A stretch of DNA of 64,000 nt from Qipengyuania sp. GTDB lineage: Bacteria; Pseudomonadota; Alphaproteobacteria; Sphingomonadales; Sphingomonadaceae. The notes under the pieces were generated by a model, which was not told the origin of the DNA, searched no databases, and saw only the letters and a program-made list of their open reading frames with translations. The stretch lies in NCBI GenBank assembly GCA_048268145.1, contig JBLWWC010000003.1:1522-65521 (forward strand), in the 5' to 3' direction. Position numbers and translations under genes: made by a program. Below are positions 1 through 64,000 of the stretch, piece after piece. Each line of letters starts with the position of its first letter. Position 1 is the first letter of the stretch.

Positions 1-423
1 CGCCTCTCCGGCCCCGAAAGCAAGCATGCCCAGCCGGATCGCCAGCGCCACGACGATGCTGGCAATAAGGGTCAGCAGCCCGGCGATTGCAAAGGTAGCA
101 AGGGCGGGCAGAACCGTGCCGGATGACCGGATCGCCGTGCCGTCATACCGGGCGACCCGCACCGCCTGCCGCCGGAAGCGGGGCTGCTCGAACGTCGCCC
201 TGGTCAGCAACGCCGCAGCCGTACCCATGCCGACGAGTGCAACAATGGCGATGCCCCAGGCTCCGCTGTGGCGGGCGGCGAGTACGACCCCAACCGCCAG
301 CGCAATCCATCCCGCGCCATTAAGCCAGAGCGAACGCGCCGGGCGGCCCCATGACAGGCGCAGCACCACCACGCCCGCAATGGCAAGCGCGTTCGCGAGC
401 CAGATCTGGGCATCTCCCCCCAT
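1..423 (-). CDS. Integral membrane protein, probably iron-uptake accessory; partial, runs off window start
   Basis: Not in ORF track (no stop in window). ATG at 423 overlaps the receptor stop (TGATG); frame MGGDAQIWLANALAIAGVVVLRLSWGRP... stays open to base 1 with several hydrophobic segments. Confidence 0.7.
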   Translation of the reverse strand, partial: MGGDAQIWLANALAIAGVVVLRLSWGRPARSLWLNGAGWIALAVGVVLAARHSGAWGIAIVALVGMGTAAALLTRATFEQPRFRRQAVRVARYDGTAIRSSGTVLPALATFAIAGLLTLIASIVVALAIRLGMLAFGAGEA

Positions 424-2582
424 CAGAACGTGAACGCCAGCGAACCGTTGATGCTGCGGCGTTCACCGGGGAAGCAGTCGCCGCGCACCAGGCAGACGGA
501 GAAGTAATCCTCGTCGGTCACATTGCGCGCGGTCACGCGCAGCTCGAACGGGCCGAAATCGTAACCTGCCGACAGGTCGCCCACGGTACGCCCGTCGACG
601 CGGTAGGTCAGCAGCGAGTTGGTCAGGGCAGAAATGCCATTGCTCTCATTGCCCCCGACATAGCGAATGCCTCCGCCAAGGCTCAATCCGTCCAACGCGC
701 CGGAAAATTCATACAGCGCGAAGAGCGATGCCTGCCAGTCGGAAATCGCCGACAGGGTGAATCCATTGGGATCTTCCGCGTCGAGATAGCTGACATTGCC
801 GTCCAGCCGCAGCCCGCCAACCAGCGCATTGGCCTCCAACTCGACCCCGCGCAGCTTGGAAATGCCTTCCTGCTGCGAATTGGCTCCTGCCAATGCGTTG
901 GGGTTGGGCAGGTTCGAAATCTCGATGTCGAAGGCGGCCAGCGTGACCAGAGCGTTGACCCCGGGCGGCTGCCATTTGACGCCGACTTCGTATTGCCGGC
1001 CTTCCTGCGGCTTCAGCTGCTGGTTGGTCAGCGCATCCAGCCCGACAACCGGCTGGAAGCTCTCGGCATAACTGGCATAGGGCGAAATCCCTGCGGGCCC
1101 GCGATAAAGCAGGCCGAAGCTCAGGCTGGTCGCGCTGTCATCCTGGCGGCTGCCATTCTCCACCCGGTTGACGACGTCGTCGAAGCGCACCCCCGCGGTC
1201 GCCACCAGATTGCCGAGCGTCATCTTGTCGGACAGGTAATAGCCGGTGGAATCGATAAAATTGCGCGGATTGTTGCCTTTGAGCTGTCGCACCTCGTCGA
1301 CCGTCGGGACATTGGCATATTGCGGATCGAATGCGTTGAGCGTGCGGAAATCGAACAGATAGGCAGTGTCGGAATCGGTGAACACGTCCTGATACTGCAC
1401 GCCCGCCAGCACTTCGTGCTCGATCGGGCCGGTGGCGAATTCGCCGCGCACACGCATGTCGAAGGCCATCTGCTCGCTGCGGTTGTCGGCAAGATAGAAG
1501 GTCCAGCCGCCATCGCCATTGGCATCGATGCGCGGCACGCCATTGCCGCGGAAGGAAATCCATGCCTGCCGGTATTCCGCATCCGACGTCATGTAGCGTC
1601 CGATACCTTCCAGGGAGAACGTGGAGCTTAGTTCCTGCTCGAAGATAAGCGAGAGCGCCATGCTCTGCGTATCGTACGCGTTGAAGCCCGGTGCGCCGTG
1701 ATAGACATAGGGATCGATCGCCTGACCCGATGCGTGCGGGAACAGCGTGCCATCGACCGGCAGGAACTGGTGCGCCGTATCGGATTCCTGATCGGAGTAG
1801 TTGCCCAGCACGGTGATCGTCGTGCCCGGGGCAGGCCGCACGGTGAAGGAGGGCGCGATGACGAATTTATTGTCCTTCACCGCGTCGATCTGGGAATCGG
1901 CGTCGCGATAAAGGCCGACCAGGCGGAACTGCGCCCGATCTTCCGCACCCGGCACGGCGATATTGATGTCGCCCGCGACCTGCTTGCGGTCGAAACTGCC
2001 ATATTCCACCCGCAATTCGCCGCCGGTCGTGTCATGCGGGCGCTTGGTGACCACGTTGAGGATGCCGCCCGGTGCGCCTGCGCCATAGAGCACCGATGCC
2101 GGGCCCTTGAGCACCTCCACCTGTTCCAGCGTGTAGATGTCCTGCCGCGTGTTGTTATAATAACCGAACAGATACTGGAGGTTGTCGCGATATTCGGGCG
2201 CGTCCAGCCCGCGCACCTTCACGAAATCGCCGCGCGTCGAAAAGCCGAACGGTTCGGCCGTGACGCCTGCCGTATAGGTCAGCGTATCGTCGAGCGACTG
2301 CGCGCCCTTCTGCTGGAAGTCGCGCTGCGTTTCGATGGAGATGGACCGGGCGGTTTCGACAATCGGCGTGTCCGATTTGGTTGCGCCGAAACCGCCCAGC
2401 CTGCCGGTCACCACGATGGTATTGTCTTCGTCAGGGAGGCCCGCATTCTCTCCCGCGTCACCCTCCGCATCGCCTGCCACGGCCGCAGCAGCCGCCTCGC
2501 TGGCGGAAGTTACTTCTGCGAGCGCAGGGGTAGCACTGACGATGGCCAGAATGGCAGTGGTGGTGGCGAAAACGGTTTTCAT
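423..2582 (-). CDS. TonB-dependent siderophore receptor
   Basis: Signal peptide MKTVFATT..ALA, TonB-box-like NTIVVTG, plug motif ETARSISI..SLDDTL.YTAGV, VEVLKGPASVLYG, C-terminal Phe; start set at 2582 after AGGGA RBS. Confidence 0.93.
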   Translation of the reverse strand: MKTVFATTTAILAIVSATPALAEVTSASEAAAAAVAGDAEGDAGENAGLPDEDNTIVVTGRLGGFGATKSDTPIVETARSISIETQRDFQQKGAQSLDDTLTYTAGVTAEPFGFSTRGDFVKVRGLDAPEYRDNLQYLFGYYNNTRQDIYTLEQVEVLKGPASVLYGAGAPGGILNVVTKRPHDTTGGELRVEYGSFDRKQVAGDINIAVPGAEDRAQFRLVGLYRDADSQIDAVKDNKFVIAPSFTVRPAPGTTITVLGNYSDQESDTAHQFLPVDGTLFPHASGQAIDPYVYHGAPGFNAYDTQSMALSLIFEQELSSTFSLEGIGRYMTSDAEYRQAWISFRGNGVPRIDANGDGGWTFYLADNRSEQMAFDMRVRGEFATGPIEHEVLAGVQYQDVFTDSDTAYLFDFRTLNAFDPQYANVPTVDEVRQLKGNNPRNFIDSTGYYLSDKMTLGNLVATAGVRFDDVVNRVENGSRQDDSATSLSFGLLYRGPAGISPYASYAESFQPVVGLDALTNQQLKPQEGRQYEVGVKWQPPGVNALVTLAAFDIEISNLPNPNALAGANSQQEGISKLRGVELEANALVGGLRLDGNVSYLDAEDPNGFTLSAISDWQASLFALYEFSGALDGLSLGGGIRYVGGNESNGISALTNSLLTYRVDGRTVGDLSAGYDFGPFELRVTARNVTDEDYFSVCLVRGDCFPGERRSINGSLAFTF

Positions 2583-2621
2583 CGACGAATCCCTCATGTC
2601 GAGTATTGGTGTGCGCAGCCC

Positions 2622-2646
2622 GATAATGAGAGTCATTCGCATTATC
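2622..2646. promoter_or_regulatory. Fur box (extended, two overlapping sites)
   Basis: GATAATGAGAGTCATTCGCATTATC with GATAATG/CATTATC inverted ends, close to GATAATGATAATCATTATC, 40 bp upstream of the receptor start. Confidence 0.85.
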
Positions 2647-2774
2647 AAGTGAAGTCTCGCGATTGTGGGGATTGAGGGTGTGCTGCCATTGGGCAGCGAC
2701 GCGCCCGGATCTGTCAAGGCGCTCAGTCTACGATAGGAAAACGCCGCTTCGGGCAGAGCTTGGAAAAGCGGCGA

Positions 2775-3722
2775 TCAGCCAGTTTTTGCGGGGCGACGAC
2801 GCACCACGCCTTCTTGAGCCACGCTCGCGATCAAACGACCTTCACGGTCGAAAATGCGGCCGTGGTTCATCCCGCGTCCGCCGCCGCTCCACGGGCTTTG
2901 CGTGGCGTAAAGCAGCCATTCGTCCGCGCGCGCAGGTTTACCGCCCGCGCCGTGAAACCACAGGGCATGATCGAGGCTCGCCCCGTTCAATTCGCCGCGC
3001 ATCCATGACAATCCGTGTGGCAGGGCGCTTGTACCCAGCAAAGTGTAGTCGCTGGCATAGGCGATGACCGCGCGGTGGATCGCCGGATTTTCTTCCACCG
3101 GGGGCAGGGCGGCGACCGCGCGGAACCAGCTATGGGCTTTGGCTTCCTTGGGTTCGGTGTTCATCCAGTGCAGCCGGTCGCTGGTGCGCATCTCGATGGG
3201 GCGCGGGCGCAGCATCAGTGCGCGCTGCGCTTCGCTGACATGCTCAACCTCGTCGAGGAAGCGGCGGCGCTGCTCCATATCTCCGGGAAGGCCTTCGGGC
3301 CCGGGAACCTGCGGCATCGTCGCCTCGAGATGCTCGAGCCCTTCTTCGGGTGTCTGGAAACTGGCGGTGAGGTTGAGGATCGGCGTGCGCGTGCCGTCAT
3401 CATTGTCCTGGCTGGCGACCACGCGCCGGTTGGCGAAGCTGCGCCCGTCGAAATCGGCTTCGACGCGGTAGTGGATCGGCATGCCTTCCCTGCCGCCACG
3501 CAGGAAATAGGCGTGAAGCGAATGCGCCTGCTTTTGCGCCGGAACGGTCGCCTGCGCGGCCTGCAATGCCTGCGCAATCACCTGGCCGCCAAAGACCCGC
3601 CCGATGCCGCCGGGCTGTTGCTTGCCGATGAATTGCATGTCGTCGACCTGGTCGACGGTGAGGAGGGAAATGAGCCCGGCAACGAGGCTTTCGGGCGTTT
3701 TGTTGTCTGGCTCGTCAATCAC
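2775..3722 (-). CDS. tesB: Acyl-CoA thioesterase II
   Basis: RVFGGQVIAQAL, HSLHAYFLR, DGRSFANRRV, AYASDYTLL, ASLDHALWFH motifs; start (GTG 3722) estimated. Confidence 0.9.
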   Translation of the reverse strand: MIDEPDNKTPESLVAGLISLLTVDQVDDMQFIGKQQPGGIGRVFGGQVIAQALQAAQATVPAQKQAHSLHAYFLRGGREGMPIHYRVEADFDGRSFANRRVVASQDNDDGTRTPILNLTASFQTPEEGLEHLEATMPQVPGPEGLPGDMEQRRRFLDEVEHVSEAQRALMLRPRPIEMRTSDRLHWMNTEPKEAKAHSWFRAVAALPPVEENPAIHRAVIAYASDYTLLGTSALPHGLSWMRGELNGASLDHALWFHGAGGKPARADEWLLYATQSPWSGGGRGMNHGRIFDREGRLIASVAQEGVVRRRPAKTG

Positions 3723-3813
3723 GAACGGGTGTTTGCTCAGCCGGTCATTTCCCGTCAAGCGCGCGCGCGGTGCGACTGGCGGATTGGATAGCGAGCCCGT
3801 GTGCCGGCAATGC

Positions 3814-4827
3814 CTAGCTGTTGCCCGGTGCGCGTTCCCAGACGGGTTTGGCCAGCATCGCGACGAGCGGATTGGCGACAAACAGCAGGTCGATCATCTC
3901 CGGGCCTTCATGGGCGCCCATTTCACTCTTGTAGCCGGCATCGCCAAGGCCCCAGTCGATCCGCTCGATCCCGCGCGTATGGGCGGCCTCGAAATCCGCA
4001 TAGAGAAGCACCCGCCCGGGGCTGTGCTTGTTGAAATTGCGGTCGAAATTGTTGGCGATGCAATAGCGCGTGGTCCCGCAATCCAGCCCGAAAGTGAAGG
4101 CCACCGGGGTTTCGCCCACATACATGATCATGCCCCGGATCATGTCGCCGATGACCGGGTCCTGCGCCACCTCTTCCCAATAGCGGCGCATGGCGGGATC
4201 GTGGAACTTGGTGTCGCCGCCACTGGCAAGCTGGCCGACCCAGGAATTGCCCTCGATTGCGGCGATGGCGTCGCGATCGCCAGCGCTCCAGTTCTTACCC
4301 GTGAACCGGCGTATCGCGACCGGCCCGGTCTTGGCCATTTGCCGCACGCGCCAGCGATCCTTCTGCGCGCCGCGGGCCGAGGGCCAGTTCCCGCGGGCCT
4401 TCAAAGCGGCAAGATCGACGATGAAGGACTGGCCGACCGGGCGGCTGAGCACGCGCCAGCCGCCAAGTCGCGCCGCTTCCCGCAGGCGAGCGATTTGACC
4501 GTCATTCCCGATCACCGGGCCGAGGCGGAAAACGCTGCCGAGCTTGCGGCGCGCACTGCGCATCGCATCGGCCAGCGCAGCCGGTGTCGCGGTGGGGGCG
4601 ATCGGGACCCCGCGAAAGGGCCAGTATGCCCCGCCGATTTCGTGGAGACGAAACGGCCCCTTGCGCCGTTCGGCCAGTGCAAGGGCGGCCAGCGGCTCCC
4701 CATCCCCGGCGCGAGGCACGCAGTGTCGCGTATCGCCGAACCAGCGTGCGCGCAGGAAGGCTCGCGCATCATCGCCTGCGGCGGCAAGTGCGTCGAACGC
4801 GGCGCTGTCGGAAAGCGGGGCAGGCAT
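3814..4827 (-). CDS. GNAT-fold acyltransferase, CelD/BcsL (Acetyltransf_6)-like
   Basis: C-terminal FDRNFNKHSPGRVLL...IERIDWGLGDAGYK signature; start MPAPLSD 20 nt after JmjC gene stop. Confidence 0.8.
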   Translation of the reverse strand: MPAPLSDSAAFDALAAAGDDARAFLRARWFGDTRHCVPRAGDGEPLAALALAERRKGPFRLHEIGGAYWPFRGVPIAPTATPAALADAMRSARRKLGSVFRLGPVIGNDGQIARLREAARLGGWRVLSRPVGQSFIVDLAALKARGNWPSARGAQKDRWRVRQMAKTGPVAIRRFTGKNWSAGDRDAIAAIEGNSWVGQLASGGDTKFHDPAMRRYWEEVAQDPVIGDMIRGMIMYVGETPVAFTFGLDCGTTRYCIANNFDRNFNKHSPGRVLLYADFEAAHTRGIERIDWGLGDAGYKSEMGAHEGPEMIDLLFVANPLVAMLAKPVWERAPGNS

Positions 4828-4846
4828 ATCGTTTCGGCGTGCTTCG

Positions 4847-5737
4847 TTACCGCTGGCGGCGATCGAGCACGAGACGGCGATAGGCGCGCCAGCAGGCCGA
4901 TTTCGCCCAATTGCCTTGCGGCCAGCGGCGCGGCGGGCGGGGCGACAGGCCGAGTTTGCGCACCGTGCCATTGAAGCATCGCGCACCGGCTTCGTCATAA
5001 CTCCAGTCACTGCGCCAGGTGATCGACAAGGAGATGGAGCTTTCCGGCCCGTTGCGGACGAAATGCGGGGCCATCACCGGCACGAAGACTGCCTCGCCCG
5101 GCCCGATGGCATATTCGGTTCCAAACGCCATCAGATCGTCGTGCCACGGCAATTCGCGCGGGCCGCCCAAATGATAGCTTTCATGCACGATGTCGGGCGC
5201 AAAGCGGCTGTCCCCGGCGGGAAACTGGGTCATCACCTTGCTGCCCTTCAATTGCAGCAAGATGTTGTGCTCCGGGTCGAAATGGTAGGGCGTGACCGCA
5301 TTCGGGCTCGAAATGAACAGGAAGCCCTGCGGGGTCAGCATCGCTCCGGTTTTCGGTTCGATGGCAGGGCGTATCTCGTCCAGCAGCGCGTGCAGCAGAT
5401 CGCGATAGTGATCGACCTGTTCGATGTTCTTGAGCACCGCCCAGCTATTGCTGGTCGCGATGTGGCGGATGGTGTCGCCAATGGACATGCCGGTGGAGCC
5501 GGGCTTGCCATCGACGCCGACGGGCAGATCGCCGCGATTGTACTCCATTGAACTCTCGGGCAACCGTTCGGCCAGATCTGCCAGCGCATCGAGGTCGAGC
5601 CGCTCATCGCGCTCAAGCCGGTGGTGGAGGACATGCGGTGTTTCCGGGTAAGCTGCGGCAAAGCGCGCGCGCGCTTCGGCGGGAAAAACCTCGCCCTGCG
5701 GCGCCACCGTGGCAAGTGAGGGATCGTGGGCGGTCAT
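4847..5737 (-). CDS. JmjC/cupin-like Fe(II)/2-oxoglutarate oxygenase
   Basis: TPYHFDPEHNILLQLKGSK (HxD plus Lys) and GEAVFVPVMAPHFVRN (distal His); ATGA overlap with upstream GNAT. Confidence 0.8.
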   Translation of the reverse strand: MTAHDPSLATVAPQGEVFPAEARARFAAAYPETPHVLHHRLERDERLDLDALADLAERLPESSMEYNRGDLPVGVDGKPGSTGMSIGDTIRHIATSNSWAVLKNIEQVDHYRDLLHALLDEIRPAIEPKTGAMLTPQGFLFISSPNAVTPYHFDPEHNILLQLKGSKVMTQFPAGDSRFAPDIVHESYHLGGPRELPWHDDLMAFGTEYAIGPGEAVFVPVMAPHFVRNGPESSISLSITWRSDWSYDEAGARCFNGTVRKLGLSPRPPRRWPQGNWAKSACWRAYRRLVLDRRQR

Positions 5738-6909
5738 GCGCGTTTCTCCGAACGGTGAACCTCGGTGGCGGTCAGGGCCGCGCCGATCGTGCGTCGGACC
5801 ATACCGCCAATGGCAACCGAAACCTTCACGATTTCGCGCCGGTCGAGCCAGATATGGTCGATCATCGGGTGGCCGGGCGCAGCGCAGCTATCGGACAGGA
5901 CGATGTCGGCGCGCTCAAGCAGAGCGAGGTTTTCGACCTGCAACAGCACACCGGGCGACAGCTTCGCCAGGCTTTCGTCGTAAGTCGTCTTGAAGGCGAA
6001 GCTGAGCGGCGGGGCGATGAAATTGCACAGCATCGCAATCGGCCTGCCATCGAGGTGGAAGGCCAGCCGTTCCAGCCGGTTGTCGCGCGCGGCCCCGGCA
6101 AGGCTTTCGCGGAACATCGCGGTGGTCGCCGGTGCACAGCCGAGGGCAGAGCCTTGCGAACCCTTCCAGCCGGCAGCCTCAAGAGCGAGGAAATCGTCAA
6201 CCCATTCGTCCAGCCCCGCATTGTCGTTCTGGCGGGTAAAGCGCAGTTCACCGAGCTCTTCGAGCCGTCGGCGCTTGCGGGCAAGTTCCTTGCGGCGTTT
6301 GCGTTCGAGACAGCGCTGGAGGTGCTCGTCCGGGGTTGGGCCGCTGAGCAGCGCGGCGCGCTGCTCGCTGGCGACGACGCGCATGGGGCGATTGGCCCGG
6401 GCGCATACCGCACGCAGGGCCGGAAGCGAAGCACCATCGGCTGGCAGGGCGGGCAAATGGGTGAACAGGCTGGCGCGTTCATGCGTGTCGCACCATTCGA
6501 GCAGTGCGCTCCAGAAACGTTCGGCATGGCCGGGCGCGATCAGAGGCTCGCCGCAGAAGAGGTTGGGATGCGACCATCCGGCTAGGTGGGGCAGGCGGTG
6601 GCCGTGATAGCGGACACTGCGCCACAGCGGCATGAGTGCGACCAGTCGGCCATCTTCCACTAGTGTGGCGAGGCGAACCCGCCGACCAGTATCGAATTGC
6701 TCGAGCGAGGGGGCGAGAAACCAGCGCTCGAAAAACGGGTTGGGCATCTCGGCAGCGCGGGCGAGTGCGTCCCACGCGGCGTCGAAGCCCGGGCCGACGA
6801 CATCCGCCCAGGGCAGCGCAGAAAAGCCATCTTCGGCGAAGACGTGCGTTCGCATGCCTGCTTGCGCAGACACCCATTCGGGCGCGACCAGATCATCTAT
6901 ACGCGTCAC
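5734..6909 (-). CDS. GNAT-fold acyltransferase, CelD/BcsL (Acetyltransf_6)-like
   Basis: WDALARAAEMPNPFFERWF, FLALEAAGWKG, FKTTYDESLAKLSPGVLL motifs. Confidence 0.85.
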   Translation of the reverse strand: MTRIDDLVAPEWVSAQAGMRTHVFAEDGFSALPWADVVGPGFDAAWDALARAAEMPNPFFERWFLAPSLEQFDTGRRVRLATLVEDGRLVALMPLWRSVRYHGHRLPHLAGWSHPNLFCGEPLIAPGHAERFWSALLEWCDTHERASLFTHLPALPADGASLPALRAVCARANRPMRVVASEQRAALLSGPTPDEHLQRCLERKRRKELARKRRRLEELGELRFTRQNDNAGLDEWVDDFLALEAAGWKGSQGSALGCAPATTAMFRESLAGAARDNRLERLAFHLDGRPIAMLCNFIAPPLSFAFKTTYDESLAKLSPGVLLQVENLALLERADIVLSDSCAAPGHPMIDHIWLDRREIVKVSVAIGGMVRRTIGAALTATEVHRSEKRA

Positions 6910-6976
6910 GATATTCCTCGCCGTTTCGCAGGCGTCATAGGGTAAATGCGCTTAAACCCCGTTAACGCGGACGAAG

Positions 6977-7014
6977 AAAAAGGGCGGCGACACTGCGCGT
7001 GCCGCCGCCCCTTT
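6977..7014 (-). terminator. Intrinsic terminator of hppA
   Basis: AAAGGGCGGCG...CGCCGCCCCTTT stem, followed by a T-run on the minus strand just after the hppA stop. Confidence 0.65.
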
Positions 7015-7035
7015 CGCAGCAGATGATGGTAAAGA

Positions 7036-9189
7036 TCAGCCCGCCGCAAGCGCCGCCAGCAGCAGCAGCGCGACGATATTGGTAATCTTGATCATCGGAT
7101 TTACCGCCGGGCCTGCGGTGTCCTTGTAAGGATCGCCGACGGTGTCGCCCGTCACGGCTGCCTTGTGGGCTTCGGAGCCCTTGCCGCCGTGATTGCCGTC
7201 TTCGATATACTTCTTGGCATTGTCCCACGCACCGCCGCCAGCGGTCATGGACAGCGCCACGAAGATACCTCCGACGATCACGCCGAGCAGCAATGCACCG
7301 AGCGCGGCAAAGCCGTTCTCCTGCCCTGCGATCAGCGTGATGACGTAATAGACCACGATGGGCGCGAGCACCGGCAGCATCGAGGGGATGATCATCTCCT
7401 TGATCGCGGCCTTGGTCACCAGGTCCACCGTCTTGGCGTAGTTCGGCTTGCTGGTCCCGGCCATGATGCCCGGATCGGCAGCGAACTGCTCGCGCACATC
7501 GACGACCACGTCGCCCGCCGCGCGGCCCACGGCAGTCATGCCCATCGCACCGAACAGGTAAGGGAGCAGCGCGCCAAGCAGCAGCCCGACGATGACGTAG
7601 GGATTTTCAAGGCTGAAATCGACGTCCGCATTCGGGAAGAACTCTGCCAAATCGGTGGTGTAGGCAGCGAACAGCACCAGCGCGGCAAGGCCCGCCGATC
7701 CGATCGCATAACCCTTGGTCACCGCCTTGGTCGTGTTGCCCACTGCATCGAGCAGGTCGGTTTTCTCCCGCACGCTGTCGTCGAGGCCGGCCATTTCGGC
7801 GATGCCGCCGGCATTGTCCGTCACCGGACCATAGGCGTCCAAGGCCACGACCATGCCCGCCAGCGCCAGCATGGCGGTGGCCGCATAGGCGATGCCCATG
7901 AGGCCTGCGAGCTGGAAGGTGGCGATGATGCCCGCCACGATCAGGATCGTCGGCAGTGCGGTCGATTCCAGGCTGATGGCGAGGCCCTGGATCACATTCG
8001 TGCCGTGGCCCGTTTCCGAAGCCTTGGCGATGGACTTCACCGGGCGATAATTCGTGCCGGTGTAGTATTCGGTGATCCAGATGATGAGGCCGGTGATGGC
8101 AAGGCCGATCAGCGAGCAATAGAACAGCGCCCAGCCGGTGAAGCTGCGGACCTGTTCCGATGTGCCTTCCTCTGCCAGCGGAGCGCCCGGATCGACGCCC
8201 ACCGGCGCACCGCCGATGACCGTGTCCATGCCGCCCAGCGCGACGTTGATGACCATCCAGATCAGCGGGATGGAAAGCAGCGCGGTGACGAGGAAACCCT
8301 TGTACATCGCGCCCATCACATTCGTGCCGCCCTTGCCGAGCTTCACGAAATAGGTCCCGATAATGCTGGTCAGGATGCACGCTCCGCCGATCAGCAGCGG
8401 CAGCGCCATCATCGGCATCAGCAGATCGCCAAGCCCTTTGAGCAGCAATGCGGTCAGCACCATCGTTGCGCCCACGGTCACGACATAGGTTTCGAACAGG
8501 TCGGCGGCCATGCCTGCACAGTCGCCGACATTGTCGCCCACATTGTCCGCGATGACGGCGGGGTTGCGCGGATCGTCTTCGGGGATTCCAGCCTCGACCT
8601 TGCCGACGAGGTCGGCGCCGACATCGGCGGCCTTGGTGAAGATACCGCCGCCCAGACGTGCGAAGATGGAAATCAGCGACGCACCGAAAGCGAGGCCGAC
8701 GAGCCCGTCGATCACCTCGCGGCTGTTCGCGGCATGTCCGGCGGGGCCGACAAGATACCAGAAGAACACCGCAATCGCTAGGAGGGCAAGGCCCGCCACC
8801 AGCATGCCGGTGATGGCGCCTGCGCGAAAGGCGAGGGTCAGGCCCTGCTGCAACCCGCTCTGCGCGGCGGCGGCGGTGCGTACGTTCGACCGCACCGAGA
8901 TGTTCATCCCGATAAAGCCAGCAACGCCCGACAGGATCGCGCCGATCACGAAACCGATGGCCGGGATCGCGCCGAGGAAAAACAGCACCAGCCCAGCCAC
9001 GACCACGCCGACGAAGGCGATGGTGGTGTATTGCCGCTTCAGATAGGCCTGCGCGCCTTCCTGAATGGCTCCGGCGATTTCCTGCATGCGTTCATTGCCG
9101 GCGCCGCTGCCCAGCACCTGGCGACTGGTGACGAAGCCGTACACGACGGCCAGCAATCCCAGCACAATGGATATGAGAACTAAGTCCAC
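7036..9189 (-). CDS. hppA: Membrane-bound H+-translocating pyrophosphatase, K+-independent type
   Basis: [29 protein letters not shown] motifs; GNTTKA (Lys) marks K+-independent enzymes; polytopic membrane protein. Confidence 0.95.
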
Positions 9190-9339
9190 GAAGTTTCCCC
9201 CTCCCGTTTATATTGTGTTTTGCGTTTGCGGCGCGGGAAACGCCGAAACATAAACGAAAGGTATACGGGGCATTCGAGGGCTGACAAGGCCGAAAGACGC
9301 AATGGCCCCGTGCATCTCGACTGGCCACGGCGCAGATGT

Positions 9340-10200
9340 TCAGTGGCTATAGCCAAGCCCGTCTTCGGATGAGAGGACCTCATCGTCGAGCTGCAAGGCG
9401 GCAGGCCCCTCTATTACCTGTCCGATGCGATGCGCGGGCACGGGTAGGGTGCGGTCGGCAGGGACGGTGAAGAGCAGCTGGTAATCGTCACCCCAGCGCA
9501 TACAATCCGCCGGACGTGTGGGATCGGCTACCGGGATCGGGGCGCTTTCGAGGACGAAGCGCACACCGCTTGCCCGTGCCATGCGCCAGCAATCGAGCAG
9601 CAGCCCGTCGGAGATATCCATCATCGCGCTGACATGCGGGGCAAGTGCCTGCCCCTCGGCCAGCAGCGGGCGCGGGCGGCGATAGGCGAGATCGTTCGCG
9701 CTTGCGCTGCCGCGTTCATCCATGCCAAGCATGGCGCGGCCGAGCTCCCCGGTGACATAGACCGCATCGCCCGGCCTTGCACCGCGCCGGTCCGGCACAG
9801 GTGCATGGGTTGCCTTGCCAATGGCAGTGCAGCCCCACACCCGTCGACCCTCGGCGCGCACGGTATCTCCGCCGAGCAGTGCCACATCGTAGGTTTCCAG
9901 GATTTCGCGCAGGCCCTCGACGAACCGGTCGTCACCCTCGCCAAGCATATGCGACACCAGCACACCCAGCGGCTTCGCGCCCTTGGCGGCAAGGTCTGAC
10001 AGGTTCACCGCGACCAGTTTCCAGGCGATGTCGGCCAGGTCTTCGTCCTCGCGGATGTGGACGCCTTGAATGATTGTATCGTGGGTGAGGACGAGGGTTT
10101 CATCCCCCAGGTCGAGCACCGCGGCATCGTCCTCGAGGCCGCGAGCAGAGGTGCTGGTCGCCAGCGCCTTCAGCGCATGGATGAAATCCAGTTCCGCCAT
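9340..10200 (-). CDS. thiL: Thiamine-monophosphate kinase
   Basis: GLEDDAAV, AVNLSDLAAKGAKP, LLGGDTV, AMMDISDGL, GDDYQLLFT. Confidence 0.93.
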   Translation of the reverse strand: MAELDFIHALKALATSTSARGLEDDAAVLDLGDETLVLTHDTIIQGVHIREDEDLADIAWKLVAVNLSDLAAKGAKPLGVLVSHMLGEGDDRFVEGLREILETYDVALLGGDTVRAEGRRVWGCTAIGKATHAPVPDRRGARPGDAVYVTGELGRAMLGMDERGSASANDLAYRRPRPLLAEGQALAPHVSAMMDISDGLLLDCWRMARASGVRFVLESAPIPVADPTRPADCMRWGDDYQLLFTVPADRTLPVPAHRIGQVIEGPAALQLDDEVLSSEDGLGYSH

Positions 10201-10211
10201 CACACCGCCCC

Positions 10212-10303
10212 GTCGCCCCGGCCTCCGAGCCGGGGGCCAGCTTCTTTGGGCGATGGACGGCTGGAAGCAAGGCAGCGGGACCCCGGATCAAGTCCGGGGT
10301 GAC
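10212..10303. repeat. REP/MITE-like palindromic intergenic element
   Basis: Terminal inverted repeats GTCGCCCCGG / CCGGGGTGAC and two internal hairpins CCCCGG-CCTCCGAG-CCGGGG and CCCCGG-ATCAAGT-CCGGGG. Confidence 0.75.
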
Positions 10304-10327
10304 GGTAATGAGAAGGCGTATGGGGCC

Positions 10328-10780
10328 TCAGCGCCCCGCCTCTTTCGCCACCGCGTCGAGAATGCCGTTCACGAACTTGGCTTCGCGGTCGTCGAAGAAC
10401 GCCTTGGCCACATCGACATATTCATTGATCGCGCTGGCCTTGGGCACGTCGGGGCGGGCGATCAGTTCATATGCGCCCGCGCGCAGGATTTGCAGCATGG
10501 TCTTGTCGAGCCGGGCCAGCGTCCACCCTTCTGCCAAGCGCGCGGTCAGCTTGCCGTCGATCTCGTCCCGGCGGGCATCGACGCCGCTGACGACATCGTC
10601 GAAGAAATCAACATCGGCCTCGGCATATTCCTCGTCCTCGATCACGCGGCCGAGGCGGTGCTGGTGAAACTCATCCAGAAGTCGCGCGAGCTTTGTGCCT
10701 TCCATCTGCTGCTGGTAAAGCGCCTGCACGGCGCCAAGGCGGGCGGCGCTTCTGGCCTGGGATTTGGAATTCTGGTTCAT
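10328..10780 (-). CDS. nusB: Transcription antitermination factor NusB
   Basis: ARSAARLGAVQALYQ, RLDKTMLQILRAGAYEL, INEYVDVAKAF, FVNGILD; ATG overlaps hisD stop. Confidence 0.95.
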   Translation of the reverse strand: MNQNSKSQARSAARLGAVQALYQQQMEGTKLARLLDEFHQHRLGRVIEDEEYAEADVDFFDDVVSGVDARRDEIDGKLTARLAEGWTLARLDKTMLQILRAGAYELIARPDVPKASAINEYVDVAKAFFDDREAKFVNGILDAVAKEAGR

Positions 10781-12066
10781 TTCAATCTCGTGGAAATCGA
10801 CAGGGCATGCGCGGGGAGGCCTTCTGCCTCCGCCAGCTTGACCGCCGCCGGGCCGATCGCGGCGAGCGCGGCCTGCGAAGCGTCGATAAAGCTGGTGCGC
10901 TTCATGAAATCGAGCACCGACAAGCCGCTGGCGAAGCGTGCGCGGCGGCCGGTGGGAAGGACGTGGTTCGGCCCGGCGATGTAATCGCCGACTGCCTCGG
11001 GCGTGTGGCGGCCCATGAACACGCTGCCTGCATGGCGCATGGTATCGAACAGCGCCTGCGGATCGTCGACCATCAGCTCGACATGTTCGGCGGCCAGACG
11101 GTCGGACAGGGCAGGCGCTTCGGCCAGGCTGTCGACGATGACGATCAGGCCGTGCGCGTCCCAGCTCGCCTTGGCAGTCTTGGCAGTCGCCAGCTTCATC
11201 AACGCCAGGTCGATCGCGTCTTCCACCTGCCGCGCGAGCGGTTCGCTGTCGGTGATGAGGATGGACTGGCTGGTGGGATCGTGTTCCGCCTGGCTGAGCA
11301 GGTCGGCGGCGATCCATTCGGGGTTGTTGTTCTCATCCGCAATGACGAGAATTTCGCTCGGTCCCGCGACCATGTCGATGCCGACGACGCCATAAAGCTG
11401 GCGCTTCGCCTCAGCCACCCAGGCATTGCCGGGGCCTGCGATCACATCGACCTTGCCGATCCTTTTCGTGCCGTAGGCAAGGGCGGCAATCGCCTGCGCC
11501 CCGCCGACGCGCCAGATTTCGTCCACGCCGGCAATATGCGCGGCGGCAAGGACCAGCGGGTTCGCCTCACCCTTGGGCGTGGGCGTCGTCACGACAAGGC
11601 GATCGACCCCGGCGACCTTGGCCGGGATGGCATTCATCAGCAGCGAGGATGGGTATGCCGCGCGTCCGCCGGGTACGTAGAGGCCCGCTGCATCCACCGC
11701 ATTCCAGCGCGCGCCAAGCCGCATGCCGATATCGTCGGTATAGTCGCGGTCTTCCGGCAGCTGGCCTTGGTGATAGGCGCGGATACGGCTGGCGGCGGTT
11801 TCCAGCGCCTCGCGCAGATCCGCATCGAGCGCGTCGTAGGCCGCGCGGCAGTCTTCGGGCGAAATCTGCCAGTCGCGGTCTGTGCCGAGCGCGTGATTGT
11901 CGAACCGGGTGGTGTATTCGACCAGTGCATCGTCGCCGCGTTCGCGCACTTCGTGGATCATCGCGCTGACATCGCGGCCGACCTGCTGGTCGCTCTCGCG
12001 CCGGTCGCGCACGATGCGCGCGAAGGTTTTCTCGAACCCTTCGTCCGATGAACGCAGGATCTGCAT
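10777..12066 (-). CDS. hisD: Histidinol dehydrogenase
   Basis: GLYVPGG, GGAQAIAALAYGT, GIDMVAGPSE, DLLSQAEHD, GPNHVLPT. Confidence 0.97.
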   Translation of the reverse strand: MQILRSSDEGFEKTFARIVRDRRESDQQVGRDVSAMIHEVRERGDDALVEYTTRFDNHALGTDRDWQISPEDCRAAYDALDADLREALETAASRIRAYHQGQLPEDRDYTDDIGMRLGARWNAVDAAGLYVPGGRAAYPSSLLMNAIPAKVAGVDRLVVTTPTPKGEANPLVLAAAHIAGVDEIWRVGGAQAIAALAYGTKRIGKVDVIAGPGNAWVAEAKRQLYGVVGIDMVAGPSEILVIADENNNPEWIAADLLSQAEHDPTSQSILITDSEPLARQVEDAIDLALMKLATAKTAKASWDAHGLIVIVDSLAEAPALSDRLAAEHVELMVDDPQALFDTMRHAGSVFMGRHTPEAVGDYIAGPNHVLPTGRRARFASGLSVLDFMKRTSFIDASQAALAAIGPAAVKLAEAEGLPAHALSISTRLK

Positions 12067-12722
12067 CAGGCGGCCTCACCCGTTGCGGCGTCCGCCCGGA
12101 ACGCCTCGACCAGAGCGGCGACTCGCGGATCTGTCTTCAAGGCTGCGCGGTTGACGATCAGGCGGGCGGAAATGTCGAGAATGCGGCTGGTTTCGACCAG
12201 TCCGTTTTCGCGCAATGTCGCGCCGCTGGAAACCAGATCGACGATCCGCCCCGCAAGCCCCAGCGCGGGGGCGATTTCCATCGCGCCATTCAACTTCACG
12301 CATTCGGCCTGCACGCCGCGCTTTTCAAAATGACGGCGGGTGAGGTTGGGATATTTTGTCGCGACCCGCACATGGCTCGCCCCGTCGACGCTGGCCGCGC
12401 CGCCTTTCGGTTCGGCCACCGCAAGGTGGCAATGCCCGATATCGAGATCGACTGGGGCGTAAAGATCGGCATAATCGAATTCCTCGATCACGTCGGAACC
12501 CACGATGCCCAGCTGCGCTGCGCCATGCGCCACAAATGTCGCCACATCGAAGGCGCGTACGCGGATCAGCCGCATGTCATCGCGCGTGGTGGCGAAGGTG
12601 AGCGAGCGGTTGGCCTTGTCGTGGAAGTCCTCTTCAGGCACGACGCCCGCGCGCGCCATCACAGGCAACGCCTCGTCGAGGATACGCCCCTTGGGCACGG
12701 CGAAGGTCAGGCTGTCGCTCAT
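12066..12722 (-). CDS. hisG: ATP phosphoribosyltransferase, short form
   Basis: [41 protein letters not shown]; no C-terminal regulatory domain. Confidence 0.95.
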
Positions 12723-12763
12723 GGCCGCGCAGATAGGCAGCACAAGGCGAAAGGGCAACACGA

Positions 12764-13831
12764 ATGGCGGACGGGGCAGTCATGGAAATCGTTTCAGTGC
12801 CGCAAGCCATCGAATGGCAAGCGCAGCACGCCGAACAGAACGGCGCGCCCGGTACGGCGCGGATCGTGCGCGCACTGCTGGCGCTGGAGGGGAGCCAAGC
12901 GGCGACCGCGCGGCGCATTCATGGCTGGCAGGGGTTGAGCCTGCGCGACGCCATGCCGCTGCGGATTGCGGGCGGCATTCACAACCTGCTGCTGACCGGC
13001 GAGGAGCCGCGGCTCGAAACCGTCTATGCCGGATTGATGAGCGATCAGGCGCAGGTCGATGCGCTGGTGCGCGAAGTGGTCGAAACCCACGATGCGCGGC
13101 TGATGCCGTGGCTCGACGGACCGCCGCAGACCAATGAGGTGGGGCGTTCAGCCAGCATCATGGCCGGGCTGTTGTGGCTGGCGGACGGGCGCGTCGCCCC
13201 GCGCTTCGAATTGCTGGAAATCGGGGCCAGCGCAGGCATCAACACGATGATGGGCCGTTATCGTTACGATCTTGGCGGGGTATCGGCGGGTCCGTCGGGC
13301 AGCCGGATGCGGATCGCACCTGAATGGCGCGGCGCTTCACCACCGGGCAGCGATGCGGCGATTGTCGAGGCGCGCGGGAGCGACATTGCGCCGGTCGACC
13401 TGACCGACCGCGCACAGGCGCTAAGACTGAAGAGCTTCGTCTGGCCCGAGGCATCGCAGCGGATGGGCCGGATCGACACCGCCATCGAAATGGCGGAGCG
13501 CATGCCGCCCGACATCGCGCGCTGCGATGCCGGCGATTGGGTGTGCGAGCAGCTTGCCACCCCGCAAGAGGAAGGCACGACGCGCGTGCTCGTTCATTCG
13601 ATCATGTGGCAATATCTGCCCGACACGACGCAAACGCGGATCGAGGAGGCGATGATGGCGGCCGGCAAGGCTGCGGATGCCGAGCGGCCGCTCGCCTGGA
13701 TTGCCCTTGAAACCAACCGCGAAACCTTCGCGCATGAGCTGCATGTGCGCTACTGGCCCGGAGGGGAGAAAGCTGTGCATCTGGCCAACGCACACCCACA
13801 TGGTGAATGGGTTGAGTGGCTTAGTGCCTAA
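12764..13831 (+). CDS. DUF2332 family protein
   Basis: [47 protein letters not shown]. Confidence 0.85.
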
Positions 13832-14736
13832 TTGGTTCCTTTCAGGAAAGCTGCCATTGCGTCGTTGACCGCATCGGGCGCTTCCCACGGCACGAAATGC
13901 CCGCAATCCGGCACTTCGACGATGGTCAGGTCTTCGATAATATCGTCCAGCCCGGCAAGGTTTTCCGGCGGCAGGGCAAGGTCGTCCATCGCCCAGATAA
14001 CCAGCGTTGGCAGGGTCAGTGCCGGAAGGGGCGGGGGCGCATAGTCGGCCGGGATTTCGTAGGGCGTATCGATCGTCGGGATATCGATGGGGCTGGCGCG
14101 ATACCAGTTGAGCATGGCGAAAGCGGCGTCGCGATCCTGCCAGTCTTCGAGCAGTCGGGCGCGTTCTTCGGGTTCCATCTTGTCCGCTTCGTCCCAGCGG
14201 ATTTCCTGCAGCAGCAATCCGCCCAGCCCATGTTCACGCACAAGCGCATCGTTGGCCGGATCGCGAAAGCCGCGCATATACTGGCTTGCCTCGCGCTGGA
14301 CCTTATTGGTGTAGAGCAGCTTCTGGAAGGTCAGCGGGTGCGGCGCATTGGCGATGACAACCCGGTCCACCCGGCCATTGGCCTGCCCCCAATAGGCCGT
14401 ACCCCAGGCAATCGCGCCGCCCCAGTCATGGCCGACCACGGTGAAATTCTCCACCTCCAGCGCATCGGCCAGTGCGAAGACATCGCCGATCAGCTTGTCA
14501 GGCGTGTAGGCGTCCACGCCCTGCGGTTTGGACGATCCGCGATAGCCGCGCTGGTCGGGCGCAATGCAGCGGAAATCCTTGGAGAAACGCGCGATCTGAT
14601 GTCGCCATGTCCGATGACTCTCGGGGAAGCCGTGCAGGAAGATGAGGGCGGGGGCATCGCGCGGCCCCTCATCCACCACGTCGAGTTCGATTCCGGTGGC
14701 GAGTTTTACGCGTTTTTGCGCGAAGGCGGTGCTCAT
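13828..14736 (-). CDS. Alpha/beta hydrolase, epoxide-hydrolase-like
   Basis: FLHGFPE, DQRGYRGS, VGHDWGG nucleophile motif, GHFVPWE; ATG at 14736 overlaps SDR stop. Confidence 0.88.
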   Translation of the reverse strand: MSTAFAQKRVKLATGIELDVVDEGPRDAPALIFLHGFPESHRTWRHQIARFSKDFRCIAPDQRGYRGSSKPQGVDAYTPDKLIGDVFALADALEVENFTVVGHDWGGAIAWGTAYWGQANGRVDRVVIANAPHPLTFQKLLYTNKVQREASQYMRGFRDPANDALVREHGLGGLLLQEIRWDEADKMEPEERARLLEDWQDRDAAFAMLNWYRASPIDIPTIDTPYEIPADYAPPPLPALTLPTLVIWAMDDLALPPENLAGLDDIIEDLTIVEVPDCGHFVPWEAPDAVNDAMAAFLKGTN

Positions 14737-15545
14737 TGTTCCGCCTCCATCCGCTCCATATAGCCCGCACCGACCATCGCCGCGACCTGATCGAACAGCG
14801 CATCGGGCGTGCGGCGCATCTCGCCCATCTGTTCCTCCACCCCGCGCGCGACGATGATTTCGCGCTCGCCGTTCGCCATCGCCTCGATCATGGTGGTGGC
14901 GGCTTCGTCTGCCGGAATGCCTTCGTCGATGGCCTTGTCGCTGCGATCGCGCGGGCTGCCATCGCCGGTCAGCGCGTTGCGGCTGACATTGGTGGCGATG
15001 GAGCCGGGGTAGACGACATGCACGGCGACGCCCGATTGCGACAGCTCCGCCCGCAGCGCATCGGCATAGCCCGCCAGCCCGAACTTGGCCGCGCAATAGG
15101 CGGTGCGCATCGGTACGCCGACCTTGCCCGCAATAGAGGAGATAAACGCCACCGCCCCGCTGCCGCGCTCGGTCATGTGGCCGATCAGACTTTGCGCAAA
15201 GGCGATCTGCGCGGTGAGGTCGATATCGATGATGTCGCGATAGACCTGCATATCGGTCTTCAAGGCGCGGCTGCGCTGTGAAATTCCGGCATTGGCGACC
15301 GCGATGTCGATGCCGCCCTTCCATTGGATCGCGCGGTCGACGGCATGGGTGAGCGCTTCATCGTCGCGCACATCGAAAGGCAGGACCAGCGCTTCGCCGC
15401 AATCGGCAGCCACTTCTGCCAGCCGCGCCTCGTCCCGCCCCGACAGAACGATATGCGCGCCGCGCCCGGCCCATTCGCGCGCCAGTGCCGCGCCGATCCC
15501 GCTGCTGGCCCCGGTAATCCAGACAGTTTTGCCTTCGAAACCCAT
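14733..15545 (-). CDS. Short-chain dehydrogenase/reductase
   Basis: TGASSGIG, ANAGIS, YCAAK (YxxxK); alternative start 15560. Confidence 0.92.
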   Translation of the reverse strand: MGFEGKTVWITGASSGIGAALAREWAGRGAHIVLSGRDEARLAEVAADCGEALVLPFDVRDDEALTHAVDRAIQWKGGIDIAVANAGISQRSRALKTDMQVYRDIIDIDLTAQIAFAQSLIGHMTERGSGAVAFISSIAGKVGVPMRTAYCAAKFGLAGYADALRAELSQSGVAVHVVYPGSIATNVSRNALTGDGSPRDRSDKAIDEGIPADEAATTMIEAMANGEREIIVARGVEEQMGEMRRTPDALFDQVAAMVGAGYMERMEAEQ

Positions 15546-15556
15546 TCCCTCTCCCT

Positions 15557-16441
15557 TCATGGATATGTGACCGTCTTGGGTGCGCCGCCAGGAAGGGGGA
15601 TGAATTCCTCGCTATCTCCGGGGACTTCGGCAAACCGGCCGGCACGCCAGTCATCCTTGGCCTGTTCGATACGGTCGCGGCTGGAGCTGACGAAGTTCCA
15701 CCACGCATGGCGCTTGGTGGCAAAGGACTCACCGCCCAGCAGCATGGCGCGCGCACCGCCCTCGCTCGTCAGCGTCATCGCCTTGCCGGGCTCGAGGACA
15801 CTCAGCTCGTAAAGGCGCAGCGGCGTGCCATCCAGCGACGCCTCGCCGCCCACCAGCATCACCGCGCGTTCGTCGGCATCGGCCTCGATCGGGATCGCGC
15901 CGCACGCGCCCAGCACGATTTCTGCATAGATCGTCTCGGCATAGGTGGTGGTGGCCGCGCGCTGGCCCCACAATGCGCCCATGATGACAACGGCTTTTGC
16001 CCCGCCGTCTTCGATGACGGGGAGGTCGCTGACCGCTTCGAAGGCCGGGTCGATCTCCTCGCGCCCGTCAGGCAGGGCGAGCCATGTCTGCATGCCGTAA
16101 AGCTGCGGCCCGGCATCGCGCTCGCTTTGGGGCGAGCGTTCGGAATGCACGATGCCGCTGCCCGCCGTCATCAGGTTCACCTGACCGGGCCGGATGGTCG
16201 AAAAGCTGCCCAGACTGTCGCGATGATCGATCGCGCCCTGAAACAACCAGGTCACAGTGGCGAGGTTGATGTGCGGATGCGGGCGCACGTCCATGCCGCT
16301 GCCGATATCGAGCTGCGCCGGGCCGAACTGGTCGACGAAGATGAAAGGGCCGACCATCGTGCGTTCCCGCGCGGGAAGAACGCGGCGGACCTCGAACTGG
16401 CCGAGATCGTGGGTGGTGGGTGTGATGGTCTGGGCGATCAT
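15557..16441 (-). CDS. Pirin family protein
   Basis: VRPHPHINLATVT, HRDSLG, MTAGSGIVHSE, WWNFVSS. Confidence 0.93.
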   Translation of the reverse strand: MIAQTITPTTHDLGQFEVRRVLPARERTMVGPFIFVDQFGPAQLDIGSGMDVRPHPHINLATVTWLFQGAIDHRDSLGSFSTIRPGQVNLMTAGSGIVHSERSPQSERDAGPQLYGMQTWLALPDGREEIDPAFEAVSDLPVIEDGGAKAVVIMGALWGQRAATTTYAETIYAEIVLGACGAIPIEADADERAVMLVGGEASLDGTPLRLYELSVLEPGKAMTLTSEGGARAMLLGGESFATKRHAWWNFVSSSRDRIEQAKDDWRAGRFAEVPGDSEEFIPLPGGAPKTVTYP

Positions 16442-16461
16442 GTTTTCCTCTCTTTCTCCGC

Positions 16462-16734
16462 TTAAGGAGTTGGCGCGCTCGCCTGGATGGCGACGGCGTG
16501 GACACGCTCGCCCACGATATCGCCCAGCGCGGCGATCACCGCGCGCTGGCGCTGAAGGCGGGACATGTCGGCAAAGGCGGGCGCTTCGATCACCACGGTG
16601 AAGTGCGATTCTCCGCTCCCATCGTCACCTGTATGGCCATGATGCTTCGCGCTGTCGTTGATGACCTCGAGCCGGGTGGGCGCGAAGGCTTCCTGCAAGA
16701 GCGTTTCCATTTCCTGCTGGACGGTTGCGGCCAT
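16462..16734 (-). CDS. bolA: BolA family protein
   Basis: INDSAKHHGH, GESHF, SRLQRQR, VHAVAI. Confidence 0.9.
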   Translation of the reverse strand: MAATVQQEMETLLQEAFAPTRLEVINDSAKHHGHTGDDGSGESHFTVVIEAPAFADMSRLQRQRAVIAALGDIVGERVHAVAIQASAPTP

Positions 16735-16792
16735 ACGACAAATCTCCTTTGCGGGGTTTCCTAAACCGCAATCCGTCCCCATTCTAGGGCGA

Positions 16793-17386
16793 ATGCGGCA
16801 ATCGAAATTTCACGGACGGTACGAAAACAGCGAGCGTGTGTGCGAACACCCCGCCTGCGGCGAACCGGGCGAATTTCGCGCGCCGGGCAGTGGCGGGCAC
16901 AGTTTCGACGGGCCGGGCGACTGGCGCTGGCTGTGCCTCGACCATGTGCGCGAATTCAACGCCGGTTATGACTGGTTTGAAGGGATGAGCGCGGAAGAAA
17001 TCCTCCATGCGCAGGCCCCGGCGGCGGGCTGGCGCACGGAACAGCCCGCCTTTCGCCCCAATGGCGGGGTCGACGGCATGCCGCGCTGGTCCGACTTTAC
17101 CGACCCGCTCGACGCGATTTCCGCGCGCGCCGGTGGCATCCGCAGCCGTGCCGAGCGCGAGGCGACGATGGCGATGGATGGCCGCTTCTCCAAGGAAGAG
17201 GCGCAGGCGCTGGAAACGATGGGGCTGGGTCTCGACACCGACCGGCGGCGCTTGCGCAAACGCTATTCGGAACTGGTGCGCCGCTATCACCCCGACCGCA
17301 ATGGCGGCGATCGGGGCTATGAAGCGCGGCTCGGCCGGGTGGTCGAAGCCTATCAGACGCTGCGCAAGAGCCGCGCCATCGCCTAG
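16793..17386 (+). CDS. J-domain (DnaJ-like) protein, alphaproteobacterial type
   Basis: N-terminal CEHPAC...CLDHVREFNAGY motif and C-terminal J domain with YHPD. Confidence 0.88.
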   Translation: MRQSKFHGRYENSERVCEHPACGEPGEFRAPGSGGHSFDGPGDWRWLCLDHVREFNAGYDWFEGMSAEEILHAQAPAAGWRTEQPAFRPNGGVDGMPRWSDFTDPLDAISARAGGIRSRAEREATMAMDGRFSKEEAQALETMGLGLDTDRRRLRKRYSELVRRYHPDRNGGDRGYEARLGRVVEAYQTLRKSRAIA

Positions 17387-17754
17387 CCGGGGGGATGCCC
17401 TTCGACATATTGTTCGACGATGGTTTCGAACCCGCCAAAGACCATATGCGAGCCGTCAAAGGGCATTTCTCCGAAATCGGCCATGAGCGGGTCGCTTTCC
17501 ATTTCTGTCTCGAACCGGTCTGCGGCGGCCTTGTCGGGCCAGATAATCCAGCTGAACACCACCTTTTCGCCTGGTTCGCATTTGACCGCGCGGCGGAAAT
17601 CGGTGGTCTTGCCATCGCGCACATCGGCCTCCCACGCTTCGACCTGGCTGAGCGCGCCGTGATCCCTTGCGATAGGCCAGAACTTCTCCGCCGTTTCGCG
17701 ATAGGCATCTTTGCTGCCTTCCGGCACGGCGACGACAAATCCGCTTACATACAT
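17383..17754 (-). CDS. DUF1428 (YbaA-like) protein
   Basis: MYVSGFVVAVP, GKTTDFRRAVK, VVFSWIIWPDK, MPFDG..MVFGGF; AAGGAG RBS. Confidence 0.88.
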   Translation of the reverse strand: MYVSGFVVAVPEGSKDAYRETAEKFWPIARDHGALSQVEAWEADVRDGKTTDFRRAVKCEPGEKVVFSWIIWPDKAAADRFETEMESDPLMADFGEMPFDGSHMVFGGFETIVEQYVEGHPPG

Positions 17755-17828
17755 GGTCGTTCTCCTTGCTTGTCGGGTGGGGGCTTGTCGGGTCGAGGTC
17801 ACGCCTGGGGATGGGCGGTGGGCCTATG

Positions 17829-18314
17829 TCAGCCGCCCTTGATGGCCGTTTCTATGGCGGCGTGATCGATCTTGACCATTGCGCCCATCGCTTCGAACAC
17901 GCGCGCATGCACCGCCTCGTCGCGGTGGCGCAGGCCCTCCATCAATATGCGCGGGACGATCTGTCAGCGCACGCCAAACCTGTCCTTGAGCCAGCTGCAC
18001 ATCATCGGCTCTCCGCCATCGGCGAGCAGCGCGTCCCAGTAGCGGTCGGTTTCTTCCTGCGTGTCGGTATAGACCTGGAGCGAGATCGCATCGGTGAACT
18101 GCGTGTTGTCGCCGCCATTCAATGCTAGCACCGGCTGGCCCATCAGCGTGAATTCGACCGTGATGACATCGCCCGCGCTCCCGCCCGGATAATCGCCGGG
18201 GGCCGTGTTGACGTGGTCGATCCGGCTGTCGGGAAAGATGCCGGCGTAGAGCATGGCCGCCTCCTCGCCGTTTCCATCGAACCACAGACACGGAGCCAGT
18301 TTCGCATCGGTCAT
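17829..18314 (-). pseudogene. VOC/PhnB-like protein interrupted by in-frame TGA at 17964-17966
   Basis: MTDAKLAPCLWFDG...CSWLKDRFGVR*QIVPRILMEGL...IETAIKGG*; the frame continues 45 codons past the TGA, which sits where the family has Trp (KDxFGVSWQIVP). Confidence 0.8.
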
Positions 18315-18465
18315 GCCTCTCTCCTCGGTCGCGCTTGTACACCGCTTCCAGCCGTCGGCGACAGGGTTATTCGCAAGAGGCGCGACCGGACGAGCGACAG
18401 GGTGGGCGAACGGGTGGGCGAACGGGTGTTGTGCCTGGCCGTGGATGTGGTTACTGAAGGCAACC

Positions 18466-19161
18466 ATGGAGTCACCAAAGGTTACACGGACGGCGGGGCC
18501 GGTCCATGGGAGATGGTATTCCGACGCATCGGGGGCGGCCTTTGCGATGGAATTGCTGGGCCAACGCTGGTCGATGCTGATCGTACGAGAGCTGCTGTCG
18601 GGCGGGCGGCGGTTTACCGACCTGCGTAACGATCTTCCCGGCATTTCGGCCAAGGTTTTGACCGAACGGCTGGCGACGCTGGAAGAAGGCGGCGTGGTCA
18701 CCCGCCGTCAGCTCGAAGCGCCCGCGCGGGGGCAGGTCTACGAGCTGACCGAGTGGGGCGCGAGCGCGGAGCCAGCGATTCAGGAACTGACTCGCTGGGC
18801 CAGCCAGTCGCCCGACATCAATTCGCAGTTACCTTTGTCAACTGCCTCTCTGATGCTGGAATTAAAGGCCGCGCTCGACCCGCTACGCACGGTAGGGGTG
18901 GAGTTGCGCATCGGGTTTGGCATCGGGCGGGACAAATATCTCGCTGAGTTACAAGGCGGTACGCTGGAGGTGGAACGTGGCCGGTTCGACCGGGCGCAGG
19001 CGATTTTCTATGCCGACAGCGCCGCGCCGCTGGCCGAACTGTTCATGGGCGACGCCACCGTGGACGCGCTGGAAGAGGACGAGATCATCGAAATCTTCGG
19101 CAAACGGGATCTGGCGTTACAATTTGTAACCTTGTTTTCGACCGCATCCGAACAGCGCTGA
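18466..19161 (+). CDS. HxlR-family winged-helix regulator with SCP2-like C-terminal domain
   Basis: AMELLGQRWSMLIVREL, RRFTDLRNDLPGISAKVLTERL, VYELTEWG; divergent from the VOC gene. Confidence 0.88.
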   Translation: MESPKVTRTAGPVHGRWYSDASGAAFAMELLGQRWSMLIVRELLSGGRRFTDLRNDLPGISAKVLTERLATLEEGGVVTRRQLEAPARGQVYELTEWGASAEPAIQELTRWASQSPDINSQLPLSTASLMLELKAALDPLRTVGVELRIGFGIGRDKYLAELQGGTLEVERGRFDRAQAIFYADSAAPLAELFMGDATVDALEEDEIIEIFGKRDLALQFVTLFSTASEQR

Positions 19162-19182
19162 CGCAAGTCACCAAAAGTAACC

Positions 19183-20028
19183 TCAATTCTGGCGGAACGC
19201 CCAGCGCAGCGTCTTGCCCATTCCCCAAGTCGCGGCGCGAGCGGGCAGGGCAGCCAGGCCAGGCCGCTCCAGCCCCAGCATCGAACGCGCGAAAGGCGGC
19301 AGGATCGCCACCGCCTCGGCCCCGAGCATCGCCTGCAGGGCGGCGGGCGCGCCCTCGGGCCGCTGAGTCAGCACAAGATTGGCAATTTCACGCGCCTGCG
19401 GGCTGGTACGCAGCTGGCCGCGCATTTCGCGGAAGAGGATTTCCGCCTCTGTCTGGCTGCGGGGAACCGGATTGGCTCCTAAATTCTCGGCAATAGTAGC
19501 GAACTGGTTATAATACGCGTCTCGCTCTGCTATCGACATATCGGGCCGGACATGGCGGAGATAGGCGGCAAGGAAACTCGTTGCTTCGGCCACGTGAACC
19601 CAGGCGAGCGTCTGCGGATCGCGCGCAGAATAGGGCGTGCCGTCGGGCAATGTCCCGTGAACCCGTTCGTGGATGCGGTTGACCCGCTCGATCGCCTCCG
19701 TGGCGCTGTCACGATGGCCGAAGGTCGTAACCGCAATGAACCGCGCGGTTCGGCGCAGTCGGCCATGCATGTCGGTGCGAAAATTCGAATGGTCGAGCAC
19801 ACCCTGCAACGCATGCGGGTGGAGCATCTGGAGCAACAGGCTGCGGATACCGCCCACCATCATCGCCACCACATCGGCATGGACCATGCGGATCGGAGAA
19901 TCGCGCTCGAACAGTGCCTCGTCGGAAGGCGGGATCGGCTCCTGCCCCGCGCCGACGTCGTTGAACACGGCGCGAACCCGCCCGACGAGCCGCGTACGCA
20001 GCATTTCTGATAGGTCCGGTTTGGCCAT
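19183..20028 (-). CDS. Oxygenase MpaB family (DUF2236) protein
   Basis: VHADVVAMMVGGIRSLLLQMLHP, GRLRRTARF, YSARDPQTLAWVH. Confidence 0.85.
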   Translation of the reverse strand: MAKPDLSEMLRTRLVGRVRAVFNDVGAGQEPIPPSDEALFERDSPIRMVHADVVAMMVGGIRSLLLQMLHPHALQGVLDHSNFRTDMHGRLRRTARFIAVTTFGHRDSATEAIERVNRIHERVHGTLPDGTPYSARDPQTLAWVHVAEATSFLAAYLRHVRPDMSIAERDAYYNQFATIAENLGANPVPRSQTEAEILFREMRGQLRTSPQAREIANLVLTQRPEGAPAALQAMLGAEAVAILPPFARSMLGLERPGLAALPARAATWGMGKTLRWAFRQN

Positions 20029-20083
20029 CACAGGCCAATATAGGCTTGGCGCGCGCGGGATAAATGCCTAACCCGCCCATGCA

Positions 20084-21076
20084 ATGAACGAGATGACCGA
20101 CAAGAGCTTCGATCCCCACGCCAAAACCGCCCTGTCCGCGCCCGACACCACTGTCGATGTGCGCGAGACTTTCGGCGTCGATATCGATTGGCAAGTCCCC
20201 GCCTTCAGCAAGCCGGACGAGCGCACGCCCGATCTGGACGAGGCGTATGTGTTCGACAAGGACACAACGCTCGCGATCCTGGCGGGCTTCGCGCATGATC
20301 GCCGCGTGATGGTCCAGGGCTATCACGGCACGGGCAAGTCGACCCATATCGAACAGGTCGCCGCGCGCCTCAATTGGCCGTGCATTCGCATCAACCTCGA
20401 TGCGCATATCAGCCGTATCGACCTCGTCGGGCGGGATGCCATCGTGCTGCGCGACGGATTGCAGGTCACGGAATTCCGCGAAGGCCTGCTGCCATGGGCG
20501 CTCCAGCATCCGGTGGCGCTGGTGTTCGACGAATACGATGCCGGCCGCCCGGACGTGATGTTCGTGATCCAGCGCGTGCTGGAACAACAGGGCAAGCTGA
20601 CCCTGCTCGACCAGAACCGCGTGATTCGCCCCGATCCGCATTTCCGCCTGTTCGCCACCGCCAACACGGTCGGCCTGGGCGATACCAGCGGGCTGTATCA
20701 TGGCACACAGGCAATCAACCAGGGCCAGATGGACCGGTGGAATATCGTCACTGCGCTCAATTACCTGCCCGCCGAAACCGAACAGAAGATCATCGAGGCA
20801 AAGAACCCGGATGCCGACAGCCAGGTTCTTGCCAATATGATCAAGGTCGCAGACCTGTCGCGGCAAGGCTTCATCAATGGCGATATTTCCACCGTGATGA
20901 GCCCGCGTACGGTGATCACATGGGCGCAGAACTACGCGATCTTCAAGGATCTTGGCCTGTCGTTCCGCTTCTCCTTCCTCAACAAGTGCGACGAAGAAGA
21001 GCGGATGCTGGTCGCCGAATATTACCAGCGCGTGTTCGGCGAAGACCTGCCCGAAAGCGTGGTGAGGTCGAACTGA
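20084..21076 (+). CDS. cobS: Cobaltochelatase subunit CobS (AAA+)
   Basis: [45 protein letters not shown]. Confidence 0.93.
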
Positions 21077-21123
21077 CGCGCGCCTCTATCGCAGCCTGTG
21101 TTAATTCGCTAACACAGTAGCCG

Positions 21124-23277
21124 ATGGGCGTGTTCGATTCCTTTCGCCGTCGGCGCCGCGATGACGAGCCTGAGCCGCATCGCGGGTACTTCTCGCTGCA
21201 TGATGGCTTGGGCGAAGGCCCGGATTACGACGACTGGGACAGCCGCCTGGGGCGTGTGGACCATGCGATTGCCATAGAAGAGCGGCGTCGCATACCGTTC
21301 TGGCGGCGCGAGTTCTGGCTCGGTCGCCGCAAGCGCTGGTGGGCGGTGCGGATCGTGGCGGCGATCATTGCGCTGTTCATCGTGCTGGTTGCATGGCTGG
21401 CGATTACGGCGCCGCTGAACAAATCGCTCGAACCCATTGCACCGCCGCAGATCACGCTGCTGGCCGCAGACGGGACGCCGATTGCGCGCAATGGCGCGAT
21501 TACCGACGAGCCGGTCGACGTCAGCACGCTGCCGCCGCATGTGGTGGAGGCGTTCCTCGCCATCGAGGACCGGCGGTTCTATTCGCATTGGGGCATCGAT
21601 CCGCGCGGCGTGGCGCGCGCTGCTTTTACCGGCGTAGGCGGGGGCAGCACGATCACCCAGCAGCTCGCCAAGTTTACTTTTCTCACCCCCGAACAAACGC
21701 TGACCCGCAAGGCGCGCGAGGCGCTGATCGCGCTGTGGCTGGAAAGCTGGCTGACCAAGGACGAGATCCTCGAACGCTATCTCTCCAACGCCTATTTCGG
21801 CGACAATGTTTACGGCCTGCGCGCGGCGAGCATGCACTTCTTCTATCGCAAGCCGGAAAACCTTCGCCAGGAACAGGCCGCGATGCTCGCCGGGCTGGTG
21901 CAGGCCCCCAGCCGCTACAATCCGGTCAAGCATTACGAGCGTGCCGAGCGGCGCTGGCGCATGGTGCGCGATGCGATGGTTGCGGCAGGATATCTGACCG
22001 AAGCGGAGGCTGCGCGGATGCGCCCGCCCGCGCTCGATGTGCGGCTGAAAAGCGATGTGCCGACCGGGACATATTTCGCCGACTGGGCGCTTCCCGCTGC
22101 GCGGGAGCGGGCCGAAACCGGCTATTCCCGGCAGACGCTGACTACCACGCTCGACAGTCGCCTTCAGAACATCGCCCGGCGGGTGACGGGCGGCGCGCGG
22201 TTGGGCAACGCGCAGGTTGCGCTTGTCGCAATGCGCCCGAACGGTGAAGTCGTCGCGATGATCGGCGGCAAGGATTACGGCAAATCGCCTTTCAATCGTG
22301 CGACGCAGGCCAAGCGCCAGCCCGGATCGACTTTCAAGCTGTTCGTCTATCTCGCCGCGCTGCGCGGCGGGTGGGAGCCGGACGACCTCATCGACAACAC
22401 CGAGATTACCCAAGGCAGCTATCGCCCGAAAAATGCGCGTGAACGATATTCGGACCGCATCACGCTGAAAGAGGCGTTTGCCCAGTCCAGCAATGTCGCG
22501 GCGGTGCGCCTGTTCGGCGAAGTGGGGAGCGAACGCGTGATCGAAACCGCGCGCGATCTCGGCGTCAAAGCGCCGCTCACCGCAGGTGACCCCAGCCTTG
22601 CGCTCGGAACGACCAGCATGACCCTGCTCGAACTGACCGCCGCCTATGCCGCGATTGCTGGCAATTCCTATCCGGTGCGCCCGCATGGCTTTGTCGAGGA
22701 AGAGGCGAGCTGGTGGCAGACAATGTGGGACGGCCCGTCCAGCTTTTCGCGCCGTGTACACGGCGATATGGAAGCGTTGCTGCGCCACACGGTCAATGCG
22801 GGCACGGGCAAGGCGGCGATGCTGGCCGTGCCCAATTTCGGCAAGACCGGAACCACGCAGGACAACCGCGATGCGCTGTTCGTCGGCTATGCCGAAGGGC
22901 TGGTGGTCGGCGTCTGGATCGGAAATGACGACAATTCGCCGCTGAAGGGCATAAGCGGTGGCGGCATGCCGGCGCGCATCTGGAAGGATTTCATGCGGCA
23001 GGCCACTGGCGCGAAGGCCGCGCCGCGACCCGCGCCGACCGACCGTGACGATCCCGGCGGCCCGGTCGAGCCGCTCGACGTGCCGGGCCTCGACGACATC
23101 CCGCTTGATGACAACGGCTCGCGCTTGCGCATCCGCGAAGGCGAGGTGACAGTCACGACCGAGATAGAGGGTGTGCCGGTGGATATCCGCCTGGGCGAAG
23201 AAGGCGTGCGGATCGATACGGAACGGATCGATGAGGCGCGTCGCCGTCCAGAACGGGAGAATGCGCCGCCGCGCTAG
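21124..23277 (+). CDS. Class A penicillin-binding protein (transglycosylase-transpeptidase)
   Basis: EDRRFYSH, GGSTITQQL, RK..E, GSTFK (SxxK), SSN, KTGT. Confidence 0.92.
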   Translation: MGVFDSFRRRRRDDEPEPHRGYFSLHDGLGEGPDYDDWDSRLGRVDHAIAIEERRRIPFWRREFWLGRRKRWWAVRIVAAIIALFIVLVAWLAITAPLNKSLEPIAPPQITLLAADGTPIARNGAITDEPVDVSTLPPHVVEAFLAIEDRRFYSHWGIDPRGVARAAFTGVGGGSTITQQLAKFTFLTPEQTLTRKAREALIALWLESWLTKDEILERYLSNAYFGDNVYGLRAASMHFFYRKPENLRQEQAAMLAGLVQAPSRYNPVKHYERAERRWRMVRDAMVAAGYLTEAEAARMRPPALDVRLKSDVPTGTYFADWALPAARERAETGYSRQTLTTTLDSRLQNIARRVTGGARLGNAQVALVAMRPNGEVVAMIGGKDYGKSPFNRATQAKRQPGSTFKLFVYLAALRGGWEPDDLIDNTEITQGSYRPKNARERYSDRITLKEAFAQSSNVAAVRLFGEVGSERVIETARDLGVKAPLTAGDPSLALGTTSMTLLELTAAYAAIAGNSYPVRPHGFVEEEASWWQTMWDGPSSFSRRVHGDMEALLRHTVNAGTGKAAMLAVPNFGKTGTTQDNRDALFVGYAEGLVVGVWIGNDDNSPLKGISGGGMPARIWKDFMRQATGAKAAPRPAPTDRDDPGGPVEPLDVPGLDDIPLDDNGSRLRIREGEVTVTTEIEGVPVDIRLGEEGVRIDTERIDEARRRPERENAPPR

Positions 23278-23305
23278 GACGGCGGCCGGGGCGCTGCGCG
23301 GAGGC

Positions 23306-23719
23306 TTAGCCGGCGTCTGCGCGCACGATCATCACATTCATCACTGCGCTGGCAATCGCCCTCTCGGCATCGTCCTGCCACGCTTCCACACTGATATTGG
23401 CGGTGCGCCTGCCCATCTTGACAATCCGCCCGCGGGCAAAGCTCGCCTCAGTCTTTCCGGCACGCAGGAACTGGACTGTCACGTTAATCGGCTTGAGGGT
23501 GGTGGTCTCCGCTTCATCGCCGAGCCGCGCGCGCAAGGCGGCATAGCCAGCCGTTTCGAGCAGGCCGCTGATCGCCCCGCCATGAAGCGCACCTGGCCGC
23601 CCCTCCAGCCGCTCGTTGAACGGTACGGTGAGCACGGGGCCATGCTCGTCCCAATGCGCCACCTCGACGCCCAGCGAACGGGCATAGGGCGTCAGCACCT
23701 CGATTTGCGGTAGCGGCAT
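23306..23719 (-). CDS. PaaI/hotdog thioesterase
   Basis: GALHGGAISGLLE hotdog motif. Confidence 0.85.
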   Translation of the reverse strand: MPLPQIEVLTPYARSLGVEVAHWDEHGPVLTVPFNERLEGRPGALHGGAISGLLETAGYAALRARLGDEAETTTLKPINVTVQFLRAGKTEASFARGRIVKMGRRTANISVEAWQDDAERAIASAVMNVMIVRADAG

Positions 23720-23724
23720 CTTCT

Positions 23725-24195
23725 TCAGTCCCCGGCCTGTTCGGTCCCCGGCATCGGCCGATTGACGTTGATGGTCATGAAAACCGCCTGCACCATCGCG
23801 ACCGGATCCTGCGGATCGCCATCATGGGCGAACCCGCGCACGAACGCTGCCGAACGCGTCAGGCGGTAACAGGTGGAGCGTCCGAAAACACTGCTGCGCG
23901 GTTTGGCGGGGCGGATGTAATCGACCCGCAGGTCCAGCGTGGCGATGGCCTGGAATTCCCCCATCCGGGTCCAGATGGCGAGGCCGCTCGCCATGTCCAT
24001 GAGGCTGACGATGGGGCCGGAGGCCAGGATCTGCGTCTCCTCCTCGCCAACGAGGTCTTCGCGCCAGGGCAGTTCCAGCTCGACCCAGTCGGGCCCGTGT
24101 TCGCGATATTGGAGGCCGAGCCAGCCATTATGGACACGTGAAGTGAGCAGCGGTGCGGCGAGCGACGGATCGAATTTGCCGGGTTGAGAAGCCAT
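23725..24195 (-). CDS. PaaI/hotdog thioesterase
   Basis: ILASGPIVSLMD, ATLDLRVDYIRPA. Confidence 0.85.
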   Translation of the reverse strand: MASQPGKFDPSLAAPLLTSRVHNGWLGLQYREHGPDWVELELPWREDLVGEEETQILASGPIVSLMDMASGLAIWTRMGEFQAIATLDLRVDYIRPAKPRSSVFGRSTCYRLTRSAAFVRGFAHDGDPQDPVAMVQAVFMTINVNRPMPGTEQAGD

Positions 24196-24326
24196 CGCGT
24201 TTCCGCCTGCCGTGCGCCGCGCCGAATTACAATATTTTAATTTCACAGCCCCTTTCCGTGCGGCCAATTCCTGTCAAGGCAAATGACGGATCACGTCGTT
24301 TGCTTTTGAAAATAGGGAGGAATTTA

Positions 24327-24491
24327 ATGAACTTGCCGAAGATCGATCTGGACCTTCTGCCCGATCTCGATGCGGTATCGGGCGTCTTCGGGAGCCTGTC
24401 GGATTTTGCCACCGCATCGGTGGATGATCGCATGCTGGTGATCATGGTTTATCTTTATGAAACCATGCCGCCTGAACGGTTGATCGGCTGA
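24327..24491 (+). CDS. 54-aa small protein, candidate precursor peptide
   Basis: Strong RBS AGGGAGG before ATG 24327; MNLPKIDLDLLPDLDAVSGVFGSLSDFATASVDDRMLVIMVYLYETMPPERLIG. Confidence 0.75.
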   Translation: MNLPKIDLDLLPDLDAVSGVFGSLSDFATASVDDRMLVIMVYLYETMPPERLIG

Positions 24492-24510
24492 GCGGAAGGT
24501 TACGCACTCG

Positions 24511-25488
24511 ATGCGAGTCGATTCCGAGATAATGGCGCTGCGGAGCGATCCGGCTTCGCAGCGCCGCATGCACGCCCGGATGGAGGCGGCCAAGCGCGAG
24601 TGGCGGGCACGCGGCGATGTCGCCGCAGTGCTGGGCGAGCTGGCCGGATATGGTGCGGGACACAGGCTCGAGCGTGCTGCAGCGCTTGGCAGCCTCGTCA
24701 ACGACCCGGACCGCGCGGGGCGGTTCGTCGCCGGGCTGGTCGAACCTATGGGGCAAGCCCTGCACGATGCACCGCTCGGCCAGATACCGTTTCGCCATCA
24801 GCTGTCGGGCGGTATCTGCGTGGTCCAGCTGGCCGAAGCCGGTCGGGCGGCATTGTCGCTCGTCACCTACGAGGGCGCGGCGCTTGCATCGGGCGGGCCC
24901 GCGCAAAGCGTGTGCTTTTCCGATGGCGAGCTGCATGAAGTCTGTCTTGCCGGAAGCGCCACTGCGCGAATGTTCGAGATAACCCGCGATGATGGCACGC
25001 GCGCGCACATTCGCAGCGAGGCGCGAACTCTCGAGGCTGGGGCCACGCTTTGCCTTGCCGGGCCGACACAAGCCAGGCTGATCGAATGCGTCGATGGGCG
25101 GCTGGTGATGTTGCGGCTTGGCAGGGGGGCTGCCGAGCCGACGCCATCGCGCGAATTCGCGCTTGAAGGCGGTGCGCTGCTGCACCGCGCCAGCGGCTCG
25201 CGCGAGGAAAGTCGTTTGGAAATGGCGATGGCGCTGCTTGGGCGGATGGGCCGCAGGGACGCCGCGCCGCAGATCGCCGCACTGGCCGGGCAGGGCGGGG
25301 CGCATCTGCGCTGGCAGGCGGTGCGCAACTGTCTTGCGCTGGACCCTGCGCGGGGATTTCACGCACTTTGCGAGCTGGCAGGGGATGGCGATGCCGCGCT
25401 CGCCGCGCAGGCCAGAGCGCTGCGTGTGCAACTGTGTGAGACCTATCCCGCACTTGGCGGAATGGAGGTCGGCACATGCCCCGCGTAA
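24511..25488 (+). CDS. Degenerate cupin-like protein with C-terminal HEAT-like repeats
   Basis: Beta-rich middle region and C-terminal LRWQAVRNCLALDPARG..L..LAGDGD..LAAQARAL; no HxH metal motif. Confidence 0.65.
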   Translation: MRVDSEIMALRSDPASQRRMHARMEAAKREWRARGDVAAVLGELAGYGAGHRLERAAALGSLVNDPDRAGRFVAGLVEPMGQALHDAPLGQIPFRHQLSGGICVVQLAEAGRAALSLVTYEGAALASGGPAQSVCFSDGELHEVCLAGSATARMFEITRDDGTRAHIRSEARTLEAGATLCLAGPTQARLIECVDGRLVMLRLGRGAAEPTPSREFALEGGALLHRASGSREESRLEMAMALLGRMGRRDAAPQIAALAGQGGAHLRWQAVRNCLALDPARGFHALCELAGDGDAALAAQARALRVQLCETYPALGGMEVGTCPA

Positions 25489-26411
25489 TTGCCTGCGAGG
25501 ACCGGCGCAGCATCGATCTCGAAACCTGTGTCGCCATGCTTGCTGAACGGGGCTTCGATCCGGCAGACGAAGGCAGCCTCGCCGCCGCATCCGGCGCGGT
25601 CAGAAAGCTGGCGAACAATCGCGCCTTTCTCGGCGATATGCTCATCGCGCAGCTTGGCGAGGGCTTTCGCGGCGCAGGCGATGGCAGCGCCTATGGCCCG
25701 CAGGCCGTCGTATTGTCCGATGTGCGCAGTGGGTGCTTCCTGCGCGCGAACATCTGGCCATCCGAGCGCGACAGCGTGTACCGGGCGAGCGGCGCGAAGG
25801 CGTTCGTCTATGGCGTGCCGCACGATCACAATTTCAGCTTTCTGACTGTTGGCTATTTCGGGCCCGGTTACGAAAGCGATTATTACGAATACGATTACGG
25901 CGCGGCGCATGGCTATGCCGGCGAACGACCGGGCCTGCGCTTCGTCGAGCGCAGCGCGCTGGAGGAGGGCAAGATTATGCTCTACCGCGCTCACCGGGAC
26001 ATCCACTCGCAATTGCCGCCGCAAGCCATGTCGGTGTCGCTCAACATCATGCATGTCGACCCGGCCCAGGGGTGGTTCGACCAGTATGGCTTCGATCTGG
26101 CAACGGGGGCGATTACGGGTGTGCTGAACCCAACCTCTACCGAGTGCTTCCTGCGCTGCGCGGTGGGGCTGGGCGGGGAAGAGGCGGTTGCGCTGGCCGC
26201 GCATTTCGGACGCCACCACCCCAGCGACCGGATGCGGCTGGCGAGCTACGAAGCGCGCGCCATGCTGGGCGGCGATGTGGACGGATTGTGGCGCGAGGCA
26301 GAGGCCAGCGGCAGCGTGATGGTGGCGAGGGAGGCAGCCAAGCGGCGGCGCGCGCTCGAAGATGTGGGCGGGGCGGCTAGCGGGCGGTCGTGCACCCGCT
26401 TGGTCGACTAG
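25476..26411 (+). CDS. Cysteine-dioxygenase-like cupin with HEAT-like tail
   Basis: PHDHNFSFLTVGYFGPGYESDYY and RDIHSQLPP..MSVSLNI (3-His pattern); GGAGG RBS inside upstream gene, 13-nt overlap. Confidence 0.75.
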   Translation: MPRVIACEDRRSIDLETCVAMLAERGFDPADEGSLAAASGAVRKLANNRAFLGDMLIAQLGEGFRGAGDGSAYGPQAVVLSDVRSGCFLRANIWPSERDSVYRASGAKAFVYGVPHDHNFSFLTVGYFGPGYESDYYEYDYGAAHGYAGERPGLRFVERSALEEGKIMLYRAHRDIHSQLPPQAMSVSLNIMHVDPAQGWFDQYGFDLATGAITGVLNPTSTECFLRCAVGLGGEEAVALAAHFGRHHPSDRMRLASYEARAMLGGDVDGLWREAEASGSVMVAREAAKRRRALEDVGGAASGRSCTRLVD

Positions 26412-26515
26412 GTGGTGACGCTTCGAGCGCGCTCGGGAATGCCGGCACGACGGGGCTCCTTGTCCGCTGGGACAATTAGGGTCCTTTGGCCTTGTTCCAA
26501 CCGGCGAAAGGCCCT

Positions 26516-26839
26516 TCAATTGCCGCCGTTTGATTTTGCAAGGTGCCCCCTGACGTCTTCGTCCAAGAACTTGTGAAAACTAACCACACCGGACTGCAGG
26601 CCACTGTTCCCGACATATTCCACACGCGAAGCTAAATAATCCATGATTGTTCGATTGATGCGTCTCATTACCGGATCTGGCCTGTCGAATGTCTGCGGAT
26701 CGAGAGGCTTTCCAAAACCCTCCAACCTGTGTTGCAACCACTCCTCGTAAACGTCGGGATGTCCCTCCCGAAAATCGTTATAAAAGGGGCGAAGATCCTC
26801 CAAATCATGTGATCTTGGAAAAGTAAGTTTCAAAGACAT
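26516..26839 (-). CDS. Orphan 107-aa hypothetical protein, low GC
   Basis: GGGAGG RBS before ATG 26839; MSLKLTFPRSHDLEDLRPFYNDFREGHPDVYEEWL...; about 50% GC. Confidence 0.65.
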   Translation of the reverse strand: MSLKLTFPRSHDLEDLRPFYNDFREGHPDVYEEWLQHRLEGFGKPLDPQTFDRPDPVMRRINRTIMDYLASRVEYVGNSGLQSGVVSFHKFLDEDVRGHLAKSNGGN

Positions 26840-27079
26840 TCGCGCCTCCCGTTTGCTTGATTGGCTATAAAAAAGCGACGCCGCGAAAGTCGTTTGCAGG
26901 ACGACTTTTGATCGAAGTCGCGATTTTGAAAATCGTCTTTCACCCTCCAGGCTGGCTGCCTTTTCTCCCCGCTTGCTGACGCTCCAGCGCGCGTGCAATG
27001 TCACCAGCATGCACGCCATTCATTCTTTTGAAAAGGATAAGGCTACGAGTTCCAAAGCCGGTGTAAGGAGCTCTAACGG

Positions 27080-27565
27080 CTAGAGCACGCCGCCCGCCAG
27101 CCGGTCGATCGCCGCTTGCAGGATGACCGCAGCGGCGTGGCTGTCGATCCGTTCGGCGCGTTTGGCGCGGCTCATATCCTGGCCGATCATCGCCGCTTCC
27201 GCGCTCGCGGTGGACCAGCGTTCGTCCCACAACAGCACGGGCAGGTCGAACGCCTCGGCAATGTTTTTGGCATAGGCGCGGCTGGCCTGAACGCGCGCGC
27301 CATCGCTGCCATCCATATTCTTCGGCAGGCCGATCACGAAGCCGCGCACGCCGCGCTGCTCCACGATTTCCCGCAATTTCCCGCTGTCCTTGCCGAACTT
27401 GCTGCGCGGGAGGGTCTTGCCTGCGGTCGCGAAACGCCAGCCTGCATCGCAAGTCGCGAGGCCAATGGTCTTGGTTCCAAGGTCGAGCGCCAGCAGCACG
27501 CCGCCATCGGGCAGCGCATCGCCGAAATCCAGCGCAGCCTCGGTTACGAGCGCGCCGCTGCCCAT
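27080..27565 (-). CDS. ruvX: Holliday junction resolvase RuvX/YqgF
   Basis: LALDLGTKTIGLA, GLPKNMDGS, WDERWST, IDSHAAAVILQ; start approximate. Confidence 0.93.
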   Translation of the reverse strand: MGSGALVTEAALDFGDALPDGGVLLALDLGTKTIGLATCDAGWRFATAGKTLPRSKFGKDSGKLREIVEQRGVRGFVIGLPKNMDGSDGARVQASRAYAKNIAEAFDLPVLLWDERWSTASAEAAMIGQDMSRAKRAERIDSHAAAVILQAAIDRLAGGVL

Positions 27566-28782
27566 GCTTCCACTCGGCGCACGACGTCGCGCTGCACATT
27601 CTGCCAGAACAGCGGAATGTCGTAGACATGATAATTCTTGCCCGGCAGCACGCCTTCGCCAAGCTCCGGCGGATCGCCGATCAGCAGCAGGCCGCGCGCA
27701 TCGCAGCTCGCGCCCACGGCCCCCGCCCCCAGCTCGCCGCGCGTCATGCCGGTGTCGGGCACGAGTGTGCCGAGATTGTCGCCTGCAGGCGCCTCGCCGC
27801 CCACCGCGCCGGTCAGCGGATTGACGCACAGGATCGGGCCTTCGCCGCGCATCTCCCCGCTGAAGCCGGGCGTGGCGGAATAGCGGCGCATGAGGAAATC
27901 GGGATCGCCGCCATCGGCAAAGGACGACCAGGCGAGGATGCAGGCGGATTGCTCAGGTGCGGCGCATGCGGGCAGCGGCAGGCTGGGCAGGTCATGCTCG
28001 ATGGAGATGGGCCAGCCGGGGGCGTAAACCGCCGCGACCCGATCCATTGCAGGCGTGCCTTCGAGCTCTTCCATCAGCAGGCGCAGCACATGCAGGCCGC
28101 CCTGGCTGTGCCCGGCCAGCACGATGGGCTTGTCCGCATCCACGCTGTCGAGGAAATAGCGGAACGCCTCACGCACATCGGCAAAGGCGGCATCGATGGC
28201 CATTTGCGCCTCGGGCTTGTCGGTCAGGAAAGCGCCGACCGCCGCCTGACGGTATTTGGGCGCCCAGATTTCATCCGCGCGGTTGAACGGGCTGGCCAGC
28301 CCGCGCAGGAACAGGCGTGCGCGGCTGTCCGTCTCTGTGTCGCCCAGCGCAGCATTCCAGTCGCCACCTGCCTGAATATAGCTGGTGGGCGGCACGAAAA
28401 AGACCGCGAAATCCGGCACTTCGCGCGGGTCCGCCGGTTCGGCCCGGCGCGAAGATGGCGCATCGAGCGGGTCGGCCTCCTCGCCCAGCGTAAGCTCCGC
28501 CGCCGGGGCCTGCGGCGACACTTCGCGCGTGGCGGGATTTTCGGGAGCATCGGCGATGGCAGGCTGATAGCGTGCCGGATCGTCCGTGCCGATGCCGGGC
28601 CGCGAATACCACATCGCCGGGTCCTGATAAGCGTTGGGGGCGAGCGCTTCCTGCTCGACGAATTCGCCGCGCGGCACGAAGGCGATCTCGGTCGCCTCGC
28701 GCGACCAGATGGCAAGCGCGATGCCGCCGACGATCACCAGAACGATGACGAAAGCGACGAAATAGAGAAACTTACGCACCAT
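27544..28782 (-). CDS. DUF3089 domain protein (alpha/beta hydrolase-like)
   Basis: N-terminal TM anchor, APKYRQA, LAGHSQG, NYHVYDIPLFW. Confidence 0.85.
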   Translation of the reverse strand: MVRKFLYFVAFVIVLVIVGGIALAIWSREATEIAFVPRGEFVEQEALAPNAYQDPAMWYSRPGIGTDDPARYQPAIADAPENPATREVSPQAPAAELTLGEEADPLDAPSSRRAEPADPREVPDFAVFFVPPTSYIQAGGDWNAALGDTETDSRARLFLRGLASPFNRADEIWAPKYRQAAVGAFLTDKPEAQMAIDAAFADVREAFRYFLDSVDADKPIVLAGHSQGGLHVLRLLMEELEGTPAMDRVAAVYAPGWPISIEHDLPSLPLPACAAPEQSACILAWSSFADGGDPDFLMRRYSATPGFSGEMRGEGPILCVNPLTGAVGGEAPAGDNLGTLVPDTGMTRGELGAGAVGASCDARGLLLIGDPPELGEGVLPGKNYHVYDIPLFWQNVQRDVVRRVEAWAAARS

Positions 28783-29944
28783 TGGCTGCCGCCTCCGCTT
28801 TTTCGCTGGCGTCGTTTTCTTCCGCCCGGCGTTCCAGCGCGACCTTGATCATCGCCAGCAGCGGATCGGCCAGAAACAGGCCGAGAATGCCGAACAGGAT
28901 GCCCATGATAAGCTGTGCGCCCAGCACCAGCGCGGGGGCCAGATCGACCGTCTTCTTGGCGATCATCGGGATGACGACATAGCCATCGAAGTTCTGGACG
29001 AAGAAATAGACGAAGATGGTATAGAGACCCATCTCGACCCCGCCGGAGAACCCGACCAGCACCATCAATATGCCGGAGATGATGGCGCCGAGATTGGGGA
29101 TGAAGGCCAGCAGGCCGGTCAGGATCGCAAGCAGGGCCGCCATCGGCACGGGTCCGACCCCGATCAGATACCCGCCATAGTCGAGCAGGACATAGGTGAA
29201 GACGCCTTCGATGAACATGCCCAGCAGACGCCCGGCCATCAGCCGGCGCAGCGTCTTCGCCATACGGCTGGCGGTGACATAAAAGGCGGACCGGCTGGCG
29301 CGCGGCAAGATCCAGGCGACGCCACGCTCGTACAGTTGCGGTTCCAGCGCCACGTAAATGCCGATGATCGTGATCAGCACCACCGTGGTGACCCCGCCCA
29401 AAATGCCGCCGAGCGCGCGCGTGACCGTGCTGATCCCGCTGCCGATACTGCCGGCGTAGTTCTGGAGCTGGTCCTGGCTGACCTGGAAGCCCTGCGACCG
29501 CGCCCATTCGACCAGCGCGCCGACCTGCTGTTCGATAATGGTCGGGAATTGCGCCGCCTCTGCCGAAATCGTCGCCCCGGCGAAATAGCCGAGCCAGACG
29601 AGAAAGGCGACTGTTGCCACCAGCACGATGGCGACCCGCCACACGCGGGCAATATTCAGCACGCGGCCGAGAAGGCGTGCGCCGCCATCGATCATCGCGG
29701 CAAACACCATCGCGCCGAAGATCACCAGCAGCGGGCGAGCGATGTAGATCGCCAGAATGATACCGCCGATCACCGCGGCCCAGACGATGGCCCTGGCCGC
29801 CTCGAATCGCAGGCGCGGATCGGAGATGCGTGACGGACTGCTGCCCAGATCCTCTTCCGAGAGTTCCTGCGGGCTTTCGAGTTCGGGCTCTGCGGCCCCG
29901 GTGTCCTCACTCACGCGGTTATTCTCCTGCTCCCTCGCCGTCAT
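28772..29944 (-). CDS. AI-2E family transporter
   Basis: Polytopic; LAFIPNLG, VQNFDGYVVIP, GILGLFLADPL; start may be GTG 29914. Confidence 0.88.
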   Translation of the reverse strand: MTAREQENNRVSEDTGAAEPELESPQELSEEDLGSSPSRISDPRLRFEAARAIVWAAVIGGIILAIYIARPLLVIFGAMVFAAMIDGGARLLGRVLNIARVWRVAIVLVATVAFLVWLGYFAGATISAEAAQFPTIIEQQVGALVEWARSQGFQVSQDQLQNYAGSIGSGISTVTRALGGILGGVTTVVLITIIGIYVALEPQLYERGVAWILPRASRSAFYVTASRMAKTLRRLMAGRLLGMFIEGVFTYVLLDYGGYLIGVGPVPMAALLAILTGLLAFIPNLGAIISGILMVLVGFSGGVEMGLYTIFVYFFVQNFDGYVVIPMIAKKTVDLAPALVLGAQLIMGILFGILGLFLADPLLAMIKVALERRAEENDASEKAEAAANGA

Positions 29945-30770
29945 TGTCGAGCGGCGGTCGCAATGTCGACCAAGCCCGGCCTCCGCGCAAGGAGGTGAAC
30001 CAGCTTATCGGATTGAAATTGGTCGTCCCGTCGAGCGAGAATGTGATGAATTCCGCCCGGCCACCGATATTCTCGAGCGGGACAGGCCCGCCAAGGCCCT
30101 GCGCGAACACTTCGGCGCGGCTGTCGGCGGAATGATCGCGATTGTCGCCCATGACGAAGACATGGCCCGCTGGCACGGTGATCTCGTCATAATTGTCGAG
30201 CGTTTGCGTCATATGGTCGATGACCAGATAGCTTGCCCCGTTCGGCATGGTTTCACGCAGCACCGGCATGGCACAGGCACGCGTGCCATCGGGCTTGGTC
30301 ATCCGCATCCCCGGATAATCGCTCGGCGGGCAGGGCGCGTTGATGTCGATGGGAATTTCTATCGCCGGTTCAACTTCTTGCGGAACAGGTTTGCCATTGA
30401 GAATGATCTGTCCATCGTGCACGGCGATCCGGTCACCGGGCAGGGCGACGACACGCTTGATGTAATCCTCGTCGCGCGTGGGATGCACGGGAATGACGAT
30501 ATCGCCGTATTCGGGCGTCGCGGCCCACACGCGCCAGTCGCCACGCGGGGCGAGGTGAAAGCTGATCGATGACCAGTTCCAGCCATAGGGATATTTGCTG
30601 ACGATCAACCGGTCGCCCTTGATGAGGTTGGGCATCATGGAAGGGGAGGGAATATAGAACGGTTTGGCGATGAAGCTGTGGAAGGCCAGCACGGCCAGCA
30701 GCATCAGCGCCAGGCCGCGGATTTCCGCGAACCAGTTGATCGGTTCGTCGTCCTTCTTGGATTTGCTCAT
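29919..30770 (-). CDS. lepB: Signal peptidase I
   Basis: [32 protein letters not shown]. Confidence 0.95.
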
Positions 30771-31180
30771 TGTGCGTCGATTTTCGGAAAAGCCTCGATG
30801 ATCACGAAGGCCTGTGCCCAGGGATGATCGTCGGTGAGGGTCAGGTGGATGGTCGCCTCATGGCCTTCCGGCGTCATTTGCGCAAGCCGCTTCGCCGCGC
30901 CGCCCGCCAGTTGCAGCGTCGGCGCGCCGGATGGCGCGTTGACCACGCCGATATCCTTCATAAACACGCCGCGCTTGAAACCCGTGCCGACCGCCTTGGA
31001 GAACGCCTCCTTCGCGGCGAACCGCTTGGCATAGGTGCCCGCCATGGTGAAGGGCCGCCGCTGCGCCTTGGCGCGCTCGGTATCGGTAAAGACGCGGTTC
31101 TCGAAACGTTCGCCGAAACGGTCCAGAGAGTTCTGGATTCGCTCGATATTGCAGAGGTCGGAGCCAAGACCGATAATCAT
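30767..31180 (-). CDS. acpS: Holo-[ACP] synthase
   Basis: [27 protein letters not shown]. Confidence 0.95.
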
Positions 31181-31192
31181 AGGGTGTATGCC

Positions 31193-31410
31193 TTTCGCGC
31201 GCTCATCCGAGCGCGCGTCCTCGGTGCTGTTCCTCCCTTCGGTCGGGCATCTGCGGGGCGGCCTCGTGGCCTTGCGATCGCTACGCGACCGATTTGGCAG
31301 TGCATATTTTCTGCCTGGTCACGGCAGTCAGCGCGCGACCGCGCGCCGCCGCTTTTGCGGCGAAGCCAAGCGGGCCGGATGGCCCGCGCCCGGCGTTTGA
31401 GGGTCGGAAC
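31193..31410. repeat. Composite palindromic intergenic element between pdxJ and acpS
   Basis: Perfect hairpins CGCGCGCTC-ATCC-GAGCGCGCG (31196-31217), CGCCGC-TTTT-GCGGCG (31347-31362), GCGGGCC-GGAT-GGCCCGC (31370-31387). Confidence 0.6.
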
Positions 31411-31418
31411 AAAAAACT

Positions 31419-32159
31419 TCACCGCGCCTCGTCCATCAGCTCGCGCATGCGGCGCACGGCGGCTTCCAGCCCGACGAACACCGCCTCGCCCACAAGGTAA
31501 TGCCCGATATTGAGTTCGGCGAGTTGGGGGATGGCGGCAATCGGCTGGACATTCTCATAGGTAAGTCCGTGCCCGGCATGCGGCTCGATCCCGTTCTTGG
31601 CGGCAAGGGCGGACATGTCGGCAATCCGCTTCAGTTCAGCAGCGGTCCTTTCGCGGTCGCCATCGAGATGGGCGTGGGCGTATTCACCGGTGTGGAATTC
31701 CACCACCGGCGCGCCCAGCCTGAGCGCGGCGTCGAGCTGGCGTTCGTGCGCTTCGATAAACAGGCTGACGCGGATATCCGCCTCGGTAAGCTGGCGTACG
31801 ATGGGGGCGAGCTGGTTGTGCAGCCCCGCCGCGTCGAACCCGCCTTCGGTCGTGCGTTCCTCACGCTTTTCCGGGACGATGCAGGCTGCGTGCGGTTTGT
31901 GCTCGAGCGCGATGGCGAGCATTTCCTCTGTCGCCGCCATTTCCAGGTTCAGCGGCAGGTCGGTCGCCGCCTGAATGCGCCGGAGGTCGGCATCGCGGAT
32001 GTGGCGACGATCTTCGCGCAGATGCGCGGTGATTCCGTCACCGCCGACCTCGGCCACGATCTCCGCCGCGCGCACCGGATCGGGATGGTCGCCGCCGCGC
32101 GCATTGCGAATGGTGGCGACGTGGTCGATATTGACCCCCAGGCGCAGGCGTTCGATCAT
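31419..32159 (-). CDS. pdxJ: Pyridoxine 5'-phosphate synthase
   Basis: LGVNIDHVATIRNARG, HLREDRRHI, HAGHGL, ELNIGH. Confidence 0.97.
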   Translation of the reverse strand: MIERLRLGVNIDHVATIRNARGGDHPDPVRAAEIVAEVGGDGITAHLREDRRHIRDADLRRIQAATDLPLNLEMAATEEMLAIALEHKPHAACIVPEKREERTTEGGFDAAGLHNQLAPIVRQLTEADIRVSLFIEAHERQLDAALRLGAPVVEFHTGEYAHAHLDGDRERTAAELKRIADMSALAAKNGIEPHAGHGLTYENVQPIAAIPQLAELNIGHYLVGEAVFVGLEAAVRRMRELMDEAR

Positions 32160-32162
32160 CGC

Positions 32163-32741
32163 CTATGCCCGGCTGCCGGGCTTGGTGATGTCGATTGCGG
32201 CCAGTTCGGCGGGAACTTCATCGTCTGCATAGGTCGGGAAGTTGATATCGATCAGCGGGAAGAAAGGCACGCCGAGATCGGCGGACCCGTTGCTGCGATC
32301 GACCAGCGCCACTTCGGCAATCACTTCCCCGCCTTCGCGCGCGACGGCGGCAATCGCCTCGCGACTGGAAAGGCCGGTGGTCACCACGTCTTCGACCATC
32401 AGCACTTTCGCGCCCGGTTCCAGCCGGAAGCCGCGGCGCAGGTGGAACTCGCCTTCGGGCCGTTCGAGGAACATCGCATCCTTGCCCAGCGCGCGCCCCA
32501 TTTCCTGGCCGATAATGATGCCTCCCATTGCCGGGCTGACCACCACATCGATCTGGCTGCGAATCTCGCGCGGGATCTTTTGTGCCAGCGCGCGTGCGAG
32601 ACGGTCGGCGCGTTCCGGGTTCATCAGCACGCGAGCGCATTGCAGGTAGTGCCCGCTGTGACGCCCGCTGGAAAGGAGGAAATGGCCTTCGAGCAGGGCT
32701 TCGCTGGCGCGGAATTCGGAGAGGATATCGTCTTCTGTCAT
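32163..32741 (-). CDS. pyrE: Orotate phosphoribosyltransferase
   Basis: GHFLLSSGRHS, VEDVVTTGLS PRPP motif; start MTEDDIL. Confidence 0.93.
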   Translation of the reverse strand: MTEDDILSEFRASEALLEGHFLLSSGRHSGHYLQCARVLMNPERADRLARALAQKIPREIRSQIDVVVSPAMGGIIIGQEMGRALGKDAMFLERPEGEFHLRRGFRLEPGAKVLMVEDVVTTGLSSREAIAAVAREGGEVIAEVALVDRSNGSADLGVPFFPLIDINFPTYADDEVPAELAAIDITKPGSRA

Positions 32742-32856
32742 GTCGCGCCTGCTCAAAGCCAATCCTTGCCCCATAAGCAAGCCTGTAATTACCCCCGCTT
32801 GTGGCCAAGTTGACGCGCAGGCAAAGAGGGTTGCGGATTTTTTGTGGGAAGGGCGC

Positions 32857-32885
32857 TTGAGGCGGCGAGAAACCCTGCCTATAGG
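32857..32885 (+). promoter_or_regulatory. Probable sigma70 promoter of the cox operon
   Basis: TTGAGG-N17-TATAGG about 100 bp upstream of coxB. Confidence 0.5.
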
Positions 32886-32985
32886 GCTGCCCAATCCGAA
32901 TTGCCGGTCGAACTGTGCCTTGCGTGCGTTCGACATCAAACCCAGGGCGGCTCTGGCCGCCGGTGACAAGCAGAGCGAATACAGC

Positions 32986-34062
32986 ATGTCCTTGACCCTC
33001 TTTGCCGATGCCCAGACCGCAGCAACCCGCGTGACCATGCGCCTTGCAGCGATTCTGACGGTCGCTTTCGCGGCGCTTTTCCTGGCCGGCGCGGCCATCG
33101 CGCAGGATGTTGCGAGCGTCGAAAACCCGACCGAACTGGACGAGGTGACCGTCGATCAGGAAGCCGCAGCCGACACCGCATCGGCCTACACCCCGATGGG
33201 CCCGGACATGATCAAGGGTCAGCCGACCGCCGGCGCGATGGATGTCCAGAAGCAGTATTCCGATATCGGCCAGCAGGCGTTCGGCCTTCATGTTGGCCTG
33301 GTCTGGGTGATGGCGATCATCAGCATTTTCGTGCTCGCTCTGCTGGTGCTTGTCATCGTGCGTTATAACCGCCGTGCCAACCCGACGCCCTCGCGCACCA
33401 CGCACAACACCGCTATCGAAGTCGTCTGGACGATCGTTCCCGCGCTCATTCTGGTGGCTATCGCGATCCCGTCGATCTCGCTGCTCGCTGCGCAGTACGA
33501 ATCGCCGCCGGAAGATGCGATCACCGTGAAGGTTGCCGGTGTGCAGTGGCACTGGGAATATGAATTCCCCGATCACGAAGTCAGCATCATCTCCAAGATG
33601 CTGAACGAGCCGGGCCAGGCGGAAGTGAATCCGGGCGTGCGCGAACTCGGTAGCGAACCGTGGGATGGCCCCGGCCAGCTCGAAGTCGACAACCGCCTTG
33701 TCCTGCCCGTGGGTGTTCCGCTGCGCATGCAGGTTACCGCGAACGACGTGATCCACTCCTTCGCCGTGCCCGCTTTGTGGTTCAAGATCGACGCGGTTCC
33801 CGGCCGCCTCAACGAACGCCTGCTCACCATTAACGAGCCGGGCATCTATTACGGCCAGTGTTCCGAACTGTGCGGTGTGAAGCATGGCTACATGCCGATC
33901 GCCATCGAAGCGCTGCCGCTGAATGAATGGCGCGCATGGGTGAGCGCGCAGGGTGGCAGCTTCCCCGAAGCTCGCGCCGCTGCCGAAGCCGCCGAAGCTG
34001 CGCCCGCATCCGACGATGCCGCTGCCGACGAGGCAGAAGCCGCTGCCGACACCGCAGCCTGA
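32986..34062 (+). CDS. coxB: Cytochrome c oxidase subunit II
   Basis: HNTAIEVVWT, QWHWEY, DVIHSF, CSELCGVKHGYMP CuA motif; start could be 33038. Confidence 0.95.
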   Translation: MSLTLFADAQTAATRVTMRLAAILTVAFAALFLAGAAIAQDVASVENPTELDEVTVDQEAAADTASAYTPMGPDMIKGQPTAGAMDVQKQYSDIGQQAFGLHVGLVWVMAIISIFVLALLVLVIVRYNRRANPTPSRTTHNTAIEVVWTIVPALILVAIAIPSISLLAAQYESPPEDAITVKVAGVQWHWEYEFPDHEVSIISKMLNEPGQAEVNPGVRELGSEPWDGPGQLEVDNRLVLPVGVPLRMQVTANDVIHSFAVPALWFKIDAVPGRLNERLLTINEPGIYYGQCSELCGVKHGYMPIAIEALPLNEWRAWVSAQGGSFPEARAAAEAAEAAPASDDAAADEAEAAADTAA

Positions 34063-34109
34063 ACCTGACAGAATTACGCCTGATACGCTTACGGAAGAGA
34101 TAGACCACG

Positions 34110-35834
34110 ATGGCCACCACCGCTGACAACTTCCAGGCCCATGCCGAAGACCATTCGCACGATCACGCCGATCACAAGCCCGGCTTCTTCGCGCGCTGGT
34201 TCATGTCCACCAACCATAAGGACATCGGCACACTCTACCTGATCTTCGCCATCTGCGCAGGGATCATCGGTGGCGGCATTTCCGGCATCATGCGTGCCGA
34301 ACTGGCCGAACCGGGCATCCAGATCCTCGACTTCTGGGTCGAATTCATGGGCGGCGAGGCGAGCTTCGACCAGAACGCCCATATGTGGAACGTGCTGATC
34401 ACTGCGCACGGCCTGATCATGGTGTTCTTCATGGTCATGCCCGCCATGATCGGCGGTTTCGGCAACTGGTTCGTGCCGCTGATGATCGGCGCGCCGGACA
34501 TGGCCTTCCCGCGTATGAACAACATCTCGTTCTGGCTGACCGTTGCCGGTTTCCTGAGCCTGATGTTCTCGATGTTCGTGCCGGGCGGCACGGGCAATGG
34601 CGCGGGGACGGGCTGGACGGTCTATGCCCCGCTGTCGACCTATGGTTCGCAAGGCCCCGCGGTCGACTTCGCGATCTTCTCGCTCCACCTTGCAGGTGCA
34701 GGCTCGATCCTTGGCGCGACCAACTTCATCACCACCATCTTCAACATGCGTGCGCCGGGCATGACCCTGCACAAGATGCCGCTGTTCGTGTGGTCGGTGC
34801 TGGTCACCGCCTTCCTGCTGCTGCTCGCGCTGCCGGTTCTCGCGGCTGCGATCACCATGCTGATCACCGACCGTAATTTCGGTACGACCTTCTTCGATCC
34901 GGCTGGCGGCGGCGATCCGGTGCTTTACCAGCACCTGTTCTGGTTCTTCGGCCACCCGGAAGTGTATATCATGATCCTGCCGGGCTTCGGCATGATCAGC
35001 CAGATCATCGCAACCTTCAGCCGCAAGCCGGTCTTCGGCTATCTCGGCATGGCCTATGCCATGGTTGCCATCGGTGTGGTCGGCTTCGTCGTCTGGGCGC
35101 ACCACATGTACACCGTGGGCATGGACGTGAACACGAAGATGTACTTCACCGCTGCGACGATGGTTATCGCCGTTCCGACGGGTGTGAAGATCTTCAGCTG
35201 GGTCGCCACGATGTGGGGCGGCTCCATCCAGTTCAAGTCGCCGATGGTTTGGGCCCTTGGCTTCATCTTCCTGTTCACCGTGGGCGGCGTCACCGGCGTC
35301 TACCTCGCCAATGGCGGCATCGACGATGTCGTGCACGACACCTATTTCGTGGTCGCGCACTTCCACTACGTGCTGTCGATGGGTGCGGTGTTCAGCCTGT
35401 TCGCCGGGTTCTACTACTGGTTCCCCAAGATGAGCGGCCGCTGGCACTCCGAACTGCTGAGCCACCTGCACTTCTGGGTGTTCTTCATCGGCGTGAACAT
35501 GATCTTCTTCCCGCAGCACTTCCTTGGTCTGCAGGGCATGCCGCGCCGTTACCCCGACTATACGGCGGCCTACAGCTACTGGAACGAAATCAGCTCGCTC
35601 GGCTATCATGTGATGGCAGGTTCGATGCTGATCTTCTTCGCCAACATCGCTTACGCGCTGGTCGCGGGCCGCAAGGCAGAAGCGAACTATTGGGGCGAAG
35701 GCGCGACGACGCTCGAATGGACGCTGTCGAGCCCGCCGCCCTATCACCAGTTCGAAACCCTGCCGGTGATCGAGGACCACCACGATTACCACAACCACCT
35801 GCCCAAGGGCGGTCAGGAACCGGCCAAGGCCTGA
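34110..35834 (+). CDS. ctaD: Cytochrome c oxidase subunit I (aa3)
   Basis: [26 protein letters not shown]. Confidence 0.98.
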
Positions 35835-35874
35835 TCGGGCGGCATCCGATCCGGCGAGAGCCAATCGAACACGC

Positions 35875-35900
35875 ACGGCCGACCCGCAAGGGTCGGTCGT
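35875..35900 (+). terminator. Hairpin after coxA, terminator-like
   Basis: ACGGCCGACCC-GCAA-GGGTCGGTCGT followed by TTG; GNRA loop. Confidence 0.5.
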
Positions 35901-35934
35901 TTGCTATGGGCGTTTGCTATGGGGACAGTGTGAA

Positions 35935-36897
35935 ATGGCCGAACTGACACAGATCGATACCGGCGATGCCAGCCTGCGCTGCGCGATCGAGGGCGACGGC
36001 GAACAGCTCGTCATCCTCGTCCATGGCTTTCCCGAAAGCTGGTATTCCTGGCGTCATCAGCTCGGCCCTCTGGCCGATGCCGGGTTCACCGCCTGCGCCA
36101 TCGATGTGCGCGGCTATGGCGGGTCGGACAAGCCGCAGCCGGTCGATGCCTATGCGATGCAGCATATCGTCGGCGATCTCGTCGGTCTCAGCGAAACGCT
36201 GCGTCCCGGCGGCCAGTCGATCCTGGTGGGGCATGACTGGGGCGCGCCCATCGTGTGGAACAGCGCCCTGACGCACCCGGAAACCTTCCGCGCGGTTGCC
36301 GGAATGGCCGTGCCGTTCGCCGGTGTGCCGCAGCGCCCTTTCACCGACATCTTCCGCGAAGCGTTCACCGATCAGGGCAAGTTCTTCTACCAGGAATATT
36401 TCCAGGAGCCGGGCATTGCCGAAGCCGAGGCCGAGGCGGACCCGCGCGATTTCGTCGGGCGGATGATGTATTCGATCAGCGGCGATGTCCCGCCGGGAAA
36501 TTACTGGGACAAACCGCTGGGTGCGACCTTCCTTGAAGGTTTGCCCGACCCGCAGCCCATGGCATGGCTGAGCACGGCGGACCTCGATTATTACGAACGC
36601 GAATTTCGCGCCTCGGGCTTTCGCGGCCCGCTCAACCGCTATCGCAACCACGAAGCCGATTACGAATGGCTGCAGGGCTGGAACGGCCAGCGGATCGAAC
36701 AGCCCGCGCTGTTCATCGGTGGCGAACGCGATCCGGCGACGTTCCTGTTCGGCGCGGTTCAGGACCCGGTGGCGCTGATGCGCATGTTCGCGCCGCAGGT
36801 CGAAGGGCATATCCTTCCCGGGATCGGCCACTGGACACAGCAGGAAGCGCCCGATGAGGTGAACCGCCTGCTGCTGGACTGGATTAAGCGGGTCTGA
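35935..36897 (+). CDS. Alpha/beta hydrolase, epoxide-hydrolase-like
   Basis: VHGFPESWYSWRHQ, VGHDWGAP, GPLNRYRN, GHWTQQE. Confidence 0.9.
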   Translation: MAELTQIDTGDASLRCAIEGDGEQLVILVHGFPESWYSWRHQLGPLADAGFTACAIDVRGYGGSDKPQPVDAYAMQHIVGDLVGLSETLRPGGQSILVGHDWGAPIVWNSALTHPETFRAVAGMAVPFAGVPQRPFTDIFREAFTDQGKFFYQEYFQEPGIAEAEAEADPRDFVGRMMYSISGDVPPGNYWDKPLGATFLEGLPDPQPMAWLSTADLDYYEREFRASGFRGPLNRYRNHEADYEWLQGWNGQRIEQPALFIGGERDPATFLFGAVQDPVALMRMFAPQVEGHILPGIGHWTQQEAPDEVNRLLLDWIKRV

Positions 36898-36928
36898 GCG
36901 CGTATAGCCCGCGCAGAAACGAATCCTC

Positions 36929-37849
36929 ATGACCGACGCTGTTTCCTCCACCCAGCTCCCCACGGACTGGCGCGACTTCTTCGCGCTGACCAAGCCGCGC
37001 GTGATGAGCCTGGTGATCTTCACCGGCCTATGCGGCCTGCTGGCTGCGCCCGGATCGATCCATCCGGTGATCGGCTTTACCGCCGTATTGTGCATCGCGC
37101 TCGGTGCTGGCGGTGCAGCAGCGCTCAACCAGTGGTGGGAAGCCGATATCGATGCGGGGATGAAGCGCACCGCTGCGCGGCCGCTCCCTGCCGGGCGGAT
37201 GAACCGCACCGATGCGCGCGATTTCGGCATCGCGATCTGTGCAGCCTCGGTGTTCGTGATGGCGGTGGGCGTGAATTATCTCGCCGCGGCCATCCTGCTG
37301 ATCTCGATCATCTATTACGCAGTGGTCTACACCATCTGGCTCAAGCCGCGCACGCCGCAGAACATCGTCATCGGCGGCGGGGCAGGGGCCTTCCCCCCGG
37401 TCATCGGGTGGGTCGCGGTGACGGGCGAGATCACGCTGATGCCGGTGCTGCTCTTCGCGATCATCTTTATGTGGACGCCGCCGCATTTCTGGGCGCTCGC
37501 GCTGTTCGTCCAGTCGGATTACGCCAAGGTCGGCATCCCGATGATGCCGGTGGTGAAGGGCGAAAGGTCCACGCGCCGCCAGATCCTGATCTACTCCGTG
37601 CTGCTGCTGCCCATTGCCGCTGCACCGTGGCTGATCGGCGGGACCGGCGCGATATATGGGATTGCGGCCATTGCGCTGTCGCTTGCCTTTCTTGCGCTTT
37701 CGCTTCCCGTGGCTTTCCGCCATACGGGTGAGGGTGACACCATGCGCCCGGAAAAGCGCCTGTTCGGCTTCAGCGTGCTGTATCTGTTTGCGCTGTTTGC
37801 CGCGCTGGTCGCCGACCGTGTGCTGGCCCAGAATGGAGTGATCCTGTGA
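36929..37849 (+). CDS. cyoE: Heme o synthase (protoheme IX farnesyltransferase)
   Basis: [41 protein letters not shown]. Confidence 0.96.
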
Positions 37850-37965
37850 CCCCGCAAGAAGAAACCGAATATCGCCGCCGGCAAAAGAGCCGTAATCTCG
37901 TGTTGGGCGGTATCCTGCTGTTCTTCGCCTTCCTGTTCTATTTCATCACCATCGCCCGGATGTAG
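37846..37965 (+). CDS. 39-aa single-TM protein of alphaproteobacterial cox operons (CoxF-like)
   Basis: GTGA overlap with cyoE stop; [39 protein letters not shown]; below the ORF-track cutoff. Confidence 0.75.
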
Positions 37966-37988
37966 GGCATCAGCCGAACGAGGACAGT

Positions 37989-38567
37989 GTGACCAGCGCC
38001 GCCGCCCCTCTCGAAAGCCGCAAGACGCGCACGGCGATGTTCGCGCTCGCCGGTGCGCTGTTCATGCTCGGCCTCGGCTATGCCGCCGTACCGCTTTACG
38101 ACCTGTTCTGCCGCGTCACCGGCTTTGGCGGGACGACCCAGCGGGCCAGCGAAGCCGACGCCGATCTGGCCGCGCGCTTTGCCGCCAGCGCGGGCGCGCC
38201 GACGATTTCGATCCGCTTCGATTCGTCGACCGCACGCGGCATGCCCTGGACCTTCAAGCCGGAAAACACCGTCGACACGGTCCAGTTCGGCCAGCGCGAC
38301 ATGGCGTTCTACACCGCGCGCAACGATTCCGATGAACCGATCACCGGCATGGCGAGCTACAATGTCGAGCCCGAACAGGCCGGACGCTATTTCAACAAGA
38401 TCCAGTGCTTCTGCTTCACCGAACAGACGTTGCAGCCGGGGCAGGAAGTGCGCATGCCGGTGCTGTTCTATGTCGATCCGGCGGCACTGGACGATCCCAA
38501 TATGAAGGGTGTCGAACAGATCACCCTCAGCTACACTTTCCACCGACAGCAGGGCGAAGGGTCCTAA
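37989..38567 (+). CDS. ctaG: Cytochrome c oxidase Cu chaperone CtaG/Cox11
   Basis: YAAVPLYDLFCRVTGFGGT, YFNKIQCFCF. Confidence 0.95.
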   Translation: MTSAAAPLESRKTRTAMFALAGALFMLGLGYAAVPLYDLFCRVTGFGGTTQRASEADADLAARFAASAGAPTISIRFDSSTARGMPWTFKPENTVDTVQFGQRDMAFYTARNDSDEPITGMASYNVEPEQAGRYFNKIQCFCFTEQTLQPGQEVRMPVLFYVDPAALDDPNMKGVEQITLSYTFHRQQGEGS

Positions 38568-38635
38568 CCCTCTGGACCCGGCGCAATCGGCCCTCTAAGG
38601 GCTTCGACGCAAGACCAACAGGACGCAAGAGAACC

Positions 38636-39457
38636 ATGGCCGGCAACGTCAACCACGACTATCACATCCTCGAACCCGATATCTGGCCGCTGGTCGGCTC
38701 GATGGCGGCGCTTACCTTTACCTCGGGCATGGTGCTTTACATGCACGAAATGCCCAGCGCGCATCTCGTGCTGGGCGTGGGCATTGCGCTTTTGATCGCG
38801 ACGTTCTTCGCGTGGTTCTCCAACATCGTGAAAGAGGCGCAGCGCGGCGATCACACGCCGGTGGTGCAGCTCCACATGCGCTACGGGATGATCCTGTTCA
38901 TCGCGTCGGAAGTGATGTTCTTCGTCGGCTGGTTCTGGAGCTGGTTCGATTTCGCCCTGTTCCCCAGCGCGGTGTCCGAAGTGGTCGGCGGCCAGTTCCC
39001 GCCCGCCGCGATTGAGGCGGTGCTCGACCCGTTCTCGCTCCCGCTGCTTAACACGCTGATCCTGCTGTGTTCGGGTACGACCGTTACCTGGGCGCACCAT
39101 TCGCTGATCCATGGGGACCGCGAAGGCCTCAAGAAGGGCCTGTGGGCGACCATCCTGCTCGGCGTGCTGTTCACCTGCATCCAGGCCTATGAATACAGCG
39201 TCGCCCCGTTCGCATTCGGCGGCAACACCTATTCCTCGGCCTTCTACATGGCGACCGGTTTCCACGGCTTCCACGTGCTGGTCGGCACGATCTTCCTGAT
39301 CGTCTGCCTCGTTCGGGCGAATAAGGGCCACTTCACACCGCGCCAGCATTTCGGCTTCGAAGCGGCTGCGTGGTACTGGCACTTCGTCGATGTCGTGTGG
39401 CTGTTCCTCTTCGTCTCGGTTTATGTCTGGGGCGGTTGGGGTGCGCCGACGCACTGA
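38636..39457 (+). CDS. ctaE: Cytochrome c oxidase subunit III
   Basis: LFIASEVMFF, TWAHH, TGFHGFHV, WYWHFVDVVW. Confidence 0.96.
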   Translation: MAGNVNHDYHILEPDIWPLVGSMAALTFTSGMVLYMHEMPSAHLVLGVGIALLIATFFAWFSNIVKEAQRGDHTPVVQLHMRYGMILFIASEVMFFVGWFWSWFDFALFPSAVSEVVGGQFPPAAIEAVLDPFSLPLLNTLILLCSGTTVTWAHHSLIHGDREGLKKGLWATILLGVLFTCIQAYEYSVAPFAFGGNTYSSAFYMATGFHGFHVLVGTIFLIVCLVRANKGHFTPRQHFGFEAAAWYWHFVDVVWLFLFVSVYVWGGWGAPTH

Positions 39458-39525
39458 TGCCGACAGGCACAATCGAAACACGCGAGGGGCAGCCTGGTTA
39501 CGATCCGGCTGCCCTTTGCATTTGA
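39457..39525 (+). pseudogene. Probable relic of a DUF983-family gene
   Basis: TGATG-coupled 22-codon ORF MPTGTIETREGQPGYDPAALCI at the usual DUF983 position between coxC and SURF1; contains hairpin GGGCAGCC-N12-GGCTGCCC-TTT. Confidence 0.4.
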
Positions 39526-39534
39526 GGACCAGCA

Positions 39535-40110
39535 ATGCGCATCCCCGTCATCCCCACGATCATCGTCGCCGCCGCGATTGCGGTGATGATCCGGCTCGGC
39601 TTCTGGCAACTGGACCGCGCAGAAGAGAAAGAGGCGCTGATCGCGCGAGCGCAACAGTCGGCGCGCATGTCCTCCGAAGTGCGCTATCGCACGCCGATCA
39701 GCGAGGATGACGAACTGCTCTATCGCCGGACCAGCGTGAACTGCACCACAGTGCTCGAACGAAATGCCGTGGCCGGGACGAGCGAGCGCGGCGCAAAGGG
39801 CTGGGCACACCGCATGACCTGCGCGCTCGCAGGCGGCGGCGAGGCGGTGATCGATATCGGCTTTGCGCGCGAACCCAAGCCGGTCGAGTGGAACGGGGGC
39901 AAGGTTCGCGGGACCATCGCACCCGGTGGCAGGATCGTCGCTGCCATGCCGATTGCCGGGCTGGAACCGCTGGCCCGCCCCGACCCGCGCGATCTGCCAA
40001 ACAACCACCTTGCCTATGTGGGCCAGTGGTTCCTCTTCGCGCTGACGGCGCTGGTGATCTATATCCTGGCGCTGCGGCGGCGCAGGCGCACGCCCGCTTC
40101 ACCCTCTTAA
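39535..40110 (+). CDS. SURF1 family protein
   Basis: LGFWQLDRAEEK, NNHLAYVGQWF. Confidence 0.9.
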   Translation: MRIPVIPTIIVAAAIAVMIRLGFWQLDRAEEKEALIARAQQSARMSSEVRYRTPISEDDELLYRRTSVNCTTVLERNAVAGTSERGAKGWAHRMTCALAGGGEAVIDIGFAREPKPVEWNGGKVRGTIAPGGRIVAAMPIAGLEPLARPDPRDLPNNHLAYVGQWFLFALTALVIYILALRRRRRTPASPS

Positions 40111-40158
40111 ATCACCGCTTCCTTGCTCGCGCGCGCACATAACGCTACCCGCCCGAAG

Positions 40159-41556
40159 ATGGACTATATCTCCACCCGTGGCAGCGCGCCGACGCTCGAT
40201 TTCGCCGGGGCAACGCTTGCCGGTCTCGCCAGCGATGGCGGCCTTTATGTGCCCAGCGAATGGCCGCGCTTCACCACCGACGAAATTCGCGCCATGCGCG
40301 GCCTGCCCTATGCGCAGCTTGCCACGCGGGTGATGCAGCCCTTTGTCGGGGACAGCCTGTCACCCGAACGCCTGCTGGAACTGTGCGAGGCCGCCTATGG
40401 CCGTTTCGCGCACAAGGCGGTGACGCCGCTGGTCCAGCTGGACGAGCGGCAATGGCTGCTGGAACTGTTCCACGGGCCGACGCTCGCCTTCAAGGATGTT
40501 GCGCTGCAATTGCTCGGCCTGCTGTTCGAGGAGTTCCTCGCGCGGGAGAACAGCCAGCTCACCATTGTGGGCGCGACCAGCGGCGATACCGGCAGCGCGG
40601 CCATCGATGCGGTGGCAGGGCGCGACAATGTCGAGATTTTCATGCTCCACCCCAAGGGCCGGGTGAGCGATGTGCAGCGCCGCCAGATGACCACGGTGCG
40701 CGCGCCCAATGTGCACAATATCGCCATCGACGGCAGTTTCGACGATGCGCAGGCGATGGTGAAGCGCATTTTCGCCGATACGGATGTGACCGCCAAGCAC
40801 CGGATCGGCGCGGTCAATTCGATCAACTGGGCGCGGCTGATGGCGCAGGTGGTTTATTACTTCGCCGCCGCGCTGCAGCTGGGTGCGCCTGATCGCAAGG
40901 TTGCTTTCAGCGTACCGACCGGCAATTTCGGCGATGTGTTCGCCGGGCATGTTGCGGCGCGCATGGGCTTGCCGGTGGCGAAGCTGGTCGTCGCGACCAA
41001 TGTGAACGACATTCTCCACCGCGCGCTGTCCGAAGGCGATTATTCCGCCGGAACGGTGACGCCGACCGCTGCGCCGAGCATGGACATCCAGGTGAGTTCC
41101 AATTTCGAGCGGCTGCTGTTCGATGTCGGCGGACGCGACGGAGCGGCGATGGCCGAACAGATGCGCGGTTTTGAGAGCAGTAAGGCGATGCGGCTGACCA
41201 ATGCTCAGCGCGAAGGCGCGGCGCTGTTCGCCAGCGAGCGGGCCGAGCCGGACGATATGCTGCGCGCCATGCGCTGGGCGTGGGACAATGCGGGCGAGAT
41301 CGTCGATCCGCACACCGCCATCGGCCTGCATGCCGCGCTGCGCCAGGATTTGCCCGCCGATGTGCCTGTGGTCACGCTGGCGACTGCTCATCCGGCAAAG
41401 TTCGCCGATCCGGTGGAACGGGCGACGGGCCTGCGGCCATCGCTGCCCACGCGCGTGGGCGACCTGTTCGCACGCGAGGAAGCCTGCACCGACCTGCCGG
41501 GCGATTACGCCGCGGTGCGTGACTTCATTGTCGAAAATGCTACGCCCGCCGCCTGA
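40159..41556 (+). CDS. thrC: Threonine synthase
   Basis: YISTRG, ELFHGPTLAFKD, GATSGDTG, NSINWAR, VPTGNFG, TAHPAKF. Confidence 0.97.
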   Translation: MDYISTRGSAPTLDFAGATLAGLASDGGLYVPSEWPRFTTDEIRAMRGLPYAQLATRVMQPFVGDSLSPERLLELCEAAYGRFAHKAVTPLVQLDERQWLLELFHGPTLAFKDVALQLLGLLFEEFLARENSQLTIVGATSGDTGSAAIDAVAGRDNVEIFMLHPKGRVSDVQRRQMTTVRAPNVHNIAIDGSFDDAQAMVKRIFADTDVTAKHRIGAVNSINWARLMAQVVYYFAAALQLGAPDRKVAFSVPTGNFGDVFAGHVAARMGLPVAKLVVATNVNDILHRALSEGDYSAGTVTPTAAPSMDIQVSSNFERLLFDVGGRDGAAMAEQMRGFESSKAMRLTNAQREGAALFASERAEPDDMLRAMRWAWDNAGEIVDPHTAIGLHAALRQDLPADVPVVTLATAHPAKFADPVERATGLRPSLPTRVGDLFAREEACTDLPGDYAAVRDFIVENATPAA

Positions 41557-42449
41557 TGGCGACACTGACGCAAAATCCACTGCTGATGGTGGGCGAGGGC
41601 TGGGATGCCTATCGCCTGCTCGATAGCGGGCATGGCCGCAAGTTCGAGGAATACGGCCCTTATCGCTTTATCCGCCCCGAGCCCCAGGCGATGTGGCAAC
41701 CGCGCCTTGCCGAATGGGGTGCGCATGGCGAATTCGTGCCGGGCAGCGACGAGGATGGCGGGGGCCGCTGGCAGTTTTCCGGAGATGTGCCACTTGATGG
41801 CTGGGAGCTGGGTTGGGGCGATGAGGTGCGTTTCACCGCCCAATGCACGCCGTTCCGCCATCTCGGCTTCTTCCCCGATATGGACCCGGTGTGGCGCTGG
41901 ATGGGCGCGCAGCTGGGTGGACGGGCCGATGCCGAAACGATGAACCTGTTCGGCTATACCGGGGTGGGCTCGCTCGCGCTCAGCCGGTATGGCCGCGTAA
42001 CCCATGTCGATGCGAGCAAGAAATCGGTCGCGCAGGCCCGCGCCAATGCCGATGCTTCGGGGATGGGGGATCGCCCGATCCGCTGGCTGATCGACGACGC
42101 GGCGAAATTCACCGCGCGCGAGGTGCGCCGCGGCAACCGCTATGACGGCATCATCCTCGACCCGCCCAAATTCGGGCGCGGACCCAAGAACGAAACCTGG
42201 CGGCTTGAAGACAGCCTGCCCGGCCTGGTGCGCGATTGCCGTGCGCTGCTGGATGGCGACAGCCGGTTCCTGTTCCTCACCGTCTACGCCGTGCGGATGA
42301 GCAGTCTGTCGCTTGGCGGCTTGCTGTCGGAAATCTTCGCTGATTTGCCCGGCACGATCGAACATGGCGATCTGGCGGTGCTAGAAAGCGGTGAGGGCGC
42401 ACGCCTGTTGCCAACCGCGATCTTCGCGCGCTGGTCCAATCCCGGCTAA
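41556..42449 (+). CDS. Class I SAM-dependent methyltransferase (RlmI/K-like)
   Basis: YRLLDSG, NLFGYTG, YDGIILDPPKFGRGP. Confidence 0.88.
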   Translation: MATLTQNPLLMVGEGWDAYRLLDSGHGRKFEEYGPYRFIRPEPQAMWQPRLAEWGAHGEFVPGSDEDGGGRWQFSGDVPLDGWELGWGDEVRFTAQCTPFRHLGFFPDMDPVWRWMGAQLGGRADAETMNLFGYTGVGSLALSRYGRVTHVDASKKSVAQARANADASGMGDRPIRWLIDDAAKFTAREVRRGNRYDGIILDPPKFGRGPKNETWRLEDSLPGLVRDCRALLDGDSRFLFLTVYAVRMSSLSLGGLLSEIFADLPGTIEHGDLAVLESGEGARLLPTAIFARWSNPG

Positions 42450-42459
42450 GGCGGGCGAC

Positions 42460-42834
42460 ATGACCGATTCGCTCCACCTCGAAGTCGCGGACTTCGAACA
42501 CGATGTCCTCACCGGCATCTATTCCGAAGAGACCGGCAAGCCGCAGCCGCTGCGGTTTACCATCACCGTACGGTTGAAGCCGCTGCGGCATTACGATCCC
42601 GATACGTCGCTGGACGATTCGAAGAATTACATGGATCTGAAATTCGCCGCTTCGGATGCGCTGCCCGAAGGCGTGCATTTCAAGCTGATCGAGGCTGTGG
42701 CTGACCATGTGTGCGAAACGCTGTTCCTGCAGGACAAGCGCGTCGAGGCGGTGACGGTCAAGATCGTCAAGCTCGCCATTGCCGAGGCGGGCGAGAAGAT
42801 TGGCATCACCCTGCACCGGGAGCGGCGCGGGTGA
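42460..42834 (+). CDS. folB: Dihydroneopterin aldolase-like protein
   Basis: GIYSEETGKPQPLRF, YMDL, HFKLIEAVA, VKIVKL. Confidence 0.75.
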   Translation: MTDSLHLEVADFEHDVLTGIYSEETGKPQPLRFTITVRLKPLRHYDPDTSLDDSKNYMDLKFAASDALPEGVHFKLIEAVADHVCETLFLQDKRVEAVTVKIVKLAIAEAGEKIGITLHRERRG

Positions 42835-43145
42835 AAACCATCGTGGTGGAAGGGCTGCCGGACGATCCGCTGGACGCCGCCGGTGTCTTCCACCAGAACT
42901 GGCTGCCCCATGCCGAGGCGTCCTTGGCCGAGGGCGCGGACCTGCTGCTGGTCTTTGCGCCAGCCGATCACACCCATCGCGGCTGGCGCGCGGCGGCGGT
43001 GCAGGGGCTGGCACGGCGATATGCGCCGACAAGGGCCAATGCGACCACCGGCGACGGCGCGATCAATGCGCGAATCGCCAGCTATTTCGAAGGCGCGCCG
43101 GGTGTGACCGGCCAGTATCTGGAAGCCGCAGCTGCAAATCGGTGA
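42831..43145 (+). CDS. Short protein resembling an SDR C-terminal fragment
   Basis: GTGA overlap with folB; WRAAAVQGLARRYAPTRAN..., APGVTGQYL resemble the SDR C-terminal half. Confidence 0.6.
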   Translation: MKTIVVEGLPDDPLDAAGVFHQNWLPHAEASLAEGADLLLVFAPADHTHRGWRAAAVQGLARRYAPTRANATTGDGAINARIASYFEGAPGVTGQYLEAAAANR

Positions 43146-43181
43146 TGGCCCTTATTGCCGCGCTTCGGTAGTCTGCTCGCT

Positions 43182-44186
43182 ATGACGGCGACACCGCTTA
43201 TCGACGGCTTCCAGCGGCGCGTCACCTATCTGCGTCTATCGGTCACCGATCGCTGCGACCTGCGCTGCACATACTGCATGCCGCGCGACATGAAATTCCT
43301 GCCACGCAACGAAGTGCTGAGCCTGGAAGAACTGCACCGGCTGGCGCTGGCTTTCATCGAACGGGGCGTGACCAAGATCCGCCTGACCGGGGGTGAGCCG
43401 CTGGTGCGGCGCGACATGATCGATCTGGTGCGCGCGCTGGGGCGACAGTTGGATGGTGGCGGGCTGGAGGAATTGACGCTCACCACCAATGCGACGCAGC
43501 TTGCCCGGCATGCGGCTGCGCTGGCCGATGCGGGTGTGCACCGTATCAATGTCTCCCTCGACACGCTGGACCGCGCGCGATTTGCCGATCTGACCGGCCG
43601 CGATGCCCTGCCGCAGGTGATGGAGGGGATCGCCGCTGCCGGTGCTGCGGGGATGGCGATCAAGATCAACACCGTCGCGCTGCGCGGCATCAACGAAACC
43701 GAGATCGCGGACATCATCGCCTGGGCGCATGGCGAGGGGCACGATTTGTCGCTGATCGAAGTGATGCCGCTGGGCGAGGTGGAGGGCGACCGGGTCGACC
43801 ACTTCCTGCCGCTGACCGCCGTGCGCGAGCGGCTGGAGCAAGTCTTTACGCTGATGCCCTCATCGCACCGCACCGGCGGACCGGCGCGCTATTTCGATAT
43901 TGCGGAAACCGGCGGCAGGCTGGGTTTGATATCGCCGCTGACCAACAATTTCTGCGCGGGATGCAACCGGATGCGGGTGACGACGACCGGACAGCTTTAC
44001 CCCTGCCTCGGCGGTGGTGAGCGGGTGGACCTGCGCGCTGCACTGCGCCAAGGGGACGACAATGCGGCGCTCGACGCCGCGATGGACAGGGCGCTGACCA
44101 TTAAGCCGGAGCGCCACGATTTCCGCATCGACGCACGCGGTGCTGCCCCGGCGCAGGCGCGGCACATGTCGGTCACGGGTGGCTGA
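43182..44186 (+). CDS. moaA: GTP 3',8-cyclase (radical SAM)
   Basis: CDLRCTYC, LTGGEP, FCAGCNRMR...LYPCL, C-terminal GG. Confidence 0.97.
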   Translation: MTATPLIDGFQRRVTYLRLSVTDRCDLRCTYCMPRDMKFLPRNEVLSLEELHRLALAFIERGVTKIRLTGGEPLVRRDMIDLVRALGRQLDGGGLEELTLTTNATQLARHAAALADAGVHRINVSLDTLDRARFADLTGRDALPQVMEGIAAAGAAGMAIKINTVALRGINETEIADIIAWAHGEGHDLSLIEVMPLGEVEGDRVDHFLPLTAVRERLEQVFTLMPSSHRTGGPARYFDIAETGGRLGLISPLTNNFCAGCNRMRVTTTGQLYPCLGGGERVDLRAALRQGDDNAALDAAMDRALTIKPERHDFRIDARGAAPAQARHMSVTGG

Positions 44187-44428
44187 TGGCGGTGCGTGTC
44201 CTCTTTCTGGGGCCTTTGCAGGATATGGCGGGCGAGGATTCGCGCGACTTGCCCGCGCCGCTCGACTGGGCGGGGCTACTCGATGCGGTCGGACCGCAGA
44301 TCGCGGAGCAGCTCCGGCACGAGCGGGTGCATGTCGCCTGCGCGGGGCGCGTGCTGGCCGACAAGACTGCGCTCGCCGCGCAGGATGGGGACGAGGTGGC
44401 GCTGCTGCCGCCGGTCAGCGGTGGCTAG
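44186..44428 (+). CDS. moaD: Molybdopterin synthase sulfur carrier
   Basis: 80 aa, DEVALLPPVSGG C-terminus. Confidence 0.92.
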   Translation: MAVRVLFLGPLQDMAGEDSRDLPAPLDWAGLLDAVGPQIAEQLRHERVHVACAGRVLADKTALAAQDGDEVALLPPVSGG

Positions 44429-44903
44429 GCTCGCGCTGGCATCTCCGCTCGATATACGCCTGCTCGACAAGGGGCTGAGCGTTGGCGAAGCGCTGGCCGC
44501 TTTCAACGCCGCGCATTCCCAGGTGGGCGGCGTGGCAAGTTTCCTCGGCAAGGTGCGCGGCGAAGGCGGTGTCCATGCGCTGGAACTGTCGCATTACGAG
44601 CCGCTGACGCTGCCGAGCATGCGCGAATTGGCGCAGGAGGCGCTGGAACGTTTCTCGCTGCATGGGCTGCTGGTCTGGCACAGAATTGGCGTCATGACGC
44701 CGGGCCAGCCCATCGTGCTGGTGGCCGCCGCCGCTACCCATCGCCGCGGCGCGTTCGAGGCGGTGGATATGGTGATGGACCACCTCAAATCCGCATCCTG
44801 GTTCTGGAAGCGCGAGCGGCGCGATGATGGCTGGCACTGGATCGAACCGCGCGGCGAGGATCACGCCGATCTTGCGCGGTGGAAAAAATTGCCGCCCGTT
44901 TGA
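44421..44903 (+). CDS. moaE: Molybdopterin synthase catalytic subunit
   Basis: GGVASFLGKVR, LELSHY, HRIG, MDHLKSASWFWKRE; start uncertain. Confidence 0.9.
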   Translation: MARLALASPLDIRLLDKGLSVGEALAAFNAAHSQVGGVASFLGKVRGEGGVHALELSHYEPLTLPSMRELAQEALERFSLHGLLVWHRIGVMTPGQPIVLVAAAATHRRGAFEAVDMVMDHLKSASWFWKRERRDDGWHWIEPRGEDHADLARWKKLPPV

Positions 44904-44913
44904 ACTCGATCAA
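44900..44913. promoter_or_regulatory. FNR/FixK box
   Basis: TTGAACTCGATCAA (consensus TTGAT-N4-ATCAA, one mismatch) with CATAAA at 44936-44941 spaced as a class II -10. Confidence 0.65.
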
Positions 44914-44963
44914 ACACTGCGCGTCGCACCCTGCACATAAAGGCTCCAACAAAGGAGCCGGAC

Positions 44964-45128
44964 ATGTCCAAATATCTCGCCCATCGGCACGCGACTTCCC
45001 CGGGGGATATCGCCGCCATGTCGGCATGCGCGAGGGACAACGGGCAGCGATGGGCGCCGGGCAAGGCCCTCTATGCCGTGGTCGTCGCGCTCTATCTGGG
45101 CTTTCTCGCGGCGATGACCATCGGTTGA
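44964..45128 (+). CDS. 54-aa small membrane protein
   Basis: AAAGGAG RBS; MSKYLAHRHATSPGDIAAMSACARDNGQRWAPGKALYAVVVALYLGFLAAMTIG; C-terminal TM; not in ORF track. Confidence 0.65.
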   Translation: MSKYLAHRHATSPGDIAAMSACARDNGQRWAPGKALYAVVVALYLGFLAAMTIG

Positions 45129-45157
45129 CAATCTCGCCGCCGGGGGCCCTGGAGGGA

Positions 45158-45841
45158 TCAGGCCCGCATGGGTAGCCGCGTCGGGGCGATCATCTCGATC
45201 CCGCGCTTGCCATCGCGGCGGATCGCGCCCGATTTCTCGAACCGGGTAATCATCCGGCTGACCGTTTCGATGGTCAGGCCCAGCATTGCCGCCAGCTCCC
45301 CGCGTGACAGTGGCAGCTCGAACTTCTGCGCCGGATGACAGGGCGAATCGCTCGCGGCATTGGCAAGCGCGACGAGCATGCCGGCCACCCGCTCTTCCGC
45401 CGAAGCCGTTCCCGTCAGCGCCAGCAATTCGCGGCTGGCATGCAAATCTTCCTGCGTGCGGCGCAGAAGCGCGCGCGCCAGTTCGGGATAGGCGGTCAGC
45501 GCGCGGTCGAAGGCCGGGCCGGAAAACAGGCACAATTCGCAATCGGTCAGCGCGATCACATCGTATTGTGCGAATGGGCCGAACAATTCGCCGACAAATC
45601 CCGCCGGATGGACCAGCGCAAGAATACGCTCGTTACCGTCGGCATCGCTGGCCGCGATTTTCAGCACACCCTTTATCAGCGTGGCGCAGGCTTGCCGCTC
45701 TTCACCCGCCGCAAACAGCGTTTCGCCGCGCTTCAATTCGCGGGTGCGGCCCGAACGGGAAAGCTCGTCACGCTGGTCCTCGTCCAGCACGGAACAGGCG
45801 GCGCGGTCGCGCACAGGGCAGGCGGCACAGGCAAGGCTCAT
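45158..45841 (-). CDS. Crp/Fnr regulator, O2-sensing FnrN/FnrL type
   Basis: N-terminal C-x2-C-x7-C, central Cys (DCELC), recognition helix LTIETVSR. Confidence 0.88.
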   Translation of the reverse strand: MSLACAACPVRDRAACSVLDEDQRDELSRSGRTRELKRGETLFAAGEERQACATLIKGVLKIAASDADGNERILALVHPAGFVGELFGPFAQYDVIALTDCELCLFSGPAFDRALTAYPELARALLRRTQEDLHASRELLALTGTASAEERVAGMLVALANAASDSPCHPAQKFELPLSRGELAAMLGLTIETVSRMITRFEKSGAIRRDGKRGIEMIAPTRLPMRA

Positions 45842-46350
45842 CGGGTGGCTGCGCGCAGCCGGGCAAGGACAGCGTCCTGTTCGCGCACAAGGGCGATCAC
45901 CTGTTCACGCGCCGCATCGATGGCGCTGCGGTCTTCGTACTGGATGCTTGCAGCGACATAGAGCGTGTCAAGATCGCCCAGCGCGATGGCTGTCTGGCTG
46001 CGCGTCGAATCGAGATCGGACAACGCCACTTCGGCGGCAGCGAAGGCATTGCTGTCACGCGATGCGCCGCGCGCCGCCTGTACCCGGCTGCTGGCGACAG
46101 GCGCGGCGCGGGTGAATTCGGCATGCGCTTCGCGCGCATCGGCAAGGAGCGAATCGAGGCGCGGGGCGAGGCCCTGCGGAAGCTCGGTCGGGACCTCCGG
46201 CACGTCGATGGGATCGGCGGGGACCGGTTCGAACTGGCCTTCCACCCGCTCCACATCGCGCGTGGCGAGCGAGGGGTAGCGCCCGTCGGCGCTGGTGCAG
46301 GCTCCCAGCGAAGCGGCAAGGCCGAGAAGGAGAAAGGGTGTAAAACGCAT
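45838..46350 (-). CDS. Putative lipoprotein
   Basis: MRFTPFLLLGLAASLGA-C lipobox, YPSLATRDVE; stop overlaps fnr ATG. Confidence 0.75.
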   Translation of the reverse strand: MRFTPFLLLGLAASLGACTSADGRYPSLATRDVERVEGQFEPVPADPIDVPEVPTELPQGLAPRLDSLLADAREAHAEFTRAAPVASSRVQAARGASRDSNAFAAAEVALSDLDSTRSQTAIALGDLDTLYVAASIQYEDRSAIDAAREQVIALVREQDAVLARLRAATR

Positions 46351-46420
46351 CGCCAGCCTGATAGCACGGGCAGCGATTGTCGCCACCCGCCTTCGATACG
46401 CATTTCCTCACGATCCGGCG

Positions 46421-46449
46421 TTGACTTTGCAACTCCCTTCCCTTAACGG
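46421..46449 (+). promoter_or_regulatory. Probable sigma70 promoter of rplU-rpmA
   Basis: TTGACT at 46421 with a TAACGG-like -10 17 nt later. Confidence 0.4.
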
Positions 46450-46560
46450 CCACGTTCTTTCCGGCATACCCGCCTTGCGGGCGTTCGGACGCGCCGTTTC
46501 TGTGTTGGCGATTTTCGCCGGGGCCGTGCGGCACAGCAATTTGATTGAGAGATACAGACC

Positions 46561-47043
46561 ATGTTCGCAGTAGTGCGCACGGGCGGCAAGCAGTATCGGG
46601 TTGCCGCCGGAGACAAGATCGCAGTCGAAAAGCTCGCCGGTGATGCGGGCGACACCGTGACGCTGGGCGATGTCCTGCTGGCCGGTGAAGGCGACAAGCT
46701 GGCCGATGCCGGCAAGGTCACCGTTTCGGCGGAAATCATCGCCCAGGCGAAGGGTGAGAAGGTCGTGGTGTTCAAGAAGCGCCGCCGCCACAACTATCGC
46801 CGCAAGAACGGCCACCGCCAGCAGCTGACCCTGCTGCGCATCACCGACGTTGGTGAAGGTGCCAAGAAGGCTGCACCGAAGGCGGAAGCCAAGAAGGCTG
46901 CTCCGAAGAAGGATGCTTCGGAAGAGAAAGCCGCGCCCAAGGCCAAGAAGGCAGCGCCGAAGAAGGCCGCCGCCACCAAGGCTGCTGCGGACAAGAAGCC
47001 TGCTGCCAAGAAGGCCGCAGCCAAGAAGACCGACACGAAGTAA
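46561..47043 (+). CDS. rplU: 50S ribosomal protein L21 with Lys/Ala-rich C-terminal extension
   Basis: [31 protein letters not shown] then about 60 aa of AKKAAPKK-like repeats. Confidence 0.97.
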
Positions 47044-47055
47044 GGATACCGGACG

Positions 47056-47325
47056 ATGGCACATAAAAAAGCAGGCGGTTCGTCCCGCAACGGTCGCGAC
47101 TCAGCCGGCCGTCGCCTTGGCGTGAAGAAGTTCGGCAGCGAAAACGTCGTCGCCGGCAACATTATCGTGCGCCAGCGCGGCACGAAGTTCTACCCGGGCA
47201 GCAATGTCGGCATGGGCAAGGACCACACGCTGTTCGCGCTTTCGGACGGAATCGTGCGATTCCACACCGGCAAGCAGAGCCGCAAATATGTCTCTGTCGA
47301 CATGATGGCGGAAGCAGCCGAATAA
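47056..47325 (+). CDS. rpmA: 50S ribosomal protein L27
   Basis: [16 protein letters not shown]. Confidence 0.98.
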
Positions 47326-47391
47326 CCGGACGGTTCGATAACGGGATCGTCCAAGCGGGACGGTCCCAGCCGGGCTAACAGCCGGCAGACG

Positions 47392-47424
47392 AAGAGGGAG
47401 ATGGGGCCGACCCGTCTCCCTCTT
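47392..47424 (+). terminator. Terminator-like hairpin after rpmA
   Basis: AAGAGGGAGATGGG-GCCGA-CCCGTCTCCCTCTT followed by a pyrimidine-rich tract. Confidence 0.6.
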
Positions 47425-47532
47425 GTCGTTTCTCCTTCTTCAAAAATCGCGGCGAAATTGCATTTCGCCATCACGCAATTGTCACGCGTCCGGACTAGGA
47501 GCCCGGAGCGTGGAGTGAAGGGGAGTAGACCT

Positions 47533-48075
47533 ATGTTCCATGTTACCGAAAGGCTGCTGTTGCGGCCTGCCTGGCCCGAAGATGCAAGAGAGCTGTTTGC
47601 CGGAATCGCCGATAAGCGCGTCGTCCGCAATCTCGCCCGTGCGCCCTGGCCCTACTCCTTCAAACATGCGCGCGATTTCGTCATGCGTACGCACGATCCG
47701 CGCTATCCGGTGTTCCTTGTCACCATGCCCGGCAACAAGGGTTCGCATCTGATCGGTTGCGTCGGCATCGATCGCAGCGACAGCGCCGATGTGGAGCTCG
47801 GGTACTGGATCGCCCAGCCGTTCTGGGGACGCGGTTTCGCCAGCGAAGCGGCGCGCGGCGCACTCGAAGTGGCGCGCCTGCTTGGGTATGAACGGGTTGA
47901 GGCCGGGCACTTCACCGACAATCCCGCATCGGGCCGCGTGCTGCGCAAGGTCGGCTTCCGGCCGACCGGCAAGGTGGAGGACCGCCACAGCTGCGGGCGC
48001 GGCGGAAAGGCCCCTTGTGCGCTCTATCGCATGGATCTGAGCGAAGCGGCCGAAGCGCCCCTCCAAGCGGCCTGA
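47533..48075 (+). CDS. RimJ/RimL-like GNAT N-acetyltransferase
   Basis: TERLLLRP, ELGYWIAQPFWGRGFASEA, NPASGRVLRKVGF. Confidence 0.9.
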   Translation: MFHVTERLLLRPAWPEDARELFAGIADKRVVRNLARAPWPYSFKHARDFVMRTHDPRYPVFLVTMPGNKGSHLIGCVGIDRSDSADVELGYWIAQPFWGRGFASEAARGALEVARLLGYERVEAGHFTDNPASGRVLRKVGFRPTGKVEDRHSCGRGGKAPCALYRMDLSEAAEAPLQAA

Positions 48076-48094
48076 CGGCTGGATCAGACATGAA

Positions 48095-48122
48095 AAAGGC
48101 CCCGCATCGCTGCGGGGCCTTT
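48095..48122. terminator. Bidirectional intrinsic terminator
   Basis: Perfect 12-bp stem AAAGGCCCCGCA-TCGC-TGCGGGGCCTTT between convergent genes. Confidence 0.8.
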
Positions 48123-48140
48123 CTTCGATGGAATCGGTGA

Positions 48141-49019
48141 TTATTCCGCGGGCATCAGAGCGGCTTCGAATTCGCCCTCATATTTGCCGATCAACTCGCG
48201 ATCGTCATGGTCCCACGGATGGAAGCCCGGCTTGAAATAGCTGAGCCATGCGGGGAAGATCCGGCGCACGACACCCGGCGACACGGTGAGGTATTTGAAC
48301 AGGCCCCAGCGCGCCTTCCACCCGGTAATGCCGTCCTGCGCCAGCAGGTCGAGCGTGTCTTCCCAGCGATGCTTGAAGAAATTGAAGGTCACGATGGCCA
48401 TCATCAGGCTGCGCAATTTCCACCGGCGCCAGGGCGACCAGTCGCGCGTGGCGTGATTCCAGGTGTCGTAAGCGACGCCCTTATGCTCGATCTCCTCGAC
48501 CGCGTGCCAGCGCCACATATCGCGCACTTCCGGGTCGGCGTTTTCGAAATGCTTGGGATTGGCAAGGAATTCCGCCGCCATCATTGCGGTGTAATGTTCC
48601 AGCGCCATGGTCGCGGCGAGATTGACAATGACCGGACGGCCCTTGGTCATGGCCAGCATTTCTTCCACGCGCTTGTCGATCTTCTTGATGTCGTAGCCGG
48701 CATCTTCGGCAAGGCGGTTGAAGGCGATGTGTTCGCGCGTGTGGTTGATTTCCTGCTTCACGAAAGCGCGGATTTCGGTTTCCAGCTTGGGATCGGCGCC
48801 TTCGCGGTGCGCCTTCACCGCTTCGATAAAGAAAGCCTCGCCGCGCGGGAAAGTGGCCGACAGCGCATTATGCCAGGCGGTTCCGAAGGCATCGCCGGCC
48901 CACCAGCGGCGCGGTGTGACCGTGCGATTGAAGCGTTCGTCGCGGACCGTGATTTCCAGATCGCTGGGCGTGGGTACGCGGCGCGACGGGACACGGTCTA
49001 AATTCGAATGAGCGTTCAT
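48141..49019 (-). CDS. Predicted metal-dependent hydrolase (ferritin-like ExxH motifs), copy 1
   Basis: FPRGEAFFI, QEINHTREH, ALEHYT, WHAVEEIEHKGVAYD. Confidence 0.88.
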   Translation of the reverse strand: MNAHSNLDRVPSRRVPTPSDLEITVRDERFNRTVTPRRWWAGDAFGTAWHNALSATFPRGEAFFIEAVKAHREGADPKLETEIRAFVKQEINHTREHIAFNRLAEDAGYDIKKIDKRVEEMLAMTKGRPVIVNLAATMALEHYTAMMAAEFLANPKHFENADPEVRDMWRWHAVEEIEHKGVAYDTWNHATRDWSPWRRWKLRSLMMAIVTFNFFKHRWEDTLDLLAQDGITGWKARWGLFKYLTVSPGVVRRIFPAWLSYFKPGFHPWDHDDRELIGKYEGEFEAALMPAE

Positions 49020-49043
49020 TGGTGCGAATCCGTGGGTTGCTAC

Positions 49044-49081
49044 TTACAGCTATGTAAATAGCGTTACTTACACCAATGTCA
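49044..49081. promoter_or_regulatory. Tandem TetR-type operators
   Basis: TTACA-GCTA-TGTAA (49044-49057) and TTACA-CCAA-TGTCA (49068-49081), both preceded by TAC, 24 bp apart. Confidence 0.65.
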
Positions 49082-49114
49082 ATAAGCGGAGCGAGCCGAA
49101 CCGGACTGTGCCGA

Positions 49115-50020
49115 TCACTCCGCCGGCATCACCGCATCGGCATATGGGCTTTGCGTTTTCGCGATCAGCGCCCGGTCGTCATGCTTCCAGGGGTGAAAGC
49201 GGGGGGTCAGGATCGCCGCCCATTCAAAGAACATGCGGCGCATCATGCCCGGTTTCCACCAAAGGAAACGGTAGATTTCGCGCTTGGCCTTGCTGCGTGA
49301 ATAGCCGTCTTGTTCCAGCAGGCCGATGGCATCGCGAATGCGGTTGCCGAAATATTTCTTCGTAATCAGCACCGCCACGAGAGCACGGGTCTTGTACCGC
49401 TGCCAAGCCGACCAGTCGCGCGTCGCGTGCAGCCACACATCGTAGACGAGCCCCTTATGCTCGATTTCCTCCATGGCGTGCCAGCGCCAGATGTCGGCCA
49501 CTTCAGGATCGGCCCCGTCGAGATATTCGGGATATTCGAGCAGGTGGCGGCTGATGATGGCGGCGAAATGTTCGAGCGCGATGGTCACTGCCAGGTTCAC
49601 TTCCTTGGGCCGGCCCTCGGTCAGTTCGAGCATGGCCTGGATGCCCTGATCGATGCTTTCGACATTGTAACCGTGATCGGACACCAGCCGGTTGAAGGCG
49701 ACGTGTTCACGCGTGTGGTTGATTTCCTGCTTGGTGAACGCCTTGACCTCGGCGCGCAGGCGCGGGGGTAGATCGTCGCGGAAAGGCTTGAGCGTGTCGA
49801 TGAAGAACGCTTCGCCGCGCGGCAGGCTGGCCGACACCGAATTGTACCACGCGGTGGCAACCGGATCGTTCGAATGCCACCAGCGCGGGGCATTGTGCTG
49901 ACGGTCGAACCGCCGGTCGCGCACGATCAGTTCGTGCTCGTGCGGGGTCGCGCTCTTGACCGCGATGAGCGGCTTGTCGCTGGTGGTTTCGCGGTCTAAC
50001 TGTTTATCTTGGGTCGCCAT
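49115..50020 (-). CDS. Predicted metal-dependent hydrolase, copy 2
   Basis: LPRGEAFFI, QEINHTREH, ALEHFA, WHAMEEIEHKG; clear paralog of copy 1. Confidence 0.88.
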   Translation of the reverse strand: MATQDKQLDRETTSDKPLIAVKSATPHEHELIVRDRRFDRQHNAPRWWHSNDPVATAWYNSVSASLPRGEAFFIDTLKPFRDDLPPRLRAEVKAFTKQEINHTREHVAFNRLVSDHGYNVESIDQGIQAMLELTEGRPKEVNLAVTIALEHFAAIISRHLLEYPEYLDGADPEVADIWRWHAMEEIEHKGLVYDVWLHATRDWSAWQRYKTRALVAVLITKKYFGNRIRDAIGLLEQDGYSRSKAKREIYRFLWWKPGMMRRMFFEWAAILTPRFHPWKHDDRALIAKTQSPYADAVMPAE

Positions 50021-50051
50021 AGTGGTTAAAAATTACTTAATTCGGGGAATC

Positions 50052-50654
50052 ATGGCAAGCCGGAAGAGAATGAGCCCGGAAGAATCGCGTCTTGCGGCGC
50101 TGGAGGCCGCACGTCATCTTCTCATCGAAACCGGTCCGCAATCGGTCACTTTAAAGGCGGTTGCGGCGCGGATCGGGCGCACGCATGCGAACCTGCTGCA
50201 TCATTTCGGATCGGCTGCGGGCTTGCAAAAGGCGCTGGCCGGACACCTGGCGGAAACGGTTTGTGTGACGATTGCCGACGCGGTTCATGCCAGCCGGGCG
50301 GGGCTGGGCAGCCCGCGCGAAGTGGTCGATTTGGCTTTCGATGCTTTCGATAAGGAAGGTGCAGGCGCGCTCGCAAGCTGGATGATCCTGAGCGGGAATG
50401 AAGATGCGCTGACCCCGGTGGTCGAAACGATCCACGAACTGGTGGACGAGATTGCACCCGCCGAAGCCTCGGGCGAGGCAGAGATGAAGCGCGTGCACGA
50501 AGAAACGCTCGCGCTGGTGCTGATGGCGATGGGCGATGCCCTGATCGGCTCGGCGCTCGCCAGATCGCTCAACCTGCCCGAAACCTCTGCCCGTGACCGG
50601 GCCGAGCGCATGCTTGTCAGCTCGCTGGCAAGCTTCGGCGTCCCACCGGCCTGA
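50052..50654 (+). CDS. TetR/AcrR family regulator
   Basis: ALEAARHLLIETGPQSVTLKAVAARIGRTHANLLHHFGS HTH. Confidence 0.9.
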   Translation: MASRKRMSPEESRLAALEAARHLLIETGPQSVTLKAVAARIGRTHANLLHHFGSAAGLQKALAGHLAETVCVTIADAVHASRAGLGSPREVVDLAFDAFDKEGAGALASWMILSGNEDALTPVVETIHELVDEIAPAEASGEAEMKRVHEETLALVLMAMGDALIGSALARSLNLPETSARDRAERMLVSSLASFGVPPA

Positions 50655-50657
50655 GCG

Positions 50658-51386
50658 TTACAGCGCGGCCGCCATCCATGTCGGTGCGGTGTCGGCATCG
50701 ATATCGGCCACGCGCAGGTGATCGATGGCAAGGCCAAGTTCGGGATGGGCGGTCTTGCGCCGTTTCTCGTCCGATTGCGCCAGCGGGACCACGACCAGCC
50801 GGCGATTGACCTTCTGCCGCCAGTTCATCCGCGCGGTGTTTTCCTGCCCGATATAGCAGCCCTTGTCGAAGGCGACGCCGTTGAGTTCGCCGGCATTGGT
50901 TTCCAGCCAGAGAATATCGCCCAGTTCCGCGCGGCCTTCCGCCACGCCGAGCGACAGCCGGTGCGCACGCCAATCCGCGTCGGCGGCTTGGTCGGTTTCG
51001 CCCACCGGGGCCAACCAGCGCTGGCCCAATGCGCCAAGGCGCGGATCGATAGCACCGCCATCGCCGGGTTGCTTCTGCCAGTGCACTGCGACCGCATCGT
51101 CGACTTCGATGTCGATCTTGCGGCGCAGGCGATAGAGCGACAGGCGTTTGGCCAGGTCTTGCGCCGCATCCGCCTCGCAATCGAGCAGCAGCGTGTCCTC
51201 GCCCGAAGGCCACACCAGAAAATCGAACAGCGCCTTGCCCTGCGGCGTCAGCAGGCCCGCATAGACGGGCAGGGCGCCCTTCACGTCATTGGTCACGAGG
51301 CCCTGGAGGAAATCGGTGACGCTTTCCCCGGCCTCGCGGCTGGAAAGGCGGACAATGGCGCGATCGAACAGGCGGGTTGCAGGCAT
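50658..51386 (-). CDS. ygfZ: YgfZ-like folate-binding Fe-S protein
   Basis: FLQGLVTND, LLTPQGK, KGCYIGQE. Confidence 0.92.
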   Translation of the reverse strand: MPATRLFDRAIVRLSSREAGESVTDFLQGLVTNDVKGALPVYAGLLTPQGKALFDFLVWPSGEDTLLLDCEADAAQDLAKRLSLYRLRRKIDIEVDDAVAVHWQKQPGDGGAIDPRLGALGQRWLAPVGETDQAADADWRAHRLSLGVAEGRAELGDILWLETNAGELNGVAFDKGCYIGQENTARMNWRQKVNRRLVVVPLAQSDEKRRKTAHPELGLAIDHLRVADIDADTAPTWMAAAL

Positions 51387-51425
51387 GGGTGACAGATAGG
51401 GCGGCGCGCGTCATAGGCAACACCC

Positions 51426-52478
51426 ATGACCACAGCGCCCGATTCCCTCACGATCCGCCGCCCTGACGACTGGCATCTGCATTTCCGCGACGGGGCGACC
51501 ATGCGCGCGGTTGTGCCGCAGACCGCGCGGCAATTCGCCCGCGCCATCGTGATGCCGAACCTGACGCCGCCGGTCACCACCACGGCTATGGCCGCCGCTT
51601 ATCGTGAGCGTATCCTGGCTGCCGTGCCGCAAGGGGTGGATTTTACTCCGCTGATGACCGCCTATCTCACCGACACCACCGATGCCGACGATCTGGCGAA
51701 CGGCTTTGCCGACGGTGTGTTGACGGCGGCCAAGCTCTATCCCGCGGGCGCGACGACCAATTCCGACAGCGGCGTGACCGATATCGCGCATATCGAAGGC
51801 GTGCTGGCGCGCATGGCCGAAATCGGGATGCCGCTGTGCGTGCATGGCGAGGTGACGAGCGCGGATATCGATATCTTCGACCGCGAGGCGGTGTTTATCG
51901 AGCGTATCCTGGCCCCGCTGATCGACCGCATGCCGGGCCTCAAGGTGATCTTCGAACATATCACCACCAGCCAGGCGGTGGATTTCGTGGACGGCGCTGG
52001 GCCCAATGTCGCCGCGACGATCACGCCGCAGCACCTGCATATCAACCGCAACGATATCCTGGTCGGCGGGATCAGGCCGCACAAATATTGTCTGCCGGTC
52101 GCCAAGCGCGAAGAGCATCGCCTTGCGCTGCGCAATGCGGCGACGTCGGGTTCGGCCAAGTATTTCCTCGGCACGGACAGCGCGCCCCACCATGTCGGGG
52201 CGAAGGAAAGCGCCTGCGGCTGTGCGGGCATTTTCAACGCGCCTTTTGCGCTGGAAAGCTATGCCGCCGTGTTCGAAGCGGAAGGCGCTCTCGACCGGTT
52301 CGAAGCCTTCGCCAGCGAAAACGGGCCGCGCTTTTACGGCCTCCCGCTCAATGAAGGCACGATCGTGCTGGAGCGCGCGGCGGTTGCGGTCCCTGCCACG
52401 GTCGATGGCGGGGATGCGGCCATCGTGCCCTTCCATGCGGGCGAAACGCTCAACTGGCGGCTTGCGGCTTCTTCCTGA
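51426..52478 (+). CDS. pyrC: Dihydroorotase
   Basis: [39 protein letters not shown]. Confidence 0.96.
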
Positions 52479-53346
52479 GCAGATCCCACACGAAGATCGC
52501 CGCCGCCAGCCAGATGCAAGCGAAACATGCGGCCTGAGCGGGTTTCAGCTCTTCACCGAACACGGTCAGGCCGAGGATAAAGACGATGCTGGGCGCCATG
52601 AACTGGATGAAGCCGAGAACGGAATAGGGCATGCGCCGCGCGGCAATGGCGAACAGCAGCAATGGAATGGCCGTCACCACCCCGCCAAGCACGATGTAGA
52701 AGCTGAGCAGCGGGTCCACGGCGAAGGACGACCCGTAATTCATACCGTACCACCAGGCGATGGCGGCAGAGGGGAGCATCAGCAACGCGGCCTCGATCGT
52801 CAGGCCGGGCAACGCGCCTACCGGCACTTGCTTGCGCACCAGGCCGTAGAAACCGAAAGTGAAGGCCAGCGTCAGGCTGATCCACAGCGTCGTCAGCGCG
52901 CCCGCCGCCAGCATCGCCACGCCAAGGGCGGCAAGGCCCACTGCGATCCATTTTGGCCGGGTCAGCTTCTCGCCCAGAAGCAGCGTGCCGAGCACGACGT
53001 TGAGCAACGGATTGATGTAATAGCCAAGGCTGGCGGCATAGACATTGCCGCGCTGGATCGCCCAGACATAGACCAGCCAGTTGACCGCGATCAGCGTGGC
53101 GCTCGCCACCAGAAGGAGCAGCGACCGCCCGTCTGAAAATGCCGCCTTCAATTGGGGCCACTGCCGCCGCACCGCGACAATCAGCAGGCAGATCGGCAGC
53201 GTCCAGATAATCCGCCAGGCGACGAATTCGAATGCGGGGACGCTTCTGACCAGAATCAGATAGAGGGGCAGCAGACCCCAGATGAAATAGGCCCCGAACG
53301 CCTGAGGAAAGCCGCTGCCTTCTTCGCTGGGACTGTTTGCACTCAT
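52450..53346 (-). CDS. rarD: EamA-family transporter RarD
   Basis: [32 protein letters not shown]. Confidence 0.92.
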
Positions 53347-53540
53347 GTCCGCTCCGCTAGGCGGGGCTTGTCCGGCCCGCAAGCGCTCATTTCATCGACG
53401 AAATCCGTTCGGCCTGGCGCAAATTTCCAATCTGACAACCGCGTTGCAGTCCGTTCATGTTTCTGCCTCTACACATTAACGGCATCGGATGAGTCGTTCC
53501 CCTCCGGCCTTCCGATGGAAACGAAAAAAGGACTGTTCCA

Positions 53541-54020
53541 ATGCTGAACCCCGCCAAGACCGCCGGCCTCGCACTTGCTGCCACCGGCCTCGCCATCGCT
53601 GTTCCCGCTGTTGCGGCTCCGGCCCCCAATGCTGCGATCTCCGCCCACACGGCCTCCACCTATTCGGCGCAAACGCCGGTTTATGGCGATACGAGCTGGG
53701 AGCATAAGCGCGGCCGCCGGCACGGCCACGATCGCCGCTATTACAGCCAGAACGGCTATGGTGACCGCAATTACGAGCGCAATTATTATGGCGAGCCGGT
53801 CTATCGCGACACGCAGGTGTGGCGCGGGCGCGACGGACAGTATTACTGCCAGAAGCGTGACGGCACGACCGGCCTCCTGATCGGCGGCGCAGCAGGCGCA
53901 TTGCTCGGGCGCGAAGTCGCCGGCCGCAACGGCGACCGCACGCTGGGCGCGATCCTCGGCGCGGCAGGCGGTGCGCTGCTCGGCCGGGCCATCGACCGGG
54001 GCAGCAGCCGCTGCCGCTGA
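53541..54020 (+). CDS. Secreted glycine-zipper 2TM protein
   Basis: Signal peptide; YYCQKRDGTTGLLIGGAAGALLG...GAAGGALLGRAID..RCR. Confidence 0.85.
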   Translation: MLNPAKTAGLALAATGLAIAVPAVAAPAPNAAISAHTASTYSAQTPVYGDTSWEHKRGRRHGHDRRYYSQNGYGDRNYERNYYGEPVYRDTQVWRGRDGQYYCQKRDGTTGLLIGGAAGALLGREVAGRNGDRTLGAILGAAGGALLGRAIDRGSSRCR

Positions 54021-54261
54021 TCGGACCCTGACCCGGCGCATCAGCAACGACATTACCAGCTTCGGCCGTGCCCACCCGCGGTCGCAGCGTGGCTCCCACC
54101 GGGCCACGGAAGGCGCCGTCTTGTGACTTTGTCGCAGGGCGGCGCCTTCAACATGTCCGGCGCACGCTGTCCCGCTCTGGCGCATTGTCATGGCTTTCGG
54201 TGGATTTGCACACGCAAAGCGGGCATCCATTGGCAAGACGAATTTTTGAGAGGTCTTTGCC

Positions 54262-54972
54262 ATGCGCCATACCCTGATCGCTTTTTGCGCCCCGATTGCC
54301 CTGCTTGCCGCGTGCAGCGACAAGGCGGATGACGCCGCGTCCGACGAAATGGACCCGGCGAGCGAGCAGGCGCTCAATGAAGACCTGATGACCGACCCCG
54401 ATCTTGCCGGGAGCAACGAGGCAAATGCCGCGCTATCGGGCTCGTCCGATGGGTCGTTGCCGACGATCAACCGTTCGCCCGAAGCGATTGCATCGGCGCG
54501 CAGCCGTGCGGTGCAGATGGTGGGCGGGGCCGATGCGCTCAAACCCGCGCCGACGCCGCGCGCATTGTCGGGAACGGACAGCCCGACCCGGGCCATGACA
54601 CAGGCTGCACGCGCCGCGGTTTCTCCCGGCGGGCTGAACTGCGCCGAACAGGTTCAGCATACCACCAGCTGGGCAGCCAAACTGCCCCCGGCATTCCCGG
54701 TCTATCCGCGCGGCAGCACCATAGAGGCTGCTGGTTCGGACACAGGCAGCTGCGCGCTGCGTGTGGTTACATTCCGCACGCCGGTTCCGCTCGACGATGT
54801 GCTGGCCTTCTACAACACGCGTGCGCTGGGCGATGGGTTCGGCGTCGAACATGTGACGATGGGCGGCGACAATATCCTGAGCGGGACGAAGGGCGAGGCC
54901 GCCTATGTCGTTTACGGGCGTCGCCTGCCATCCGGCCTGACCGAGATCGATCTCGTCACCAGCATGCCGTAA
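54262..54972 (+). CDS. Putative lipoprotein
   Basis: LLAA-C lipobox; AKLPPAFPVYPRG; two Cys. Confidence 0.75.
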   Translation: MRHTLIAFCAPIALLAACSDKADDAASDEMDPASEQALNEDLMTDPDLAGSNEANAALSGSSDGSLPTINRSPEAIASARSRAVQMVGGADALKPAPTPRALSGTDSPTRAMTQAARAAVSPGGLNCAEQVQHTTSWAAKLPPAFPVYPRGSTIEAAGSDTGSCALRVVTFRTPVPLDDVLAFYNTRALGDGFGVEHVTMGGDNILSGTKGEAAYVVYGRRLPSGLTEIDLVTSMP

Positions 54973-55032
54973 GGCAGTAAACCGGCGCGCCCCCGCACGA
55001 TACAGCGGCGCGCCGGATGACGTCGTATGTAC

Positions 55033-56454
55033 TCAGTTATCGCGCAGACCGATGCCGAGCGTTGCGCGCGGCTGCTCCAGCTCGGTGCTCGACACCGGAT
55101 GCGCGCAGTAATCCGCCGCGTAGAAGGCGGCCGGGCGATGGTTGCCCGAAAGGCCGAGGCCCCCGAAAGGCGCGGCGGATGATGCACCATTGGTCGGTCG
55201 GTTCCAGTTGATGATCCCGGCGCGGATCTCATTCCAGAAATGCTCGTATTCCTGCGGTCCGCCACCGATCAGCGATGCCGACAGGCCATAGCGCGTGTTG
55301 TTCGCCTCGGCGATGGCGGAGGCGAAGTCGGGCACGCGGACGATCTGGAGGAGAGGGCCGAACAGCTCGATATCGGGCCGTTCATCCATCTCGGTCGCAT
55401 CGATGATGGCCGGGGTCAGGAAAGGGCGGTCTTCCTGCGGGCGTTTCATGTGCAGGATCGGTTTGCCGCCGCGGCTCATCAGCGCAACGAAACTCTCCGA
55501 CAGAAGATCGGCGGTCTGGTTGTCGATCACACAGCCCATGAACGGCTGCGGATCGGCGAAGGGTTCGTCCACGATCAGCCTCTGGGCGAGCGCTTTTATC
55601 GCTGGCACGATCTGGTCATACATCGAATCGACCACCACCAGCCTGCGCGCGGCGGTGCAGCGTTGCCCGGCCGTGGTAAAGGCAGACTGGATGATCGTCA
55701 CGGCAGCGTCTTCGACCTTGGGCGTGTCGATCACGACGATGGGATTGTTGCCGCCCATTTCCAGCGCCACGATCTTGCCCGGATCGGTCGCCAGCGTGCG
55801 GTTGATCGCAATGCCTGCCCGCGCCGATCCGGTGAACAGGATGCCATCGACGAGCCAGTGCCCGACCAGCGCCTTGCCCTCTTCCGGGCCACCGATCAGC
55901 AGCTGGATCACGCCGTCGGGGATCCCTGCCGCATGAAAGCATTTGACCAGGAATTCACCCACCGCGGGCGTTTTCTCGCTTGGCTTGAAGATCACACAAT
56001 TGCCCGCGATCAGCGCCGGTACGATGTGGCCGTTCGGAAGGTGGGCGGGGAAATTGTATGGGCCGAGCACAGCCATCAGGCCGTGAGGCTTGTGGCGGAC
56101 GGCCGCCGTGCCCTGCAACGCGCTGTTCAGTTTTTTCTGCCCGGTCCGCTCGGCATAGGCGGTGATGGAAATCTCGACCTTGCCGATGACTGCTTCGACC
56201 TCGGTCTTGGCTTCCCACAACGGCTTGCCGGTTTCGCGCGCGATAAGTTCGGCGAAAGGTTCGGATTGCTTGCGCACTTCGTTGGCGAAGCGCCGGACGA
56301 GTTCGATCCGTTGGCCGAGCGGCTTGCCCGCCCAGTCCCGCATGGCCGCGCGGCCGCGTTCTATTGCCTGATCTACATCGCCATGCGCCCCGCGCCATAA
56401 TTCTTTGCCGGTCGCCGGTTCGTACGAGATGATTTCTTTTTGTGCCAAGTCCAA
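55033..56454 (-). CDS. astD: Succinylglutamate-semialdehyde dehydrogenase
   Basis: PYNFPAHLPNGH, KPSEKTP, LEMGGNNP, GQRCTAARR, LSGNHRP. Confidence 0.92.
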   Translation of the reverse strand: MDLAQKEIISYEPATGKELWRGAHGDVDQAIERGRAAMRDWAGKPLGQRIELVRRFANEVRKQSEPFAELIARETGKPLWEAKTEVEAVIGKVEISITAYAERTGQKKLNSALQGTAAVRHKPHGLMAVLGPYNFPAHLPNGHIVPALIAGNCVIFKPSEKTPAVGEFLVKCFHAAGIPDGVIQLLIGGPEEGKALVGHWLVDGILFTGSARAGIAINRTLATDPGKIVALEMGGNNPIVVIDTPKVEDAAVTIIQSAFTTAGQRCTAARRLVVVDSMYDQIVPAIKALAQRLIVDEPFADPQPFMGCVIDNQTADLLSESFVALMSRGGKPILHMKRPQEDRPFLTPAIIDATEMDERPDIELFGPLLQIVRVPDFASAIAEANNTRYGLSASLIGGGPQEYEHFWNEIRAGIINWNRPTNGASSAAPFGGLGLSGNHRPAAFYAADYCAHPVSSTELEQPRATLGIGLRDN

Positions 56455-56519
56455 CCCTTGCCCACTGTAAATCAGCGGAATAATTCAAATCCAAGACGCG
56501 GATTAACGGAAGATTTCAC

Positions 56520-56539
56520 TTGTTGAATTCTGTCAACAA
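56520..56539. promoter_or_regulatory. Inverted repeat, operator-like
   Basis: TTGTTGA-ATTCTG-TCAACAA perfect 7-bp arms in the AT-rich astD/adhesin divergent region. Confidence 0.45.
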
Positions 56540-56789
56540 CCTATGGTCCGTCAACGACTTTCGAGTCGAGCTGGTATGTGGGCTGTCGAGCGCGAAGCGT
56601 CAATTCGTGTGTGACAGAAGAAAGGGGGAAGTTCGGGCGAAATCGCTATTCTGCGCGCAAACCGGATGGGCATGCGTGGCAGCAATGTGAGCGGACTTAT
56701 GGCTGAGGAAGCCTTTCCCACAAGGGTCCTTCAAATCCTCCCAGTTTCGAATGGTCCGCTCCTGAAAAGTTTTAAACAGGGAGTTTACT

Positions 56790-58334
56790 ATGCGTACCAT
56801 CAAGTTTTCTGCTGGAATGGCCGGCGCTTCGGCGCTTGCAATTGCGGCTTTCGGCCTGTCGGCGACGACCGCACATGCCGACCCGGATTCCGAATGTATC
56901 GTTACCGAAGACGGTATCACGGTAACTGCCGGTGGCGCTGCTGCAACCGGTGACGACGCACTGGCTTGCGGCCAGGATTCGGTTGCCAATGGCGAAGATT
57001 CCACCGCTCTCGGCCAGGATGCAAATGCGCAGCAGGTCGCATCGACCGCTGTCGGCAACGCGGCAACGGCCAATGGCCCCGGTTCGACCGCAGCGGGTGC
57101 GGGTGCGAATGCCACCGGCATTCAGGCCAGCGCTTTCGGCCTGCTCGCCAATGCCGACGGTAACTTCAACACCGCGAGCGGCGCGAACTCGAATGCCCAA
57201 GGCATTTCCAACACCGCGACCGGCTACACCGCCCGCGCTGTCGGCGTCCAGAACACCGCAACCGGCTTCCAGTCGAACGCTGCAGGCACTGGGTCCGCTG
57301 CTTTCGGTGCTAACGCCCAGGCGATCGGTAATTTCTCGACCGCAGTCGGCTACACCGCTTCGGCTGAAGGCGACGACGCCGTCGCGGTCGGTTCGAATGC
57401 ACGTGCAGACGGCCTGAACTCCACCGCGGTCGGCGGCGAAAGCCGTTCTTCGCAGCCGGGTTCGTCGGCTTTCGGCTGGCAGGCCATGGCCACCGGCGTT
57501 CGCTCGACCGCTCTGGGCCACCTCGCAGTTGCCAGCGGCACGCGTTCGACCGCAGTCGGTGAAGATGCCGATGCAACCGGCGCACAGTCGATCGCAATGG
57601 GTAACCACGCTTCGGCTGCAGGTGATCTCTCGATCGCAATCGGCGGCGACGTCGACGGTAATGGTATTGGCGCGAATGCCAGCCAGCTCGGCGCAGTCGC
57701 CATCGGTTGGGATTCGTCGGCAACGGCCGCTTCGGCTGTCGCTATCGGTGGCCAGGCTTCGGCTGGCTTCGCCAACTCGACGGCAGTGGGCGCAGGCGCG
57801 ACGACGACGCGTGCAGACCAGGTCAAGCTGGGCGGCACGGGCAGCTCGGTGACGATCGGCGATCTCGCCGCCAGCACCGCCGCGCAGACCGGCACGGTCT
57901 TCTTCGCGACCACCGATGCGAGCGGCACGCTGGGTCAGGGTGTGGCTGTCAGCAGCCTCGCCACCAGCACGCAGATCGCGGCGACGAATGCCGCCGTTGC
58001 GACGAACGCCACCAACATCACCGCTCTCCAGGCGCTGACCACCACGCAGACCGGTCAGATCAACACGCTGTTCGGTGAAACCGCTGCCAACCGCGCTGCG
58101 ATCGAGCGTGCCAACGAAGGTGTTGCCATGGCACTGGCGATGGAATCGCCGATGCTTCCGGCCGGAACCAGCTTTGCTCTGTCGGGCGGCGTGGGTTACT
58201 ATGAAGACCAGGGCGCCGGTACGCTGGCTCTCTCCGCACGGATCGGCGAAAACGCTGCCTTCTCGGCTGGCGTGGGCGTTGGTTTCGACAGCGGCGAAAT
58301 CGGTGCACGCGGCGGCTTCCAGGTTGCCTGGTAA
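56790..58334 (+). CDS. Trimeric autotransporter adhesin (YadA-like)
   Basis: Signal peptide ending AHA, about 20 degenerate 14-aa head repeats (A.A.G..STAVG), neck, short coiled-coil stalk, YadA-type anchor ending GGFQVAW. Confidence 0.92.
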   Translation: MRTIKFSAGMAGASALAIAAFGLSATTAHADPDSECIVTEDGITVTAGGAAATGDDALACGQDSVANGEDSTALGQDANAQQVASTAVGNAATANGPGSTAAGAGANATGIQASAFGLLANADGNFNTASGANSNAQGISNTATGYTARAVGVQNTATGFQSNAAGTGSAAFGANAQAIGNFSTAVGYTASAEGDDAVAVGSNARADGLNSTAVGGESRSSQPGSSAFGWQAMATGVRSTALGHLAVASGTRSTAVGEDADATGAQSIAMGNHASAAGDLSIAIGGDVDGNGIGANASQLGAVAIGWDSSATAASAVAIGGQASAGFANSTAVGAGATTTRADQVKLGGTGSSVTIGDLAASTAAQTGTVFFATTDASGTLGQGVAVSSLATSTQIAATNAAVATNATNITALQALTTTQTGQINTLFGETAANRAAIERANEGVAMALAMESPMLPAGTSFALSGGVGYYEDQGAGTLALSARIGENAAFSAGVGVGFDSGEIGARGGFQVAW

Positions 58335-58353
58335 GACGCTACACCTGCGGACC

Positions 58354-58896
58354 ATGAACAGGATCGCAGACACACTCGTAAAGATGCCGGGGCTCCTCGC
58401 CCCGGCATTTTTCCTTTCCGTTGCCAGCCCGGCTGCCGCGCAAGACGCGCAGCAAGCGGCCCAGCCCCAGGCCCAGCCGACGGTCCAGCCGCCTCCTTCG
58501 ATCCGGGCGACACCCAGCCAGCTCGAATTGTCGAAGATGATCTGGTCGACCATCGCTGCCGTCGATCACGCCAATCGTTCGGGCAATTATTCGGTCCTGC
58601 GCGACATTTCGGCGCAAGGATTCCAGATCAACAACAATGCGGCCCAGCTTGCGCAGATCTTTTCAGGGCTTCGCAGCCTCAATGTCGATCTGTCGAATGC
58701 CTTTCTGGTCCCGCCGACTTACACCGTCGCCCCGCAGATGATCCGCGAGGACATTTTCAGGGTGCAGGGCGTCTTCCAGCTGCGACCGATTTCCATCGGG
58801 TTTGATCTCTATTTCCAGTGGGAACAGGGGCGCTGGAAATTGTTCGGTGTCGATCTTCAGCCGCTCGAAATGGCGGTCCAGGCGCCGTCGAAATAA
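58354..58896 (+). CDS. Secreted/periplasmic protein downstream of the adhesin
   Basis: Signal peptide (PAAA-Q), Q/P linker, ANRSGNYSVLRDISAQGFQ motif; alternative start 58384. Confidence 0.75.
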   Translation: MNRIADTLVKMPGLLAPAFFLSVASPAAAQDAQQAAQPQAQPTVQPPPSIRATPSQLELSKMIWSTIAAVDHANRSGNYSVLRDISAQGFQINNNAAQLAQIFSGLRSLNVDLSNAFLVPPTYTVAPQMIREDIFRVQGVFQLRPISIGFDLYFQWEQGRWKLFGVDLQPLEMAVQAPSK

Positions 58897-58911
58897 ATCC
58901 GGCCGGGAAAA

Positions 58912-60318
58912 TCAGATATGCCCGGCAGGGCGGGGCGCTTTGCCGAGTGCGTCGCCCAGTCGGCGGATTGCCGCGATCTTTGTGTTGAGAGGCTCCCAGT
59001 CGTCGCGTTCGTCGATGGCGCTCCACAGCGTCTCGACCTCGTCGATCAGCATTCCTTCCGGTTCGCATTCGCGCCAATAGGACGTGTCGGGCGCGTCGGC
59101 GTCCTGAGGCGCATATCCAGCGAGCGCTTCGGCCAACTCGCCCTCCGCATGCGACCCGCCGCGATGCCGATGGAAGAAGACATGCGGCGCTTCCCCGCTC
59201 TGACGCAGCGCCTTTTCGCACGTCGCGATCATTGCTGAATCGGCTTGCTCGCCCTTGGGCGCAACGCCCAGCCGCCAGCACCAGCGCCGCGACAGCGCCG
59301 CCATATAGAGCGGCCCGAAGCGCTCCATCGCGGCGATCAGCGGCGGGGCATCGCATAACAGGCGCAGCGCCACGGCCAACTGACCGCAATTCCAGTGCAG
59401 CGCCTCTGGCTGGCGTCCGAAAGCGTAAAGCGCGCCGTGGTCGAAATAGGCCGCTGTGAACCCCGCATCCCATTTCGGCAGCCAGCGCCACGGCCCGTAA
59501 TCGAAACTCTCGCCCGATATGTTCATATTGTCGGTGTTCAGCACGCCATGGACGAACCCTGCGACCATCCAGCTTGCGGCAAGGTCGGCCATCCGTTCGA
59601 CCACCTGGTGCATCAATATGGCCGCAGGCTGATCCCGCCCCGGCGCATCTTCGGGCGGGGGCGGTCCGGGGAACTGGGAAAGACAGTAATCGACCAGCGC
59701 CGCCATATGGTCTGCCTCTTCCAGTGCGAGCAGCCGCTGGAAGGTTCCGATGCGGATATGGCCGTGGCTGAGCCGCGTCATCACGGCGGATCGGGTGGGC
59801 GAGGGTTCATCCCCGCGCCACAGCGATTCGCCCGTTTCCACCACGCTGAAGGTGCGCGAAGTCTCGACGCCCAGCGCTTCCAGCATCTCGGTGGCGAGGA
59901 TTTCGCGCACCGCGCCTTTCAAAGTCAGTCGCCCGTCGCCCTCGCGGCTCCATGGGGTCTGGCCCGATCCTTTCGTACCCAGGTCCATCAGGCGGCCCTG
60001 TGCGTCGCGCATCTGGGCGAAGAGGAACCCGCGCCCATCGCCGATTTCGGGGTTGTACACGCGGAACTGGTGGCCGTGATAACGCAGCGCCAGCGGCTGG
60101 GGCAGGTTGCCCGGCAGCGGCTCGAAGCGGGCGAAATGCCGCACCCATTCCGCATCGCTCAACCCATCAAGGCCGACCGTTCTCGCGGCCCGGTCATTGC
60201 GGAAACGCAGCACGGTTTTGGGGAAGTCGGCCGATGCCACCGGGTCGCCCAGCCACCCGGCAACATCGGCGATCGGCGTGTCGGCGCGATAGGTCGCGGC
60301 TTGCGGTCTGGCGCGCAT
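58912..60318 (-). CDS. selO: Protein adenylyltransferase SelO/YdiU
   Basis: YHGHQF, GDGR, KGSGQTPWSREGDGR, HGVLNTDN, DYGP. Confidence 0.93.
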   Translation of the reverse strand: MRARPQAATYRADTPIADVAGWLGDPVASADFPKTVLRFRNDRAARTVGLDGLSDAEWVRHFARFEPLPGNLPQPLALRYHGHQFRVYNPEIGDGRGFLFAQMRDAQGRLMDLGTKGSGQTPWSREGDGRLTLKGAVREILATEMLEALGVETSRTFSVVETGESLWRGDEPSPTRSAVMTRLSHGHIRIGTFQRLLALEEADHMAALVDYCLSQFPGPPPPEDAPGRDQPAAILMHQVVERMADLAASWMVAGFVHGVLNTDNMNISGESFDYGPWRWLPKWDAGFTAAYFDHGALYAFGRQPEALHWNCGQLAVALRLLCDAPPLIAAMERFGPLYMAALSRRWCWRLGVAPKGEQADSAMIATCEKALRQSGEAPHVFFHRHRGGSHAEGELAEALAGYAPQDADAPDTSYWRECEPEGMLIDEVETLWSAIDERDDWEPLNTKIAAIRRLGDALGKAPRPAGHI

Positions 60319-60373
60319 GCAGCGATAGTGGGCATTGACCCGCACAAGCGCAAGGCGTTCGACACTCTTTCCA

Positions 60374-61240
60374 ATGACAAGCACCTATTCCGACCAGAGC
60401 TGGGAAAGCGCCGATGGCCTGACCCTGCATTTTCGCGATTATCCGGGCGACAACGCCCGTCCGCCGGTGATCTGCCTGCACGGCCTCACGCGCAATGCGC
60501 GCGATTTCGACGGGCTGGCCGAACACATCCATGCGCAGGGCTGGCGCGTGCTGGTCCCGACCATGCGCGGGCGCGGCAAGAGCGATTACGCCAGGGACAG
60601 CGCGACCTATGCCGTCCCGAACTATGTCGGCGACCTGTTTGCCCTGCTGGCGCAGGAGGGGATCGACCGCTTCGTGTCGATCGGCACGTCGATGGGTGGG
60701 CTGATGACGATGATGGTCGCGGCAATGCGACCGGAAATGCTGGCCGGTGCGGTGCTCAACGATATCGGTCCGGTGGTGGAAACCGGCGGGCTGGACGCGA
60801 TCAAATCCTATGTCGGCCAGCAACGCAGCTTCGACAGCTGGCTGCACGCCGCGCGCGCGTTGGAAGAGGTGCAGGCCGCGAATTTCCCGAATTTCGACGT
60901 CGAGGACTGGCTGCGCATGGCCAAGGCCGGGATGACGACGTGCAGCAATGGCCGCATCCAGTTCGATTACGACATGAAGATCGCCGAACCGATTTTACAG
61001 GCGGACGCAGCCGCCGTGCCGCCCGATCTGTGGCCTGCATTCGAAGCGTTGGCCGGGCGGCCGGTCCTGCTTTTGCGCGGAGAAATTTCACCGCTTTTCT
61101 CCGCCGATACTTTCGCCCAGATGCAGGCTCGCCTGCCTAAGGCGGAGGCGGTGACAATCGGCGGGATCGGCCACGCCCCGACGCTGGACGAGGCCGAGGC
61201 GCGGGCCGCCATCGACGCGCTGCTGGCGCGGATTTCGTGA
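60374..61240 (+). CDS. Alpha/beta hydrolase
   Basis: CLHGLTRNARDF, GTSMGG, LNDIGP, GHAPTL. Confidence 0.9.
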   Translation: MTSTYSDQSWESADGLTLHFRDYPGDNARPPVICLHGLTRNARDFDGLAEHIHAQGWRVLVPTMRGRGKSDYARDSATYAVPNYVGDLFALLAQEGIDRFVSIGTSMGGLMTMMVAAMRPEMLAGAVLNDIGPVVETGGLDAIKSYVGQQRSFDSWLHAARALEEVQAANFPNFDVEDWLRMAKAGMTTCSNGRIQFDYDMKIAEPILQADAAAVPPDLWPAFEALAGRPVLLLRGEISPLFSADTFAQMQARLPKAEAVTIGGIGHAPTLDEAEARAAIDALLARIS

Positions 61241-62373
61241 GCGAGCCCTTACGTTTCCTGCATCTGCAATCGACCTTCTCGCCCGGCGGGAAGGAAGTTC
61301 GCACGGTGCAACTTATCAACGCGCTGGGCGGCAAGGTGCGGCACACCATCGTTTCTGCCGAAGCGGATCAGCTTGGGGCGGCGGAACGGATCGATCGCGG
61401 TGTGCGGCTCGACCTCCAACCGGATTTCCCCTCGCTCAAGGGCAAGCCCACGCCGGGCAGGTTGCAAAAGCTCGCCCGCGCGATGGAGGGTTACGATCTT
61501 GTCCTCACTTACAATTGGGGCGCGATGGATGCGGTGATGGCGCACACGCTGTTCAAGGACACGATGGGCCTCCCCCCGCTGATCCACCATGAGGACGGTT
61601 TCGACGAGTTCGAGCTGTCGCGGCGCAGACGCGGGCGCAACTGGTATCGCCGGATTGCGCTGGGCAAGGCGGACGCGCTGGTTGTGCCGAGCCTCCAGCT
61701 CGAAGAGATCGCGCTGACGGAATGGCAACAGCCGCTCGGCCGGGTCAAACGGATATCCAACGGCATCGATATCGCCGCATACGGCAAGAAGCCGCGCCCG
61801 GACGCAATCCCGCGGCTTGTGAAGCAGGCCGATGAAATGTGGGTCGGCACGCTGGCGGGCCTGCGCACGGTGAAGAACCTGCCACGGTTGGTGCGGGCCT
61901 TTGCCGCGACCGGCGAGGAATGGCATCTTGTCATCTGCGGAGAGGGTGACACCCGGGACGCGATCATGGCCGAGGCGGACCGGCTGGAGATCAACCACCG
62001 CGTCCATCTGCCCGGCGCGGTCCCCGATCCGGCCAAGGTGGTCGGCCTGTTCGATATCTTTGCCTTGTCGAGCGATTCCGAACAATTTCCCTTGTCGGTC
62101 GTGGAGGCGATGGCTGCCGGGCTGCCGATCGCTGCGCCGCCGGTGGGCGACATTGCAGAGATGGTCTCGGCCGAGAATCGCGAGCACCTGCCCGCCAGCA
62201 TGGCCGAGAGCGAGCTTGGTGAGGCGATTGTCACGCTGTCGCGTGAGGCCGGGCTGCGCGACCGGCTCGGCGCTGCGAACCGCGAGAAAGCGCGCGCCAG
62301 TTACGATGCGAAAGATATGATTGCACGCTATCGCCGTCTTTACGAAAGCGCGTTGCGCCGCGAGATCGGCTGA
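61237..62373 (+). CDS. Glycosyltransferase family 4
   Basis: GGKE, KNL, SSDSEQFPLSVVEAMAAGLP (E-x7-E). Confidence 0.9.
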   Translation: MSEPLRFLHLQSTFSPGGKEVRTVQLINALGGKVRHTIVSAEADQLGAAERIDRGVRLDLQPDFPSLKGKPTPGRLQKLARAMEGYDLVLTYNWGAMDAVMAHTLFKDTMGLPPLIHHEDGFDEFELSRRRRGRNWYRRIALGKADALVVPSLQLEEIALTEWQQPLGRVKRISNGIDIAAYGKKPRPDAIPRLVKQADEMWVGTLAGLRTVKNLPRLVRAFAATGEEWHLVICGEGDTRDAIMAEADRLEINHRVHLPGAVPDPAKVVGLFDIFALSSDSEQFPLSVVEAMAAGLPIAAPPVGDIAEMVSAENREHLPASMAESELGEAIVTLSREAGLRDRLGAANREKARASYDAKDMIARYRRLYESALRREIG

Positions 62374-62512
62374 CACCTTTCATCGCGCATTCACGCGGGC
62401 GGGGACAGGTTCGCACACCGATTTGACCGATGTTGCTCTCTCACCCGCCGCGCCTTAAAGACGTGGCCACCAAACCCAGTCCTGTACCTCAAATAATGGA
62501 AACCAGCCGCTC

Positions 62513-63310
62513 GTGGCCCTGACACCCGACAGCAAAGCAGCACGCGAAGAAAAAGCCGCCAAGCGCAAGAACGCCGAAGAAGAGGCGCTGCTGCGCGAAG
62601 TGGACGACGCCGTCCGCCAGGGCGACATGGAAAATTTCGCGAAGAAATATGGCTGGCCGCTGCTCGGCGTCTTTGCGCTCGTGATGGCCGGGTTCGGTGG
62701 GTATATCTACTGGAACAACCATCGCGATGCGGAAGCGTCGAAAGATGCAGAGGCACTGGCCGGCGCGCTCGACCAGATGCAGGCGGGCAATCTTGCTACC
62801 GGATCCGAACAGCTCGAAAGCCTGGCGAATGACGGCGAAGGCGTGGCCCGCGCCAGTGCGCTGCTGCTCCGCGCGGGCGCTGCCTTGCAGCAGGGCAATG
62901 AGGGTGAAGCGGCAGAGATTTACGCCGCGCTCGCCACCGACGACAAGGTTCCCGAGGAATATCGTCAGATTGCCACGCTGCGCGAGGTCGGGCTGCGGTT
63001 CGACGATATGAAGCCCGCCGATGTGGTTGCGCGCCTCAAGCCGATGGCGGTTCCGGGCGAACCGTTCTTTGCCAGCTCGGCGGAACTGGTGGCGATGGCC
63101 TATCTCGACCAGAAGAAGAACAAGGAAGCCGGTGCGCTGTTCGCGCAGCTGGCGAAGGACGAGGACGCGCCGGAAAGCCTGCGTTCGCGCGCACGCCAGA
63201 TGGCCAGCGTGCTGGGCGTGGACGCAATCGAGGATGTCGACGCGTTGCTCAAGGAACAGGGCGTCGCCGGTGACGCAGAGGAAGCGCCTGCGGCCCAGCC
63301 GGCAGGCTGA
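62513..63310 (+). CDS. YfgM-like TPR membrane protein
   Basis: LLREVDDAVRQ, single TM, TPR-like helices; upstream of bamB. Confidence 0.85.
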   Translation: MALTPDSKAAREEKAAKRKNAEEEALLREVDDAVRQGDMENFAKKYGWPLLGVFALVMAGFGGYIYWNNHRDAEASKDAEALAGALDQMQAGNLATGSEQLESLANDGEGVARASALLLRAGAALQQGNEGEAAEIYAALATDDKVPEEYRQIATLREVGLRFDDMKPADVVARLKPMAVPGEPFFASSAELVAMAYLDQKKNKEAGALFAQLAKDEDAPESLRSRARQMASVLGVDAIEDVDALLKEQGVAGDAEEAPAAQPAG

Positions 63311-63353
63311 GCCGTGCGGCCCGTATAATTAGAAGATGGATCGAAGCGAAACC

Positions 63354-64000
63354 ATGACCAAGATTTTGAAACCCGCATTCGGCGCAGTCCTGGCCCTTGC
63401 GGTTGCAGGTTGCAGCGGCGGGCTGTTCGGTGGCGGCGACAAGAAAGAGACGCCGACCGTCGGCAATCGCAAGCCGATCCTGTCGATCATCGAGAGCGGG
63501 GCCGAAGTCGATCCGTCGCTCGCCGGGATTTCGGTCGTGCTTCCGCCGGCGCAGGCCAACAATGAATGGGCTCAGGCGGGCGGTACGGCCAGCAAGGCAT
63601 ACGGCCATCTCGCACTCAACGCGACACCTGCGCGTGCCTGGACGGCAAGCGTTGCCGGTGCTTCTAACCGGGTCCGGCTTGGCGCAGCGCCCGTGGTGGG
63701 TGGCGGCAAGCTGTTCGCGGTGGACAGCGTGGGCACGGTCCACGCCTTCGATGCGGCAACCGGTGCGCGCCAGTGGACGCACAGTTCCGAAGTCGATGGC
63801 GGGCTGCGCTCGGCGACTTTCGGTGGCGGCGCGAGCTACGATCAGGGCCGCGTCTATGCCACCAATGGCGTGGGCGATGTGGTCGCGCTCGACGCGCAGA
63901 CCGGCAGCCAGATCTGGAAGGTCAAACCCTCCGGCCCGCTGCGCGGAGCGCCGACGATCGCCTTCGGTTCGGTTTTCGTGATGACGCAGGACAACCAGAT
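63354..64000 (+). CDS. bamB: PQQ-like beta-propeller lipoprotein BamB, partial at window end
   Basis: LAVAG-C lipobox, NEWAQAGG, repeated AFDAATG..W propeller motifs; no stop before window end. Confidence 0.8.
   Translation, partial: MTKILKPAFGAVLALAVAGCSGGLFGGGDKKETPTVGNRKPILSIIESGAEVDPSLAGISVVLPPAQANNEWAQAGGTASKAYGHLALNATPARAWTASVAGASNRVRLGAAPVVGGGKLFAVDSVGTVHAFDAATGARQWTHSSEVDGGLRSATFGGGASYDQGRVYATNGVGDVVALDAQTGSQIWKVKPSGPLRGAPTIAFGSVFVMTQDNQ

Follow-up and report, generated by a model that had tools for sequence, protein, structure and literature searches.

Organization of the locus

In the window (the whole stretch of 64,000 nt from Qipengyuania sp. that was analysed), three co-oriented genes occupy about 2.1 kb, from position 24327 to 26411 (Table 1). 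The first codes for a short acidic peptide, and the second and third for two larger proteins, in both of which a cupin barrel followed by HEAT-like helical repeats is predicted. A gap of 19 nt separates the peptide gene from the second gene, which in turn overlaps the third by 13 nt; this compact arrangement, already described in the first-pass annotation, is borne out by the coordinates, and the strong ribosome-binding site reported there ahead of the peptide gene corresponds to the sequence GGGAGG.

Table 1. Features of the cassette and of its upstream region (positions in the window).
Feature	Position	Strand	Description	Source
AT-rich element ATTACAATATTTTAATTTC	24226..24244	.	divergent intergenic region, thioesterase gene/peptide gene	
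Shine-Dalgarno GGGAGG	24315-24320	+	6 nt 5' of peptide ATG	read in sequence
Peptide gene	24327-24491	+	54 aa, net charge about -6	ORF list
Peptide product MNLPKIDLDLLPDLDAVSGVFGSLSDFATASVDDRMLVIMVYLYETMPPERLIG	24327..24491	+	54 aa	
Metal-free cupin-HEAT gene (second)	24511-25488	+	325 aa	
3-His cupin-HEAT gene (third)	25476-26411	+	311 aa	
H116-D117-H118 codons	25821-25829	+	cupin motif 1; two of three putative metal ligands	
H177 codon	26004-26006	+	cupin motif 2; third putative metal ligand	

The AT-rich element located between the thioesterase and peptide genes might act as a promoter or an operator, although its connection with the cassette is uncertain. Of 92 loci, 49 match a strict pattern of the ATTACAATATTTTAATTTC type about 90-104 nt 5' of the peptide ATG, and 71 contain its core, TTTAATT, upstream of the peptide. 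In a genome without the trio, a degenerate copy is also found 5' of the thioesterase gene, so the element may serve the thioesterase promoter. In the same 92 loci, an EcfG-type promoter pattern was detected upstream of the peptide once and a sigma-70 pattern never, and a scan of positions 23600-27100 for sigma-70 and terminator consensus sequences was uninformative.

Conservation and genomic context

The genes of the cassette occur together far more often than chance would allow. With tblastn, the peptide gene was recovered at 93 of 105 loci and recognized by eye at 8 more, the remaining 4 being clipped by contig ends; the co-conservation on which the proposal of the first-pass annotation depended is thus found. 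The order peptide, pseudo-cupin, cupin is kept in nearly every complete locus, in clades down to about 25-35% identity, and the second gene always lies immediately 5' of the third. A gammaproteobacterial locus (L118) carries the cupin pair with no recognizable peptide. In the window, the bare trio sits in a fixed chromosomal slot within a housekeeping neighbourhood, and the peptide gene and the third gene are each present in one copy in the genome. In a genome of the same genus the identical slot is empty and the trio is missing, for which reason it is counted as a dispensable unit. No protease, exporter, or immunity gene was found near the trio in the approximately 80 closest loci. The earlier statement that neither a protease nor an exporter is encoded locally holds, therefore, for the window and these 80 closest genome loci, but not for the divergent relatives.

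The peptide

Judged from its codons, the peptide ORF is a genuine gene: 61% of the single-base codon differences are synonymous and entropy peaks at the third position, a pattern that shows purifying selection. In addition, 93 of the 96 homologous peptide genes have a Shine-Dalgarno-like core at the same site. In the product, a conserved acidic motif at the N terminus (residues 1-23) is followed by a variable linker, a conserved block (D33-D34-x, a hydrophobic run, and Y44-E45), and a variable tail. Within the clade of the window, the N-terminal motif reads IDLxxLPxL(D/E)TxxGΦFGS and the hydrophobic C-terminal core DDxΦΦΦΦMVYΦY(D/E). The acidic 54-residue peptide with a leader-like N-terminus pointed out in the first-pass annotation is encoded by a real gene and has a conserved motif at that end. 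Conservation within the clade reaches 95% for P4, 98% for P12 and L14, 100% for G22, and 99% for D34; position 44 is Tyr in 92% of the clade and His otherwise, and Asp or Glu is found at position 45 in 99%. The peptide of the window contains no Cys, and a conserved Cys is absent from all 85 distinct peptides of its clade. The hydrophobic run extends over no more than about 10 residues (M36-Y44) and is bordered by D33, D34, R35, and E45; with such length and charged flanks, the previous suggestion that the product may stay attached to the membrane is weak for this clade.

A leader motif, (D/E)L(D/E)xxV...G(S/A), recurs in different clades, and the hydrophobic core varies between them. Inside the clade of the window the core is also conserved across genera, which is unusual for antimicrobial RiPPs and suits a structural or regulatory peptide equally. 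Tandem peptide genes (two copies) occur at loci L138, L141, L157, L167, L172, and L199. Nine divergent peptides scanned against NCBIfam had no significant match. A double-glycine leader was considered and rejected, since the G-S and GG motifs lack the hydrophobic pattern at -4, -7, and -12 of C39 substrates; by eye, locus L023 is perhaps an exception.

The two cupin-HEAT proteins

The AF2 model of the third protein (pLDDT 93.2) comprises helices (15-63), a barrel (77-216), and helical repeats (221-302), and that of the second protein (pLDDT 95.1) helices (5-86), a barrel (95-227), and helical repeats (231-320); both are without signal peptide or membrane segments. In Foldseek searches, the best match of the third protein was the mercaptosuccinate dioxygenase 8vni (E 9e-8) and the top 10 were thiol dioxygenases only (E 9e-8 to 2e-5), with a target-normalised TM of about 0.6; other matches were the 3-mercaptopropionate dioxygenase 6xb9, the Pseudomonas aeruginosa thiol dioxygenase 4tlf, rat CDO, PCO4, and ADO. 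Thiol dioxygenases were also the top matches of the second protein (4tlf, E 5.5e-7). These models and matches support, in both proteins, the CDO-like cupin fold claimed in the first-pass annotation, and the HEAT-like helices said to follow it are predicted as C-terminal helical repeats in both; the Pfam HEAT match is weak, with E 0.47 in the second protein of the window and 3e-4 in a relative.

In the third protein, the H-D-H motif and the distal His noticed previously were confirmed, as no substitution of H116, H118, or H177 occurs in 83 homologues, in a divergent-clade alignment, and in 53 sequences spanning the peptide classes. The other invariant residues are R90, W94, D117, F120, F122, Y132, E150, Y170, R171, D175, Q179, S186, and N190, H177 being inside the invariant strand D175-x-H177-x-Q179. 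According to the sequence alignments, F122/L123 occupy the usual position of the cupin Glu ligand. In the strand expected to bear the Ser-His-Tyr triad, located by spacing from H177, S186, S188, and N190 are invariant and a conserved His-x-Tyr is lacking. The third protein can be regarded as a putative catalytic subunit with a putative 3-His metal site and no Glu ligand; its family amounts to 921 clusters at 50% identity. In the second protein the highest conservation of any His is at most 69%, and the mean column identity is 37% (78 homologues). No match between the second and third proteins was obtained by BLASTP, and profile-profile comparison (hhalign) gave a weak collinear one (E 3.5e-4, probability 37%). 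From these alignments, the second protein is probably a dead paralogue, or pseudo-enzyme partner, of the third.

Scans of all three proteins against Pfam, NCBIfam, and PADLOC yielded nothing significant. For the third protein there was no Pfam or NCBIfam match at E <= 1, including CDO_I (PF05995) and PCO_ADO (PF07847), and the PDB sequence search gave no relevant match, either with single sequences or with the 83-sequence profile. Neither an RiPP recognition element (RRE) nor a known RiPP enzyme family was detected in the Pfam and NCBIfam scans, and no paper on the cupin-HEAT/peptide family was found in the published literature. The trio fits no curated family and is most likely an undescribed means of modifying a ribosomal peptide. 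Many homologues of the third protein are labelled "transposase" by NCBI, as the first-pass annotation had correctly stated; without a curated model and with this wrong label, the trio is invisible to genome-mining tools.

Transporters and regulators in divergent relatives

Exporters belong to the family elsewhere, none being linked to the cassette in the clade of the window. For example, a C39-type ABC transporter and HlyD adjoin the cassette at L023, as read by eye from the translation; among the first 105 loci, these exporter genes were found in L023 only. Another example is provided by L172 and the Alteromonas stellipolaris plasmid (L199), with HlyD, an ABC ATPase, and MacB/FtsX upstream, and an ABC ATPase and ABC-2 downstream. 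Among 39 long metagenome loci, HlyD is present in 5, MacB in 4, and TolC in 3, and in 6 an ABC ATPase gene abuts the stop codon of the cupin. Regulators have been also found. Six of these 39 loci encode an ECF sigma factor 5' of the cassette and in the same orientation, and 4 have a membrane protein at the anti-sigma position. At one sphingomonad locus an OmpR-type Trans_reg_C gene lies 3' of the cupin, and ORFs of similar size are found there at three other loci. Finally, one family member, seen in two separate assemblies, is fused to TPR-S and an adenylate/guanylate cyclase domain.

Comparison with known systems

Thiol dioxygenases (CDO, 3-mercaptopropionate and mercaptosuccinate dioxygenases, PCO, and ADO) have, like the trio proteins, N-terminal helices and a cupin barrel, and the third protein appears to share with them the HxH...H 3-His pattern, in which the customary Glu ligand of cupins is missing. 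PCO and ADO, moreover, act on peptides or proteins. Nevertheless, identity in the structural alignments is 13-18% with no detectable sequence similarity, and the trio adds a C-terminal HEAT-like domain and the obligatory neighbourhood of a dead paralogue and a peptide gene; the peptide of the clade has no thiol, and the second-sphere Ser-His-Tyr triad is apparently replaced, as judged by spacing. By gene content, the trio is analogous to the MNIO (DUF692) RiPP systems (MbnB/MbnC, TglH/TglI, and the bufferin BufB/BufC), in which a short precursor gene likewise comes first and an iron/O2 enzyme works with a partner thought to present the peptide. ECF sigma factor or transporter neighbours in some clades, and many loci without a dedicated protease, are further common traits. 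The trio enzyme, however, has a wholly different fold, being a predicted mononuclear cupin and not a multinuclear iron enzyme with a TIM barrel; it is paired with its own paralogue, and neither an RRE nor a DUF2063-type domain is present. L172 and L199 also resemble two-peptide bacteriocin and lantibiotic clusters in their two different small hydrophobic peptides and in the flanking MacAB/HlyD-type exporter and ABC-2 transporter; in contrast to such clusters, neither a lanthipeptide synthetase nor any further known modifying enzyme is present, and the clade of the window has one peptide and no transporter.

Proposed function and alternative explanations

On balance, we lean toward the view that the trio is an accessory cassette for leader-guided, oxygen-dependent modification of a ribosomal peptide. 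The second and third proteins, as diverged paralogues, would form a heterodimer in which the fast-evolving metal-free copy, the helical tails, or both may hold the leader. In the strongly conserved third protein, H116, H118, and H177 would be the ligands of Fe(II), and the peptide core would be oxidised with O2, the best candidate targets being the near-invariant Tyr/His44-Asp/Glu45 pair and Asp33-Asp34; alternatively, the chemistry might be an oxidative reaction of the peptide backbone. In the relatives the product could be exported through the adjacent ABC systems; in the clade of the window it may have an intracellular role, or may leave the cell by a transporter encoded elsewhere. Since the peptide of this clade is free of Cys, its modification here cannot be cysteine oxidation. 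In fact, the same enzyme residues are conserved with or without a Cys in the core, so the chemistry is probably other than classical thiol dioxygenation; the residues that split Cys-core from Cys-free clades are only the peripheral 111 and 133, giving no evidence of a Cys-specific active site. The pairing of an enzyme with a dead paralogue is familiar in other peptide-modifying systems. In favour of modification are the fixed gene order, the purifying selection and conserved Shine-Dalgarno sequence, the leader/core anatomy, the tandem peptides, the transporter neighbours, the confidently predicted thiol-dioxygenase-like folds of the two proteins and the 3-His set in only one of these twins, and the dispensability of the unit; in the divergent relatives, the tandem peptides with adjacent exporters fit an RiPP-like reading. 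Against it are the lack of exporter, protease, and immunity genes in the approximately 80 closest loci, the housekeeping slot, the conserved core, the absence of an RRE or known RiPP enzyme, the link of some relatives to regulators, and the peptide-less L118.

Those regulators point to an alternative that we consider unlikely, in which the cupin pair senses O2, redox state, or a metal, and the peptide, oxidised or bound, is a regulatory subunit or switch, with an output through an ECF sigma factor, an OmpR-type regulator, or a nucleotide cyclase. The cyclase fusion, the upstream ECF sigma factors with their membrane proteins at the anti-sigma position, the Trans_reg_C gene and similar-sized ORFs after the cupin, and the peptide sequence kept across genera in the clade of the window would all agree with such a role, as would the fact that PCO and ADO, relatives in fold, are oxygen sensors. 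However, no regulator adjoins the trio in the window or its close relatives, regulators are also common beside biosynthetic clusters, and the tandem divergent peptides and translationally coupled ABC exporters found elsewhere are hard to account for by a sensor.

The structural matches and the retained 3-His set would also allow the third protein to be an ordinary dioxygenase of small thiols (such as 3-mercaptopropionate, cysteine, or mercaptosuccinate), with the peptide and the second protein accessory or unrelated. R90, 26 residues ahead of H116, fits this idea, as the carboxylate-binding Arg60 of rat CDO presumably precedes His86 by the same spacing. Nonetheless, we find this explanation quite improbable: even by profile there is no sequence match to CDO_I, PCO_ADO, or any PDB chain, the positions of the Ser-His-Tyr triad (by spacing) carry the invariant S186, S188, and N190, and the linkage to the peptide gene and dead paralogue is strict and accompanied by an extra HEAT tail, features that no thiol dioxygenase is known to have. 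Slighter still is the chance that the peptide is an unmodified bacteriocin-like or membrane-active peptide and the cupin-HEAT pair a chaperone or immunity factor rather than an enzyme. Hydrophobic C-termini rich in Gly, Ala, Val, and Ile, two-peptide loci, and neighbouring exporters recall such systems, but around twenty invariant residues surround the putative metal site in very divergent clades, which argues for catalysis over mere binding, and the models of both proteins lack signal peptides and membrane segments. Finally, a transposase, as the database label would have it, is rejected with hardly any reservation: the label on many homologues is its sole support, while the protein has a cupin and helical-repeat fold, Pfam and NCBIfam show no transposase, integrase, or DNA-binding domain, and the gene is present in a single genomic copy, at a chromosomal site shared by 56-59 of 62 related genomes.

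Significance

Returning to peptide modification, a more specific version of it can be put forward tentatively, namely that the trio defines a new RiPP class, made by a heterodimer of a mononuclear 3-His cupin with a thiol-dioxygenase fold and its metal-free paralogue, with, in the Cys-free clade of the window, a chemistry new for the fold and an intracellular product. As one possibility, the Tyr/His-Asp/Glu pair would be converted into a quinone-type or cross-linked residue; another option would be an O2-dependent cleavage of the backbone by which the leader is removed and no protease is needed. The product would then be a conserved redox-active or signalling peptide inside the cell and not an antibiotic. 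The thiol-dioxygenase fold has so far been associated with small thiols and with N-terminal Cys in oxygen sensing; if the proposal is true, it would join the few iron enzymes that define classes of ribosomal peptide natural products. The pair of an enzyme and its dead paralogue would offer a clean case for how pseudo-enzymes present substrates. The three-gene system is compact, and its natural variants (with or without Cys, with one or two peptides, with or without exporters) permit comparative chemistry across the family.

Conservation and Linkage of the Cassette

The peptide gene is separated from the second gene (the pseudo-cupin gene) by a gap of 19 nt, and the latter overlaps the third (the cupin gene) by 13 nt. 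The three co-oriented open reading frames (ORFs), their spacing and the ribosome-binding site described in the first-pass annotation were all found in the sequence. The peptide, MNLPKIDLDLLPDLDAVSGVFGSLSDFATASVDDRMLVIMVYLYETMPPERLIG, contains nine acidic residues, three basic residues and no Cys; its gene and the third gene are present in one copy each in this genome.

Coordinates of the trio, of neighboring features in the window, and of selected features in homologous loci
Sequence	Feature	Position	Strand	Remark
Window	Tandem 4HBT/PaaI-type thioesterase genes	23306-24195	-	Divergent from trio
Window	AT-rich conserved element ATTACAATnnTTTAATTTC	24226-24244		Divergent intergenic region
Window	GGGAGG	24315-24320		Ends 6 nt ahead of peptide ATG
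Window	Peptide gene	24327-24491	+	ORF call, 54 aa
Window	Second gene	24511-25488	+	ORF call, 325 aa
Window	Third gene	25476-26411	+	ORF call, 311 aa
Window	Low-GC stretch	26412-27079		Between cupin gene and ruvX; 48-51% GC vs. ~66% around
Window	ORF in low-GC stretch	26516-27019	-	No Pfam match
L020 (sphingomonad)	OmpR-type gene	5931-6494		187 aa, directly 3' of cupin gene
L106	Cupin-HEAT/TPR-S/cyclase fusion	1041-3746		901 aa
L107	Cupin-HEAT/TPR-S/cyclase fusion	1039-3744		901 aa
L118	Pseudo-cupin/cupin pair	G341:C101:1-2900		Low-GC gammaproteobacterial genome
L199 (Alteromonas stellipolaris plasmid CP013927.1, 252 kb)	Complete-looking cluster	62882-71050
L199	First peptide gene	5588-5737 of the locus		Unannotated
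L199	Second peptide gene	5836-5961 of the locus		Unannotated

Homologues of the third protein number in the thousands, many of them named "transposase" at NCBI (in Qipengyuania, Erythrobacter, and Altererythrobacter), and 921 clusters, nearly all of about 300 aa, were obtained when a profile was run against 1.84 billion representative proteins (E <= 0.001). The same trio (53, 326, and 297 aa) is found in the same neighborhood in Q. spongiae. Co-conservation of the trio, a check suggested in the first-pass annotation, was borne out by the homologues gathered. Across 105 loci collected by genome searches, tblastn detected the third protein at every locus, the second at 99 loci and the peptide at 93; the peptide was recognized by eye in eight further loci (L015, L016, L019, L020, L021, L022, L023, and L080), and the last four are truncated by contig ends. 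In 80 divergent metagenome loci, the pseudo-cupin gene adjoins the cupin gene wherever the contig permits. The peptide gene itself evolves as a coding gene, as shown by its entropy at third codon positions (1.50, vs. 1.07 at first and 0.85 at second positions), by the synonymous share of single-base codon differences (61%) and by a Shine-Dalgarno (SD)-like core ahead of 93 of the 96 copies.

Predicted Fold and Putative Metal Site of the Two Proteins

No trio protein was matched in Pfam or NCBIfam, apart from insignificant HEAT/NblB-like matches of the second protein, and no match was obtained in PADLOC or in sequence searches of the PDB, profile included. AlphaFold2 models computed from alignments of 83 (third protein) and 78 (second protein) sequences are of high confidence. 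In the third protein (pLDDT 93.2), helices are predicted over residues 15-63, a barrel over 77-216 and helical repeats over 221-302; in the second (pLDDT 95.1), the corresponding elements span 5-86, 95-227 and 231-320. The top PDB fold matches of both models are thiol dioxygenases, namely mercaptosuccinate dioxygenase (8vni), 3-mercaptopropionate dioxygenase (6xb9) a P. aeruginosa enzyme (4tlf), rat and human cysteine dioxygenase (CDO), plant PCO4 and human ADO. Given this cupin and helical-repeat fold, the label "transposase" for the third protein is without basis.

The H-D-H motif and distal His that had been picked out in the third gene were located exactly where the first-pass annotation placed them, as H116-D-H118 and H177, the active site being compared with that of CDO by sequence spacing. 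In the homologue alignment, these residues belong to an invariant set (R90, W94, H116, D117, H118, F120, F122, Y132, E150, Y170, R171, D175, H177, Q179, S186, and N190) that is kept also in clades at 25-35% identity. The second protein is far less conserved, with a mean column identity of 37% and a top His conservation of at most 69%. In a profile-profile comparison, residues 157-301 in the third protein and 167-310 in the second gave a collinear match (E 3.5e-4, probability 37%). Together with the thiol-dioxygenase folds of both models, this match supports one putatively active and one putatively dead cupin-HEAT copy, so that the proposed pairing of CDO-like cupin/HEAT proteins is backed by the folds and, more weakly, by sequence comparison.

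The Peptide Family

Among 85 distinct Erythrobacteraceae peptides, an N-terminal motif is best conserved at P4, I6, D7, P12, and L14 and is closed by G19, F21, G22 (100%), and S23. A C-terminal block is conserved at D33/D34 (99%), M40, Y44 (92%, otherwise His), and D/E45 (99%), and the linker and tail are variable. An example from other sphingomonads is MDLFRIDIGEIADLATQVAVNGAIRVSGGMGDEMFEYLVGIAVLIYEMYPDG. In the 80 divergent metagenome loci, a small SD-preceded ORF lies upstream of the pseudo-cupin/cupin pair; these peptides carry an acidic motif, (P)(D/E)L(D/E)xxVxxxG(S/A), then a linker often ended by GG and a hydrophobic end rich in Gly, Ala, Val, and Ile, with a Cys two to three residues past the GG in several clades. 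Tandem pairs of differing peptides occur in five of these loci, and no divergent-clade peptide matched a curated family. A shared leader, clade-specific cores and occasional multiple copies are the anatomy of precursor peptides. The conserved enzyme residues are identical across loci with Cys-containing cores (14), those with Cys-free cores (17), and sphingomonad loci (22), only positions 111 and 133 separating the groups, which argues for a chemistry that is common to the clades and not Cys-specific.

Genomic Neighborhood

In the window, as in its close relatives, two 4HBT thioesterase genes (TE1 and TE2) flank the trio on one side and ruvX on the other, and the order PBP1, TE1, TE2, trio, RuvX, DUF3089 is kept in 56-59 of 62 loci, with no transporter or protease found beside the trio. 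Carriers make up 22 of 151 genomes in an order-level sample, nearly all from the window's own family. In a genome of the same genus (G007), only about 120 nt lie between RuvX and TE2 and the trio is absent; the cassette is dispensable. The divergent thioesterase arrangement is shared by 57 of 62 Erythrobacteraceae loci and also by several sphingomonad loci of greater distance; since the thioesterases stay in the trio-free genome, their link to the trio is probably one of synteny only. In at least 49 of 92 loci, the element ATTACAATnnTTTAATTTC precedes the peptide start by some 90-104 nt, and, because a degenerate copy precedes the thioesterase gene in the trio-free genome, it is probably part of the thioesterase promoter or of a shared divergent promoter. 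The low-GC stretch has no counterpart in any of the 62 related loci, in which the cupin gene is immediately followed by ruvX, and thus looks like a strain-specific insertion.

Other neighbors are found beyond the window's clade. At L023, the trio adjoins a divergently oriented gene pair that was identified by eye as encoding HlyD and a C39-peptidase ABC exporter. At L172, genes for HlyD, an ABC ATPase and a MacB/FtsX permease precede the cassette, and genes for an ABC ATPase and a likely permease follow it. The plasmid cluster L199 encodes, in order, a Yip1-domain protein, HlyD, an ABC ATPase, a MacB/FtsX permease, two peptides, the pseudo-cupin, the cupin, an ABC ATPase and an ABC-2 permease; all of its genes except one are annotated as hypothetical. 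Of 39 metagenome loci with a length of 6 kb or more, six have an ABC ATPase gene that abuts the cupin stop codon and six have a same-strand ECF sigma factor gene upstream; HlyD is present at five of the 39, MacB at four, and TolC at three. The OmpR-type protein of L020 has a Trans_reg_C domain and an N-terminal half without Pfam match, and L016, L019, and L021 have ORFs of 186-220 aa at the same position 3' of the cupin gene. Another example is the fusion of a full cupin-HEAT protein to a TPR-S sensor and an adenylate/guanylate cyclase domain, found in two separate read-set assemblies with the pseudo-cupin gene directly upstream.

Beyond the window's own taxonomic family, the cupin is rare: a phylum-level sample of 401 genomes gave two matches among the genomes that do not belong to it. 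A candidate peptide accompanies the match at L117; at L118, the other match, no peptide gene was recognized upstream of the pair, and an island insertion with loss of the peptide, or a peptide diverged beyond recognition, may account for it. The L118 pair adjoins a tRNA-like sequence, as read by eye.

Proposed Mechanism and Relation to Known Systems

Genes, linkage, neighbors, predicted folds and ligand pattern are directly established. The best-supported model, which we consider somewhat probable, is a leader-guided oxidative modification of the peptide by the cupin pair. The metal-free paralogue and/or the helical tails would offer a docking site for the conserved N-terminal motif, and O2 would be activated on the hydrophobic core by the 3-His center of the third protein, in which the metal is presumably Fe(II); complex formation, substrate, metal, O2 use and target residues are all inferred. 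Candidate target sites in the window's clade are Tyr/His44-Asp/Glu45 and Asp33-Asp34. Thiol dioxygenation of the peptide is excluded in this clade because the peptide has no Cys.

The main rival is that the trio forms a sensor or regulatory complex, a rather unlikely reading favored by the cyclase fusion, the ECF sigma and OmpR-type neighbors, and a peptide "core" that is unusually conserved in the window's clade. It is quite improbable that the third protein is a free-thiol dioxygenase. Slightly less probable still is a chaperone or immunity pair acting with an unmodified peptide, and a transposase is hardly credible.

Both cupin-HEAT proteins resemble thiol dioxygenases in fold, but they fail sequence membership and bear an extra domain, and the linked peptide lacks a thiol in the window's clade. 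Full-text literature searches turned up no description of a system of this kind. Leader-guided modification by the cupin pair would resemble, in its logic, RiPP pathways such as the MNIO systems, which also combine an iron oxidase (the metal being presumed in the trio) with a partner protein, although the fold of the trio enzyme is unrelated and the enzyme is partnered by its own paralogue. The trio is classed as a putative system in which enzymes of a new family modify a peptide.
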